This document shows, piece after piece, positions 1 to 64,000 of a stretch of 64,000 nt of DNA (positions are counted from its first letter, which is position 1; every line of letters begins with the position of its first letter). The notes under the pieces are model-generated. The model was given only the letters and a program-made list of their open reading frames with translations. It did no database searches and had not been told where the DNA came from. Source of the DNA: Penicillus capitatus. Taxonomy: Eukaryota > Plantae > Chlorophyta. Location of the stretch: NCBI GenBank assembly GCA_965649825.1, contig OZ287709.1, forward strand, positions 62,001 through 126,000, given 5' to 3'. A program made the position numbers and the translations under genes.

Positions 1-669
1 TTCACAAATCGGGACATCAAACCAGAGAACATCCTTTTCTATCCTGTACCTGTCGGACAGTCACCCATGCTTGTACTGTGTGATTTTGGACTCTCTCGCC
101 GCGACACCTCAGGTTTAATCTCGACGATGGAAGGAACCTGTGGTTACCTGGCACCGGAGCTTTTTTCTGGGCAGTGTAAAACAGTTGACCAAATTAAACA
201 AGCCGACCTATATTCTTGCGGGGTGGTCCTCTATCAGATGCTATACGGATTAGCACATCGACCCCTTGGACCTGGACCGGGAAACAAAGCACGACATCGC
301 ATCGATATGAAAATAATGCGTTCTTGGTTACACGGAGGATTCAAAGAACTGGAACTTCCAGATCTCAGATACGTGTCTGAGGAATGCGCGGACTTTCTCA
401 ATCGAATTCTGCAGCCAAATCCTAAAAACAGAATGAAGATAGACGAAATATGGACACATCCCTGGTTTCGTACCAGTCTGAGCGATGAAGCGCTGGAGTG
501 GAATCGGACGCTATTAGCTGCACAGGAGTCCGACACCTCTCTCCAACTCTTCAACGAACAACAACTCGAAACTCTCTTGGACGAAGCGTGTCCAGTCAAG
601 ATGAAGTCACGTGGATGCGGATTTCATCCTTTCAAGCAATTGGCGACGCTGACAAGAAGCCAATCCTGA
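1..669 (+). CDS. Ser/Thr protein kinase, C-terminal part (SnRK2/CAMK-like); 5' end lies outside the window
   Basis: Frame 1 reads from base 1 as TNRDIKPEN (catalytic loop), then DFG, GTCGYLAPE, ADLYSCGVVLY and HPWF; stop at 667-669. Confidence 0.9.
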   Translation, partial: FTNRDIKPENILFYPVPVGQSPMLVLCDFGLSRRDTSGLISTMEGTCGYLAPELFSGQCKTVDQIKQADLYSCGVVLYQMLYGLAHRPLGPGPGNKARHRIDMKIMRSWLHGGFKELELPDLRYVSEECADFLNRILQPNPKNRMKIDEIWTHPWFRTSLSDEALEWNRTLLAAQESDTSLQLFNEQQLETLLDEACPVKMKSRGCGFHPFKQLATLTRSQS

Positions 670-1055
670 TTGGATGGATGGATAGATGACGCTGGTGCCA
701 CACCTCAGTCGAATCTCATTCTTTCATCTGAGTGCACGTACATATGCATGTGTACGCGAGTGTCGTCTATGTACATACATGTACGTGCATCCGTCTATCC
801 ATACATGTATGCTGCGCTTGTTCGTTCGTTTGTTCGTTTGTTTGTTCATATAATTTTCACAAGGTCCGTCCCGTGTTGTGGATGAGCGAGGTCGAACGGC
901 GAATTTAATCAAAGTGCAGAGATTTTCTCTGTTTGCACTAGTAGGCCGCAGTGAATAAGATACCAAGTCAAGAAACACACAATGATGAAGCTTTCCCTGA
1001 TGAATAAAGAAAGTTCTTTTTGTTCTCACGATCATGAGCATCCTCTGTTTTTGCT

Positions 1056-3938
1056 TCAACGACGACGTCTTCTAAATCGTCTGAACCGTGATTTCTTGGG
1101 TATCTCCGGTTCTGTCCATGGAAGTCGATCTGTAACGATTCGGCTGTTTCGTAGATGTGGCAATTTGACGAGGGCGTCCCTGACTTCTTTTCGATCTTCA
1201 TACCATGATTTATACAACTGGTCGTCTTTGTCTAACCACCATGCAAAATCCCTGTGTCCACGACCAGCAACCACAACAACATCGCCCTTCCGTGCTGTTC
1301 CAATGGCGGCGCGAATAGCAAAGCTGCGATCTTCAATAACATGCCGCTGGATCTCTTTTTGTGCCCGGAATAGCCACTCTTCAAACCACCATGGTACACG
1401 ACCTGGGTCTTGCCAAGGGGAAAGCACCCATAGTTCTGATCTATCGAGGACATCTTCAGGAAAGCCAGCTACAATGTCATCAATGATTTCGTCGGGAGCC
1501 TCTTTGGCTGGTGAATCCGATGTAATAATGACAATATCAGCATGATAGTGGGCGACACTGCCCATCAGAGCGCGCTCCTGCCGAGAATGATGACCACAAC
1601 ATCCAAAAACTAAGAACACTCTCTTTGCACCACACGCCCTGATCTCTTTAGATGTATGGCACCCTTCCTTGTAAATGCGTGATCGTACTTCATATTCTGA
1701 ATGACAGATGTCAGACGTTTCGCAGAATCAGCACTATCAACCACTACTGAAAAATCTTGTCCCTCGTCCACGAGCTCGCACCTAATCCCGGCAGCGTTAA
1801 CAAAGAAAGAGCTTTTAATAGATGCGATCAATCACCGACCGTCCTGGAATATCATCCAGCGATTCGATCCCGGTCACAACAGTTTGCAGTTCAATGCCGA
1901 TCGATATGGCTGTTGCCACCGAGGCAAGGATATTGGAGATGTTATGCTTTCCAACAAGAGGCGTGATGATCTGCATCTTGCCAAGAGGTGTTCGAATAAT
2001 GGCTTCGGATTCCCAGATCGTACTGGACACAGATTCTGTGTTGACATCTGCTGTGGTGTTTAACACAGAGTAGGTCACCACCGGCACCTCGCTGGACTGA
2101 TCAATGAACTCCTGAGCATGTGGATCGTCGATGTTGATGATGACACGCTGCCCATCTGGAATATTCATCTTGCGGAAGAGCCTTGCATAGATCGACTTCT
2201 TCTGTTTAAACGTGTCTTTTGTATCTCTGTCTTCAGATTCGAGGTTCGTGTAGACCATGACGTCAAAATTCACATTCTCCAGACGCCGATCTGTCAAAGC
2301 ATCTACGGTGCACTCGACGATGCAGGCGCGTGCTCCACGGTAGGCCATTCCGGCAAGAATCTTTTGCACCTGACATAGCACAACAATGACGCACACATTC
2401 AAAAAAGACATGCCTTTGATCTGCCTGCAGCGGATCTGGGACAGCACGATCGATGGAATAGCGTCCTTGAAAAGGAGTGAGATGATAAGGTGCTGCTGCC
2501 GAACGATAATATGCAGGATCGTTTTCTGTTGGAATGAAGAGATCACCCTCTGCCGTAAGCTGATCTCCAAGAATGGCGTACTCGATGTCGCACATCATCC
2601 CTGTGCAGACCTTGAACTCCTCAAGGATCTGTCGCAGAATCCAGGCAGTGGATGTCTTGCCATGTGTACCCAGGACACCAATGATTTTCATCTTTGCACT
2701 GGGATATCCTGAACATATACACAAACGTAACTTGATCTGCCCTTCGTCCGTGAACTGACCGTAGAAGATACAGCCGATCGAACTCATAGCATAGGGAAGA
2801 TTCACAACAGGGAGAACGGGAATCAGGGCTTCTATGTCGTCGATGGGTATCCCTTCTTTTTTCAGTGGCCGTTTCCACTGTTCTCTGTCTACACATCGCA
2901 TCACACTATGTGCCGGAGGTTCATTTAAACGCTTCTCTTCATCGACACCGTTTCCGAAAGTAACACCAGGATCTTCCTCTAAGAATATCTCGATGCCGTC
3001 CTGCAGCAGAATGGCCACGGCTCCGTTCTCCACGGCCAATGGAATGTGCTTCAGTCCATCATAATCGTCCGTCTTCTGAGCGAAATAGATACTTCCTGGC
3101 GTCACATTCTCTGCTTGACTGTGCAATCCTGTGATGGTCACATCCTTCCATCCTGGACAAGTCCACGATCAAGACAGCACAATTCTGGGAGATACACACG
3201 TTTTTTAACCATCTGAGCTTCTTCGTCTAATTTGGCTCGATTGAGCAGATCCAGGAACTGCATAGAGAACTGTGGCATGGGTTTGTACGGAAAATCCTCC
3301 AATCTCTTAATAGGCATCAGAGGTGACTCGAATTCGGATTCATAAGCTGAACCATCGAGATAGCTTTCTTCCATGGCTCTGATCTTCCTGTCCATCTTCG
3401 CCAGTTTAGCTTTGGCATTCTCAATGTCCGCTCCCTCGATGATGAGTCTCTCATAGGCCTGCTTGTCTTTCTTTGCAATATCATCAACACCAGTAAGATC
3501 TTCATTCTCTTCGTCCTCTTCGTCCTCGTCGTCTACCTCATCCTCGTCATCTTCCTTTTCCTCGTCATCTTCTGATTCTGATAGCCAGTCTTCAATTTCG
3601 TCATCTTCTGGGTGTTTCTCAGATAGTGGCGAAACCGAATCAGATTCAGACACTAACGTCTCGGCAGCACCCTCATCCTCTTCCTTGCCGAAGATAGATT
3701 CCAAGTCGGCATCTGTCTGCTCATCGAGTTTCCCGTCGTCAGCAAAGGACCAGATCCTCGATGACGGCCTTGTCGACGCAGGGATCGTCTTCGAATCCGG
3801 CCACTTCTTCTGAGCGGCGACGCATCGCTGTCGGATGGTCGATACCCTACTCAATGGTGATCTCCGCCACTCGATCTCCGGAAAGCGCATCCTTTTATCA
3901 AGACCTGCTGCACCTTTCCTCGAAGTCGTCAATCGCAT
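1056..3938 (-). CDS. murE: Plastid-type MurE-like Mur ligase with long acidic N-terminal extension; multi-exon, probably catalytically degenerate
   Basis: Spliced ORFs 3138-3938, 2263-3141, 1815-2570 and 1056-1619 give the Mur-ligase N-domain (VTPGSIYFA), P-loop GVLGTHGKTST, GKHNISNILA, IPGR and the C-terminal GDVVVVAGRGH. The N-terminus is basic and Ser/Arg-rich, followed by a D/E tract. Confidence 0.88.
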
Positions 3939-4083
3939 CCTGTCCGATCGACAACGAGCGATGCGTCTTCAAGACCAGTGATTTGGTCTGTTCACTGCAC
4001 TCAGTTCGTGCGTCTTGTCGTACAAATGTTGCGAATGGGACATGGCCTTCTACGAGTAAGGGTTTAAGATTACCCCGAAGAAT

Positions 4084-5640
4084 ATGACTAAGTGCGAATC
4101 CAAAGTGTAGAGAGTATCCTGCTGCACTTGTCACTGCTCTCACAGTTTCCATCAGAGAGAACGCAGTTCGCATTCGAATACTGTCACCTCTTATCCTCCA
4201 CTCTCTTCCTTTTCACAGTCCGTGTGAGATTTAATGGGACGGCTGGCGAAGACGCGTCTTTCAACCGACTAAGGTGGTGACAGAACTCGGTCTCTAAACA
4301 GATCTGCACGATTCTGTGTTCTCCAGTGGCCGGAGATCGGTTTTTCATCAATCTCAACTCGTTCCACAGACACCTCCCATCAGACAGGCAGAGTTGGACG
4401 ATCTGGTGGATCTTTTGCGAAACTCGAAACGAACGACTGTCTTAACTGGAGCCGGTCAGACAGAAGCGCTGCAGTTCTGCTCGAATTGGTCCTGTGTCCA
4501 GGAGTGAGCACCGCTTCGGGAATTCCAGATTATCGTGGTCCGGGTGGAGCCTATACACGCGTCGGGTACAAACCCATGTCACATCAAACGGTGTGAGTGT
4601 TATTATCAGCTGAAGTGTGAATCCAAGTGGATCTCTTTAAAGTTTATGGCGACAGAGGCGGCTAGATCACGTTATTGGTTACGCAACTTTGCTGGATGGG
4701 AGCAATTCAAGGACAGTATTCCTAATGCTTCTCATCTGGGCATCGCAGAACTACAAAAGAAGAAATGGATGGATTTCATCATCACACAGAATGTGGATCG
4801 ATTGCATCACAAAGCAGGATCGACAGATATTATCGAATTGCACGGGACCACTTATCAGTCAGTTTCTCCATTGCTTCTTCACAGACAACCGTGAGACGTG
4901 CCTGTCGGTGGCAGTGTTACATGTACGAATTGTGGAGATTTAACAGACAGAGCACAATTTCAGACGATCTTGTCAGAGTTGAATCCGACTGCGAAGCAAA
5001 TGGTGAATCAAGAGTCTTCTGAGCGTCAAGATTCCGCTTTTCAAGAACAGGTGATATGTTGCTGTGTGAGAAGACTGACAGGAGCGTCATACATTCTGCA
5101 TAGAAAACCAAGAATGGGGCATCTGCCGTGCGACCAGATGGCGACGTTGAGATGTCGGGAGGGGAGAAGGATTTCGTCGTGCCATCTTGTTCGCTTTGTG
5201 GAGGAATACTGAAGCCACATGTCGTGTTCTTTGGAGACTCTGTGCCGAAAGAGCGTGCGAATTTGTACGGATCCTGCTGCACAGATTTGTTTATGATCTG
5301 ATAGGCTGAATGCAGGGCGTATGAAGTGTGTTCAGAATCAGAGGCACTGCTGGTCATCGGATCATCAGTGGCGGTCTACTCGGCATACCGTCTTGTGAAA
5401 GCGGCAAAAGAAAACAATGCTCGAATTGCGATCATCAATGTAGGAAAGACACGAGCAGATGATCTTAGCGATATCAAAGTGAGCAGTTGGTTTCCATGAG
5501 TCTGGTGGAGAGATACCACTGATATGCTGCTTGCTTATCAGGTCGAGTGCGTGGCAGGGGAAGTCTTGTCACAGCTGGCATCGCATCCTTCTTTAATGGC
5601 AACGCGAATACGGCGAAGCGCGTTCACGGCATTTACGTGA
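4084..5640 (+). CDS. SRT2: NAD-dependent sirtuin, SIRT4/SRT2 class; start codon uncertain
   Basis: Spliced motifs [42 protein letters not shown], Zn-binding CTNC...[20 protein letters not shown] and [11 protein letters not shown]; stop at 5638-5640. Confidence 0.88.
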
Positions 5641-5792
5641 TCGATAAACAAGTGATCGATATCTCATCCGTTACTGGTCGTTCGTATAATGCCCCCTCAT
5701 ACTTCCAGGGAACCTTCTAGATACCACTGTAAGGAGCCGAGAAAATTGTGAAACATCGAATCAAAACAAACAGAAACAGATCCGTCGAGATC

Positions 5793-6823
5793 TCATGCCC
5801 AGATAGCGACGATGGACATCAGCCCAAAACCGATAACCAGCATGAACAGTTTTTCAGCTTTGTGGCCCTTTTCCTTGAGTTCATTCGGAATGATTTCCAT
5901 CAAGGCCACATAGAGAAAAGTGCCAGCAGCTAGAGCTGTGATACAAGCAGACGTCAACGAGTCTGAGAACTCAGAAATCGCATAGCCCACGAGAACACCA
6001 ATGGGGGATGCCAAAGAGAAGGTGCCCATAAGAAGCCAATACATCTGTCCCGAGGCATTGCTGTCGATGACACATGCACCAAGTGCATAAGCAGCCATTC
6101 CCTTGTGCACCATAATGGCAATGGCCAAATCAATGGAGCTCTCGATTTCTTCTTCTGTCCCCAAACCCAAACCTTCCATCACTGAGTGGAAAACCAAGGC
6201 CAATGCCAGAAGAAAAGCAGTGGTCATTGGCAGGCGAGCTTCTTCCTTCGTCTTCTGCTCTTCGTCCTGTTCCCCTTCAGGCAATCGAAGGAATTCATCG
6301 ATGTCTCGATCGCCTTGAGAACAAAAACACTTTCTCGACATATTGAACCAAATCGCCGCTGTTCGGCTGACCTCTCAGTCGCGCAGCTGCTTGCGAGGGG
6401 TGCGATGAATCCTTGAGGTCGAGGTATTCGTGAGCGATCTGATCGACGATGAGAGTGACCAAGAAGCCACACGAACAGAGGAAAGGACCGAGGGGAAAAT
6501 CTTCGACCTCTTCTTCGATGTCCTCGAGAGAATCCGCCAAGAGGTGGCAGAAACCCGCCGACAACATGACTACGATGACGCAAGATAATATCGACGTGGC
6601 CTTTGGAAGGCGCATCGGTTACCTCCACCGCTAAACATGCTTCCCAACTGAAATGCCAAGCTACGACCGCCTCCGCTGTAGAGCCTGAGAGGGAGGTAGG
6701 ATCCTACAACGCGAGAATTTTGACGTGCAGTTCGGGATTAAGCGTTGCTGTACCGAATAATGCGATGAGAAGCAAGGCGACGGCACAGCCGAGGTCAAAG
6801 AAAAACATATCCACGTCTTCCAT
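5793..6823 (-). CDS. ZIP-family zinc/iron transporter
   Basis: FSGG-VMLSAGFCHLL, ALVFHSVMEGLGLG, AIMVHKG, FSLASPIG and AAGTFLYVALMEI, with multiple hydrophobic helices; ATG at 6823 with two short introns near the 5' end. Confidence 0.92.
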
Positions 6824-7278
6824 GGCGTCGTAGAGGTCTCACGAAAACGAGGACGGTGTTGTTCGACGACTGTGAAAAAGACATCATTCGTCGCATTTCG
6901 AGGCTGTTTTTGGAAAGAGCATTTCGACCACAGGTCACGAAACTATGTCTATACATCGTTCTGAGTGTTCTTGACGACGAATGTCACACGACCGATGGCG
7001 AATGCGAACTTAACGTAGATGGAGACGGATGGCGAAGCAAAAATCTGCCGCATCGAAATAGACAACCTGTGGTCGTTATATACAATCAACCCAGGTGATG
7101 AAGGTTTTGGACGGACGTTGAAGCAGACAGAAAGAAAACGATGATTCGGCAGCGCTTTTTAATGCGACGCTCCCGGAATCGGGAGTAAAACACAGAAATC
7201 CCTCCATTCAAAATTCCACACAAAACAAAGCACCCTGTCTCATTCTTCTCGTTCCGTCCAAAATTATCCAACTGATCT

Positions 7279-9862
7279 CTATGATCTTGCATCGTTGAGC
7301 AATTCGTATGCCAAGTTCTCAGAGCTGCCTAGAAGCAGAGGGCTCTTGCATCGAGACATTGGAGAGAAGGATAACCCATCATGGCATTAATCTCTTCGCT
7401 TCTCTCTGTTTCCGTCTTCAAGGATCGAAACTGAATCTCCATTTTTCCGTCATCGTCGGCAGATTTCGTCGCCTTGATGTGGGTCGATGCATAGGCTGCC
7501 ACTTGAGGAAGATGCGAGATACAAATGACTTGGTTCTTCACTTCTTTTGCATTCGTACATATGTTTCGGAGTAGTTTTCCAACTGTTTTGCCCAAACGCA
7601 CACCGACGCCTGTGTCAAGCTCGTCCAGAACAAGAACAACACCAGATGCATCGTTCTGGCTCTCTCTGAAGATGGAGACCAACTCCTTGTCATCTCGAAT
7701 CAAAGTTGGTGCTGCCTTGAAGGCCAGCATGATGCGTGCACATTCGCCACCGGATGCCACTCCAGACAGTGCCCTGGAAAAGACGTGACACATAGACGCG
7801 CATAGATGTGATGAATGGCTTGCCTGAGAGGCTCTGTCGGACCAGGAGCAAGGAGAAACTCCACAGAATCGAATCCATCTGCCGTTGCAAGATATCGAGC
7901 ATCACCACGCTCGCCAGCCTCTGTTGCTGTCTCTGATGTGACATACACGCCCGACACTTGCTAAGCACATGCTCCGAACATCTGCTTGGCAAATTCGGAT
8001 CGAAGAGTGCCCACCTTCTGGGTGCTTTCCCAATTAATCCGAATATCGAAGCGACTCTTTTGCATTGCCAAGTCGTAGAGGCAATCCTCAATGGCCTTCC
8101 TTAACTTCCCAGCCATTTCACGACGGGCGAGGCTGAGAGATACACTCTTCCGTATGTACTCCTCTTCGACAGTCGCCAGTTCCGACTCCCAATCCGTTCT
8201 TCGATCTAAAATTCAACGATGACGCTGCGTGAAGATTCCTCTCGCAGTAGCTTACCACAAGAATCCATGTACTGATCCAACCTTGCCTGCGTCTCGGATG
8301 CCAAATCCAACAATTCTTCTGTTGAGCGGCATTGAAAATCCTTAAGCAGCTTTTCGATCTGCCATCATCACAACAGCCAGCTGTCGATCCATCACGTGTA
8401 TGCTTGACATTACTTCTTTCAACCGTTGTCGAAGCTCAGACTGCTCCACCTGGTCAAACTTCATGAAGGAGGCAAAATCCAGAACCTAAACGTCCATTCC
8501 TTGATCTCCAACAGTCCGGGAATCCATCACACGTCTTCGGCAGCGTTCTCCAATTCTTTCTCTGCCCTTTCGATGTGCTCCAAGGCATCATCCAAACAGT
8601 GCAGGGCACAATTGATGCTGTTGTCACACTCGTCGATGTCTTCATCTTCTTCACTATCCGTCAGGTCTAGAAACCGACAGGACCTTCAACAAAGCCAGGG
8701 CACTCTTCTTCCACCTGCATTTCGCTGTTCCTGGCGGGCAATGGATTTGATGCGACTGGACACATCTTGCAAAGCATGCGTGATCCCTTCGGAGCCGCCT
8801 AAGGAATAACCATGTACAGATCTCCATCCTTTGGTGCTGTCTTCAATAAGATCTCACTGTCCAGGCTCCTTCCAATCCCAACGGCGGCTTCAACGGAGCA
8901 GGCATGTGTTTCCAACACTTGCAATGCATATCTCAAGTTGCGTTCCTCTCCTGGACCAATGCCGGCCATGGTCACTTCTTCGCAGAGCCTCTCTGCCTCC
9001 TCCCGTATCTCTTTATCTTCAAACTCGGAAGACACAGACAGCTGCAGAATAGCAACATGACGAAGCACCAACATCGAATGATGGACAAACCAAGGACTTC
9101 AGTTCAGACATGCGCTCGAAAGTGTTTGCAATCTCTTGTTGGAGTGCGGACCGACCGGTGATTCGATCGATGAGTGCCATCTGTTGTTGCTTGTTTCCCA
9201 GCTGAGTGACAGCGTACTGCCCATTGATGTCGAAGAACACCTCAGCTAGCGCCTTCAATACGCGGACGGAGACTGGATCACCATTGACAAAACAACGACT
9301 CCTCAATCCGCTGACCGTCTGCGAAATCTGATGACCGCCATGATCACCATCACTTCGACCCATAGAGAGAGATGCGACCTACCTCCCGCCTCAAAACAAT
9401 ATCGCCGCCGACATCGTCTTGTAGATGGGCCAGTCCGTGGCCATGAACGTCAAATTGTCGAAAGAGTGCTCGAACACGACGCATGCCGTTTGCCGCCAGA
9501 TGAAAAGTTGCCTCAAGCGCAGCACTGTCGCAGGAAGGACGAACGCAGTTTCCCAACGACGTCTTTCCCAACACTTGACTCAATGCCTCGATCAGCACAG
9601 ATTTTCCAGCGCCACTCTCGCCTGTCACCACATTGAATCCCGGATCGAAGAACACCTCCTCTTTCTTGACGAGGATGAAATCTTCAATGTAGAGTCTCTT
9701 CAGATAAGAGGCGTCTGGATGAAAGGCATCGTGGATGACAGAAGAGCTCTTGTCATGTTTGTCTCCAAAGGACGACGCAGACAGGTGTCTCTCGTCAGCA
9801 GAGAAAGAACTCCGCAGCAGAAATGACTTCGAGACACGTCGACAGGGGACACTCTCTATCAT
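7279..9862 (-). CDS. recN: Bacterial-type DNA repair protein RecN (SMC-like) with N-terminal organelle-targeting-like extension
   Basis: Walker A TGESGAGKS, FFDINGQ, central coiled coil, signature ASGGE, Walker B VLDELDTGVG and H-loop ISHLPQVAA. The last intron gives the ending MMGSSENLAYELLNDARS*. Confidence 0.9.
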
Positions 9863-10271
9863 ACAATGACGCACGCACTTATTAAGAGGGAACGATTGTC
9901 TGCGTCACACTTCCAAGCATTTTCTCGCTTCTGTGAGAACTCTGTCTGAAGAGTGGTTTTCCACATCTCCAAAGAACGCGATGCGCGTTGCCTTCGTAGC
10001 TGGTAAGACGATCGGCTGATAAGAGAGCAGTCTGCATGATTGCGTCACATCGAACATTCTGTGTGTTGTGTGTGCAGTCTAGTCTCCTCTCGATACCTCT
10101 GATAATGTTTTGAGCGCTTGTTTGACAGACGGATACATATTGAACGAGTAGGACACCATTAAGGCAGTCTTGTCGCATGACCCGCGGTCTCTTTTGAACA
10201 GGATTTGTTCTTTCTTGTTGTTGGACGACGGTTCGGTTTTTCCTGACGTTCGTTCGCTCGCATATCTATCA

Positions 10272-11561
10272 ATGGGTTGTATGTGCAGCATCCCGTCCGT
10301 CACTGTCTTCGAGAACAAAGGTGCGCCGACTACCTATACGGCATGCATTGAATTGTCTGGTCGACTGCGTTAGGCTGCGTCAGCGGAAAGTTCTCGGGTT
10401 CGACACTTGCCCCAACGAAATCGATGTTCCGCCGAAAGCACTCCACGTGCGAGGAGAAGATGGACCGCGGCATGTCGGTGGCGCAAATTGTCAAACTGTG
10501 CTATGAAATGGTGGATCAACGCTTTCAAGGTCTCTCCCTACTCGACTGCTCTGTGATTGTCTTGATGACGTGTGCCCATCTGCAGGTCTCGTGGATCCAA
10601 TCATGGTCGCGGCAATTATCATCATGGAGAGCGCAGGAGTTGCAGATTCGTGTCGGTTAAGAGAGGACTTCCGAGAAGCTGCCTATGGCTTGGGACAAGT
10701 ATCATCCATTGCTCTCTTCTCACACAATCCAAATGTGTGATGCATTAGATGTTGTTCTCAACTGCCGAGTTCTTGATGAAGTCGGGATATGACGCCTTCC
10801 CTTTGGCGCGTCCTGAGGATCTCTATAATCCGACCATTGCCGTCTATTTTGTCTGTGCCTGTGTTGATTACTTGTCCAAGCACGAAGACACAGGAAAGAG
10901 TGAGGAAGTCATCGTGAAGTCATACCACAATGGATCATCACACATGGAGGAAACGCCAGCTGAAGTGTGGGATGTCTACTTGAAAGCACGCAGTCAACTG
11001 ATTCGTTTGAAAACAGCAATGGATTCCCCACCCACAAAACAACTGATCTATGTGGTGCAGTCTGGTGAAAGCCTCGAGCTCATTGGACGCGTCTGCGGTG
11101 TTTCTGTCCAATCCATCATGGATGTTAATCCAGACGTGAAGGAGGCAGACAACATCCAGACAGGAGATTGCATCGAAATTCCGGTTGAGAAAATCCTGCC
11201 CAGATTCTACGTGGTCAAACCGAATGAGTCTGTGGAGTCCATTGCGCAAAGACACGATGTTTCACTGTTCAAACTCTATGGAGCCAATGCAGATCTGAAG
11301 AATTCAGTTGCACTCAAGCCTGGATGGATTCTATCCATTCCTGGACTCAAAGGAAATGCGTTGGATGGCAGATTGCGGAGTGATCTCATCTCAACAGGAA
11401 TCGACGATGGACCATTTTTCCTTTCATCTTTGGCAGAGCATGAAGCTGTGAGAATGGACGAAGATGCCATCTCTGGAAGCATGGCACGAGAATATCTAAG
11501 AAGAAGTTCTTACAGCCGATCTGCCATACAAAAAATCCTGAAACGAAACAGTCCAAACTAA
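10272..11561 (+). CDS. Lytic transglycosylase (SLT/GH23-like, plant At1g16290 type) fused to two LysM domains, with N-terminal MGCMCS acylation motif
   Basis: Exon 1 (10272-10320) is joined by a 53-nt GT-AG intron. The spliced protein has LVDPIMVAAIIIMES (catalytic Glu), YGLGQMLFSTAEFL and SEEVIVKSYHNG, then LysM1 YVVQSGESLELIG...IQTGDCIEIP and LysM2 YVVKPNESVESIAQRH...LKPGWILSIP. Confidence 0.85.
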
Positions 11562-12113
11562 TTCGTGTGAGATTGGTGCTTGTCGTCTTTTCATCTTTCT
11601 TTTCCTATGGATGTCCCATCCTCTTACCCCGACAACATCAATAATACGATGACATACTCTCGGCTCGGCAACGACCAGTCTTCCTGAGCTGCTTGGCTCT
11701 TTCAACAAGGAATGCAGCCGGACAATTCAGAATGGTTTGCCTCTACCTCTTTCTAATTCACTGTCCTTGTGAGTTCTGGCATGTCGATCGGTTGGAAGTG
11801 CCTTCCCAGAATGGTTATACGGAGAGATTGGGACGGATTTTGTGGATTGGACAGTATAACGTGACCGATGATTGTTTGAATAATCGCTTTTAGAACTCTC
11901 AATACTGAGTACTATCCAGTCATAAAGTACGGGTATCGCAGGAATCAATTTACACGCACAATAATTTGAAATTGTGTGATTTATTCAATCTCTTTAGGCA
12001 GCCATTCGCACGAAGCTCAGTGTTTGTGTAATAAACATGACACCGCTCCATTCGAGAGTATTCCATGCCAGACCATATCCATGATGCCACCAAATCATCT
12101 TTGCAAGCATCCT

Positions 12114-12670
12114 TCAAAAAACAAGATTAGTACTGCGTCTGTTTAGTCTTCTACCGTCATGGTGTTTGTCTTTCTCTTGTGGATGTGGACGATTCGGGCG
12201 ATCGTCTTCATCCGTGTCACTGTCAGACCATTCCCCGAAAGCTTGCCTCTTGTGAAAGATGCAGCATACTGGTCACAAAAATGCACAAAGGGCAATGAAT
12301 AGAGGAATGGGATATCTATGGATCGAACTCTTGGACGATTTCTTTTGTAGATGTTCATTGTCCACAACATCCGAAGTCCATCGGACAGTCTAGAATGATG
12401 ACACAAGACACCATCATTGTGAAACAAGACTGAGACGATTTCAGGTCACACCACCTTTTTCTTCCTCCGCCTCGATGGATTCAGCGTCAGAGTCAATACC
12501 GTTTCTGCATAGACAAATAGACATTTGTGTGTATTAGATAGGAAAGGAAGTCAAGCGACACGGTGTCGTCGGTACTCGCCTGAAGGAAGCTGGGTGTTTC
12601 CATTGTTCTCTCCTGAAGGTGAGACACAGAATCCCGATGAGCCAGTCTCGGCTTCGATGCGTCCAGACAT
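12114..12670 (-). CDS. INH3: Protein phosphatase 1 inhibitor-3 (YPI1/PPP1R11 family); not captured as one ORF in the ORF track
   Basis: Four exons splice to ...[56 protein letters not shown]..., containing the RVxW-type PP1-docking motif and the KKSSKxCCI family signature. Confidence 0.9.
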
Positions 12671-12784
12671 TGCACGACTCGCAGTAAGAATAATGCAAAT
12701 GGTGATGATCTGTCGACGACCATTTTGAACGAAGCAACGCGTCCTGATCTCGTTGTCGTCGTTCTTCTCAACGAATTCCCGACT

Positions 12785-13567
12785 ATGGACGGCAACGCCG
12801 AGCCGATTCTCGATGTCGTGCGCGGGCTGAGCACGGTAAACAGCAACACATATGAAGAGTGGCGGCGCACGCACGCACGGTTGCGTTGTTCTGCATAGGT
12901 CGCTTCTGTGAGCATCTTCGCAACGCAGGTTAAGAATATCTACGCGACTCTGTATCGTTCCAAATGCAAGAGATGTCGTGGTGCTGGGACGATCATCTGT
13001 CGTCACTGCCACGGAACGAAGATTCGGAGAACGTACCCTGTGCAAGCATTCGAGGGAAGTCCCAATCTGGAACACCCGGCATTCCGATACGAGTGTTATC
13101 ACTGTGGACCCTATGCTATGAACGATTTTGATTACGACAAGGAGGGAGATGACGAAGAGGCTTGGAATATCATGGACAATCTGAAGGCAGCAATGGCCAA
13201 TCGAACACGGCCTCACAGACCGAAGGCAACGGCAGGAACAGTCCCTTGTCCCGTTTGCTACGGACAGTGTGTTGTCCGTCGTCATACTCCAGATTTCGAA
13301 TCTCTATTTAGACTGGACGGCACGTGGATAGATCAAATAGCGAGAAAGAATGTGCATCGGGCTTCGCCGTTGAAGAAGCTCGATTTCGCCGAAGAGATAC
13401 TCGTCGGCAAACCGCCGAAGAAACCGCCAGTCAAGAAGAAGCTGCCGAACATTCGAGGAATCGAAGGCAGATCCATGGACGAAGTCATTCTGCCCTATGT
13501 CGATGATTCGGACACGACAGAGAGCTCAGACGACGAGTATGATGATGATGACGACGACGAGTTCTAA
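12785..13567 (+). CDS. DnaJ-like zinc-finger (CxxCxGxG) protein with acidic tail
   Basis: ATG 12785, one intron, motifs CKRCRGAG, CRHCHGTK, CYHCG and CPVCYGQ; no J-domain HPD motif seen. Confidence 0.75.
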
Positions 13568-13713
13568 TGTATGTGCGACAACGAAGTCGATGATCGTTGT
13601 AAGTCGTATGCTTGTTTGTGTGCTGGCCGCTTCCCAAAACGTCGCAGTGCGCCACACAGCCTGATGTGACCCGTCTCGCGTTGTGTTGACTATTCGCCGA
13701 GTCGCACAACGTG

Positions 13714-15025
13714 ATGACGACGAACACAGAACTCGTTGGAAAAGTGACTGGGTTGTACGTCTATCCCATTAAGGGATGCAGGGCTATTAGCGTCACGGCA
13801 CTTCGAACGACGCCAAGAGGTGGGTGGTGTTGGAAATGGAGCACGTGGGAACACAAATGGAGAAGGAGGCGCTTTTAGGATTTCCTTACGATCGCCATTG
13901 GGTGGTGGTCAAAGAAGCGACACATCGCTTTATCACACAGCGGAATTTTCAGAAACTCGCAAAGATTCACCCAGTATTGCCGGAGGATATCTTGGGTGGT
14001 TCTGAGCATCTGCCTGAACACCATCTGACCATTCGTTTGCCTTATACGGACACCGATGCGGAACGCATAAAGATACCATTGATACCGAACGGCGATCCTG
14101 TTCTCAAGTGTGAAAGGATCTTTGCGAAGCTCGACGGATGCATATGTCTCACTGCCTGTTAGGCAGATTACTGTCAGTGAGTGGACGGGAGTGGCCATGG
14201 ACGAAGGCGATGGGGCGGCTGAAAAGCTGAGTAGCTTTCTGGAAACACCCGTTCGGCTATTTCGTTTCATTTCAGATGCAGAGATTCGACATCGAATGCC
14301 GAGGGAGAGGATAACACGTCCAGTGAACCCAGAATTTGTCTATGGCTTTGAGACCACGTTTACAGACGGATTCCCGTATCTTATCATCAACGAAGTCACA
14401 CTTCCCCTCTCTTGTGCCCTTTTCCATAGCTCTGTTGCAGATGTCGTATCAGAACCTGAAAAAGGCAGTCGGTACAGAATTCCCCATCGACCGGTCAGAC
14501 AACACTGTGCCGCGTACATTGTGCAGACACACTTATTCTCGTGTGTGTTTGTACAGATTTCGGCCGAATATCATCATCGAAGGGCAGAATGCGTGGGAGG
14601 AAGACGAGTGGAGACAGATCCAGATTCTTTCCCGGACAGATCGTAGGTCACATATACCCTTATCAAACAGCAGAACCATGGAGTTGTGGCTGTCTGCAGA
14701 GAGATCCGTTCTCTTCAGATTGGTCAAGCCATGTCAGCGTTGCACTGTCACGTGCATCGATCAATCGACGGGTCTCCCAGGCATCGAGCCTCTAGAGACG
14801 CTTAAGAGTATTCGGAGCGGAGAGAGAACAGGATTTGTCAAGTATTTAAAGGGATCTCGTGGTCAGGGGTTCTTTGGATGGAACGCCGTCTGCAAAGACG
14901 AGAGCGTCATCGCTGTGGACGACGTCGTCGCCGTCGCCAAGTATGGCATCTGGGCGTCAGGCCTATCCCTGACAGAATACGCACAGTATGCATGGCAGTG
15001 GATGCGCGACAAGACAGGCCTTTAA
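13714..15025 (+). CDS. MOSC-domain protein (mARC / molybdenum cofactor sulfurase C-terminal family)
   Basis: LYVYPIKGCR, YDRHWVVV, FITQR, FTDGFPYLII, RFRPNIII, KPCQRCTVTCIDQ and FFGWN motifs across exons. Confidence 0.9.
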
Positions 15026-15088
15026 CGGGAGTCGTCGCCGATGCCGATTTAATTGTTTGATTTTCCGAGAATTGTTCGTGAAAGACAG

Positions 15089-16030
15089 ATGCCGGGCGAG
15101 TCAAAGAGAATCGGCAGTCCTCAAGGAGGACAGAGCGTCGACCAGCCAACCCGCCGAGGTCCTCGAACGCGGAGTATGGCGAGCAAAGAGGCAGAACAGG
15201 CCGCACAGGTACATGCAGCACCACGCGCCTTATCGAAAGGTTTCCGTTGGTTCGTGCAGTCTCCCGGGAACGGCGAAGGTGGAGCGACTGGAAGCGAAGT
15301 GAACAACGAAGGTGGCGGATCGCCGTCCTCAAACGAGTGTCCTTCTCCAATTCGCACAAAGAAACCGCGACGCGTAACGATAAACGAAATCACAGAGGAG
15401 CGAGAAGCGACGGCGACAGTAACGACAGAGACCATTCATGCGCCTCCTGAAGGGGATAGCGGCGAAGAGGAACGCGTTGTGTATTACTACACGCAGTACT
15501 TGTGTCTGTCTTTGTGGCGGGCGGTGGAGAACTGTCAAGTGTGGGACTACCGTCTTGTCAGGGCGTTCTGCCAAGGACCTCGATCATTTGCAGAGAAAGT
15601 CAATGAGATCGCACAACAACTGGGCCGCCGTTTTCGCAGCAACGGAGAACATGATGTCACGCCCGAAGATGTGACGCGATCATACCTGAGAATGTTTCCA
15701 GTGACTGGTCTGTTCAACTGCTGTGCAAGGTTATGGCAAAGATACGTGAAATTCCATCGCCATGGTGCTCGGTCATTAAAAAGAAAAAAGCCAGAGAGAG
15801 AATCCGACAGTGACGCAGCAGAGCATGACAGATTCTCCGTGTTCATGGAAGGAGAGGGACCCTCCAAAAAATACAAGCATCGTTTCCTGATGGATCCGCC
15901 TCGCATTATTGTAAGACATCTTTGCCGTGTGTGGAATCTGTCAGACAATGTGTGCCCGGTGGCGATGGTGCAGATACTGAGCGGTCCTGAGAAAACAGGG
16001 TTCGACGGTGAAGCTGAAATGGATGAGTAG
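15089..16030 (+). CDS. Hypothetical intronless protein (disordered N-half, helical C-half, basic KRKK motif)
   Basis: Uninterrupted reading frame of more than 300 codons; first in-frame ATG at 15089; no family recognised. Confidence 0.65.
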   Translation: MPGESKRIGSPQGGQSVDQPTRRGPRTRSMASKEAEQAAQVHAAPRALSKGFRWFVQSPGNGEGGATGSEVNNEGGGSPSSNECPSPIRTKKPRRVTINEITEEREATATVTTETIHAPPEGDSGEEERVVYYYTQYLCLSLWRAVENCQVWDYRLVRAFCQGPRSFAEKVNEIAQQLGRRFRSNGEHDVTPEDVTRSYLRMFPVTGLFNCCARLWQRYVKFHRHGARSLKRKKPERESDSDAAEHDRFSVFMEGEGPSKKYKHRFLMDPPRIIVRHLCRVWNLSDNVCPVAMVQILSGPEKTGFDGEAEMDE

Positions 16031-16241
16031 CGAGAGCGAAGAAGATGTATGGACGACGCGACGTGGCGCGACAGGAATGACATAAGATAAACAAACTCCA
16101 ACGGGATCGTCAGCTCCGTAGGACCTATCTCTGCGATTAGATAAGATGTGTTTACATGCGTGTAGCGGCTGCTCATTTTGAATCCGCGACGAGGCAGGAT
16201 CGAAAACGACTCTTTAAACGTCTGTCGCTTTTCACATGCAT

Positions 16242-19123
16242 CTATTCGGCCATCTGAATGTAGTCAGGATTTGGCTGAAGAATGACGACTCCCTCGAGAA
16301 CAGGAGAGAGTGGAATGTATTCTTCGGTGGCCAATTCTGCACGTTCGCCCACTGCCAGTAGGACAGGTGTGTTGTGTGTCTGGAAGCCAGTAATGGTTTT
16401 GGGTCGTCCTGCCTGGGCAACCGTGTCCACTGCCTGACCCACACGCACGGAAACCGGCAGCAGTTTTCCTTCGGTGTCCACCGTCAGTAGATAGCGGGGT
16501 TTCATGGCTGTGGCGAGATAGAATAACATGTAGTGATGCTTGCCGGAGATTGTCTCCCTTAGATCCAAACATGCTGTGAGCACACAGAGAATACCGGAGA
16601 GGGCAATGCTGGACAGCAATTGACGATCCGTGTGATATGGATTGATCGTCATGAGTCCCTTTCCCATGTAAACCAATCCCTGCGCGATGCGAACGAGGAA
16701 GAGCATCGTCTGATCCTTGTAGTAGTAGGATGACAGATTGCGCAGCATTCCAGCCAAACGTGCATTGTTGGTGCCTACGCGATCACTCAGATGTGTAATG
16801 CAGTGCATGAGATTTCTCACCGGCTCCCAAAATGCCGAATGCTATAATGGCATTTCTGGCAACCTCAGGGTCCGAATCGTGACTCAGACGACTGAGGATA
16901 TCCATCGGATAGATGTCAGGATTTGATACATTGAGGAGAGCCAGCGCCAGAGGCACGGCTGAACGCACAGGTGTCTTGCAGTAGAGCAGCAGGTGTTCCA
17001 TCGTGCGGTGAATCATCGACGATCCAAGTTCCTCTGTCATAGCAACGAGGGCAATGCCCATGACGGCCATGCTCTGATGGAATGCCTTCCAGTTCGTATT
17101 GGCTTCTGGTTCTATCTGTTCACCGCATGCTGCCAACCATTCTTGCACTTTCAGCACGTTCCCACTTCCAGCATAGGCACACGCCTCCAGTGTCACCTGA
17201 CAGAACTTTGAGATCTTTTCGTTGAAGGTCTTGGCAATCTGCGACGGTTGCGTTTAGGAGAAGAAAGAGAAGAGGGATGCATGCCTCGATCGTGGCTTCC
17301 ACACGTTCCTGCTTGCCAAGGAAGAGCATGCCCATACCCAGGCACAGCATCTTTGCGTACGGCGACGTCATGTGACTCTCATCGCGCACCATCAATGCCT
17401 GTGTCGCATGCGATCTCAGATATCGTAGGTGTTGTGTCTTGCTTACCTCAGAGATGGCTTCAACGCATTCCTGTTTGCAGGTGCTGCTGAAAACGAGTCC
17501 GAGAGACAGAGCAGCAAAGCCTGTCAACTCAATGTTGCTGTCTGGATCTGAGACCAGTGGCAGGAGAAGCTCTTCGACCTCTGCTCGACAAGTACCCGCA
17601 TAGGCCAATCCCAAACCGATGACCGCTCCAATGCGAACATTCAGATCAAAGTGATTCACGTGCTCAAAGATCAAAGCGTATGCCGGATCGTTCTCGTTGT
17701 GTACGCAACAATTCACAAGACCTGACAGCAGAGAGTGAACACGGACGTCAAAAGAAAGGATCTGAGCCGTACCAATGGCCAACAGAGCACCGGCAACAAC
17801 GTAGTTGTCCGAAATATATAAATACCGGTCGATCTGCGAGAGTCCCCCATCCACATCCCACATTGTGATCATTCCCAGACTCGCTGTGGCACTCATCTTT
17901 CCGTGCTCTCTGTTTCGGAAGATCCAGTGTGGCTGCTGTCCGGTATCGGCATCTCCAGAGACGGTGACCAATTTATCTTGGCCGAATCCGGCATTCACAA
18001 ATCCGTTCACAAACGTGCTGGCCAGATTGTGCCTGGCTGAGTCCACAGCACGACTGGAAGGTGCACGCCCCTCGACCAGATGCATCTTATAGACATCATC
18101 CGGAACTTTGGGCTCCATCACATCCAAGTCACGAGCCAGTTCCAGGAAAGATTCACTGAGTCTTGAATTGCTGATGATCTCTTGAATGGAATCTCGCACC
18201 GTCTCATCTGCGATCGCCGTCGGACCTTCTTCCAAATCCAACAAAACGCCTTGCCGTGCCAATAGATGACCCAGCTGGCTCTTCTCCAGCGCATTCTCAC
18301 AGGACGCAAATGTCGATTCGATCAGTGGACGATCGTTGAGTCGTAATGCAACGCGCATGGCGTCGTGGTACATCTTGCGATGTGCATAGATGCCGTGTGC
18401 GACCTTCAGGACAGTGACATCGTCTGGTTCAGCCAGATACTGACAACAGGATGTCAGGTATAGACAGGCTCGGCGATAGTTTCCGTCGTCCACATATTTC
18501 TCGAGAATGGGCAGCTGGTCGACCTCGATGAGCAAATCAACAGCCTCCGGTTCTGCGTTGTGTGACATGTGATACGGAACGATCTTCTCCACCAGCGCCA
18601 ACAACTGCTTCGCCGTTCCTGGATCGTCGCGCGTTTCTGGGAATGCGGCTGTGAGTTCAGCTGTCAGATTTCTGAGGTATTCGTGCCCCCAAGTGCCAAT
18701 GTCTTCATCAGATCCGAGGAGACAGTACTTTAGTGTATCTCTGTCCCCCTCTTTCGCACAAGTGGATGCCAATGTGGATATCACATCTGCCAACAGGCGT
18801 GCATTGTGTTGATGCGCCGTCGTCCTGTGTGCTTCCTTCAGACGGTCGTAATGCGGACGCAAAAATTTGAGTGGCTTTGGCACGGACGTCATGGATGTCG
18901 TGGCACTGCGAATCTCTTTCCGAACGGACTCCAATGCCACGGTCTTTGCTGTCTCGTCGTGCGTTGTGACGATATCTTCAACAAGTGCCTCCAGTTGTGT
19001 CTTCAGTGCCAGTTCCTCGTCCGTCAAATCGGCATCTGGGTCCACGACTTGCTCACGGGGTTTCTTCTTTTCTGCTTTGGCTTTTGTCAGTTCGCCCTTC
19101 GATGTACCCTCTGACGTCGGCAT
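16242..19123 (-). CDS. RPN1: 26S proteasome regulatory subunit RPN1 (PSMD2)
   Basis: [75 protein letters not shown] and [11 protein letters not shown]...[12 protein letters not shown]. Confidence 0.97.
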
Positions 19124-19238
19124 GGGGATGGAATCGCAGAAACGGCGAGATGATTGTGCAAAACATGCCCGACATGTATGTCAGCATGTTGGTACGTGCG
19201 TGCGGTTCCCTCTTTGGCGGCGGATCCCTCATCGCGAC

Positions 19239-20426
19239 ATGGCATCTGAAAAATTAGACGAGCGCGGCGAACTAAAGGGCCACAAGGGATGGGTCACCTC
19301 TGTGGCCTGTCCTCCCAATGCGGCTGTTCCTGCAACCGAGCGCGTTGTCACTGCTTCGCGTGATAAGTCACTTATGTCGTGGAAATTGGTCCCAGACAAG
19401 GATCAAGAAGGACAGAAGACACTTACGGGCTATCAAATGAAGAGCCTTCGTGGCCATTCACATTATGTGGAAGATGTGACGGTTTCTTCAGATGGGCAGT
19501 TCGCACTGTCGGGCTCATGGGACAGTTCGCTGCGCCTGTGGGATCTGAACACTGGGATCAGTTCTCGCACGTTCATCGGACACAAGAAGGATGTCATGAG
19601 CATCGCCTTTTCAGCAGACAATCGACAGATCGTGTCTGGGTCAAGAGACAAGACGATCCGCATCTGGAACACGCTTGGAGAATGCAAAGTCGAATTTGGA
19701 CACGAACTCAATGGCCACTCGGATTGGGTATCCTGCGTGCGCTTCTCTCCTGAGCAGACCACTCCAATGGTTGTCTCCTGTGGATGGGATAAGAAAGTAA
19801 AGAGATCCTATGGAGCGCAGAATATCTGAGTGACGACTGCTCCTCTGTTTATGCAGATAAAGGTGTGGGATCTGACGACGTGTCAATTGAAATGTGATTT
19901 GACAGGACATTCAGGTCACATCAATACGATCTCTGTCTCGCCAGACGGATCTCTCTGCGCCTCCGGCGGCAAAGTGTGTCTACGAGAGCGAAAAAAGCTG
20001 AGTTTGACTTTATTCGTTGTGCAGGACGGAACGGCCATCCTGTGGGATCTGACAGAGGCAAAACGTCTGTATGAGTTGGAACCCGGCGACATCATTCATT
20101 CTCTCTGCTTTTCGCCCGATCATTACTGGCTCTGCGCAGCCACGCAGTCCAGTATCAAGATCTGGGATCTCGAAAGGTGCGGTGCTGTCGCATCGTTGTC
20201 GTTTCTGCTGATGATCTGTGCGTGCAGCAAAAAAGTGGAGTTCGATCTGAAGCCACTCGCATTTGACAAGATCCAGCAATCGAAGAAGGGCATTCCACCA
20301 TACTGCGTCTCTTTGACATGGTCTGCCGACGGAAAATACCTCTTTGGCGGCTACACAGATGGCATTGTGCGCATCTGGGAAGTGGAACGCAGTGATGGAC
20401 TGGTGCCTCTGATAGACGATCCTTAA
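19239..20426 (+). CDS. RACK1: RACK1 (Gbeta-like WD40 ribosomal protein)
   Basis: [58 protein letters not shown] and [14 protein letters not shown]; stop TAA at 20424-20426. Confidence 0.97.
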
Positions 20427-23400
20427 AAGACGGCGTATGACATGTTAATGACCGAAGAGTTGTCAGCCAAGAGCTTTTGAGTCATGGAGGCATGCAAAGG
20501 CAGATCCAAATCTTTCTCAGTTAGGTCATGCCCAGCCACATTTGTCAAGTTTGCCCGAAACCATTCATTCAACAGCTTGGCAACGGTCTTGGCATTCTGC
20601 CTGGACTTCCACGCTCCCTACGGCAGACAGATCGTTGACGACGGCGGCTCATGAGATGGCGACGGACAGGACAATCGTGATTCTCTTGCAGATTTTCGAC
20701 GAAGATGTAGAGATCATCGCTCAAGTGCTCCCACACTCCACGCGTCAATGCAATGAGCACACGCACATCGACCATCCTTTCCAATTCGCCAAGCAGCTTT
20801 TCCAACGTCTCAAACAACGGCATCATCCGTTCGTCGACTGATGCGGACACAACTGAGTGTTCGACCATGATACGTGCGCAGTTGTCGGCATTACCTGGCA
20901 GCGCGCCATTTTGGTGAATGAGATTGCCGATCATGTGTTGCGGGTGCTGCGTGATGTCTCTTGTCATTCTTTCGCAACATATCACTGTCACATTGGAATA
21001 GACAGTTCTCAATTCTTTGACCATTTGAGCAAACTGCGCTCCAATCTCTGGACTTCCTGGATCTCTTTCAGATCCGTCCCCTGCAACAATAGATGCAGTC
21101 ATGTGCGGTTTACGATCGACTCACGTGCAAATAGGGAGTCATTTGAGCACCAGTCTCTCAACTTCTGCTCCAATTCTGGTACAGAACCCAGCATCGATTT
21201 CAGTGAATTCAACAACACCGCCTGGACAGCAGCAGGTGACAAATGGCAATGCGTTTGAGAATTCCAGCAGGTAGACCTCGTTGAAATCGATGCCTCGTCG
21301 ATGGGATGGATAACTGTTACGAGGCACTTTCCAATTGCAAGGGTCCTGTCGATCAAAGGCTCGCAGAGATCTTCTTCTCCCGGCAGTGCTCGACAAATGA
21401 TGCATTGGCGATCGCATACTGTCCATGTGTTGCTGACCCTGTCGATGTCACATCCATACGTTGACATTCGATAGACAATAATGGTGGATGACTGGCTGTG
21501 CTGTGTGTGGTCGAGATGTTGGTGGTGGCATCATGCTGCACTGGTCAGTGATCGCAGCCAAGAGATCTCTGAGGATGTGACAGATGACGCTCTCAAGCTG
21601 AGGTGCAAACACATTCCAGATACGAATGATTCTTTCAAACATGTTCATTTCTGATTCGGCAAGAACGAGCAGCTCTGACAGCAGTGGAGACACAAAGCAA
21701 GAAATCGATCCTATGTGGGTAAGACTGTGGAGATTGTTTGAGGTGTACAGACGTTCAGGATTACCTCTTTGGGGAGAATGCGGCAATCGGGTCTCCAAGT
21801 ACTGACACTGGAAGGCAAGACGCTCCTACAGAGGCAATGCTTTCTGCCTTAGTTATGTGGAAGGAACATGAGCTGCCTGTGTGGCAAACAGCCAATCCAA
21901 CACAAAAGGCTCAAAGATGGAGTAGACGTCAAGCCGCGCGTTGTCACATCGATTGGACACCAAAAGATTCTGTCGGACCTGAAAGCACACAAGCAGTCTG
22001 CTGTAAGAGTCATGGCGGAAGAGGGGCGACTACCAAATACTCTTGAAGTTTGCCAAGAGCAACAAGCATATCGATGCTCTCGGTGGATGGCTGTTTTATT
22101 GGGAACTCTGCAAGGACCTTCTCGAGCTTCCTCAAGAGAGACTGGTGGCCAGACAGATCTCCCGTCAAAATCTCAGGAGACTTGTCAATAGTACTTTGCA
22201 GAAAACGCTGGCCGAAAGGGATGGCAGATGGATATAGTGTGGGAGGAATCCTGAACTCTGAATGCTGATGTCGTACTCAATTTCTTGCTTAAGGGATAGC
22301 GTCAGGCTTTCCATCCCTTTGTACATCTGTGCCGAGTTCAGTGCATGAGCATTGTCTCCTTCACGAGCAGCAACCATGTCAACCAACCCTCTCCATCTCT
22401 TTGTCGACAGATGGATGACCTTCTCCCACTGAACACTGAAGTCTATAGTACTTTCGGGTTGCAGCAATTCTGAATCGGTCAGAGAGCCATTCTTCGTTCT
22501 TCGCGATCGTCGCGTCTTCCAGTTGGTCTTGACAGACAACGATATCTGTTTAGCGTGTGCTGGTAGCGTTGAAGGTGCTGTACCGAGCAAAGAAAGGGCT
22601 GGGACCAGAGCTGGAGGAGGCGAAGTCATCTTTTCTGGAGCGGAGGACCCAGTTTCGGAGATGCCGAACTCAGAGGCATCGTTCAGTAGATAATAGTTTT
22701 CGAAGACAAGGGCCAACACATCCTGTCCATCCACACAATGCACATCCCGTTCGAGGCACAAGACAGACACCTTGATCTCTTGGGAAACCAGTGTCAGCGA
22801 AGTCTGTTCGTTTTCTTGTACTCCCCGCGTCTCTGTATCATCATCACAGATCACCCAAAGACAGACAAACATGGCGAGACCTTTCTCTTGGACGATGACA
22901 CTGTATCTCTGATGCAAAGCTGTCATGCATTGAGTGGTGCACGTTCGCACATCAGGCCTACGGAATACACCATTGCATGGCTGGCATCATGTGTCAGCGC
23001 GAACCTGAGGATCCATCGGATGTGGGTAAGGACAGTAAAACAGGTTCGGATTCCATAGTACTCGGCAAACATTTGAAGCAGCCATTCCCATGGTCCACTT
23101 AAGAACAGCTTCGACGGTCCACAGTTCTCATGCTTCAATGCGCATCCAAAGAGATACTCGTAAGCCTGTACACTACCACACCGTCTCTACACCTCACGCA
23201 CCGGCAGTGGGACAGCAGGGACATGCCATGTTGCCACTGATGCGGATATGATCTGGTGATGGCTTGTGTTCGCTCGGGGGTTCGGCCTTCTTCTCTTCTG
23301 GCAGAGGTTGAAAAGCAGGTCCTACTTCGACAGGACACGTGACTTCTTGAACAGATCGCTGTAGCAAGAGCGAGCATGTGATTCCCAAAGGCATCCTGCA

Positions 23401-25406
23401 AAGCACCGTGTTGGTTGGAGAAGGCAGATGGGTGTTTATCTCTGCCTGTTCTTGTCGAGGATATCGACATCACAGATCGAATAGTGGTTCTCCCAATTTT
23501 CTTCCTCTGGAAGAAACAAGTGTGAAACCGTTGAGAGGATATCAAGGCAGTACCTGATGGCGTACTGTCTCGTGTCGGCTTTCCGTTTGTTGGCGGTCTT
23601 TGTACTTCCCACCTGCTTGAACGGAATGGGTTAGGTGCCCCTTCCGCCACATGCGACCTAACGGACCCTCTCAAGGCCGAATCGTAACAGGCGTTGCGTT
23701 GTGATTGGTCGAGTCCAGCAGGATATCTTCCGTCACTACGTTCGACGGTTTCTTCCGCCTCTTTATCTCCGTACGGATGCCGTAATGCATTCTGCGCGTT
23801 CGTCGCGTTCCGTAAGAACGGAAAGCATCCAATAACAGGAATCTTCACTGGCGAACGTCTTTTCTCGTCGCAAGGTGCAACAGGCTGCAAGAAAGAGGAT
23901 CGCTCGTCCTTTGTCAGCTGGCTGGGATCTGAGGGGTATACCGATTTGGAAATGGGTGTCTTTCCTGAGCCAATGCAGTGCTCGTTGACGTAGACATCGA
24001 TCACGACTTCTGTTTCTGGCTCCTCCTGTAGAATTAGCTCGCCTCTGTGTGTATGCGAAGTCGGGCGACCGTTTCCATCCACGAAAGCGTAGAAATATCG
24101 ATCTGATACCCAACAGTGGTAGCACGGATAAAAGAAATGAGGCAGAGTGGCGTTTTGGGAATCACTTGTTTGCGGATCTCGAATGCATACACTTGTCGGT
24201 ATTCCTGATTCATGCTGATGGTTTCGTTGCAATGGCCATCTGCCTGTTGCGGCAACAGTCGAAGGACGGGCTACCAGCTGTTCGAATCGAACAGACGTCA
24301 CGTTTTTGAACTCGACGACGTGATGAGAGGCCATGGGCATTCTTGGAGGCGATGGTCGACGACTGGGAGAAGGCGACTGCAGTCCTATGTCCAGTATTCG
24401 AAGACCGTCTTGCTGTGGATTGTCGTCCCTGGTACAGCAAACGCGATGTATAGGGGAGATACGGAAGTGCTGTCCTTGCTCACCACAAGACGAATGGTTC
24501 TGCCGAGATGTCTGCCTCCAGATCGATCGAATCGGGACGCAGAAGAATGTCTGAAACGCGCAAGGCCCGTTTGAGGAATGCGCATCCCTCTTTCATAAAG
24601 AACTCAGCTTCTGGACTCTCTTTGAAACTGGCCTCGAGGCAGATTTGAAAGCATGCCTGCAAAGATGTCTTGTTTGTTTTCGCGAAAAGACGCACGGCAA
24701 ACCTCGTATGCAAGAAATCGAGTCCAGGCGTCTGACCGCGATACTTTCACGGTGCCTTTGGTGGGATGTAGAGGAGACGGAACGATGTTCGGAGGAGCGT
24801 TCGCATTCGGTGTTTCCTACGGATAGAACCTCGTCTTGGCCAAAACGTTAGAGGCAGGATCTGTTTACTTCGACTGTGGGTGGTCTGGGCTTAAAGGATA
24901 CGCGTGGCCGTTGTTGGAAGGCTGTCTGGTGGCACTCATCTGGATGCCGCGTCCCAGACGCCGTACGTGGCCGAGAGCTAGCGAAATGGATAGACGGCGG
25001 CGGTAAGAGTGTCGGATATGCCGTTGTCGGACGACCAGCGTGTTCTTTTCGAAGTGTTGAAGGATCTCTTGGCGTCAAGCACTCCGAGGTTTCAAACGGA
25101 CGGCGAATCTGTTAGGCGAGAATTCGACAGGCCGATGGATGGAGACCCTCGGTATACCCAAGGAGACCGCGGTGTGCTTTCGTGACGAAAAGGGAATGAA
25201 GGACGCGGCGGCACGTTTGGAGGCAGAGGCGGCAGGCCGCGTTCCTGCACAGCGGACATTGGATGACGGATGCGAGGTAAACGCACAGCAACGTTGTGCA
25301 GCGGAGTCAATCGATATGGATTGTTGACGTCGTCTGTGTCGATTCGAACTTTGTTTCTGTGCATTCTGTAAGCGTGACTTCGTCCGAAATTCGAGTAGAA
25401 ATCCAT
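20423..25406 (-). CDS. Large C2 + MUN-like helical protein (plant At4g24610/At5g48310-like); many exons
   Basis: Segments [10 protein letters not shown]...[17 protein letters not shown], a C2-like [50 protein letters not shown] and a final exon [10 protein letters not shown]...LTEKDLDLP...VF* resemble this plant family, from recall. Exon boundaries are approximate. Confidence 0.7.
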
Positions 25407-25511
25407 TTCAATGACGTCAAACGTGGCAGACAGACAAAGTCGACAGCCAGAGACTGCATCATCGCGTAATGCTATAGATGTCTAGACGTCTGCTGTACAT
25501 TTGACACGCAG

Positions 25512-26386
25512 ATGGTGCCGTCTGGCGCACAAAGATGCTGCCGCGCAAACGATGCAGTGCGTTCATGTGTTCGTCGACGGAGTACAGACAGAAGCCGTTG
25601 CAGCGAGACGCCACAACAGCAAAGGGTTGGCGAGATAGACATTGCTTGTGTGCCAACCCTTGAGTTTTTCAGAGAGGTTTATGTAGGTCCAAGCCTGTTC
25701 GAGTAGACGATACTGCGTGTGGCAGAGAATGCCCGTTGGGCTGACTCGTACTGTCCAGGTTCCATTATGGACGTTGATGCATCTCCAATTCGCAAGTAAG
25801 CCATGTGCCTTCTCTCTCTAGAGCACCGTGCTCCGCTTCAAGATTGCAGTCTGGCCCTCGATACTGAGTTGACAGAACTCGGACCTCAGAGTGTCCCGTG
25901 GCAGATATACGTGGGATGCATAGCCGCAACGATCCCATTCATCATTGGGGCATCTGAATTCGCAAAACGCATCGTAAGATGTTCATTGATTCTCTACTGT
26001 GCATGTCTGCATCGATGTGCTAGATCATACAGCGTCGATGTCTGACATGCAATGGAAGTGGATTGCTCCGGCAGGTATGGAAGATGACGGTTCTCTGAGC
26101 ATCGTCACACAACCTGCTTTCGCGCATGTGTTCAAGAATGAAAGGTTCATCAAGTGCACCTCGTGTGGTGGCTTCTTTCCATGGGTCAGCTGGGAGCGGT
26201 TTTTTCTTGCAAACCTGGTCCCCGGAAATGGAGGTGATGCAAGCTGTGTATCCAGAATTCCAATTCGCCTGTTCTTCCTGTCACTTAGGTATACTGCGAC
26301 AGCCAAAGGGACAATCATCCGTCTTCTACAGAATCCCATCAAAACCAAAAGAGATGTCAACAGAGAAGGCGGAGTCAAAAGAGTGA
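25512..26386 (+). CDS. Small DnaJ-type zinc-finger membrane protein (At1g22630-like, probably plastid)
   Basis: Spliced sequence VPWQIYVGCIAATIPFIIGASEFAKRIIIQRRCLTCNGSG...KCTSCGGFFPWVSWERFF...GNGGILRQPKGQSSVFY; start uncertain. Confidence 0.75.
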
Positions 26387-26639
26387 TATGGGAGTAGCTG
26401 AAGACAGCCGTTTGCATCTGTACATGAAAGTCACACGAAATTTCCAATGACTCTTTCCTTGTGGTGTGTTTCTCACTCTGATTAAGCGTGACATCACGAA
26501 TTCGGTCATTGTTAACGAATCTGCCGTAAAGGGGTACCTGCTTACGTCATGTCCCTGCGGTTATGTACTGCGATACGTAATTTATGAGCCCGGTTGGAAA
26601 TCGATTCGATTTCGTTCCTTTCCGGCTTCCGCTGTACAC

Positions 26640-26790
26640 TGTTGACGGTTGTCTGTCAACTACAAGAACAAGAGCAAAGACACCATTGCACCACGTCTCG
26701 TATTTATTGAAGTGCTTCCCGGTGCAAGACCGATTCAAAGCGGCAACGTTGCTACAAACATTGAGGACACGGGTCACCCAAACGCATACC
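26640..26790 (+). pseudogene. Possible decayed ankyrin-repeat fragment
   Basis: SVNYKNKSKDT in one frame continues as PLHHVS in another; restoring 2 nt in GACACCA gives a canonical ankyrin VNxKNKxxxTPLH motif. Confidence 0.3.
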
Positions 26791-27033
26791 ACACAAACGT
26801 ACGGCCGGTAGGCACCGACTGCTGCGACGGAATCGAAGGGCCTCGTTGTGAGCTGTGATGTTAAACCGATAGACAGCGCCTATCCGTGTCGCGCACTTTA
26901 CGAATCTTGCTGTGTTGTCTCGTAGGAGGCGTCTATCGCTCATAAGGGAGTCACTTCTTTATTTGATTCGCCGCTTTTTCTCCCTCTGAAGAAATAAAAA
27001 GCACATTCTTCTTCCTGTTGTATCCGCCTAGAG

Positions 27034-30000
27034 ATGAACAGTGAAGTATCCACGTTACTCCTGGCAGCGCAAAGAAGAAGCGCAGAGCACATGAGTGCCC
27101 TATTGGAGCAAGGGCACGATCCGAATCGCGAAGGAAACTTCAACTTTAGTTACAACGACGGACAGATCGTCTTCAATGGAACGACGACACAAGGCCTCGC
27201 TGCAGTTTACTTTGCCATTGCTAATGGACAAGTCGTTACAATCAGCCAGTCATGTATAGGATGTATGTATGATATGGAATGGGTGTGTAGGAGGAGTCGT
27301 TGGAGTTGCTCCTCAAGCATGGACTTGACCTTGATGCTCGACGCTATGTCCACACGAACCCATTAGAAGCTGCCATTCTGGGAAGCTCTGTATCTCTGCT
27401 GCAAAAGTGCATCGACCATGGGGCGGTGCTGGATGTGCAGAACCACTATGGGAAAACAGCACTCTACATTGCTGCCGATGAACAGATGGTGGATGCGGTC
27501 AATGTTCTTCTTCAGAATGGAGCGTCACCAGACATTCAAGAGAACGAACTCAACTGGGGAGCGTTGCACAAAGCAGTTTTTCATGGGAATGTTGATATTG
27601 TTTCTTCTTTGATAAAGTCCGGAGCGGATGTCAATCTGCTTACCAGCGATGGAGACACGCCTTTGCATATGGCAGCATGGAAAAATCACGCAAAAATAGC
27701 AAAGTGGGTGGAGATTTGATTCGGAGCAGCGATACAGATGCATTGTCTGCAGGATGCTGATCCAAGCCGGGGCAAAGGTGGACATTCAAAGAAAAGATGA
27801 GCAAACTCCAATCTTCGTTGCCAGTGCGTATCATAATCCAGATGTAGCCAAAGAGTTAATCAAGTGCGTGATGATCCTCCTACTTCCCATGTTCATTCCG
27901 TTTATTTTTAGAGCGGGATGCCTAGTGGATTCCAAAGATTGTCATGGTCGCACACCGTTGCATAACGTTGCGACATCAAACGATATCAAATTCGCACGCA
28001 TGTTGTTAAAGTATGGAGCAGATGTGAATGGTCAAAATAAAAGCGGAGACACGGCGCTACATTTATCCTCTCTCAAGGGCAGTGTCAAGATGTTTAATTT
28101 CTTATTGAAGCAAGGAGCTGATATATGGCACAAAGGTCGGCAGCCTGTCCTGTCTCCCCATTCTCTTTCCATCTGTATGCATGGATGCAGGGTGGGGTGG
28201 ATGCACGACGTTGCACGATGCCTGTTCAGAGGGTCATATTGACATTGTCAAGGCGATACTGAAAACGAATCCGACAAAGGAACAGCTCAATCTAACGGAT
28301 AACGGAGAAATGACGGCCCTTGGCAGTGCCATCACTGCAGACAGAGAAGATATCTTTCGCCTGTTGCTAGCCGCAGGTGCATCAATCTCCGTCTCATCTT
28401 TGTGTGTGTGAGTGAGTGAGTGATTCCATGGCGATTGTGCTTTAGGCTGCAATCCTCGAATAAGATATCGGTGCACCGTCAAGAACTCTTTGATGCATTG
28501 GGCAGCATTCATGAACAGTCAAAAGTGCTTACTGGTGCTCTTGCAGCGGAGAAGCATGAGAGCCGACGTTCGAAATTTGCAGGGAACGACACCCCTTCAT
28601 GTCGCTGCAATGAAAGGACACATCGCTCTCATGAAGATCTTAATGGATTTTGGCGCAGATCCTTCGGCAAATACTTCCGAAGGCGATAACTTACTCCATT
28701 TGTCTCTCATTGAGGGCAAAGGAGAGGTTGTTAAGTTTCTGCTGGAAAGGAGATTTGTACCAAGACTGAACGTAAACCTAGAGAACAAGAACGGAGCATC
28801 GCCCTTAAGCATCGCCGCTGAGAAGAGTGATATCGATTCAATAGATCTCCTCATCAAAGCCGGAGCTCATGCACACAAAAGCAATAAGAAATCCCGCAGT
28901 CCTTTACATTACGCAGCAAAGAATGGCAATGTCAAAGTTGCTCGGACACTCATGAAACCACTTACTCAAGAACAACGAGTAGATTTGATCAACAGAAAGA
29001 CCAGCGAAGGGTGGACTGCCTTACACATCGCCACAGACCAACAGCATGTCGACTTTGTGAAGTATGGAGCTGTCTTTGTTAAAGATGCTGTTGTATGACT
29101 ATACGGTATGGGTATCTTGCAGATATTTGATGGAACGTGGGGCGGACCCGAACACCATTGGACCCAATGGACGTTCGTCCTTCCATATGGCCGTCGAGAA
29201 AAAGTGTTGCCGGATGTTTACACTGTTTTGCACACACGGCGCAGATTTGTCACTGTTAACAGCATCGGGTGAAAGCATCATGCATATTGCTGCAGCGGCC
29301 GGAGCTACTGGTAGCAGTGATCCTTAACAGACATATACCATCCTGAGTCCTTGTGTGTGTCGACTGTAGACATCTTGAAGTCACTTTTAGCTTGGTGCCC
29401 AGATCAGCTACACTTGGCTCAGAAACCTCATGATGTGACCCCCCTCATGTCTGCACTTTCATACAAGCAGCCCGAGACATCTGCCCTGTTAATCGAATAC
29501 GGTGCATGCCTTGATATTGAAACAGCGATATGGAGGGACGCACCCCTTGACTTGGCATCAAACTCAGGAATGCTTGACACGGCACGCGAACTGATCAAGA
29601 GGGGAATCGACGTCCATCATGTTGGATTCTCGAAAAGGACGGCGTTACATTGGGCTGCTTTATCTGGAAATGCCAATCTGATACTTGAACTTCTCAGACA
29701 CGGAGTGGATCCTTACCTCAAAGACATCTATGGTTACACAGCAAAGGATTTTGCCACACAGCAGAAACACAAAGATGCCGCATCAGTACTCACTTGGTGG
29801 CCCTCTCTCTACAAACCCTCACAGGTCTGTTCACATTCCTCCCTGTACTGACGGACATCAATGATCTTTGTGATCTCCATCAGGTGCTGCCCCTGACAAT
29901 TACAGGAGAAGAAGACATGCCTGAACGCTTTATCTGTCCTATCACACGAGTAATCATCTCGCTGCTTCTGTGCTTGAGTTTGGACGGCGCGTGTGTCTTG

Positions 30001-30196
30001 TGTTTAGACTCTGATGCGCGATCCTGTGTTTGCTGCAGATGGTTTTGCATATGAACGTTCTCAGATTCAATGGTGGTTGAACACGAACAAAATATCGCCG
30101 ATGACTCGGAGAACATTGCCAAATGATGAACTTATAAGTGCACGACACATCTTAGACGAGATCTTAGAGAACGTAGAGAATCTGCTTGTACCATAG
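27034..30196 (+). CDS. Ankyrin-repeat (roughly 20 repeats) U-box E3 ubiquitin ligase
   Basis: Many GxTPLH/TALH repeats over about 10 exons; C-terminal U-box PERFICPITR-IMRDPVFAADGFAYERSQIQWWL...SPMTRRTL. Confidence 0.9.
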
Positions 30197-30682
30197 ACTG
30201 ACTGCTGGAACGTCTATGCCGTATTGACCAGGGGGTACTCGTTGTGTGCATGTATTAGTACAAAGCAAGCATGAACCTCATCTGTTAGGTAGTTTGTTCT
30301 GTCTGTCCTTCTGATGATTTTGATTCGAAGAAGTGGTGTTAAGTCTTTTGGCAAATGAGTGGATAGAGGGTGTTAGACACGACAGATGAAGCGAGCGCAT
30401 GAGAACCTCATGCGTCGTTCGTCTCTTCTTTCCAAATAAATGCAACGGAGCTGCCCAAATGAAAAAACGCACCTACGGTATCTCCAAGCCATTATCTATC
30501 TTTCGCGTTGCACCAATAAAAGTTTGCCGAGGCTGTCTCTCTCTTCACTTTCGCGTTTTACTCAATTCTTTGATGGACTTTGCATTGGCGTATGTCTTTG
30601 ACCACGAGACATCGAGATTCGTACGCTGAACTGAAGATCATTCATTCAATTAAGTGATATACTAGCGTGCACTCCTTCCTCA

Positions 30683-32858
30683 TTAAAGATCCTTTATTTC
30701 GGAAGACTGCTGACTGTGTGGAAAAGAAGCGGATGCTGTCTCCAGTTTCCTCATGTATTCGTCGAGCTGTGCCAGATTCTGGAAATTTTGGGCCTTCGGT
30801 TTCCTATGAATGGCCACTGTTAGAAAGACGGGACACACATGTATGACCATGGTCGTCGACGCTTGAAGGTGATTGCATCCAGCCCTTGTTCCACAGCGCG
30901 GGCACAGACCTGTCGCATCTTCCGTGCCATCGATCCTTCGTAAAAGCAATCTGGCAATCGATTTGCCAACCATGAGTAGAGATCCAGAACAGCATGAATG
31001 TTTTCTAGGAGCCGTAACTCTTCCTAAGAACAGAGAGAGCTGTCAAGCGATTCTGTACAAGCAAATACTTGCATCCGTTTTTGGTTTTTGAAGCGTCGGC
31101 AGTCTTCTGACGAGTGCACCACATGCCAAGGGAACGCGATGATGGAAAGCATACGCCGTACAGATTCGCAAGAATTCTGAGGCCTGCTCGAGACTCTTGG
31201 AATCTACCGGACTCATGGCAAAGAGATATTGTTCTCTCAGTGTCAAAGGCAGGTGTCGAAACAAGGAAGTGGTGTGCCGCATCTCTGTTAGATCCGACAG
31301 AAAATAATGTCCGGATACCACAAACTGATCTTGAAAGGCATCAATGACATCCGCCAGACAGGATGTGCCGATCTGTTCTGCCAGCAAAGCGAACTGTTCA
31401 AACCTAAATCAGAGCGCAAGTGGACCAGAGCAAATCTTGTTCCGATTGCTACCTGGGGAGGACGCCGGCTTTGTCGATGTTTGGATTTCTGCTGGTCAAG
31501 GCGTATTTGAGAAACTGGATGTCGTTTGACCGGACAGAAGACACATAACCGCTTGAAAACGTCGATCCATACCTTCCAGCTCGTCCGCTTATTTGTTTCA
31601 CTTCTGGAATGGATAGAAATCTCTGCTGTGTTCCATCGAACTTTTCTATTGTAGTAAAGATAATCCGCCGAATGTCTAGATTCAATCCCAGCCCAATCGC
31701 ATCACTGGCCACAAGGACATTGTACTCTGTGTTGCGATCGTTGAACCACTGCGCTTGTTTCTTTCTCGTTTCAGGGGGTAACGCACCGTAGACCTAATGA
31801 GGACATCGTCGACAGGATGAAGGGCGAGTCACAAATGATGCACCATACAACACGAATGTTGACCACCAGCCTCGACGATTCGCTTAATCAGATGAATATC
31901 TCGACGACTGAAGGCAATCAAGCAATCCCCCTTCTCGACATTGTCCAGGGACTCGATTCCAGTTTCTTCGACGTCTAGGGGGCTGAGTCTTTCGAATGTG
32001 ACAACCTGTTTTCGATGTGCTGTTTATTCATCTATGCATTGTCATGGGATGCCAGACCTGAAGGACATCGCCCGTTTCGTTGCACAGGGCTGCTAGAAGT
32101 GCGAGTGCAGAAGGATGACCGCAGACATACACTGTCTTTGCAGCAAGGCCCAGGACGACTCTTGTGAAAGCCCATCCCCTCGCGGCATCACCCATCAGTT
32201 GATATTCGTCAATCACGCCAACCTGATGGATCTCCGCTCCACTTAACAGAAGAATAATTTGTCTGTATCTCCACACTGACCTCGTAGATCTTTGATAGAT
32301 TCGCCATCTCCATAGTGCAGGAAACGTGAGTATCCGCAGCAGTCTTTTCCGCTTCTTGTCCGGTAAGCAAGGAACATTCGACGTGTTTACTCCTCAATCT
32401 CTCATAGCCCTTCATCGCCATGCGATTGAGATGTGGAGGCGATGAAGCACAAGCGAACCTCCCAAGCCAACAGTCTGAGCGGTGCACAATAGATCCCAGT
32501 TTTGGCCTTGATTAAAGCATCCATCGCTCCATGCGTCTTCCCTGTACAGACACGTAGCGAAGGACGATTGGATGCGCCATCATGCCTGAGTTGGTTGGAC
32601 CGACATGGGCAATGATCGTGCGCTGAAATTTCCTCGCCAACGGATACCACTTCGACGGCTGCCTTAAGTCTGTCAGCACTCTCTTCGCTTCTCTGTGGCT
32701 TTTTTCGATCACTGCAGCCGGAACATCGTTTCATAGACCACCTGCCTGTTCTAATGTTCACGTTTCTTCAAGGCGTCGACGTCCGTCTCGTGTGTTGACA
32801 GTGACCGCGCGACCTTCCGGACAGAAAACGAAGTCCCTAGTGATAGCCGACGATACAT
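30683..32858 (-). CDS. SUV3: Mitochondrial SUV3 DExH RNA helicase
   Basis: MYRRLSL... presequence, HVGPTNSG-KT, YCAPLRLLAWE, VIDEYQLM...RGWAFTR, YGALPPETR, ASDAIGLGLNL and QISGRAGRYG. Confidence 0.95.
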
Positions 32859-34063
32859 GGTGACTGTGGACGGGACTGGCGACCTTGACTTTCACTAACA
32901 CAAATCCATGGACGATTTTAAACCACTGTTAAGAATCTTCCCTCCATCGAGGATAACAGAAAAATACAATCAAAGCTGATGTCTGCCAACGAGTTGTTTC
33001 GCCGACGTCTCGAGTGAGAGATCGATTCAGCATCAGATAGGGGAGATTCAAACGAAACAATCCAGTTGACTAAGTGCTTCATGCAACATAATCCCTCTCA
33101 GTTGAACGAACAATCCCATCGAGAAACAGCGGAAATCTCGACGGAGAACTTTGGGACTGAGTTTCACTTGTTGCACGCACAGGACAAAAAACCGAAGCAC
33201 GCCCGCATGCCACCATCACCCAAGAGGCCACACACTCGCAGTCCAATTCACCCGTCACTATCAATCATCGCAAGAGCAACAGATGCTTCAATTTCTTTTG
33301 CAGGAAAGAAAGTTCGACTTGATGCCTCACGCTTATCACACACCGCAAAAAATGATCCATTGTTCCAGACACAAACATCAAAAACACCGCAGTATCCTTG
33401 GACAACATGACACCGATGACCGCAGATTTCTGATAAGGGAGAGACGTGATTTTTTCCGTCCCATCTGGCTCCAAAAATACTCTTCCTTGTTGAGTGGAAT
33501 GTAATGTTGTGTAGTGTCTATAAAAAATGCACTCTTTGTTTTCTTTCTTATTTTTCCAAACCACGTGCGAAACCAGAATGAGCATGTTCCAGCCACAATA
33601 AACTGAAGATTATCACAAATGTGTGATGTCCTGCGGATAGAATCAAGAATGCGTTAACAGCCAGCTTTGCAAACAAATGAAACAAATCCTGAAGGTTTGT
33701 GTGCCTGAGTTGGCAAACGGAGTTGTTGACTCTGCGATTGGTTGTAATGACTGCACATAAAAATGAGTGGATATGCATGCAGAGGATCTGTGCCTGGAAA
33801 ATCCATTCAGGGTAGGAATCGTATGTTAAAGAATGCTGCATTCGTTGGAGTATGGATGCACAGACCCAAACAACACCAAATATGCAGAAAGCACAAACCT
33901 TCATGAACCAATCTGCACAGGCAAACAATGAAAATCCAAGCGGCTCTGAAACGCACACAATAACAATGCACCCGAAGTATAAATACTCCCTTCTTTTGCA
34001 AAGCTGCCCATCTCTTAAATCTTCAAGATAAAAAACACTGGCAATGCTACAGGATCCGGATGC

Positions 34064-36064
34064 TCAGATGACATTTTCAGACGGTCCTTGAGATGTTGTA
34101 TTCGGGCCACTTGAAGTGATGGCAGTAGAATCTGGAGAAGAGAGTGGAGGCATGCTTGGACAACTCTCCGCCACAGGTTGTTGCTCTCCTGCTAACGTCC
34201 TACAGTAACACCCAATCCGTAAGAGACGCTGTCAGCATAGACAAAGCAGTAGATACGTAGCAGTAGTCTGGTTGTTCTCCAGTTGCAACTTGAGAGCGTT
34301 CAGCTCCTGAAGGAGAGCTTCTGAGCCAATAGAACCATTCAACACTTTTTCGGCTTCGTTTGGCGCCGGTGGATGGTTAGTAAGACCGTTAATCGCCACG
34401 TGATCGTGCTGAGAAGGAATAGAACGATCCGTTGTTGGCATTCCCTGCATACTTCCATTGTTGACAAAACGGTTCACATCAGTATTCAATCTTGTGAGGT
34501 AAGCATTGTCGATGGAACGACGACCAGGGTTTCCATGTTCGGCCGTCTCGGTGGTCAACTGCTGGAGAAGAGCTGGATTGGACTGGAAAAGCTGGCTCAA
34601 GTTCGAAGAAAAGGCTGGATTTTGAAGAAGACGCTGGATGTTTTCCACAGAATACATTGCTGGTTCGGGAACAGACACCACAGGATAGCCCCCGTTCGAG
34701 ACGATGGGAGAATGTCCATGAGGTGGGACAATCGTGCCGTTGGTTACTCCATTGGTTGGGACGCCTCCCATGAACGCTCCGTTTTGAAAACCCGTTGCTG
34801 GAAATCCCAGAGAGCCAAAGGGCTGCTGAGATGCATCTGTCAACAATGATGACAGGTAGCTGTTGTCAATGGAGCGTCTTGTCTGTCCATTAGCTTCCCC
34901 ATCCATTTTCAATGCATTTTGGCTCAGGAGGCTATTGATCAGCAATGGATGTGAGTGGATGTCCGCACCATTCGCATATCCATTATTCGGCATCAGCTGA
35001 GACAGTAGAGTAGACGGATCAAAAGATGGTCCGACTGCCGGTGTTGACGTAACGACAGGCGTTGTCGCAGATAGAGCCAACTGTTTCAACTGACTCAGCT
35101 GATCATAGGCATCTGACGGGTGTTGCATGGATGTGTTAGTGGGCACAGTACCATTCACAGCTGCTTCGGGGGCTGAGCTTTGTGGGACCCCGGTCTTCCC
35201 ATTCATGTTCTGCTGCACTTGCTGCTCTTTTGCAGCCAACTGCTGCAACAAAACCATCTGCAGCGCCGCAGTTGAATTTCCAGAATCAACAGCAGAATCT
35301 GTTAGCATTTCCGTTGGAGGCATGTTGGAATTCTGCTTCAACATCTACAGATGTCAATTCATCAAAGGCGTGTTTCGGAACAGATCTGTGTACCTCGAAA
35401 TTGAGTGCTGGTTGTTGGAGTGGTTGACGATCTGGCGGCGCTGGGGCATTCGTGGTTTGGAGAAGGAGAGCTTGAAGTGCCTGTGTCAGATGTTGCTGTT
35501 GCAATGTCTGCACTTCTGCAGCCAGTTCTGCCTGAACTTGCTTTTGGGCAACACCAGGATCGTCTTCAGGGTGACGCAATTCACTATCCACGTGAGCAAA
35601 GAAACAGACACGGCGCTTGCAGTTGGTCCCATCCGTGCACAGCTGCGTGCGATAACGGGATGGATGCAACCAACATTCAAACACACCATGAGCAAAAGGA
35701 CAAGCATCACCACGACGGCAGCATCCACTCTTGCGAAACTCGGGACACGCAGTACCCGAATACTTGTAACGCCGCGGATCTCGACGACGTGCTTTTTCTC
35801 CAGGATGTGCAAAGGGACACTGTGTCCAGTCATGGGGACGGGCTCGAGGACAGCGCTTCACCTAAACACACCCACTTAGGCCACAAAAACTGGGATACTA
35901 GTGCGGCCGCGTACCTTGAATTCGTACATTCGAAACTCGTCTGACGCAAACGCAGCGGAGTCGAGGTCAAAGACGTTGTCCTTTGAGTTTCCGTTTTCTT
36001 TGGCGTTTCCATTTTCCTTGCCGCCTCCACCGCCGTAATTTCCAGATGGAAAGCGCGACGCCAT
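34064..36064 (-). CDS. Plant-type arginine-rich tandem CCCH zinc-finger (RR-TZF) RNA-binding protein
   Basis: [91 protein letters not shown], followed by a long Q/N/S-rich tail. Confidence 0.95.
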
Positions 36065-37740
36065 AGTGAAGAAACGTTTAGTTGGTGTTTCGGCGCAATA
36101 CGAGCAACTCAGATATGATGAAAGGTTCCTCCAAATATAGAGAAGCTGATAATCGAAAACACCTCCAAGACCATATAGTCCGTTGAACGAGCGTTCAAGA
36201 ATGAGACAGAGACACAATACGCCCCGCCGTAAAAGAGACCGATTTCGCGAAGTAAACCACTGATTTCACCGGATTCTCACCGTCACATCGATCAGATGCC
36301 AGAGATGCAATTTTGTTTTGATCTTTCCTTTATTCCCTGCCTGCTTTTCCTCTGTGGTAAGAAAAGAAACTGGACAGAAAGCACCTAAACCGAAACAGCG
36401 CTTTCGTCACGAGATCTGGCAGATCCCGTCCGACCAATAATAACACGTGTCTTTGGAGAGCGGAAAAAGATGTGACAGTTCCTGGAGGAGAAACTGAATG
36501 TTCCATGTTGCTGCTCATCAGGGACCTGGAATTCCAGACTGATTGTTCAGCAGTTGTTCTATGTTCGACCATTTGAACATGGGCGCCATGTCTCATTTTC
36601 ACTAATCCTCTCTAGACTTCAATGAAGATCTTCATGGACTGTATGTAGAATTACACCTTGAAGATACATGCCGATTCAGTGAAGAATGGTCATCCGTCAT
36701 CTAGATAGACATCCATGGTTGACAAGGCGTGTTATAATGTCGATCCCCGACATGACTCAACTTGCCAACCTCATGCAGACATGTTGGGTATACAGAGACT
36801 GTTTCTTCTCACTGAGAGTGGAATATAAGTGACATTCTTACCTGAACTGGACTGCCGAATCCTTACATTCGTTTCTGAAAAGGAACCGCCCCCACATCCA
36901 CCGTTCGACTGCTTTGGTCGAGATTACCATGCGCAGGGAAGTCTGTCGACTAAACAATTATACACTTCACTGCTGATGAAGGCTAATCGAAGACATGGAA
37001 AACACAAGGAGCAGACAAGCAAACGCTGTCTCCCATGCAGTTTCAATTTCTTAGATTGTACCACTGCATATATGCAACCACAGTATCGAAGTTGGTCTTC
37101 TCGCAGACGAAACACTTCCAGATCAGATGATGCACTCATTTCTCGAGTCGCTGCATCAAGTTGCTCACATCCAGCAACTAACTCCCTACTGTCCATTCAT
37201 CTGACTGCCATCAAGGAATAGAGTTTTATGTCATGTTGACTCATCTATGAACCATTTTGAGGATTTAAGGCTTACGCTTCATGCAAAGAGATTTTTGTTT
37301 CGCCGCTAATGTCTGTGACTCCTTTGGTATGATGTTTTGGCACAATGAGCTTCCCTCAGTCTCAAACTCATTGCGTGATCAATCACACGACTACTTCGTT
37401 TGGTTGAAGGATGGGTTCAAACAATACTATTCTTGAAACAAACAAGAACAAAGCAGCTGAAATACGATCTGGCGAGTTATTGTGATGACAGCGCATTCCT
37501 TAGAGGATTGAATTCATTCCACTCGTGTCATCGCGCCATGACACGATTATCTACGTGAGTACGTCGACGGGATCATCCGACTCATTATCTTTTACTGCGA
37601 AGTTCTTTGCGAAGAAGTTCTCTTGCGAGTTTTCTACAGCGTGCGACAGAAGGTTTGTTCTATAGACACCTGTCATCTGAACGTCGCGGAATTAACTGGT
37701 GTAGGTTTCTGAACGTGCCATCAAAATCCTCGGACAAAGA

Positions 37741-40700
37741 ATGTCTGGCGGCGAACCGTCCGTGGCGAGAGAGGGCCACCAGTCGTCTCGCCCCGATTTG
37801 CATGTCCGAGAACTGGACAACCCGAAGCTTCTGCGTGCTGTTGCCAAGAAGTACAATATTGAAAGCACTAAGTCGCTCGTCGCGGCATACAACGCGACGA
37901 CAGATAAAGACGAAAGAGGTGTACTCCTTCGATGGCTTCGTCAGTATATAAGGCAGAAAGATGAGCTCTCAAGGCCCGAGAATCTTTTAGAATTCGCAGA
38001 GCTGGCGAAGGTTATACCTCTTACCACGAAAGACGAAGATCTCCTCAGAGGCACGGTTTACCTGTTTCGTACGTATCTCCAGCACGGCGAATTCCTTGAA
38101 AAGGACGCGCAGCAAAAGCCTTGCTTTCTGTGCTCACCTGGGTCGATTCGACCGTATATGACGACCCCGCGGAACTGATTGTCTTTGCCAAGAAACTACT
38201 GTTCAGTTTGTCTTCGGAGCCGAGACTAACCAAGCGTAACTTTGCAAAACACCAAACAAACTTCCTTATACTCCACCAGGTCTTTTTTCATTTGCATAGC
38301 ATCGGTCGCGGAGCTTTGCTCGAGAAAGAGAAGAAGGACCTTCGCGTAGCAGTCGCACAAAAAAGAGACGAGATGAAGCTATCCATTGCATATTACCCTG
38401 TTTTCTTTCACTTTGAGCTTATTCAGCAAGCCGTTGAACGCTTGGAAATCGAAGACGCTCCATCTCACCTCGCACAAGCAAAAAGATACACTGCATCTGG
38501 ACTCTACGGTGGGATGCATCTTCTCCATTTTCTCAGGAAGCTGGCTGGCGGTGATATCGATCCAGCATCAATTGAGGATGCGTATAAAAGAGGTCGAGCG
38601 GCAATTGCCAATGCGAGAGTATCGGAGAAGGAGTGGTATGACATAATCCAGATTCTAACAGCAGCAAGGGTTCTTGTACTCAAAGATGAGAAAAAATGTG
38701 AAATCTTCTCTCTTGCGCACGATGCGGCAATGGAAGGACAACGCAAAAAGGAAGAAAGAACGAACAAAAAACCTTGAGATTTGGAATCATCCATGAAATA
38801 AAGCAGCTGGCAAGCGACAGAGACCTGCATCGGGATACACGTAATAAAGTGACGATGAATCTGGTTGCATTGGCAACAAATCAAGCAATCTCGGAGAACT
38901 GGGTTCACGATGCAGACATCCTTACCGAGATTTTAGACTCTTTGCTCATTGTCCACAAAATCAACGAACAAAACCAAGAAACAGCTGATGCTATTCGAAA
39001 GATACAACAATCGTGCGATGGACAAGTCAGAAAGACTCTTTCAGCTTGGCTAGATGGCAATACTATGGAAGAGAAGCTTCAAATCCAATGCCAAGAAGAT
39101 ACGTACAACGAACACGAAGATTTGCTCGCCAAGACAGGTGCAACGGTTGGATATCTGCATCCGTCTACTATTCGTTCTAACATCGAAGGCCTTAAGAGAA
39201 GATACCTACACGATAATTTTGCTACGGTAAGCGCCTTTAATTTTATCTTGATCAAACATAAATTGTCTCTGTGTTAAAGGTTCCTTCCTTGTTTGAACAA
39301 GAGGATCGCAAGCATGTGACGAATATGGAGCATCATGTTGTTATGTATGAAGAAATCATCGAGAAAAGTAAAACAGAGAGAAAAGAAGAACAGTGTAAAG
39401 AAAGAGACGGAGGGGAAACGGAAGGGGAAAGTTCCACAATTCAGGAAAGAGATGATTCAAAGGAATACTACGAGCAAAAGAAGAAAGTTAGGACACCGAT
39501 TTCGGTAGAAGACTTATTCAAACCGAGATCGTTGGCTGCGGACATCGACAAGAGCGACATTCGAAGAGTGCTTCTCTATGGAAATCCCGGTTCGGGGAAG
39601 ACATGCATCAGCAAAGCCATTGCGCACAAATGGGCACTGGGAAAGATGTTGCAAGAGTTCAAAGCCTTATATCTCGTTCCGATTAGACGGCTAAATTACG
39701 TTAAAGCCAAAGGGGGACGAGGAGTGGCGCTTAAAGAAGTAATCGCACAAATGTGTTTCGAGCAAAAAGGAAGCGATGCCGAATTTGAAGAGTTGAAGAT
39801 TCAAGTCAACGACGATCTCGATGTGTCTAGCACACTGCTAGTGTTTGACGGATTAGACGAAGCCAACGATGACGCTGAGATCTCCTTTCTGAGGCGGAGA
39901 AGGGTGAATGCAAACTTCTTATACTCACACGACCATACAATCTTCAAGGGATACAGACAAGAGTCGACTGCCAGTTTGAGTGCCTTGGATTCAATGACCA
40001 ACAGCTGAGAAACTTTATAAACAAAGAACTCCAACAAAATGAAGCTTCGACACTCGTCCATTCTTTGCAACAAGAACGAGGGATGTGGGAAACAGCTCAC
40101 ATTCCTGTGACGGCGCACATTCTCTGCGCTTTATCGAAAGAACATGGTACCTCTATTGAAGCTCGAGGGAAAAGGGCTAGCATGTTTCAGATCTATGGCG
40201 ATATGACAGATTTTGTATGGAAGAGGTTCAAAGAAAATCCCAAAGCGAGAACGGCAGACAAGAGTATCGTTTTCGGAGATCTAGAGAAGATCGCTTTCGA
40301 TGCTATTAAAAAGGGCCAAATACTCATCGAACAAAGAATCGTTGAGCGTTGTGCAACATGCACAAGCACATCCAGATTTTTCAAAGAAAGTGGATTCCTC
40401 TTGCTAGTTTTGGAAGGACAAGAATATCAATTTCCTCATCTCACTTTTCAAGAGTATTTTGCTGGAAAATACATCGCCAAAAGCTTGAAGGCCAAAGGAT
40501 CAGATGACGAAAAGCAAGTACTCGGATTCATTCAAAAAGAGAAATATAATGAAAAGCACGACTTGACAATATCCTTTGCAATGCATGCATTTGCAGAAGG
40601 CCGTAGCCAGTTCGCATTGAGACAGATGCTTTCAATTATCGACGAAAGCCCCGTTGAAGTTCTTGGGATACAACACTTTTTTTTGAAGATGCGGGTTCTC

Positions 40701-41798
40701 GAGACGGTAATAGAAGAAGCAAAAGGAGACGACTTGGAAGACATTCTAAACGACAAACAAGCAGTCAAGCTGACCGAAACTGCTCGACAACTAATCGAAC
40801 GCACTATCGGCGATGATCTAATTGGTGCAATCATGGTTGAGAGGTTCCAACATTTCCCTGGCGTGTTGGAAAGATTTCCTAACGTTCTTAACGACACCGC
40901 AAACAGAGTGAAGAAAATGATAGCATGCACGAATGCGTTATCGGTCAACCAGGAGAACATTAAAAATGGTTTGAAACTCATCAAGCATTCAACTAAGGAA
41001 AGTTGCGCATTAATTCAGTTCGTATTGCAATTAGAGAGTAACAATGATCGCTATTGCTATTCGGATGAATACAGAGAAATATTATGTTCTATTGCACAAC
41101 AAATGCCCAAGCACGCCGGCGGAGTTCTTCCGGCGCTGGCAAAATGGTGCGTCGACGATTCTCGGACGGTGCGTGAGAATGCGATAAAGGCGACCGGCCG
41201 CGTCGTCGCGGCGGCGCCCCAACACGCCGGCGAAGTTCTTCCGGCGCTGGCGAATGGGTGCGTCGACAAAGACTCGATGGTGCGTTGGAATGCGATGGAG
41301 GCGACCGGCCGCGTCGTCGCGGCGGCGCCCCAACACGCCGGCGAAGTTATTCCGGCGCTGGCAAAATGGTGCGTCGACGATTCTCGGACGGTGCGTGAGA
41401 ATGCGATAAAGGCGACCGGCCGCCTCGTCGCAGCGGCGCCCCAACACGCCGGCGAAGTTCTTCCGGCGCTGGCGAATGGGTGTGTCAACGAAGACCTGAC
41501 GGTGCGTCAGAATGCAAAAGCGGCATTAAAAGAGATGACACCTGAAACGGTCGTGTTTTTGGCAATGTCATTTCTCCCCGCATATAAGACTGACCTTTCG
41601 TTCTTTTTTGCGCAACACCCGATTACATTGGACGTTCCCACAAATCGTAAAACAGTTACGATTGTTTTACATACGACTTCCTCTCAAATAATTGGAAGCT
41701 GGAGTGAGAGAGATTTTAACCTATATGTTGGTTTCTTGAAACGAAAGTTTGACAAGATGTTTCCTCGATTGCTTGAGAGTCTTAAAAAAGTAATTTGA
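37741..41798 (+). pseudogene. NACHT (STAND) NTPase with long helical N-terminal domain and C-terminal HEAT repeats; reading frame broken at 2-3 sites
   Basis: Walker A LLYGNPGSGKT, Walker B LLVFDGLDE, LLILTRP, PVTAHILC and QFPHLTFQEYFAG; one clear intron at about 39227-39279. Apparent 1-nt deletions at about 38750-38770 and 39877 have no usable GT-AG; the junction at about 38105 is a frameshift or a 44-nt intron. Confidence 0.8.
41112..41520 (+). repeat. Tandem 111-bp (37-aa) GC-rich HEAT-repeat units, about 3.7 copies in an A-B-A-B' pattern
   Basis: CACGCCGGC recurs at 41112, 41223, 41334 and 41445; units 1 and 3 differ at only 4 of 111 nt. Confidence 0.97.
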
Positions 41799-42009
41799 AC
41801 GCACATGTTGACTTCTTTGATCGTGGAAGGCAATTGATGGATAGGATTTGGCATTCTATACTTTGATCGGTTAGTTTGAAGCCTATATGATCTTAACATA
41901 CATCACACGTCTTGTTATTCTTACGCTAATTTACCAAAGAATCAAAAAACGTTTGTTGTTGTTTTTTGTTCTATAAGGTTAATCCAAATTGATTCTTTTC
42001 TTGGATTAT

Positions 42010-43887
42010 CATATCATGGTTGTCGCAGGACAGCTGTTTACCCTCGCACAGCTGTCTAAGGAACGGCGGAGATGCGCGGTTTGACGTGTTGGTTTGTTCT
42101 CCCGCGTATAGATTTCCAGACTACGTTGTTACAAACAGTCTTTGTAAACGAGAAGCCTGTCGGCCTCGCCGTTCGCGGCTGGATAGCCTGTCACTGTCAG
42201 AGGCGTCGTCGCGGTGCTCCTCCGCGTCTAGTCCGCTGTTTGAGGGGCCTGCCTCTGCGAAGTTCTCGGGCCGATCATCCTGTATTGAACTGCGCCGGGA
42301 GTCGAAAAGCCCGGCGTTGTGAACCACCCGGTCCGCGCCGCGCTGGAAGAGATCAGTCGCGTCCACACTCCTGCGCTCCGCCTCTCTGAAGTACTCGAGA
42401 GCGGCCAGGTACGGAGGGTTCCGACACAGAGGCGGGTAAGGAACAGTCGCACGCGCAATGTGTCGTGTCTCGTCGTCGGCCAGAGTGAACACGCAAACCG
42501 AACTGCGAACCTTACAAATGGAGGCAAACCCCAACGTTTCCTCCCCTCTTATCCTGCCCCGGCGATGCCACCCTCTAGGCAGATGAGTCATCCCTCGCCC
42601 AGAACCAGAGAATAAGGACTCTTCATGGTCCGGGGTCTCCTCTGACAAGACCCTGAGTGCCCCTTGGGCGCATGCCCCCGTCTTCAGCAAGACAGTCCCA
42701 TCAACCGTTTTCCTCCCATATGCTCAGTCATCTACTCCATCTTGCAGCTCTGTCATCGTTATCTTGCCGACAAAGCCGTGGTCGTAAATTCATTTTCCGC
42801 GCCTTATCGAGACGAGGGAGGCTGTGCCAATGGGCTTCAAACACGAACAGTTTTTTGGACTATTTAAAGAAACATTAGTTGCGTCTGTCTGCATGAAAGG
42901 TAAAGCAAACATACCGATGGATTTGTCGCCTGGCGATGTGACTCTGCCTTGTTGTTGAGGGGTACATGTTTTAGGGGGGTGCTGGTTGAGTCATCCGAGG
43001 CCCTCTTCTCTGGTTCTGGCGCTAGGATGACTTACTTGCCTCGACATGTCTCGTCACCACGGGGTATATAATGAACAGTCTGAACTTTGTTTCACCTTCT
43101 CCGAACACTGTGTTAAGTCTTCCGCTGTTATCGTTTGGCGCGGCACTTCCGCGGTGACAGGATTCATATCGAAAACATGAAGGCCGCGCCGCGCGAACGC
43201 GCACGAACGCGAATTACGTCGAAAGCGTATCGTTTACAGAGACTGTTCAACAGTGGTATAGAATTTATGCGTCGGAGAACGAAGGGACAAGTCACATCGT
43301 TCGTTCTCGGCCATTCCTTGGACAGCTGAGAGAAGGCGGGACAACTGTGACAGTGACATGGGTGAGGTGACACGAACGGTCACGTCGCTCGTGTTGAACA
43401 TTGCCAGCTCTTTAGCTGCTCCGAGGAAAAAAGACTCATTTCCTGGTCGCTAGCAGCTTAGTCCAAGTCTTTTGACCTCCAACCAAAACCAGCTCCAATG
43501 CCTTGTAGCCGGACTCAGGGCCCCTTACCTCCCGCTCGGTCGTACCGAGATGCTGTCAAACAGGAACCTCGTCCAAACGTCTCTCAGCTGCAAGCCCAGG
43601 CCCGAGAGCTCAGAAAGACGACCTAGAAGATTAAGGCAGAAACTCCATGTGATGATTGTCGCCGGTCGGGTCGGACAGAAAATACCAACAGCGGAAGAAT
43701 TCTCACGTTTACAGAGCAAGGGCAAACATGATACGAATTGTTCGTTTAAATACGCCAGTGGCGACGTGACATGCCGAGGCAGGTGACTCACCCTCGCGCC
43801 AGAACCAGAGGATAGCGCCTCAGGTGAGTCAACCTGCGTCCCCCCAAACGATGAACCCCTCAGAAACGAGGCAGTCACATCGCCAAG
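42010..43887. mobile_element. Cluster of three diverged copies of one repeat element (probable transposon/LTR-like remnants) in alternating orientation
   Basis: Core CTCTGGTTCTGG..GAGGRTGASTCAYCTGCCT is present at about 42575-42610 (-), 43008-43045 (+) and 43775-43810 (-). Segments 42929-43130 and 43690-43887 align as an inverted repeat of about 200 bp; 43225-43350 (+) aligns with 42020-42155 (-). Confidence 0.6.
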
Positions 43888-44246
43888 CCAGATCTTGGCG
43901 ACAATGATCGCAGTTTCCAGCTCAGACCGCTGAAGCTAAAGGGACAACGCCCGTCGTTTCGTCAACTCGCTACCCGTCTCTCGCGCAGCTCGCCACTCGA
44001 CCTGAAGGCAACTACAGAGTCGATCTTAACAGCGTCTCAGAGGAGTTGCGAATTTTTCTGCAATGCTTTCATTCCATTGCGATAGACAGTCCACTCGTCA
44101 CATCTTTCATACGTCGAGCTTCGGATCGGACGATCAGACGCTGTTGATGGACATTCCGCGCATCCGCCATCGCGTACAAATTTCCAAACGCTTCTTATTT
44201 ACGTTATCCGCTTCTACGCCTTTACTACCGTTCCACATCTCACCGG

Positions 44247-45779
44247 ATGCCGAAGGCAGGCGAAGAACAGGGGTCTCCTTCGAAAGACGTCTTTAAGGCT
44301 TCACGTACGTCTTGGACGCAGCACAAGACATGGTGGTGGTTAACCGGAGCCTTCCTTATCGGTTTCCTTGTCTGGCCTACGTGGCCATGGATGACCTCTA
44401 CAAAACCACCCCTCGCCGAACGCGATGTCAATGCCTGTCAACCTCAAGAACTTCACCTCGGTGTCACACCGGACCCGACGACAATACGTGTGACTTGGCG
44501 CACTAGCGGGCCTCTCTGTCCAAACTATGTTCGTTATCGACGACTCAACGAAACGATCTTTCGTACCGCCTATGGATTCACGTATGATGGCAGAGCATCG
44601 CAACTCTGTGGCTGGACAGCGACAGCCCATGACTATCAATGGCATTTCCACACCGTTCTGCTCAAGGACTTGGATACCGAAGGAGCCTACGGCTATCGAC
44701 TGCCATTAGATACACGTGAGACGAATTTCTTTACGAGGAAGCCGGCAGGAAGCTCGACTCCTTTCACCTTCTTTGCTCTGGCCAGTACTGGAGTGACGCG
44801 TGGACCCCTGACTGGCATGCAGATGGTTCAGAATGCCATGTTAAAGAATATGAGAAGCCATTGGATGCCAGATTTCTTTCTCCATGCTGGAGACCTGGCG
44901 ATGGCAGATGGACGACCTTCTGACTGGGAGCTCTTTATGCAACAGATTGCGTCATTTGCGTGTTCTGTACCGTGGATAGCTGGTGTTGGTGATCACGAGT
45001 ACGATGTTCAAAAGAGCAACAACCTTTTGGCCGATCCATGGGGCTCCAAACCTTATCATCCCTCGTGGGGAAATTTGGATTTTGGCGCATCGGATGGCGA
45101 ATGTGGATTGCCGATGTTTTGGAGATTCCCCAGCACGCTGGATCTCAAGCCCGAAACGTTTTTGATGACTGGAACCGAACGTCGCCTTCCATCTCCATCA
45201 CACGGTTCACCATTCTCGCCTTTTTATTTTGCATTTCGTCACGGAACGGTTCATGTAATCTTCATCTCGACAGAACACAGTATGGAGCCAGATTCTGCCC
45301 AGCGGGCTTGGCTAGAAAAGGAACTGGCATCGGTGGATCGCTGCGTTACGCCTTTTGTGGTTGTGGTAGCCCATCGGCCATTCTATGCCCCAGCCTCTCA
45401 TCCGGGAGACTACCATACAGGTCTGGGACTGCAGAAACAGTTGGAGGACCTTCTGATTGGACACCGTGTCGATGTACTCTTGACTGGGCAGATTCACAAT
45501 TACTATCGCCTCTGCGAAGCGAAAGGAGGTGTCTGCGTGGAGAATGGTAAAGGCTTGGTGTCCATCAATGTGGGAAGTGGAGGACACCCTCTTCGACCTC
45601 TTCAGCCCAACGACTTTGATTTCGCTAACATGACTGTGCACGTCAGCTGGGGATTTGGCAGGTTTAATGTTGAGGGATCTAAGCATATGGAGTTTGAGTT
45701 TATTGAGGCAGAGAGTGGCCGTGCGAAAGATACACACACATTTTGGAATCAGCATTTGTGCGAAACACCTCCTGAATGA
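44247..45779 (+). CDS. Intronless purple-acid-phosphatase-fold protein (FN3-like + metallophosphoesterase) with N-terminal membrane anchor and altered metal ligands
   Basis: 510-aa single ORF with TM segment WWWLTGAFLIGFLVW, PQELHL, IRVTWRT, FHTVLLKDL, HAGDLAMADG, GDHEYD, QRAWLEKELASVDR and HRPFY. Confidence 0.88.
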   Translation: MPKAGEEQGSPSKDVFKASRTSWTQHKTWWWLTGAFLIGFLVWPTWPWMTSTKPPLAERDVNACQPQELHLGVTPDPTTIRVTWRTSGPLCPNYVRYRRLNETIFRTAYGFTYDGRASQLCGWTATAHDYQWHFHTVLLKDLDTEGAYGYRLPLDTRETNFFTRKPAGSSTPFTFFALASTGVTRGPLTGMQMVQNAMLKNMRSHWMPDFFLHAGDLAMADGRPSDWELFMQQIASFACSVPWIAGVGDHEYDVQKSNNLLADPWGSKPYHPSWGNLDFGASDGECGLPMFWRFPSTLDLKPETFLMTGTERRLPSPSHGSPFSPFYFAFRHGTVHVIFISTEHSMEPDSAQRAWLEKELASVDRCVTPFVVVVAHRPFYAPASHPGDYHTGLGLQKQLEDLLIGHRVDVLLTGQIHNYYRLCEAKGGVCVENGKGLVSINVGSGGHPLRPLQPNDFDFANMTVHVSWGFGRFNVEGSKHMEFEFIEAESGRAKDTHTFWNQHLCETPPE

Positions 45780-45849
45780 AACTTCGTACGTCCTGTTTAG
45801 AGTTGGTTATTCTGCAATAAACGGTTTTCTTCGAACAAGGGTCTCATGC

Positions 45850-47457
45850 TCAGGGGGCATCGGATTGCTTGGTCGAGAGGAACTTCGGTCCTCTCGACAC
45901 GATACCTCCCACACCCATCCATGCTGCGACTTCATCAGCCAGGATCGCTATTCTCGCGCTGAAAACGTTCTTAGACTCGTTGCTGAAAGCAGATGCCATT
46001 CCGGCCACCCCTTTGGATAACCGATCCAGTTGCTCAGAGCCTTCTGCCTGACCTGCGTTTGCTGCCATCTCTGACAGTCGATCTGCATCACAGAAACCAA
46101 CAGTCAATGAGACAGGGGGTGAATGTATCGTCAGAAGCGTACGGATAATCCCGCCTCCAGTGTTGAAAGCTGTGTTTGCCGCTCGTGTCACTTCTGGAGG
46201 CAGATCCATGACTGTTGGCTGCATCGGCCGCGCATGGTCTCCCGGAAGAGACCGCACAGTTAGATCCAGTGAGGGAGAGATGGCCGAATTCTCCAACAGC
46301 GAAGCTAAAATGTCTGTTTCGTCGATTTCATCCGAATTGAACTTGATCAACAGATTTCGAGAGACGCCTAGGAATCACAATAAGATATAATAGGTCTTCG
46401 TGCATAGTTGAGAGCACTGTAGTAAGATTTGACGCGCTTTCGGGTGTCTTCTGGGGCAGGAGTGAATTCCTGGTTCCCTTGAGAGACATCATAGTAGAGC
46501 GGGAGAAACTGCTCGGCTAAAGGGGTGACTTGACGAACAAGGGAAGGACTGAGTCCCTTCACAGCATCGCGAATGGCCTCAGCTGTCGAACCAAAGGCCG
46601 CTGCCTGCGACAGGAATGGATGCAATACCCGCATTGCAGGCGCCACTTGCTGCAATAAAGGAATGACCTGCAGTCACATCATCTCACTCATGACCTGACC
46701 ATCTATTCCCTGACCTCTTGTGCAGGTTTGTTGTTGAAGGACATCAGAATGTTGCCAGAGCGCTGAACGGCATACTTGGAACTGATAAGGACGTGCAGGA
46801 GAGATCCCAGAGAGTGGCCCAGTCCATAAACAGGCAGATCTCTCAATTGGGTGTCCTGCAGAAGGAGCTGCCCGTATGCACGATCGAACTTGAATTGTGT
46901 TTCGTCTGCGGATCTGAGATGATCAAAATGTGTGCTGAAAGGCGTCGCAATGACAAGAATCTGTCTTTCAGCCAAGGCTTCCAGAAATTGACGGTAGGCC
47001 AATTGAGGAGCGACGCCGATGAAGGCCCCTCCCATGAAATGCACGATGGCTTCAGGAGCTCCTGTCTTTGGGAAGAGGACCCAAGCACCCGAGATCTCTC
47101 TCCAGTCGTAGCGCCCTCCAGACGAGCGGGTCTCGAACATGACATCCTGGATGGACAGCAAAGCATCAAGTGATAGATGGATTGGTGGACACACCACGAT
47201 GCACCTACCTCAAGCACGCGTTCGAGTGCCGTTACTCTCGTATTGGGTGTCACGGCCGAGCCCTTAGGAGTTTTGTCCTGCTGATCGTTGGAGGTTGCCT
47301 GAAGAGGCATCGACAGTCGACAGCGGCTTCGACATACACGTGCATCTCCACGAACGCCATCTTCATCGACGCTTCTCTTTCGACGAGGGCGAAGCACAAC
47401 TGCCTGTACAGGTGCGAGCAATCGCTGTTGCTGAGCAGAGCCGAGACGCAGATGCAT
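45850..47457 (-). CDS. DUF1350 alpha/beta-hydrolase-like plastid protein
   Basis: Transit-peptide-like N-terminus; IVHFMGGAFIGVAPQLAYRQFLEAL, VYGLGHSLGSLL, NILMSFNNKPA and IKFNSDEIDETDIL. Confidence 0.88.
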
Positions 47458-48546
47458 TGTTGCTGGAATCGACCAACCGTTCGTTATGGTTTGGTCGATG
47501 TGGCTGTGACGATGGAATGAGATACGCCGCGTCGAGGATTGGATAGAGCACGAGGCCCGCTAACTTCGAGACGGACGGTTCGCGTGGAGGAGACGGTGCG
47601 TTTCTGAAATGGCAGTGGCAACAACAACAATGAAACGTTCAACGGGCTTCTGTCCGAGTTAAAATGGCAGATTTCAGTTCTCAGAGTTGACGATCTCGTC
47701 AACAAATGTTTATTCCATGTGTTGCATGTATTGGTCATAGGTTAAGTCCGAGGGTCATTTACACGTTCACCTCCGCAGTTATTTGACAATGGACATCCAA
47801 GTTCTTCACTCACTCAGTTCGATGATAATGCTGATCTGATCGACCGACTGACGCATCCAAACGGCCGATCTGTCGTTCTGTCTAGAAGACTTGTTAAACG
47901 AGCCCACCACTACACTTGCCCATGTGAGCTGTCCATACAACAGAGTTCGGCGTTTGTTGTGTTATTGCAGTTATGCATGACGTCTGTTTTGCTGATCCGA
48001 TTGATCGATTGCTGGCTTGTTACCCAAAGTTCACACTGTTTCTTTTGTAATCTAAACAGACCCACCCAGTGATCATTGAAGAGGCAAAGAAACAACCCAC
48101 GTTCATAATCTGCTGTTGACCAGGACATTCACACAGGAATGGATTATTTGAGTTGTGTCGAAATGTTCTATCAAGCGCCATCGTTTATCCGTGGAGGTAC
48201 AGAACTGTGCAAGCTTGACAGAAAAACAATCAAAGCTACCGCACCAATCGGTAGGTAAGGGGGTCAGAATCTAGTCTTGAATGTACATGGATCAGAGAGT
48301 ATGAGAAACAAAACTTCATGAATACCTCTTCGCTGCACCCTAACTTGCCGCACCACTTGTAACAGCAATAACAACAGATTATGTGAAGGAGAACACATCG
48401 ACTGACAGACAGAGTCACTCAGTGAAAAATTAATTCCGGTACTGACACTGAAGATCTCGCCTGCCAGACGACATTTGTGCTAAAAATCCCATGAGTGATA
48501 ATGAACACATGGTACGAGATTCGGTAATAGTAGTAGAGAGAGATGG

Positions 48547-48583
48547 GTTGTTGTTGTTCTGGTTGTTCTGGTTGTTGTTGTTG
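48547..48583. repeat. Imperfect (GTT)n microsatellite
   Basis: gttgttgttgttctggttgttctggttgttgttgttg. Confidence 0.8.
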
Positions 48584-49532
48584 CAATCAAATACGACTTG
48601 AACACGATACCATATTTGGCAAATGTGAAGACCTCGCGTACAACACAATGCTTTCTGAGACCATCATCACTCCCGTCTCAAGCTGATATCTCTTATGCTC
48701 ATTCAGACAAAATCATCATCGGACGGATGGACCTTCATTTTGTTCAGTACTAAAGATTTTCTTTGTCTAATCTCAATCAATCTGACATGAGGAGGACACA
48801 TCACACAACACAAATGAAGTTTGCCGATGAGAGGTTTTGAAAAATGAAGACCCAAACAACGGTTTCAGTCAATTTAGTGATTTTCTTCTTATCAACATAA
48901 CGCAAGCAACGTAACGCAAGCAAAGCGACACCAACAATTGCAAAGACGAATTTTTAGGTTCATCAATGACAGAGAATTGCTTTATCCAAAGTCATGGTCG
49001 AAAGAAAGCGTCTGGAATTATTTCCGTTATGTCGACTCCTGACAGAGAGATTATCCAAACTTGAATAAATTCGCTTGATGTATTGCTGGAAGCATCACCC
49101 GCTTCGACAACGGAGAGACTTCTTCACACTTTCACTCTCGTGTCTTTATCCGTCAAGGAGAGAAGCAATGCGTCTACACTGAGATATCAAAAAAACAAGC
49201 AAAAGAAAAAAAGCATCGCACGAAGCAGTTGCCATGCTTCAGCCCTAAGCTTAAATCAGAGAGCGTAAGTTCCTCAAATAATCCATTCTTTAGAAAATCA
49301 GGAATAATTCAACAGATTGAGTACGAAAGAGAAGAAGTGTGTTTTACCCTAGGACAGGTGCGATCCTCATCAACAGGACTGACTGGCTGGCTGGCTAACT
49401 GGCTGAAGGTCCCACACAACTAAGAAACTTGATTGATGGTGATAACCGGGTCTAATCGTCTGGCCTTGTCGATTCTAAGAGCAAGAAACAGAATTCTTGG
49501 CTTCTTGAACCCTGGCAGCTTGTGCTCAATGT

Positions 49533-51633
49533 CTAGAATCGCACAGGGCCAGCACGACGATGGGGCGTAAAATTGATGTTCATGTCTTGGAACTGGTGGA
49601 TCAGCTGCTGTGTTTGTTGATTCCTGGCGCCATTCATCATGGGAGTACAAAAAGACGAGGGATATCTATTGAGTGGCAACTGGCGTTGCTGCTGATGCTG
49701 CGGCGTCTGCTGCATAACAGGTTGGACTTGTCTCATCGATGATACCATTCCATGTCTTCTGACATGATCTTGTGCACGAAGAACACTGCTCAGGATTTCT
49801 GGATCGATTGGCATTCCTGTTTTCTGCATGTCTTTGAACAAGTCAAACATCATGTCATATTGCTCGCCCTTCTCAAGAGCTCGCATCAAGGCACGTCTCA
49901 TGTTGTCATCTGGCTGATGTCCCAACATCTGCACAGCCAAATGCACCTATAAACACAGAAAGCGATGAGCATGGTGGATTCCCGATGAGCAAAGGATAAC
50001 GGATGACCTGGAGGGCCTTGGAGTAAGCTCCATAGTCTGCGTAATGAGAAATGAGTTCTGCGTAGACGGTCATCGGTCCACAGAGACCTTGAGAATGCAT
50101 AACGTCGAGAATTTCCTCCACTCTGTCCCATCTCTCGCTCTTTTCGCATGCTGCTAATACAGAACTGTAGGTAATGTGATCTGGCTTCACCCCGCTCATC
50201 AACATTTCGTCATAAAGGTCCAGTGCTCTTTCAAACATGCCACCGCGTTGACAGGCTGTGATCAAGGCACTGTACGTCACTTCATTGGGAATGCACCCCT
50301 GATCAACTTGTGCATTCACTTTCATGGCTTCGAAGACTGCCAGTGCCTTTTCCCATTCTCCTGAACTGGAGCAGGCAGCAATGAGGGCTGAGTATGTGTA
50401 TGTGTTGGGCATGACGCCTCTCACATTCTTCATCGCCTCAAAAACCTCAACTGCCTTTTGCCAGTCTCTCAGTCGACCACACATATTGATCAATGCCGTA
50501 AAGGCCTGTTCTCTAGGACGGAAAGTACATGTCTCCAATGCACGACTAACTTCGCCTGTGCCTGTCTTGGCAAAGCATATGGCACGTTTGAGCGTCTCCA
50601 TGTCCCAAGGAGGACGCATCGCAGGTGCTGATGTTGCAGGAAGAGGACAGACACCAGAATCTTGTCTTTCTGAGTCAGACGGTGCTCTCATACAGGGTGG
50701 GTGGATTCTGGGGGATGGGATAACCGACGGAGGGGGCGACGAGATAGTCACCATGGCGTCACATTGCCTTCCCTTTTGACGGCTTCCTTTCATTTTCTTT
50801 GCACCCTCGGACGGATCCTGTCCTGCTGTCTGCATGGTCAAACACATAGACAGCGCTTTTGACCAATCACCCTGTTCAGCGTAGTATAACAACAGCTCAG
50901 AGTAGATGACAGCATTTCCAGTAAACCCTCTTGAATGCATCTCGGTCAAAAGCTTCTCAGCTCTGGGCCAATTCCTTGATTTTTCGCACGCTGACAAGAC
51001 TGAGCTGTACGTAATGTGATCACCAGGGACACCCTGGGTAACCATTTCGTCATAAATGGCCAAGGCCTTCTCAAATTGTCCTCCGCGTTCACAGGCAGTG
51101 ATGAGAGATGAGTATGTAACTTCGTTTGGTGCACAGTTTGGGTCTGTTTTGGCAGCTTCCTTCATTTGCTCAAAAAACTCCAACGCTTTCACCCACTCCC
51201 CTGCACTCGAGCAGGCAGCAATCAGTGCCGAGTAGGTGTACATATTCGACTTGACGCCTCGAACGTTTTGCATGGCGTCAAACACTTCGACGGCTTTCTG
51301 CCAGTCACGCAGCTGCCCACACATGTTAATCAACGTCGTGAATGCTTGTTCGCGGGGCTTGAACGTGCAGGTTTCGATGATGTGGCGCACGTCGCCAGTT
51401 CCAGTACGCGCTGAACAGATACTCCTCTTGAGCGTGTCCATGTCCCAAGCCGGCTTCGGCGAGAGACAGGGGGACACGCGTTCCGGTTCAGTCGCGTACA
51501 AGTCAAATGGCCCGTTCGGTGACTCCAAGTCTGGAGAAACATACTGAGGCGGCGGGGCGATCGAGAATTTAGACTGCGGCGCCTTGCGCGGCACGCCCTC
51601 GTGTTCCGACGGAATGAACGGCGCGGTTTCCAT
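49533..51633 (-). CDS. Pentatricopeptide-repeat protein built from two duplicated PPR modules
   Basis: 35-aa repeats (AFTTLINMCG, TYSALIAAC, NEVTYSSLITAC, DHITYSSVLSAC) occur twice; one intron near the 3' end; ATG at 51633 (METAPF...). Confidence 0.92.
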
Positions 51634-52874
51634 CCTCAATAAAATCACCAACAACAAACTTCTTAAACGCTCACTACGACAAACAAACAAAACGTTATGA
51701 TTAGCGGAACGACCTTGAACACATTAAACATCAACATCAGAGGACCGACCGACCCCCCCCCCCCCTCCATAGAGGCGAATAGGCAGGTATAGAGACGACG
51801 TGTTCGTGAATTTCATACCTGCTTCAACAACAAACACTGACAACAATACGAACGAACGTCCGTAGTGACTATGGCTTTCGCGCGGGGGATACGACAGCGG
51901 CGACAATGATGACGGTGAGGAGAACACTCTTCGGAAAATCAAGCACTCAGACGCAAAGCTTGTTTTTCTGTGGCACGGTTCTCTGTCTTTCTCGACGTTG
52001 TCGTCCGGACAGACCACACACACAATTCAAGGTACGGTGGACTGCTGTCGAAGCAAGTTCGAAAAAGACCGGTCGTGTTTCTGAAACGAGAGGCGTTTAT
52101 CTTATATTATGGAAGACCGAGGCGCTTCGCAATCAAACGAGGGGTTTAAAAACAAAAAAGGTCGTCGATTTGCAAACGCATGGCGTATTAGCGCACGTTC
52201 TATCTTGCCAGTCACATCATTCCAGACTCGCGATGATTTTCCACCACATCTGTCCCTCGAAGCCTCGAGGCGCGGGCGAAGGCGATCGGCAGCTTTACTA
52301 GACACAAGACACCTGTTTCAAGGCCGTCCAGGCACAGCTGCCGCCTCACTGCTCCCCGTTCGTCTGTAATGGTTAAGGTCGGTTAACTTGGCATGCATAA
52401 CCGGTCCTGTGCGGCGATTGGCAGTGAGGAACTGTGTTTGATTTTTCCATTTGTTTTCCCGACGCTTTCGAAGCCGCATGTCAAACCTCCATCGCCAACG
52501 GCCCGCGTCATCTTTGACGAATTCATGCGGTTAAGGAGTCTGAATTCTGCACGAAAATATCATCTTTGCCTAATGTCGCCATATGTGTCCTGCTGTTGAC
52601 AGGGAGAAGGGACGTGATGTCGACGTTTGCTCGAAGGCACCATGTTACCACAGTGGCGCTCCAGCCGTCACGTAACTGTACTTTCTCCTATTCCGAATTG
52701 GTGGTATTGTTGTTGCCTTCATCTCATCACGTATTGCTGTTTCATTTGTTGTTCGTGTTGGTTGTCGTCGTCTGTCTTTGGACAACGACCCGTTTCGTTT
52801 CGTCTCTCTCTCACAAATCTTCTGGAACAGGAGCTGAAGCTCATTCCTTTCTCGAAGGTCTATTTTCAAGAGCA

Positions 52875-53321
52875 ATGGTGGAAAAGTTCTCAGTACGTCA
52901 TGGCAGCTCACGAATTCCGTTGGTTCCTTCCTCGCGGACAGCGCACATTCATTCGTCCATGACTGAGCAATTCCACAAAGCGACGATGATTCCACGTCCA
53001 GAGAAAAGAACGAAGGCTGCACCTTCTCCTGAGCGGCCGAGCTTTCCTCTGGATGATTTACCGCCTGGTATTGTGTTGGGCATTCTTCGTGAATTGGCCA
53101 AAACCAATGTGAAGGATCCAGTCCGTGCTGGTGCTGTTTCGAAGAACTGTCATGAAGCGTTCTGTGCACTTGTGGCGTCTGATGCTCGTTTTCGAGAGAC
53201 ATTGAATATCTTTCGTGGTGATTACGATCATTTTGGATCCTCCTCGGCAAAACACAAGTCGAAATCAAGGCATCGATACAAATTGAGGAGGCTCGGGACA
53301 CTTCAACTGCATCACTGGTAG
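52875..53321 (+). CDS. Small F-box-like protein; boundaries uncertain
   Basis: FPLDDLPPGIVLGILREL...RAGAVSKNCHEA fits the F-box pattern LxxLPxxIxxxIL...VxKxW; start and 3' end are ambiguous. Confidence 0.45.
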   Translation: MVEKFSVRHGSSRIPLVPSSRTAHIHSSMTEQFHKATMIPRPEKRTKAAPSPERPSFPLDDLPPGIVLGILRELAKTNVKDPVRAGAVSKNCHEAFCALVASDARFRETLNIFRGDYDHFGSSSAKHKSKSRHRYKLRRLGTLQLHHW

Positions 53322-54533
53322 CAAAACCCTACTCGTGTGTTCAGGGATGGTTTACGTGGGTCGTCAGAATAATCTTGGGTATATTCAACGTGTTGTTCAG
53401 GGATAAGGTCTGAGAAAATCAAGCATCGCAATAAGAGTCATCTTAGTGAAAGCGCTACTTGTACTGAGAGTTGAGCTGCGTGACGATCACCAAGCAGATC
53501 ATGATAGAGGTCGCGCTCGAGCTCCTTCATTACAAGTGCTTCCTCTCCATAGCCTCTACGCCTCCGCTTCCTCCTTTTTTCAATGCCTTACCGTGTTGTC
53601 GACTGAAGACCGTTCAATACTCCCCTTACGTTTTTCTCATGGTCTTTTAACATTTGTCGTTCGTTTGCTTCTTAGTCGTTCTTTGAGGTGAGAACCACTG
53701 AACGCATTTACTGGTATTTACATGGTATACATGTGACACAATGCAAAACAACAACTGAATTACTATGACGCATCCCATGCCTGGGACGCTGGGAGATGAA
53801 AAGGATTCCTTCCGTAAGGGAAATGAACAGGATATCGCAACACATATATCCTGCGGTTCTCGATCATTGCATGCATGGGTCATAATCGCTGTCGCCGTCA
53901 TCCACCATCAATGCTGGCCGTGCTTGATACCAGTCCACATTAATCTCTTTTTTAGCAAATAATATTGGGGAACGAGATGTGTGGTCAAAGTGATAAGGGT
54001 GTGGCGTCTTCTTTCTTTAATCCCTCCCGTCACTCAATGTCTTTAGATCGAGAAGTGCTGGAGAGTTGTTTTGAACAAGATCTGTTCGTTCGATCTGTTC
54101 CTTTGTTTGTCTGTGCTTAACAATTGATGTTCTTTGCTTCAGGACAAAACGAGAATGTCATTTCATGTGAAATTCGACAAAAAAGTTTTGCGAGAAAGTT
54201 CTTAGAGGGAAAAACGAGACATGGCACTCAATCATTGTATGTCATCAAGCCATGTTTATCTCAATTTTGGGCGCGGTTCACTGCGTACGTAAGGCTGCAG
54301 AATAAACCCGGGAGCATCTGCACGTACGCATTAGAAACATCGACGGACGCAAGGACTGTTTAATGTCTCGTGTGAGTTAATGGAACAAGCCGTAGGGCGT
54401 TTTCAAGACTACAAGGCAACGTACAGATAACTGCTGTCATGTCGGAGAGCCGTTGGATGGATGCATCATCCGCATCCACAGCAGAAACACCACAATAAAG
54501 AGTGTGTATATAATAGGACGAGTGCTTTCTGCT

Positions 54534-55204
54534 TCAGGATTGTACGCTTTGTTGTAGTTGCCGTTCTTTCCTCTCACGATGTTGACGCAAAGCACGTTGC
54601 AGTACACGCTCTTCCTCTTCCTGAGCAATCCTGGAAGTTGATTTGACAGTCTTCATATTCCTACACCCATCACCTGTCACATCACGCCCACCATACACCA
54701 TACACACTCTTTTGCCTGACGGATCTCTTCTTGGTAATACTCCTCTGCCTTTTCAAAGGCATCCTCACGCGAATGCCCTTCCTTCATGAATTGTAACTGA
54801 CGCCAAGCAAACCGTCGCACCAAAGGCGGTGTGAAACTGTTCAGATCAATCGGCTCTTTCTTGATCTGAGGCAGAGAACAGAACATAAAACCGGTATCAT
54901 GTGATCTGGATGTTGCCACACACGTCGGGATACTTGTCATAGATTTCCTGAATGTATTCATCTTCGGGATAGGTCTGCGGCTCAGAAGGCATGGCGCGAT
55001 GACGCGTGATTTCTGGTAAACTAAAAGACACCCACGATGTCCTTAACTGCATGCTGAATGGTCTTCTCTTTGAGATAGGGGCAACAGAGGCGTCCTGCGG
55101 TACGCGTACCTCTTGACAAAGTTGTAGAGGGGAGGCGGGTTCATATAACCGTTCTCTTTGAGACGTCGCATGCCACGCATCCATCGGAACAGTTGGCTGG
55201 ACAT
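54534..55204 (-). CDS. Mitochondrial ribosomal small-subunit protein mS23-like
   Basis: Spliced MSSQLFRWMRG...YPEDEYIQEIYDKYPD-LKKEPIDLNSFTPPLVRRFAWRQLQFMKEGHSREDAF...QEEEERVL resembles plant/fungal mS23 (RSM25), from recall. Confidence 0.65.
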
Positions 55205-55224
55205 TGTCAGAGGATCTGTTCGCT

Positions 55225-55229
55225 TTACA
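55225..55229 (-). terminator. TGTAA (UGUAA) green-algal polyadenylation signal downstream of TAF2
   Basis: TGTAA lies about 38 nt after the TAF2 stop; the same pentamer follows the sirtuin, DnaJ-like and SpoU genes. Confidence 0.5.
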
Positions 55230-55266
55230 GTGAGTGATGTCACGTCATCCAAAAGATCGTCGACGG

Positions 55267-58200
55267 TCACCACGTTTTGATTTTTACTCGAAACTTCTTG
55301 CAGGCAGCTCCTTCTCCTGTTGCAGGCGTCCCGGCAACTTGTTGAGATGCATCTGTGGCAGAGAACAGCTGATAGGAATGTCAGGCAGAGGATGGATGGT
55401 CGGTTCACTTTCGATGTCTGCCTTCAGAATCCAATCATCTGTTTCACGATAGAGAGCGAGTTTTTCGTCAGAAATGGTCAGCAGCATTAAAAGACAGTAG
55501 TAACGGAAGTAGCCTTCGCGTGTGACGTCAAGCATGGCATCGTACAGCAGAGATACCGTTCTCCATTGAATGCCATCTTTCCCACGCGCCTGAGATCACC
55601 ACCCACCTGACAGAGAGGACAGGATCTAATGGATCACACTTTTGCGCCGAGCAGTTGGATCAAAGAGATCATCTTGTGGAAGAGCGTCTCGCGGACGAGA
55701 ACAGATGTGTCTTCCATCAGCCAACTGAGGGTGTTGAAAACGGCATCGTCTGGACCATAGATGGATGCACAGACCTAGAAAGAAGAGTACGATCGTGTGT
55801 GCTCTCCTCCTACAAGAGATGAGAGGACTTGCGTCACGGCCTGTCCAGCAATGGCACGGGTTTTTGGCTCGTAGTCTGTGGAGTCGACGTACTTTGCCAG
55901 AACAGGCATCGTCTTTATTCTGAAGGCAATGGACTGGCGCAAAACGGCGGCCCCCATGGCTGCAAGGCAAGCTTGGGTGACAACCTGGCCACGAGATGGA
56001 AAGAGCTGCACGCACAAGAGGTCTTTCCTAAGGACCACCCAGGACACAGGCTTACACGATCTCGGTCCAAATAGCGTTCAATGATTCCAAAGATGGCCTT
56101 CCATTCTTCCTCGTCTTTAGCAATGGCCTAGACGGAAGCATTGCTGAGTGACAGAGCCTGTGAGATGTTGTCACTTTTTCGAGTCCGCTTAACCAGGCAG
56201 CGATCCACTCTGCATCGTCAAAGTCGTTTCCTTCATTGTTGTTATACTCCAAGACTTGCAAGATGAGCTCGATCGATTCCTTTGGCGTGTAACCGTCGGC
56301 ATCTCGCATGCTTCCCAATGCCAAAGGAATTGTCTGATCCAGCAGAAGCTCAGAAAAATCGAGAAAGTCGTTGGATTTGGGCAATGATGTTGTCGCATCG
56401 AAGCCTCTCGAACGATAGTACTCCGTCAGAAAACTCAAACCTGTCCTCTCACACTTGACCGCTGTCATGCAGCTTTGTGCAAATGAACGCACCGTCGTAT
56501 GCGTTCTCCTGTCCGGTAATCTGTGCCAAAGCCAGAATCGCTTCCATACGGACACGGCAGTAGGCTGATGTTTTGATGAAGGCTTCGAGCGTTTTGCAGA
56601 TACTCAGTGCTTTCGAATCCAATGACAGCAGACCTGTCACATCAAGATTCCTCACGGCAAGAGTGCGCGCCACAAGTGTTTACACCGTGAATGGCTTCCG
56701 ACTCTGCCACGACGTCTTTGGACTCTTCCAACATAGTACTCCACATCTCTTCCGTCTGCTGTGTGCGTATCGTTCCAAGCAATGCGTGATCTGGATTGAT
56801 CCGGACCCACTTGACTGGATTCTGCCATAGACAGAACACATTCGCTCCACCATTGCGTTCAATGACATCCTCTCACTTGGCCTTCTGTAATACTAACCGT
56901 CGATTCCATCCGGCGGCGCTTTCTGGGCCGACCATGGAGTTTAAAACGCACGTCTCTCTTGTCATTCGCTTCCAACTGCACTGTGTAATTGGCAATGGCT
57001 GAGGATTCTGCAACGGATACCTACAATGGCATCGACATCCAATTTCTCCATGTGGTCGTCAACGGAGTCCTGCCTTGACAAGTCCAATGCTCCCGTCCTT
57101 CGACATCTTGACTGCTCTTTTCGTCGCTTCCAGACAAGGACTGGATCCTTCTTGTATCATGGACAGGAGAAGCGAGAAGCTCTTAGGATCGAATCCGACT
57201 GTAGTTGTGATGACAGGCGATCCCCGACCGTACACCCATCTCTCCGCAAATGCCTGAATCTCTTTCTTGATTCCTCCCGCCTGACCGACTTCTTTGAGAA
57301 AAGAACGGGTGGCAATGAGGCGTTTGGTCGAAGGATTTCCAGCTCTGATGGCATCCGCCGCACATCCAACGAGACGTTCGATGACACGCTTGAATGCCTC
57401 GTAGCTGACACGCTCCTCGATCATACATACCACGGCTGCCGATTTCCATCTGAAGAAATCGTGACCATAGTACCACTAAATCCAGGACCACACATATTCA
57501 GACGGAGAGGGAGATGCAGCGGGAGGGAGACCTCGAGTCCTCTCAAATCGGAAATGCCTTTCTTTGGACAGAGCGGAGGCAGCGATCCATCGTCTGCTAC
57601 GGAGAGCAGTTTGTGTTCTTGCGATCGGCGAAAATGCAATTCATTGATGCCCAACAGCTGCACAGCGATCCGACGCTCGATCCATCCCGCCAGTCCTTCG
57701 GATAGCCAATGATCCGGTAGTGTCTTCGGCAGAACCACAGAGCCAAACCACATCCGTGCCAATCCCAGAACAATCTGTAATCGATGGTGAAGACCTAGAG
57801 GTGGATGTACAGCTTCGTTATCTATGGATTGCTCATGTACCGTGGTCGATGGCACGTCGATTGGGAAGAAGAACAGAGGGAGGCAGTGTCATGCAATCAT
57901 GCCGTCCGGCAACCGTAGGATACAGATCCGACAGGAACAGGATTTTTAGACTCTTATAAGGGAATGCCGTCTGCAGGATTTCTTCCATCGATCGAAAAAC
58001 GAGCGGAAAAAACTGCATCGTGTATTCCATGCTCGCCTCCGATCCTTTTGGACCAAAACACGTGGCAAAAAGCCTGTTGGCATCCGAAGATGGATCCTGA
58101 AGCTGACAAGAGTGCACAGCAAACGGACCAATACAGATAAACAGCTGCGATAGGCACATAAGCGAGGACACCTAATACAGCATCACATATCCATCCATAT

Positions 58201-58938
58201 GAACAGAGAAGGGCGGGCGTCACTGTGTAGTGATAGATTTTCTGTGTTCGGTCTTCGTTGATGGCAGCTTTGATGAGCCTGCCGCTGCAGATCGCCATCT
58301 CGGACGGATGCACAGCGATCTCAAACTCAAACGCCGTGTACTTTGCGTTGGAGAGATTGCAGGGCATCCAGCAACTCACGCTGTCAAAGCAGTCCGTCGT
58401 GGTAAATCCACCATCCTCCACGAATCGGAATCCGACGGGATTCTCCACAGAGTATGCGATCTGCACAAACATACACAATAGTGCTTTCCCCTCCTTTGCA
58501 AATCTACCTTGATCGTGAGCTCCTTGGGAGATGTGGCACCAATCACCATCGGCAGTTTAATGCAGAGATTGGTATTGATGGTGCATCCTCTGATGTGTTT
58601 GTATTGCAGAAAGGCGCGTTTGGCCAGATCTGCACTGACGTCTTTCACCTTATGGGTCTTCCATTCTTCCGGAAACGACAGGAGACTCGGTTCTCGATAC
58701 CCCCACGCCAAAGCGGTTTCATTCAGTGTCACCGAAGAGATTTTGAGATTCTGTGCGTGGAGATTGACGTTGCTCTGTCCTTCTGTCACCGTCACGGTCA
58801 CCTCCACATAACTAGGAAAGACAGAGGTCGGCACGTCTGCCTTCTCTCTCGCCGGTAGACTCACCCGGAGATCGCGGCCGATGCTGTGTCAATGGTCAGA
58901 CAGGATCGTTGCCGCACCACTGTCGTGGCGATATCCAT
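55267..58938 (-). CDS. TAF2: TFIID subunit TAF2 (M1-aminopeptidase-like fold)
   Basis: VRQRSCLTID...GYVEV, LHAQNLKISSV, VSCWMPC, LARMWFG...DHWLSEGLAGWI, FAERWVYGRGSP, DVVAESEAI and VRMEAILAL; the final exon ends KKFRVKIKTW*. Confidence 0.92.
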
Positions 58939-58986
58939 CGCCCACTGGCTCAAAGGCACGACGACTGTACGACACGTCTCTGTCGA

Positions 58987-60644
58987 ATGGCGTCGAATCG
59001 AGAAGACGAAGGAGAGGACGTGTCACGCGCCACGGGTGACGCCTATCGCTACACGCACCCCTCGGGTGCAAGGCCTCCACCCCTCATGGATGACGCATCG
59101 ATGGCGGCGTGTGCCCCGCCGAAACGCCCGCGTCCTCTACGACCGGAGTACGAATTCTATCCTCCCCATCCACCTTACCAGCGCATGCCACCCGGAGCGG
59201 CCCCCATGAATGACTACTGGAACCCACGCCCAGCCATGGTTCCCTCCTATGCACTGGACCCATCCATGATACCGGCACCGCCAACACACTACAGTCATCA
59301 TTATCCCTCAGCGCATTCTGCCGCTGCCTATGAATATGGATACGATACCTACAGCTGTCCTCCCTATCCTGCTGCCGACTACAGCGATCCTTATCAGATG
59401 GGTAAGCAATGTACGGTCGATAGAGTGTGATCTGGATCATGGAGTGCAGCTCCGTGGAGGCGAAGACCACGAGGCGGAGGATTTGTGGGTGGCGGCCGCG
59501 GAGGGAGAGGCGAGAAATCTTCAAGTCATAACTATCCCGGCGGCAAAGCACGAGCCAACAGGAATGATTACAATCAGCATTTTGTCGACACTGGACAGCG
59601 CCCACAGAATTTCTTGAGGGACTCGCAGCTGGATGATCAGTACGAGGACTATCCCAGCGCAAAACGCCTAGTGGCTCTCAAGGTGCATCTCACTCTTTCC
59701 ACGCGCCCTTTGTGAATATCCCATCCAGAATGCCGTGATCAATGCGCACGCGACGCCACCATACTACCTGAAGGCAGATCTGAGGACATTGGATCTGAAC
59801 CTGATGTCGTTTGGCACCAAATTCGATGTGGCACTCATCGATCCGCCCTGGGAAGAATACGTCCGTCGTGCCCCGGGCGTCGGCGATGGGATCTACTGGA
59901 CGTGGCAGGAGATCCGCGATTTGAGAGTGGAAGACATCATGGACTCCCCTTCCTTCGTCTTCCTCTGGTAAACAGACCGCGTCGTTCTGTGCATCGTCGT
60001 TGCAAAGATGTTCGTCGACAGGTGTGGCAGCGAAGAGGGATTGGAGGCCGGACGTCATTGTCTGCACAAATGGGGATACCGTCGTTGCGAAGACATTGTC
60101 TGGATCAAGACCAACAAGAACCCCAACCAGAAGTCCCTTAGTGCGACCAATCAAGAAGCACGTTCCGTTTTGCAGCACACCAAAGAGCACTGCCTCATGG
60201 GAATCCGCGGAACGGTCCGTCGAGCCACAGATGGACATGTCATTCATGCCAATATCGACACCGATATCATCGTCAGTGAAGAACCGCCGCTCGGCAGTAC
60301 GGAGAAGCCGGATCAGCTCTATCAGATCATTGAACGATTCTGTCTCGGCAGAAGGTAACCGTTAACAAACGCATGCATCGGCAGCCCTCTGTTCGATCGG
60401 CTTCTCGTCTAGGCGTGTCGAGCTCTTTGGCGAGGATCATAATATTCGTCCTGGGTGGGTCACTGTCGGGCAGAACCTTCAGGCGTCCAACTTTAAACCC
60501 TCCGTCTATGCAACGCATTTCATGAATCTGGATGCGACGCCTTTTCTGATGAATCCAGGTCGCCCTCAGCCTGGACAGCCAAATCTTCTTCCCAGTTCCG
60601 AAGAGATCGAGTTTCTTCGGCCCAAATCGCCAACGCAGCCCTGA
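58987..60644 (+). CDS. MTB: m6A mRNA methyltransferase subunit MTB (METTL14 orthologue, MT-A70 family)
   Basis: [79 protein letters not shown] and [17 protein letters not shown]. Confidence 0.95.
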
Positions 60645-60745
60645 CGTACCCATATTTCGCACCCAGTAAACGTGACCTGTCCTCTCTGTCAAGTCATGTC
60701 GTGTCGATTCTGGTTCTTGCGGTATTGTCTGACGCTGGCGAGAAG

Positions 60746-61615
60746 ATGGATATCGATGGCGTGAACGTGGCGGAACCGCCCCCTTGTTTCCTCATCGTGT
60801 ACAACGTCAGCAAGAAGCACAATGTTGGGACGCTCGCGCGAAGCGCCGCCGCTTTCGGCGTCAAAGAGGTTGGTATCCAACCCCTCCGTCGCGGACAAGG
60901 CAGCTGTCTTTGCTGCAGCTCTGCCTCGTAGGTTCAAACAAGTATCATACCTTCGGAAGTCACGGCTCGACGGATTTCCTCACTTTCAAGCACTTCAGCA
61001 CGCTCACTGACTGCTGTACCTACTTAACCTATCAGCATCGTATCCATCCATCTTCATTCCCCATCGACGTCTGTCTTCACGGATGCTGTCTGTGTGCGCA
61101 TAGACTGCGAGATCGTAGGCATCGAGATCGACGATACCGCGGAACCGGTCGACGCAGAGGCTTTTCATGGACCCACTGCTTTTCTCGTTGGCAACGAGGT
61201 AGCGTCCACATTCAAGTGTGAGAAAGAGTGGTGCTCAGTAGCGGGGCGTTTGTTTGTTCAGGGGACAGGTCTGAATGCCACTCAGAGAGAAGTGTGCGAT
61301 CGTCTTATGTATATTCCTCAGTTCGGAGCGGGTACGGCATCCCTAAACGTGGCCGTCGCCTCCAGCATCGTCCTACATCGCTTTGCGTCATGGGCAAAGT
61401 ATCGAGAGCGTTCGAGAGAAGGAGGCAAATTCGATGTCGGTATCCGACCCATGCGGAGAACAGCACGAGGTGTCATTCCACTGACTCCTGACATCGGTCG
61501 GCATCACCACAACAGTGCCCCCCGTCACTCTCATTGTGCCAGTCCTGATGGCTACCAAAGCGATTGCAGTAATAGTGATAGTGCCAGTGGTTATCTGAGT
61601 GGTATCATTCCATAG
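60746..61615 (+). CDS. SpoU/TrmH-family tRNA/rRNA 2'-O-methyltransferase
   Basis: NVSKKHNVGTLARSAAAFGV, FLVGNE-GTGL and IPQFGAGTASLNVAVASSIVLH. Confidence 0.92.
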
Positions 61616-61846
61616 AAACGCAGATTGTCATTCATTGTCGTGTGTTTGTTCGTACGTGCGTGCGTTCGTGCGATTGTTTGTTTGTTTGTTCTCTTTATCT
61701 GTCTGTCTATGTTGTAAGTATGCGTATGCACGTCACATCGTGCTGTCTCTTGAAAGCTGACCGCTCGGCATTCGTTTCGTCGGGTTTGCTTATTCGTTGT
61801 TTTTTGAGCTTCTCGAATTTTTGTCTGTTCCGTTTCTTGACGCGCG

Positions 61847-63307
61847 ATGACGGATGCCGTTGCTGACCCCACAATCAAGTCATTATATATTGGCGACCTG
61901 CAGGATTGGATGGACGAGAACTACATATTCGGACATCTTTCGGCCACGGGAGAAATCGTGAACGTGAAGATCATCCGCAACAAAGTGACGGGCGCGTCGG
62001 AGGGATACGGCTTTGTGGAATGCATATCACACGACGCAGCCGGACGTGTTTTGGAGCTCTATAATGGAAAACCGATTCATGACTCGGGAGCAGTGTTCCG
62101 ACTCAACTGGGCGACGCATGGTCAAGGAAAACGTGCGCCATCGGAAGGTAGATGCGTCTGTTCGTGTCCATCGGCACACGACTTCGCCGCAAACTAAACG
62201 GCGCGCGCACCGACGACTTCCGAATGTCTAGATTACTCGCTCTTCGTGGGAGACTTGGCAGGCGAAGTGACGGAAACAATGCTGTTGGACCATTTTCGCT
62301 CTTACTTCCCGAATGCCACAAACGCCAGAGTACGAACAAACACACACACTCTCACTCTTCTCACTCTTGTACAGGTGATTATGGACATATCTACGGGTCG
62401 ATCAAAGGGCTATGGCTTTGTGCGTTTCATGACGGAGCAAGAACGTGATCAAGCTATCGGACAGATGAATGGAACTTTTCTTTCCTCAAAGACCATCAGA
62501 GTGTGCGAAGCAACAAGCAAGCAAAAGACCAGCGCTCAGTCAGCGGGTCTGTCATATCCATAGCCTGTATGATGACTTTATCGTGCATTGCTGTGTGTCT
62601 CGGTAGCTTCTCAGGCATACGGATCTGATTTGACGAATACGACGTTATTTATCGGCAATCTCAGTCCAAGTATCACTGAGGAGTATCTGAAGGCGACGTT
62701 TAGTCAGTTTGGAGAAATCGTGTATGTGAAGATTCCTGTGGGCAGAAACTGCGGTTTCGTGCAGTATGTTGATCGTCTCTCGGCCGAAGCTGCTCTGGGA
62801 TCCATGAACAATCAGATTCTTGGAGACTGCACCATTCGCGTCTCCTGGGGACGAAATAGATCCACCACAACGCCGACAGCCACAACCATCGGTAAGCCAA
62901 CCAACCACACAGCCGACAGACAGCACCACCTCCCTTTATGCTCTCAGGAACGTCTGCGCCGATTGCTGCAGTTCCATCTCCGTACCCCTATAGCGGTGGC
63001 TATGCGCCCTACGATCCCAACATGATGGCAGCGTATGGATACGATCCAAATGCCTATGCCGCGTATTACGGTGCTTACGGGGTATGTCCTCGCATTTGTG
63101 TGAGCATCCTGACGTCTTCTGTTCTGTGTTGTCCTCTAGGCATACGCCGCCGCCTATGCACATGCACCTGCAGGGTATGTGGAGGCCGAGCGCCCTGAGA
63201 ATACGGAGTACGACCCAAGGGCACCAGATGATGTACACAAAATGAACCAACAATACATTGAAACGAATCAACCCCCATTGACTGGGTCCAGTCTTCGAGT
63301 GCCCTGA
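61847..63307 (+). CDS. Three-RRM RNA-binding protein, RBP45/47 (NAM8/TIA1-like) family
   Basis: SLYIGDLQDWMDE...KIIRNKVTGASEGYGFVE, VGDLAGEVTE...RSKGYGFVRF, TTLFIGNL...RNCGFVQY and IRVSWGR, followed by an A/Y/P-rich tail. Confidence 0.92.
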
Positions 63308-64000
63308 TTTGGAAAGGACTGTTCTTTGGACAACACTGATCCCGTTCGCTTGGCACTCCGTCTTTCATAACATCTTGTTTGCATTGCTTACCCTGTTGTT
63401 GTCTTGACGAGAAATCATTTTATGAAGTGCGAGCGAGAAACCACCAGAGTCCACGTGATGAGGATGATGTCATCCCCTTAGAAAACAAAATAAGAACGTG
63501 GAGGCTTTGTATTGACGGAGATTAGGTATCTGTGTGAAATCCAAGAACTAGACTTCCATTTTGACATGACGGTGGGTAGACGACAAAAACAACAACAACA
63601 ATGGACAGCACGTACATTCCGAACCGCGGGCGGTTTAGCCTTTTCTGAGCCGCGACGCGTCCATCAAGATACAAAAGAAATCCTATGATCCTATCCCGAT
63701 CACATGTAGACTCGCATGATTCGGCGAAGTTTTCCCAAACGAACGAGGCGTCAATAAACGCCTCGAATCGCCGTTTGTAGACATGCGATAGAATCGCATT
63801 TTGACAATGACAGACAGGACACTTTGCCTGTCGATAAAGCATGTTGGGTCCGTCAGATTTTGTGGTTGGTTGGGTGTCGAGTCCGAACGTCTCGTCTTCA
63901 TGACAAACGGCGACATCTCACGTCTTGATGTTGCCCTTGATGCACATTGCTCGTGTGGCACAAAGAATCGCCATTCCACGAGCTCCAAGTCACCGTTGCG

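What the first reader, a model, noticed from the sequence alone, without database searches (positions are those of the whole stretch)
10272..11561. Lipid-anchored lytic transglycosylase-2xLysM: candidate intracellular antibacterial or peptidoglycan-sensing enzyme
Seen in sequence: a small first exon missed by the ORF track gives MGCMCS, which has Gly2 (N-myristoylation) and Cys3/Cys5 (S-palmitoylation), and there is no signal or transit peptide. The SLT domain keeps its catalytic Glu (IIMES) and GxxQ (GLGQ) motif, and two LysM domains follow. Established knowledge: SLT/GH23 enzymes cleave peptidoglycan glycan chains and LysM binds GlcNAc polymers; as I recall, land-plant At1g16290-type SLTs lack LysM. 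Inference: a muramidase-like enzyme tethered to the cytosolic face of membranes, where host peptidoglycan should be absent, suits surveillance or control of intracellular bacteria, or release of muropeptide signals. The nearby MurE looks inactive, which argues against a role in a plastid wall.
Basis: partly seen in the sequence, partly recalled or inferred. Interest (0 to 1): 0.72.

Follow-up and report, generated by a model that had tools for sequence, protein, structure and literature searches.

The report
Lipid-anchored peptidoglycan-cutting enzyme of green algae
A siphonous green alga encodes a bacterial-type cell-wall-cutting enzyme (SLT plus two LysM domains) with a conserved fatty-acid anchor signal that should hold it on the cytosolic side of a membrane, and its relatives across green plants carry other anchor signals of the same kind, so a whole plant enzyme family seems to sit where no known substrate lies.

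Summary
Window 10272-11561 (+) holds a four-exon gene with three GT-AG introns of 53, 56 and 50 nt. It encodes 376 aa: MGCMCS, a disordered linker of about 45 aa, an SLT/GH23 domain with its catalytic Glu, two LysM domains and a disordered tail.

A 90%-identical orthologue has all its indels inside the three introns. An intronless relative maps exon by exon. The start MGC.C recurs in at least 11 chlorophyte homologues, including Caulerpa (two copies), Bryopsis, Ostreobium and Hariotina.

New here: the SLT domain belongs to a family found across green plants. 104 of 120 land-plant members (double SLT, no LysM) end in a CaaX prenylation box.

The best whole-architecture fold match is the bacterial lipoprotein MltD.

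The proposed function, control or sensing of intracellular bacteria, remains inference. The family is ancient, not a bryopsidalean invention, and persists where plastid peptidoglycan is thought lost. I found no literature on it.

Verdict: real, a new variant of a known kind, substrate unknown.

The parts
10272..10320 (+). Exon 1 (49 nt). Start codon and MGCMCSIPSVTVFENK. Gly2 is the myristoylation site and Cys3/Cys5 the palmitoylation candidates (codons 10275-10286).
   Evidence: First in-frame ATG after the stop at 10149. 94% identical in orthologue L001, with 2 of 3 changes synonymous. MGC.C conserved in homologues.
10321..10373 (+). Intron 1 (53 nt, GT..AG)
   Evidence: Only 59% identical to L001, with an 8-column indel, while the flanking exons have none.
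10374..10529 (+). Exon 2 (156 nt). Disordered Ser/Thr/Lys/Arg-rich linker and the first helix of the SLT domain.
10530..10585 (+). Intron 2 (56 nt, GT..AG)
   Evidence: 3 gap columns against L001.
10586..10698 (+). Exon 3 (113 nt). SLT catalytic helix IIIMES (Glu83 codon at 10627-10629) and GLGQ (10687-10698).
   Evidence: Glu-Ser is invariant in 14 of 14 aligned homologues. The family's IES Glu lines up with the IES motif of E. coli MltE in the profile alignment; E64Q is listed as the inactive mutant, and equating the two positions is my numbering inference.
10699..10748 (+). Intron 3 (50 nt, GT..AG)
   Evidence: 7 gap columns against L001.
10749..11561 (+). Exon 4 (813 nt). Rest of the SLT domain (to about 11030), LysM1 (about 11040-11186), LysM2 (about 11208-11342), disordered C-terminal tail (about 11349-11558) holding the motif DLISTGIDDGPFF (conserved within Bryopsidales), then the TAA stop.
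10463..11030 (+). SLT/GH23 domain as a whole (residues 47-200, interrupted by introns 2 and 3)
   Evidence: AlphaFold2 pLDDT is mostly above 90 over this span. Foldseek matches MltD, MltE and Slt70. The profile against PDB hits MltE at 2e-9.

Best explanation
The locus encodes a 376-aa protein of a siphonous green alga (Bryopsidales; closest named relative Caulerpa lentillifera).

Shown:
- The four-exon structure.
- An SLT/GH23 lytic-transglycosylase fold that keeps the catalytic Glu-Ser.
- Two LysM glycan-binding domains.
- No signal peptide or transmembrane segment.
- An N-terminal MGCMCS conserved through chlorophyte homologues.

Inferred, step 1. N-myristoyltransferase acylates Gly2 as the protein is made. 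Cys3 and Cys5 are then S-palmitoylated. The enzyme is therefore held by a flexible 45-residue linker on the cytosolic leaflet of a membrane. The streptophyte branch of the same SLT family instead ends in a CaaX prenylation box, which also gives cytosolic-face anchoring.

Inferred, step 2. The LysM pair holds a GlcNAc-containing glycan strand. The SLT domain cleaves it at the membrane surface, as the bacterial lipoprotein MltD does on peptidoglycan.

Inferred, step 3 (least certain). The substrate is peptidoglycan, or muropeptides, of bacteria that reach the cytoplasm. Such exposure is plausible in wound-prone, endophyte-bearing coenocytes. This makes the protein a cell-autonomous antibacterial or muropeptide-processing enzyme rather than a plastid-wall enzyme.
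For: - Gene model and selection.
- Domains: Pfam SLT 29.9 bits (cut-off 21.3) and two LysM at 60.2 bits.
- Structure: the AlphaFold2 model has a confident SLT domain and two LysM domains, with residues 1-46 and 307-376 disordered. The top Foldseek hit is P. aeruginosa MltD with two LysM domains (8rhf, E 2e-8), followed by MltE and Slt70.
- Catalytic residue: Glu-Ser is invariant in 14 of 14 homologues and lines up with the IES motif of MltE.
- N-terminal anchor: the PROSITE myristoylation pattern plus a Cys at positions 3-6 is met by the window protein and by P0005, P0010, P0007, P0008, P0009, P0013, P0015, P0017, P0027, P0026, P0049, and internally by P0004 and P0014. The next 40 or so residues are not conserved.
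- C-terminal anchor in relatives: 104 of 120 land-plant relatives end in C-a-a-X (CTIL, CSIL, CSIM, CTIM and others) and have acidic N-termini that do not look like targeting signals. The fern Adiantum protein ends in CSVQ.
- No hydrophobic N-terminus.
- Against a plastid-wall role: the family is present in a chlorophycean (Hariotina) and in angiosperms. [quoted passage not shown]
- Context: endophytic bacteria in Bryopsis and Caulerpa are on record, as references cited in PMC13680199.
Against: - No lipid modification, localisation or enzyme activity has been measured. The PROSITE pattern is permissive.
- The 46-residue N-terminal region is rich in Ser, Thr, Lys and Arg, with net charge +4. 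It could pass for a chlorophyte transit peptide if the protein escaped acylation.
- No peptidoglycan is known on the cytosolic face of plant or algal membranes.
- The family is conserved in lineages with no known cytoplasmic bacteria, which argues for a housekeeping role not yet imagined.
- Catalysis is not universally kept. 21 of 120 land-plant proteins have lost the Glu in domain 1, and domain 2 lacks it almost always.
- The Ostreobium-type proteins have GLCL instead of GL.Q.
- The window protein has SYHNGS where the wider family has YNGGP.
- LysM domains also occur in intracellular proteins with no known glycan ligand, for example the trypanosome mitoribosomal uS10m.
Confidence: 0.5

Rival explanations
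1. Plastid envelope enzyme. The N-terminal 45 residues act as a transit peptide. The SLT-LysM protein remodels residual plastid peptidoglycan, or a peptidoglycan-like layer, during chloroplast division. It would be a descendant of a cyanobacterial MltD-like enzyme.
For: - The MltD-like architecture and fold.
- The N-terminal region is hydroxylated and basic.
- The four genes MURE, DDL, MRAY and MURG persist throughout Viridiplantae (PMC4815162).
- Some chlorophytes, including the ulvophyte Ulva mutabilis, are thought to keep a peptidoglycan layer (PMC10784329).
- A MurE-like gene lies 7 kb away.
Against: - The invariant MGC.C start contrasts with the variable sequence that follows it.
- CaaX boxes in 104 of 120 land-plant relatives imply modification in the cytosol. 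That prenylation is cytosolic is established knowledge.
- The family is present in a chlorophycean and in angiosperms, where the full pathway is absent.
- The neighbouring MurE-like gene has several altered motifs by eye.
Confidence: 0.12
2. Cytosolic-face protein with a substrate or role other than peptidoglycan. It could bind or trim chitin-like or other GlcNAc-containing glycans, such as free N-glycan cores or nascent polysaccharide at a synthase. Alternatively it could act mainly as a non-catalytic LysM adaptor.
For: - LysM domains bind chitin oligomers as well as peptidoglycan, shown by the PDB hits Ecp6, CEBiP and CHIP13.
- MltE and MltD crystallise with chito-oligosaccharides (4hjy, 8rhi).
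- The catalytic Glu has been lost in 21 of 120 land-plant domain-1 copies and in nearly all domain-2 copies.
- The LysM part is more conserved than the SLT part between the window and L001, with 7 non-synonymous and 22 synonymous changes against 21 and 31.
Against: - Glu-Ser is invariant in all chlorophyte SLT-LysM proteins examined.
- The nearest solved relatives are all peptidoglycan lytic transglycosylases.
- No candidate endogenous polymer is known.
Confidence: 0.22
3. Surface enzyme delivered by unconventional export. Dual acylation takes the protein to the plasma membrane. It is then flipped or released to the outer face, as described for the Leishmania SH4-domain protein HASPB (recalled from memory). 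There it attacks epiphytic bacteria or generates muropeptide signals.
For: - The N-terminus is of the same type, Met-Gly-Cys.
- The extracellular side is where peptidoglycan is actually met.
- Bryopsidales carry dense bacterial communities.
Against: - No evidence for such export in green algae was found.
- A CaaX-anchored streptophyte branch is hard to fit with export.
- The two conserved Cys residues in LysM1 are not invariant across the family, so no disulfide signature of an oxidising compartment is present.
Confidence: 0.08
4. Mis-modelled gene. Exon 1 is not used, and the protein starts at the internal Met34 or Met46 without a lipid anchor.
For: - No RNA-seq data exist for this organism.
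- In-frame internal ATGs exist (ORF 10424-10660).
Against: - Exon 1 is conserved, with mostly synonymous changes, in L001.
- The same N-terminus lies in contiguous ORFs in L002 and L003, with upstream in-frame stops and no earlier ATG.
- Independent gene models in Caulerpa, Bryopsis, Ostreobium and Hariotina share the same start.
Confidence: 0.03

Closest known systems
[quoted passage not shown]
   Same: A lipid-anchored protein made of a family-1 SLT catalytic domain followed by two LysM domains. It is the best whole-chain Foldseek match (E 2e-8). The catalytic Glu-Ser is kept.
   Different: - MltD is anchored by a signal peptide plus a lipobox diacylglyceryl-Cys, and it faces the periplasm.
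- The algal protein has no signal peptide and has a eukaryotic Met-Gly-Cys acylation motif, so it should face the cytosol.
- Sequence similarity is low: 14-17% identity in the fold alignment, and 30 bits against a cut-off of 508 for the NCBIfam MltD equivalog.
- By profile, the SLT domain is closer to MltE than to MltD.
Land-plant and streptophyte 'Transglycosylase SLT domain-containing protein' family
   Same: The same SLT subfamily (E 7.8e-40 to the chlorophyte profile; grouped in the tree). No signal peptide. A predicted lipid anchor on the cytosolic side.
   Different: - Streptophyte proteins have two tandem SLT domains. The second almost always lacks the Glu.
- They have no LysM.
- Their anchor signal is a C-terminal CaaX box (104 of 120) rather than an N-terminal MGC.C.
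- No functional study was found (0 papers).
SH4-type dually acylated proteins (Src-family kinases such as Lck; plant CBL and CPK proteins; recalled from memory)
   Same: An N-terminal Met-Gly-Cys-x-Cys-Ser followed by a flexible linker. This is the textbook signal for myristoylation plus palmitoylation and for attachment to the inner leaflet.
   Different: Those proteins carry signalling domains such as kinases or Ca2+ sensors. None carries a glycan-cleaving domain.
Host-encoded peptidoglycan enzymes that manage symbionts or pathogens (aphid AmiD, LdcA and RlpA; PMC9116674 and PMC8689515, listed), and fish goose-type (GH23) lysozymes that lack signal peptides (recalled from memory)
   Same: A eukaryote uses a bacterial-type peptidoglycan-cleaving domain inside its own cells.
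   Different: The insect genes are recent horizontal acquisitions tied to particular symbionts. This family is ancient across green plants and is lipid-anchored. No goose-type lysozyme appeared among the PDB sequence hits.

Membership tests
SLT / GH23 family-1 lytic transglycosylases (Pfam PF01464) | Profile score above the Pfam gathering threshold | tested here: met
   29.9 bits against a cut-off of 21.3, residues 71-174.
SLT / GH23 family-1 lytic transglycosylases (Pfam PF01464) | Catalytic Glu in the Glu-Ser motif at the end of the hydrophobic helix | tested here: met
   Glu83-Ser84 (IIIMES). Invariant in 14 of 14 homologues. The family's IES lines up with the IES motif of MltE in the profile alignment; E64Q is listed as the inactive mutant.
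SLT / GH23 family-1 lytic transglycosylases (Pfam PF01464) | The G-L-x-Q and A-Y-N-x-G motifs (consensus recalled from memory) | tested here: inconclusive
   GLGQ is present in the window. Bryopsis has GLCQ and Ostreobium has GLCL. The third motif reads SYHNGS, against YNGGP in the wider family.
SLT / GH23 family-1 lytic transglycosylases (Pfam PF01464) | Lysozyme-like alpha-helical fold | tested here: met
   AlphaFold2 pLDDT is mostly above 90 over residues 47-200. Foldseek gives probability 1.00 to MltD, MltE, Slt and Cj0843.
SLT / GH23 family-1 lytic transglycosylases (Pfam PF01464) | Cleaves MurNAc-GlcNAc bonds and forms 1,6-anhydroMurNAc | not testable with these tools
   Needs an enzyme assay.
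LysM (Pfam PF01476) | Profile match and the beta-alpha-alpha-beta fold, in two copies | tested here: met
   60.2 bits, two stretches. The model shows E-H-H-E elements twice. PDB hits are to LysM pairs.
Bacterial MltD | NCBIfam equivalog NF008050 above its cut-off | tested here: not met
   30.4 bits against a cut-off of 508, and only over LysM.
Bacterial MltD | Lipoprotein signal peptide with a lipobox Cys | tested here: not met
   No hydrophobic N-terminal segment, and the Cys sits at position 3 directly after Met-Gly.
Bacterial MltD | SLT domain followed by two LysM domains | tested here: met
N-myristoylated and S-palmitoylated (SH4-type) proteins | Gly2 in the context G-{EDRKHPFYW}-x-x-[STAGCN]-{P}, with a Cys within residues 3-6 | tested here: met
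   MGCMCSI fits the pattern, as do 11 other chlorophyte homologues and two with false 5' extensions.
N-myristoylated and S-palmitoylated (SH4-type) proteins | Lipids actually attached, and membrane association dependent on Gly2 and the Cys residues | not testable with these tools
   Needs metabolic labelling and mutant localisation.
Streptophyte At1g16290-type SLT proteins | Membership of the same SLT subfamily | tested here: met
   The chlorophyte profile hits Trapa (7.8e-40), Spirogloea (1.7e-48) and Closterium (1.5e-38). All are placed in one tree, with the basal split unsupported.
Streptophyte At1g16290-type SLT proteins | Two tandem SLT domains and a C-terminal CaaX box | tested here: not met
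   The window protein has one SLT domain and ends in KRNSPN. The plant proteins have two SLT stretches, and 104 of 120 end in CaaX.

The most novel reading that the evidence does not exclude
Green plants and green algae share an ancient, undescribed family of peptidoglycan-type glycan-cleaving enzymes that are lipid-anchored to the cytosolic face of membranes. Chlorophytes use myristoyl and palmitoyl anchors and add LysM domains. Streptophytes use a prenyl anchor.

The family would be a cell-autonomous system that detects or destroys bacterial wall material entering the cytoplasm. That would make it a plant and algal counterpart of animal cytosolic surveillance of bacteria. One Closterium gene model even joins two SLT domains to a guanylate-binding-protein GTPase domain.
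Probability: 0.2. Interest if true: 0.85.

Novelty: new variant of a known kind. Interest (0 to 1): 0.62.

Why it matters
Lytic transglycosylases are regarded as periplasmic or extracellular enzymes of bacteria and phages. A conserved eukaryotic branch that carries no secretion signal would place a peptidoglycan-type enzyme where no substrate is known. In this branch one clade has an N-terminal acylation signal and the other a C-terminal prenylation signal.

Two outcomes are possible. Plants and algae may meet bacterial wall material in their cytoplasm far more often than assumed, which is relevant to endophytes, to wound healing in coenocytes and to the long debate about residual plastid peptidoglycan. 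Otherwise the fold has acquired a new endogenous substrate.

Either outcome is directly testable, because mutants can be sought in Arabidopsis and RNAi has been reported in Bryopsis (PMC12961179).

Tried and rejected
- The word-indexed profile search added almost no named chlorophyte homologues. Breadth therefore rests on the exhaustive representative search and on three cluster look-ups. Several MGC.C homologues (P0013, P0014, P0015, P0017) remain without an organism name.
- The source organism of the window could not be named. The nearest named relative is Caulerpa lentillifera, at 45-48% identity. The 90% orthologue is an unnamed ENA assembly.
- Literature searches for At1g16290, for lytic transglycosylase with chloroplast and green algae, for CaaX with transglycosylase, and for LysM in Bryopsidales papers found nothing relevant.
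- NCBIfam gave no family above its cut-off.
- I considered reading the two conserved Cys residues of LysM1 (Cys222, Cys247) as a disulfide that would mark an oxidising compartment. I rejected this because the first Cys is Ser, Tyr or Asn in other family members.
- I considered the C-terminal hydrophobic stretch of the MMETSP protein P0102 as a tail anchor. I did not rely on it, because the segment contains Lys and Arg.
- Bacterial MltD-like sequences (P0171, P0179, P0182) were too distant to pass the domain filter for the tree. The bacterial origin of the family is therefore not resolved, and the basal split in the tree is unsupported.
- No second copy of the gene exists in the window.
Full report
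**1. What is in the sequence**

Window 10272-11561 (+) reads as a four-exon gene. The exons are 10272-10320, 10374-10529, 10586-10698 and 10749-11561. They are joined through three GT..AG introns of 53, 56 and 50 nt into a 1131-nt coding sequence of 376 codons plus TAA.

The start codon is the first in-frame ATG after an in-frame TAG at 10149. It sits in an A(-3)/G(+4) context.

The rest of the window carries ordinary nuclear eukaryotic genes with short introns. These include RPN1, a PPR protein, a purple acid phosphatase and an SMC_N-like gene. GC content is about 49%.

**2. Is the model real?**

Three independent lines say yes.

- *Orthologue.* An ENA contig (L001) is 90% identical at protein level and has the same structure. 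Exons are 88-94% identical with no indel. Introns are 59-80% identical and contain every indel (8, 3 and 7 columns). The coding sequences differ at 67 synonymous and 40 non-synonymous codons, a pattern of purifying selection. Exon 1 has 3 changes, 2 of them silent.
- *Intronless relative.* P0004 is a single ORF in a JGI metagenome contig (L002). It maps onto the window as four HSPs that coincide with the four exons. Its own MGC start is the first ATG after an upstream stop. The same holds for L003.
- *Protein alignments.* They run across all three junctions without gaps at the junctions.

**3. Domain content**

- Pfam finds SLT (29.9 bits, cut-off 21.3) and two LysM domains (60.2 bits).
- An AlphaFold2 model built on a 14-sequence alignment gives a confident SLT domain (residues 47-200) and two LysM domains (204-306). 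Residues 1-46 and 307-376 are disordered.
- Foldseek against the PDB puts P. aeruginosa MltD with its two LysM domains first (8rhf, E 2e-8). LysM pairs, MltE, Slt and Cj0843 follow.
- A profile of the SLT part alone hits E. coli MltE at 2e-9, and the family's IES motif lines up with the IES motif of MltE. The E64Q mutant of MltE is listed as inactive, and I take the two Glu positions to be equivalent.
- Glu83-Ser84 is invariant in all 14 aligned homologues.
- GLGQ is present here but is GLCQ in Bryopsis and GLCL in Ostreobium. The third family-1 motif reads SYHNGS here, against YNGGP in the wider family.
- Hydropathy shows no signal peptide or transmembrane helix. The only hydrophobic window is the buried catalytic helix.

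**4. The N-terminus**

The decisive point is conservation. The following proteins all start Met-Gly with a Cys within residues 3-6:

- Caulerpa lentillifera g8706 and g9046
- Bryopsis sp. KO-2023
- Ostreobium quekettii
- Hariotina reticulata (MGQCCSC)
- several unnamed chlorophyte proteins (P0008, P0013, P0015, P0017, P0027, P0049)
- P0004 and P0014, once false 5' extensions are discounted

The following 40 or so residues are essentially unconserved. A fixed N-terminal tripeptide ahead of a variable disordered linker is what a lipid-anchor signal looks like.

**5.

An exhaustive profile search plus cluster look-ups place the SLT domain in a family spanning Viridiplantae.

- *Chlorophytes.* SLT plus two LysM with an MGC.C start in Bryopsidales, the chlorophycean Hariotina and unnamed relatives. 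SLT plus one LysM in unnamed proteins from metagenome, metatranscriptome and sequencing-run assemblies, starting MGCCFS (P0049) or MGNKAT (P0066). A Tetraselmis variant is also present.
- *Streptophytes.* Mesostigma, Spirogloea, Closterium, the fern Adiantum and angiosperms have a double SLT and no LysM.

A maximum-likelihood tree of the SLT domains gave these groupings:

- The window groups with Caulerpa (100/99).
- This lies inside a bryopsidalean group (84/83).
- The streptophyte domains form a supported clade (99/99).
- The basal split is unsupported.

This is compatible with vertical descent, but the tree does not prove it.

**6. The land-plant relatives**

Of 120 proteins retrieved with the Trapa natans member, 104 end in a C-a-a-X box. 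The endings were CTIL in 37, CSIL in 20, CSIM in 13, CTIM in 11 and CIIL in 8, with others less frequent. Two of the other endings (GMKR, DMKR) match the residues just upstream of the box in full-length members, which suggests truncated models. The fern protein ends in CSVQ.

Their N-termini are acidic (MAVSFKYWDDCVDPQDMEAMW...) and are unlike targeting peptides.

CaaX prenylation is carried out by cytosolic enzymes and yields cytosol-facing anchors (established knowledge). Two branches of one SLT family thus carry different lipid-anchor signals at opposite ends, and neither has a secretion signal.

A caution applies to catalysis. In land plants the Glu of domain 1 is kept in 99 of 120 proteins and replaced by Ala, Gln or Gly in 21. 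Domain 2 almost never has it. Catalysis is therefore not indispensable everywhere.

**7. What it most likely does**

*Shown:* architecture, fold, retained catalytic residue, anchor motifs and their conservation.

*Inferred:*

- The protein is myristoylated and palmitoylated. It hangs from the cytosolic leaflet on a 45-residue flexible linker.
- Its LysM pair captures a GlcNAc-containing strand and the SLT domain cuts it. This is the working mode of the bacterial lipoprotein MltD, transposed to the other side of a eukaryotic membrane.
- The substrate is the weak link. Peptidoglycan or muropeptides from bacteria reaching the cytoplasm is the most economical guess, for two reasons. Every solved relative acts on peptidoglycan. 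Bryopsidales are wound-prone coenocytes with recorded endophytes.

The family's age and breadth argue against a role tailored to bryopsidalean endobacteria.

**8. Rivals**

- *Plastid-wall role.* It is disfavoured by both anchor signals and by the presence of the family in lineages thought to have lost the plastid peptidoglycan layer. It is not excluded, because the N-terminal linker has transit-peptide-like composition and some ulvophytes may keep the layer.
- *Non-peptidoglycan or non-catalytic role.* It is supported by the losses of Glu in plants and by the promiscuity of LysM for chitin.
- *Unconventional export of a dually acylated protein.* It is possible but has no support.
- *Wrong gene model.* It is very unlikely (section 2).

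**9. Comparison with the known**

The protein works like MltD but is not a member of that family. The NCBIfam MltD equivalog scores 30 bits against a cut-off of 508, and there is no lipobox.

It is a member of Pfam SLT and Pfam LysM. It is the chlorophyte sister type of the uncharacterised land-plant 'transglycosylase SLT domain-containing protein' family. It fails that family's double-SLT and CaaX features.

I found no paper on the plant family or on LysM proteins of Bryopsidales. Database names are 'hypothetical protein', 'LysM domain-containing protein' and 'Transglycosylase SLT domain-containing protein'.

**10. The MurE argument**

A MurE-like gene does lie on the minus strand at about 1056-3141. 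Pfam gives Mur_ligase_M 82 bits and Mur_ligase_C 48 bits, with a weak N-terminal domain. The P-loop GTHGKTS is kept.

Several motifs look altered when compared with consensus sequences that I recalled from memory. That is an impression, not a test. MurE persists throughout Viridiplantae regardless of peptidoglycan. It adds little either way.

**11. Verdict**

The functional inference is open.

This is a new variant of a known kind: a eukaryotic, cytosol-facing, lipid-anchored counterpart of the MltD design, belonging to an unstudied family that spans green plants. Interest is moderately high because the predicted location contradicts where such enzymes are expected to act, and because the question can be tested with standard tools.

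Noticed in passing
window 1056-3141 (-): A MurE-like gene in several exons. Pfam gives Mur_ligase_M 82 bits and Mur_ligase_C 48 bits. The P-loop GTHGKTS near 2670 is kept. Other ligase motifs look altered by eye, for example TNLESEDRD, DSADSA, GCCGHHS, DSPA and GRGHR, judged against consensus sequences recalled from memory.
   Followed up: partly
P0060 (Closterium sp. Yama58-4, CAI5470597.1), outside the window: One gene model joins two SLT domains to a guanylate-binding-protein N-terminal GTPase domain (Pfam GBP, E 3.7e-34). It could be a true fusion, which would hint at cell-autonomous immunity. It could equally be two merged neighbouring genes.
   Followed up: no
120 land-plant SLT proteins (P0184-P0301, P0056, P0166), outside the window: The first SLT domain keeps Glu-Ser in 99 of 120 proteins and has Ala, Gln or Gly in 21. 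The second domain lacks the Glu in nearly all, most often with Val-Ser. This suggests an active domain paired with a pseudo-enzyme domain.
   Followed up: partly
window 10100-10271 (+): The 5' flank is 93% identical to L001. That matches the exons and is far above the introns, so this is probably a conserved 5' UTR or promoter. It holds two out-of-frame upstream ATGs, at 10105 and 10177.
   Followed up: no
window 11349-11558 (+), residues 307-376: The C-terminal tail is predicted to be disordered. It contains a short motif conserved within Bryopsidales only, DLIS.G.(D/E)DGPFF, with Leu319 and Ile320 invariant. It may be a docking motif.
   Followed up: no
L001 1-12455 compared with window 9350-19123: Gene order is conserved around the gene in the related alga. 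An SMC_N/AAA_23-like gene lies upstream on the opposite strand, and RPN1 lies downstream.
   Followed up: partly
L002 3166-4338 and L003 246-1409: In two relatives the whole protein is one uninterrupted ORF, whereas the window and L001 have three introns. L002 comes from a JGI metagenome contig, which would mean intron gain or loss within the order. L003 may instead be a transcript assembly.
   Followed up: partly
P0099 (Tetraselmis striata), P0005 and P0010 (Caulerpa lentillifera), outside the window: The Tetraselmis protein has SLT and LysM, then a hydrophobic segment followed by basic residues, then a second LysM. This differs from the architecture of the MGC.C proteins. Caulerpa lentillifera has two paralogues, and both start MGCMCS.
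   Followed up: no
window 12908-13567 (+): An ORF of 219 aa with CxxCxGxG zinc-finger repeats of the DnaJ central-domain type (weak Pfam hit, 21.6 bits, below the cut-off) and a highly acidic C-terminal tail.
   Followed up: no
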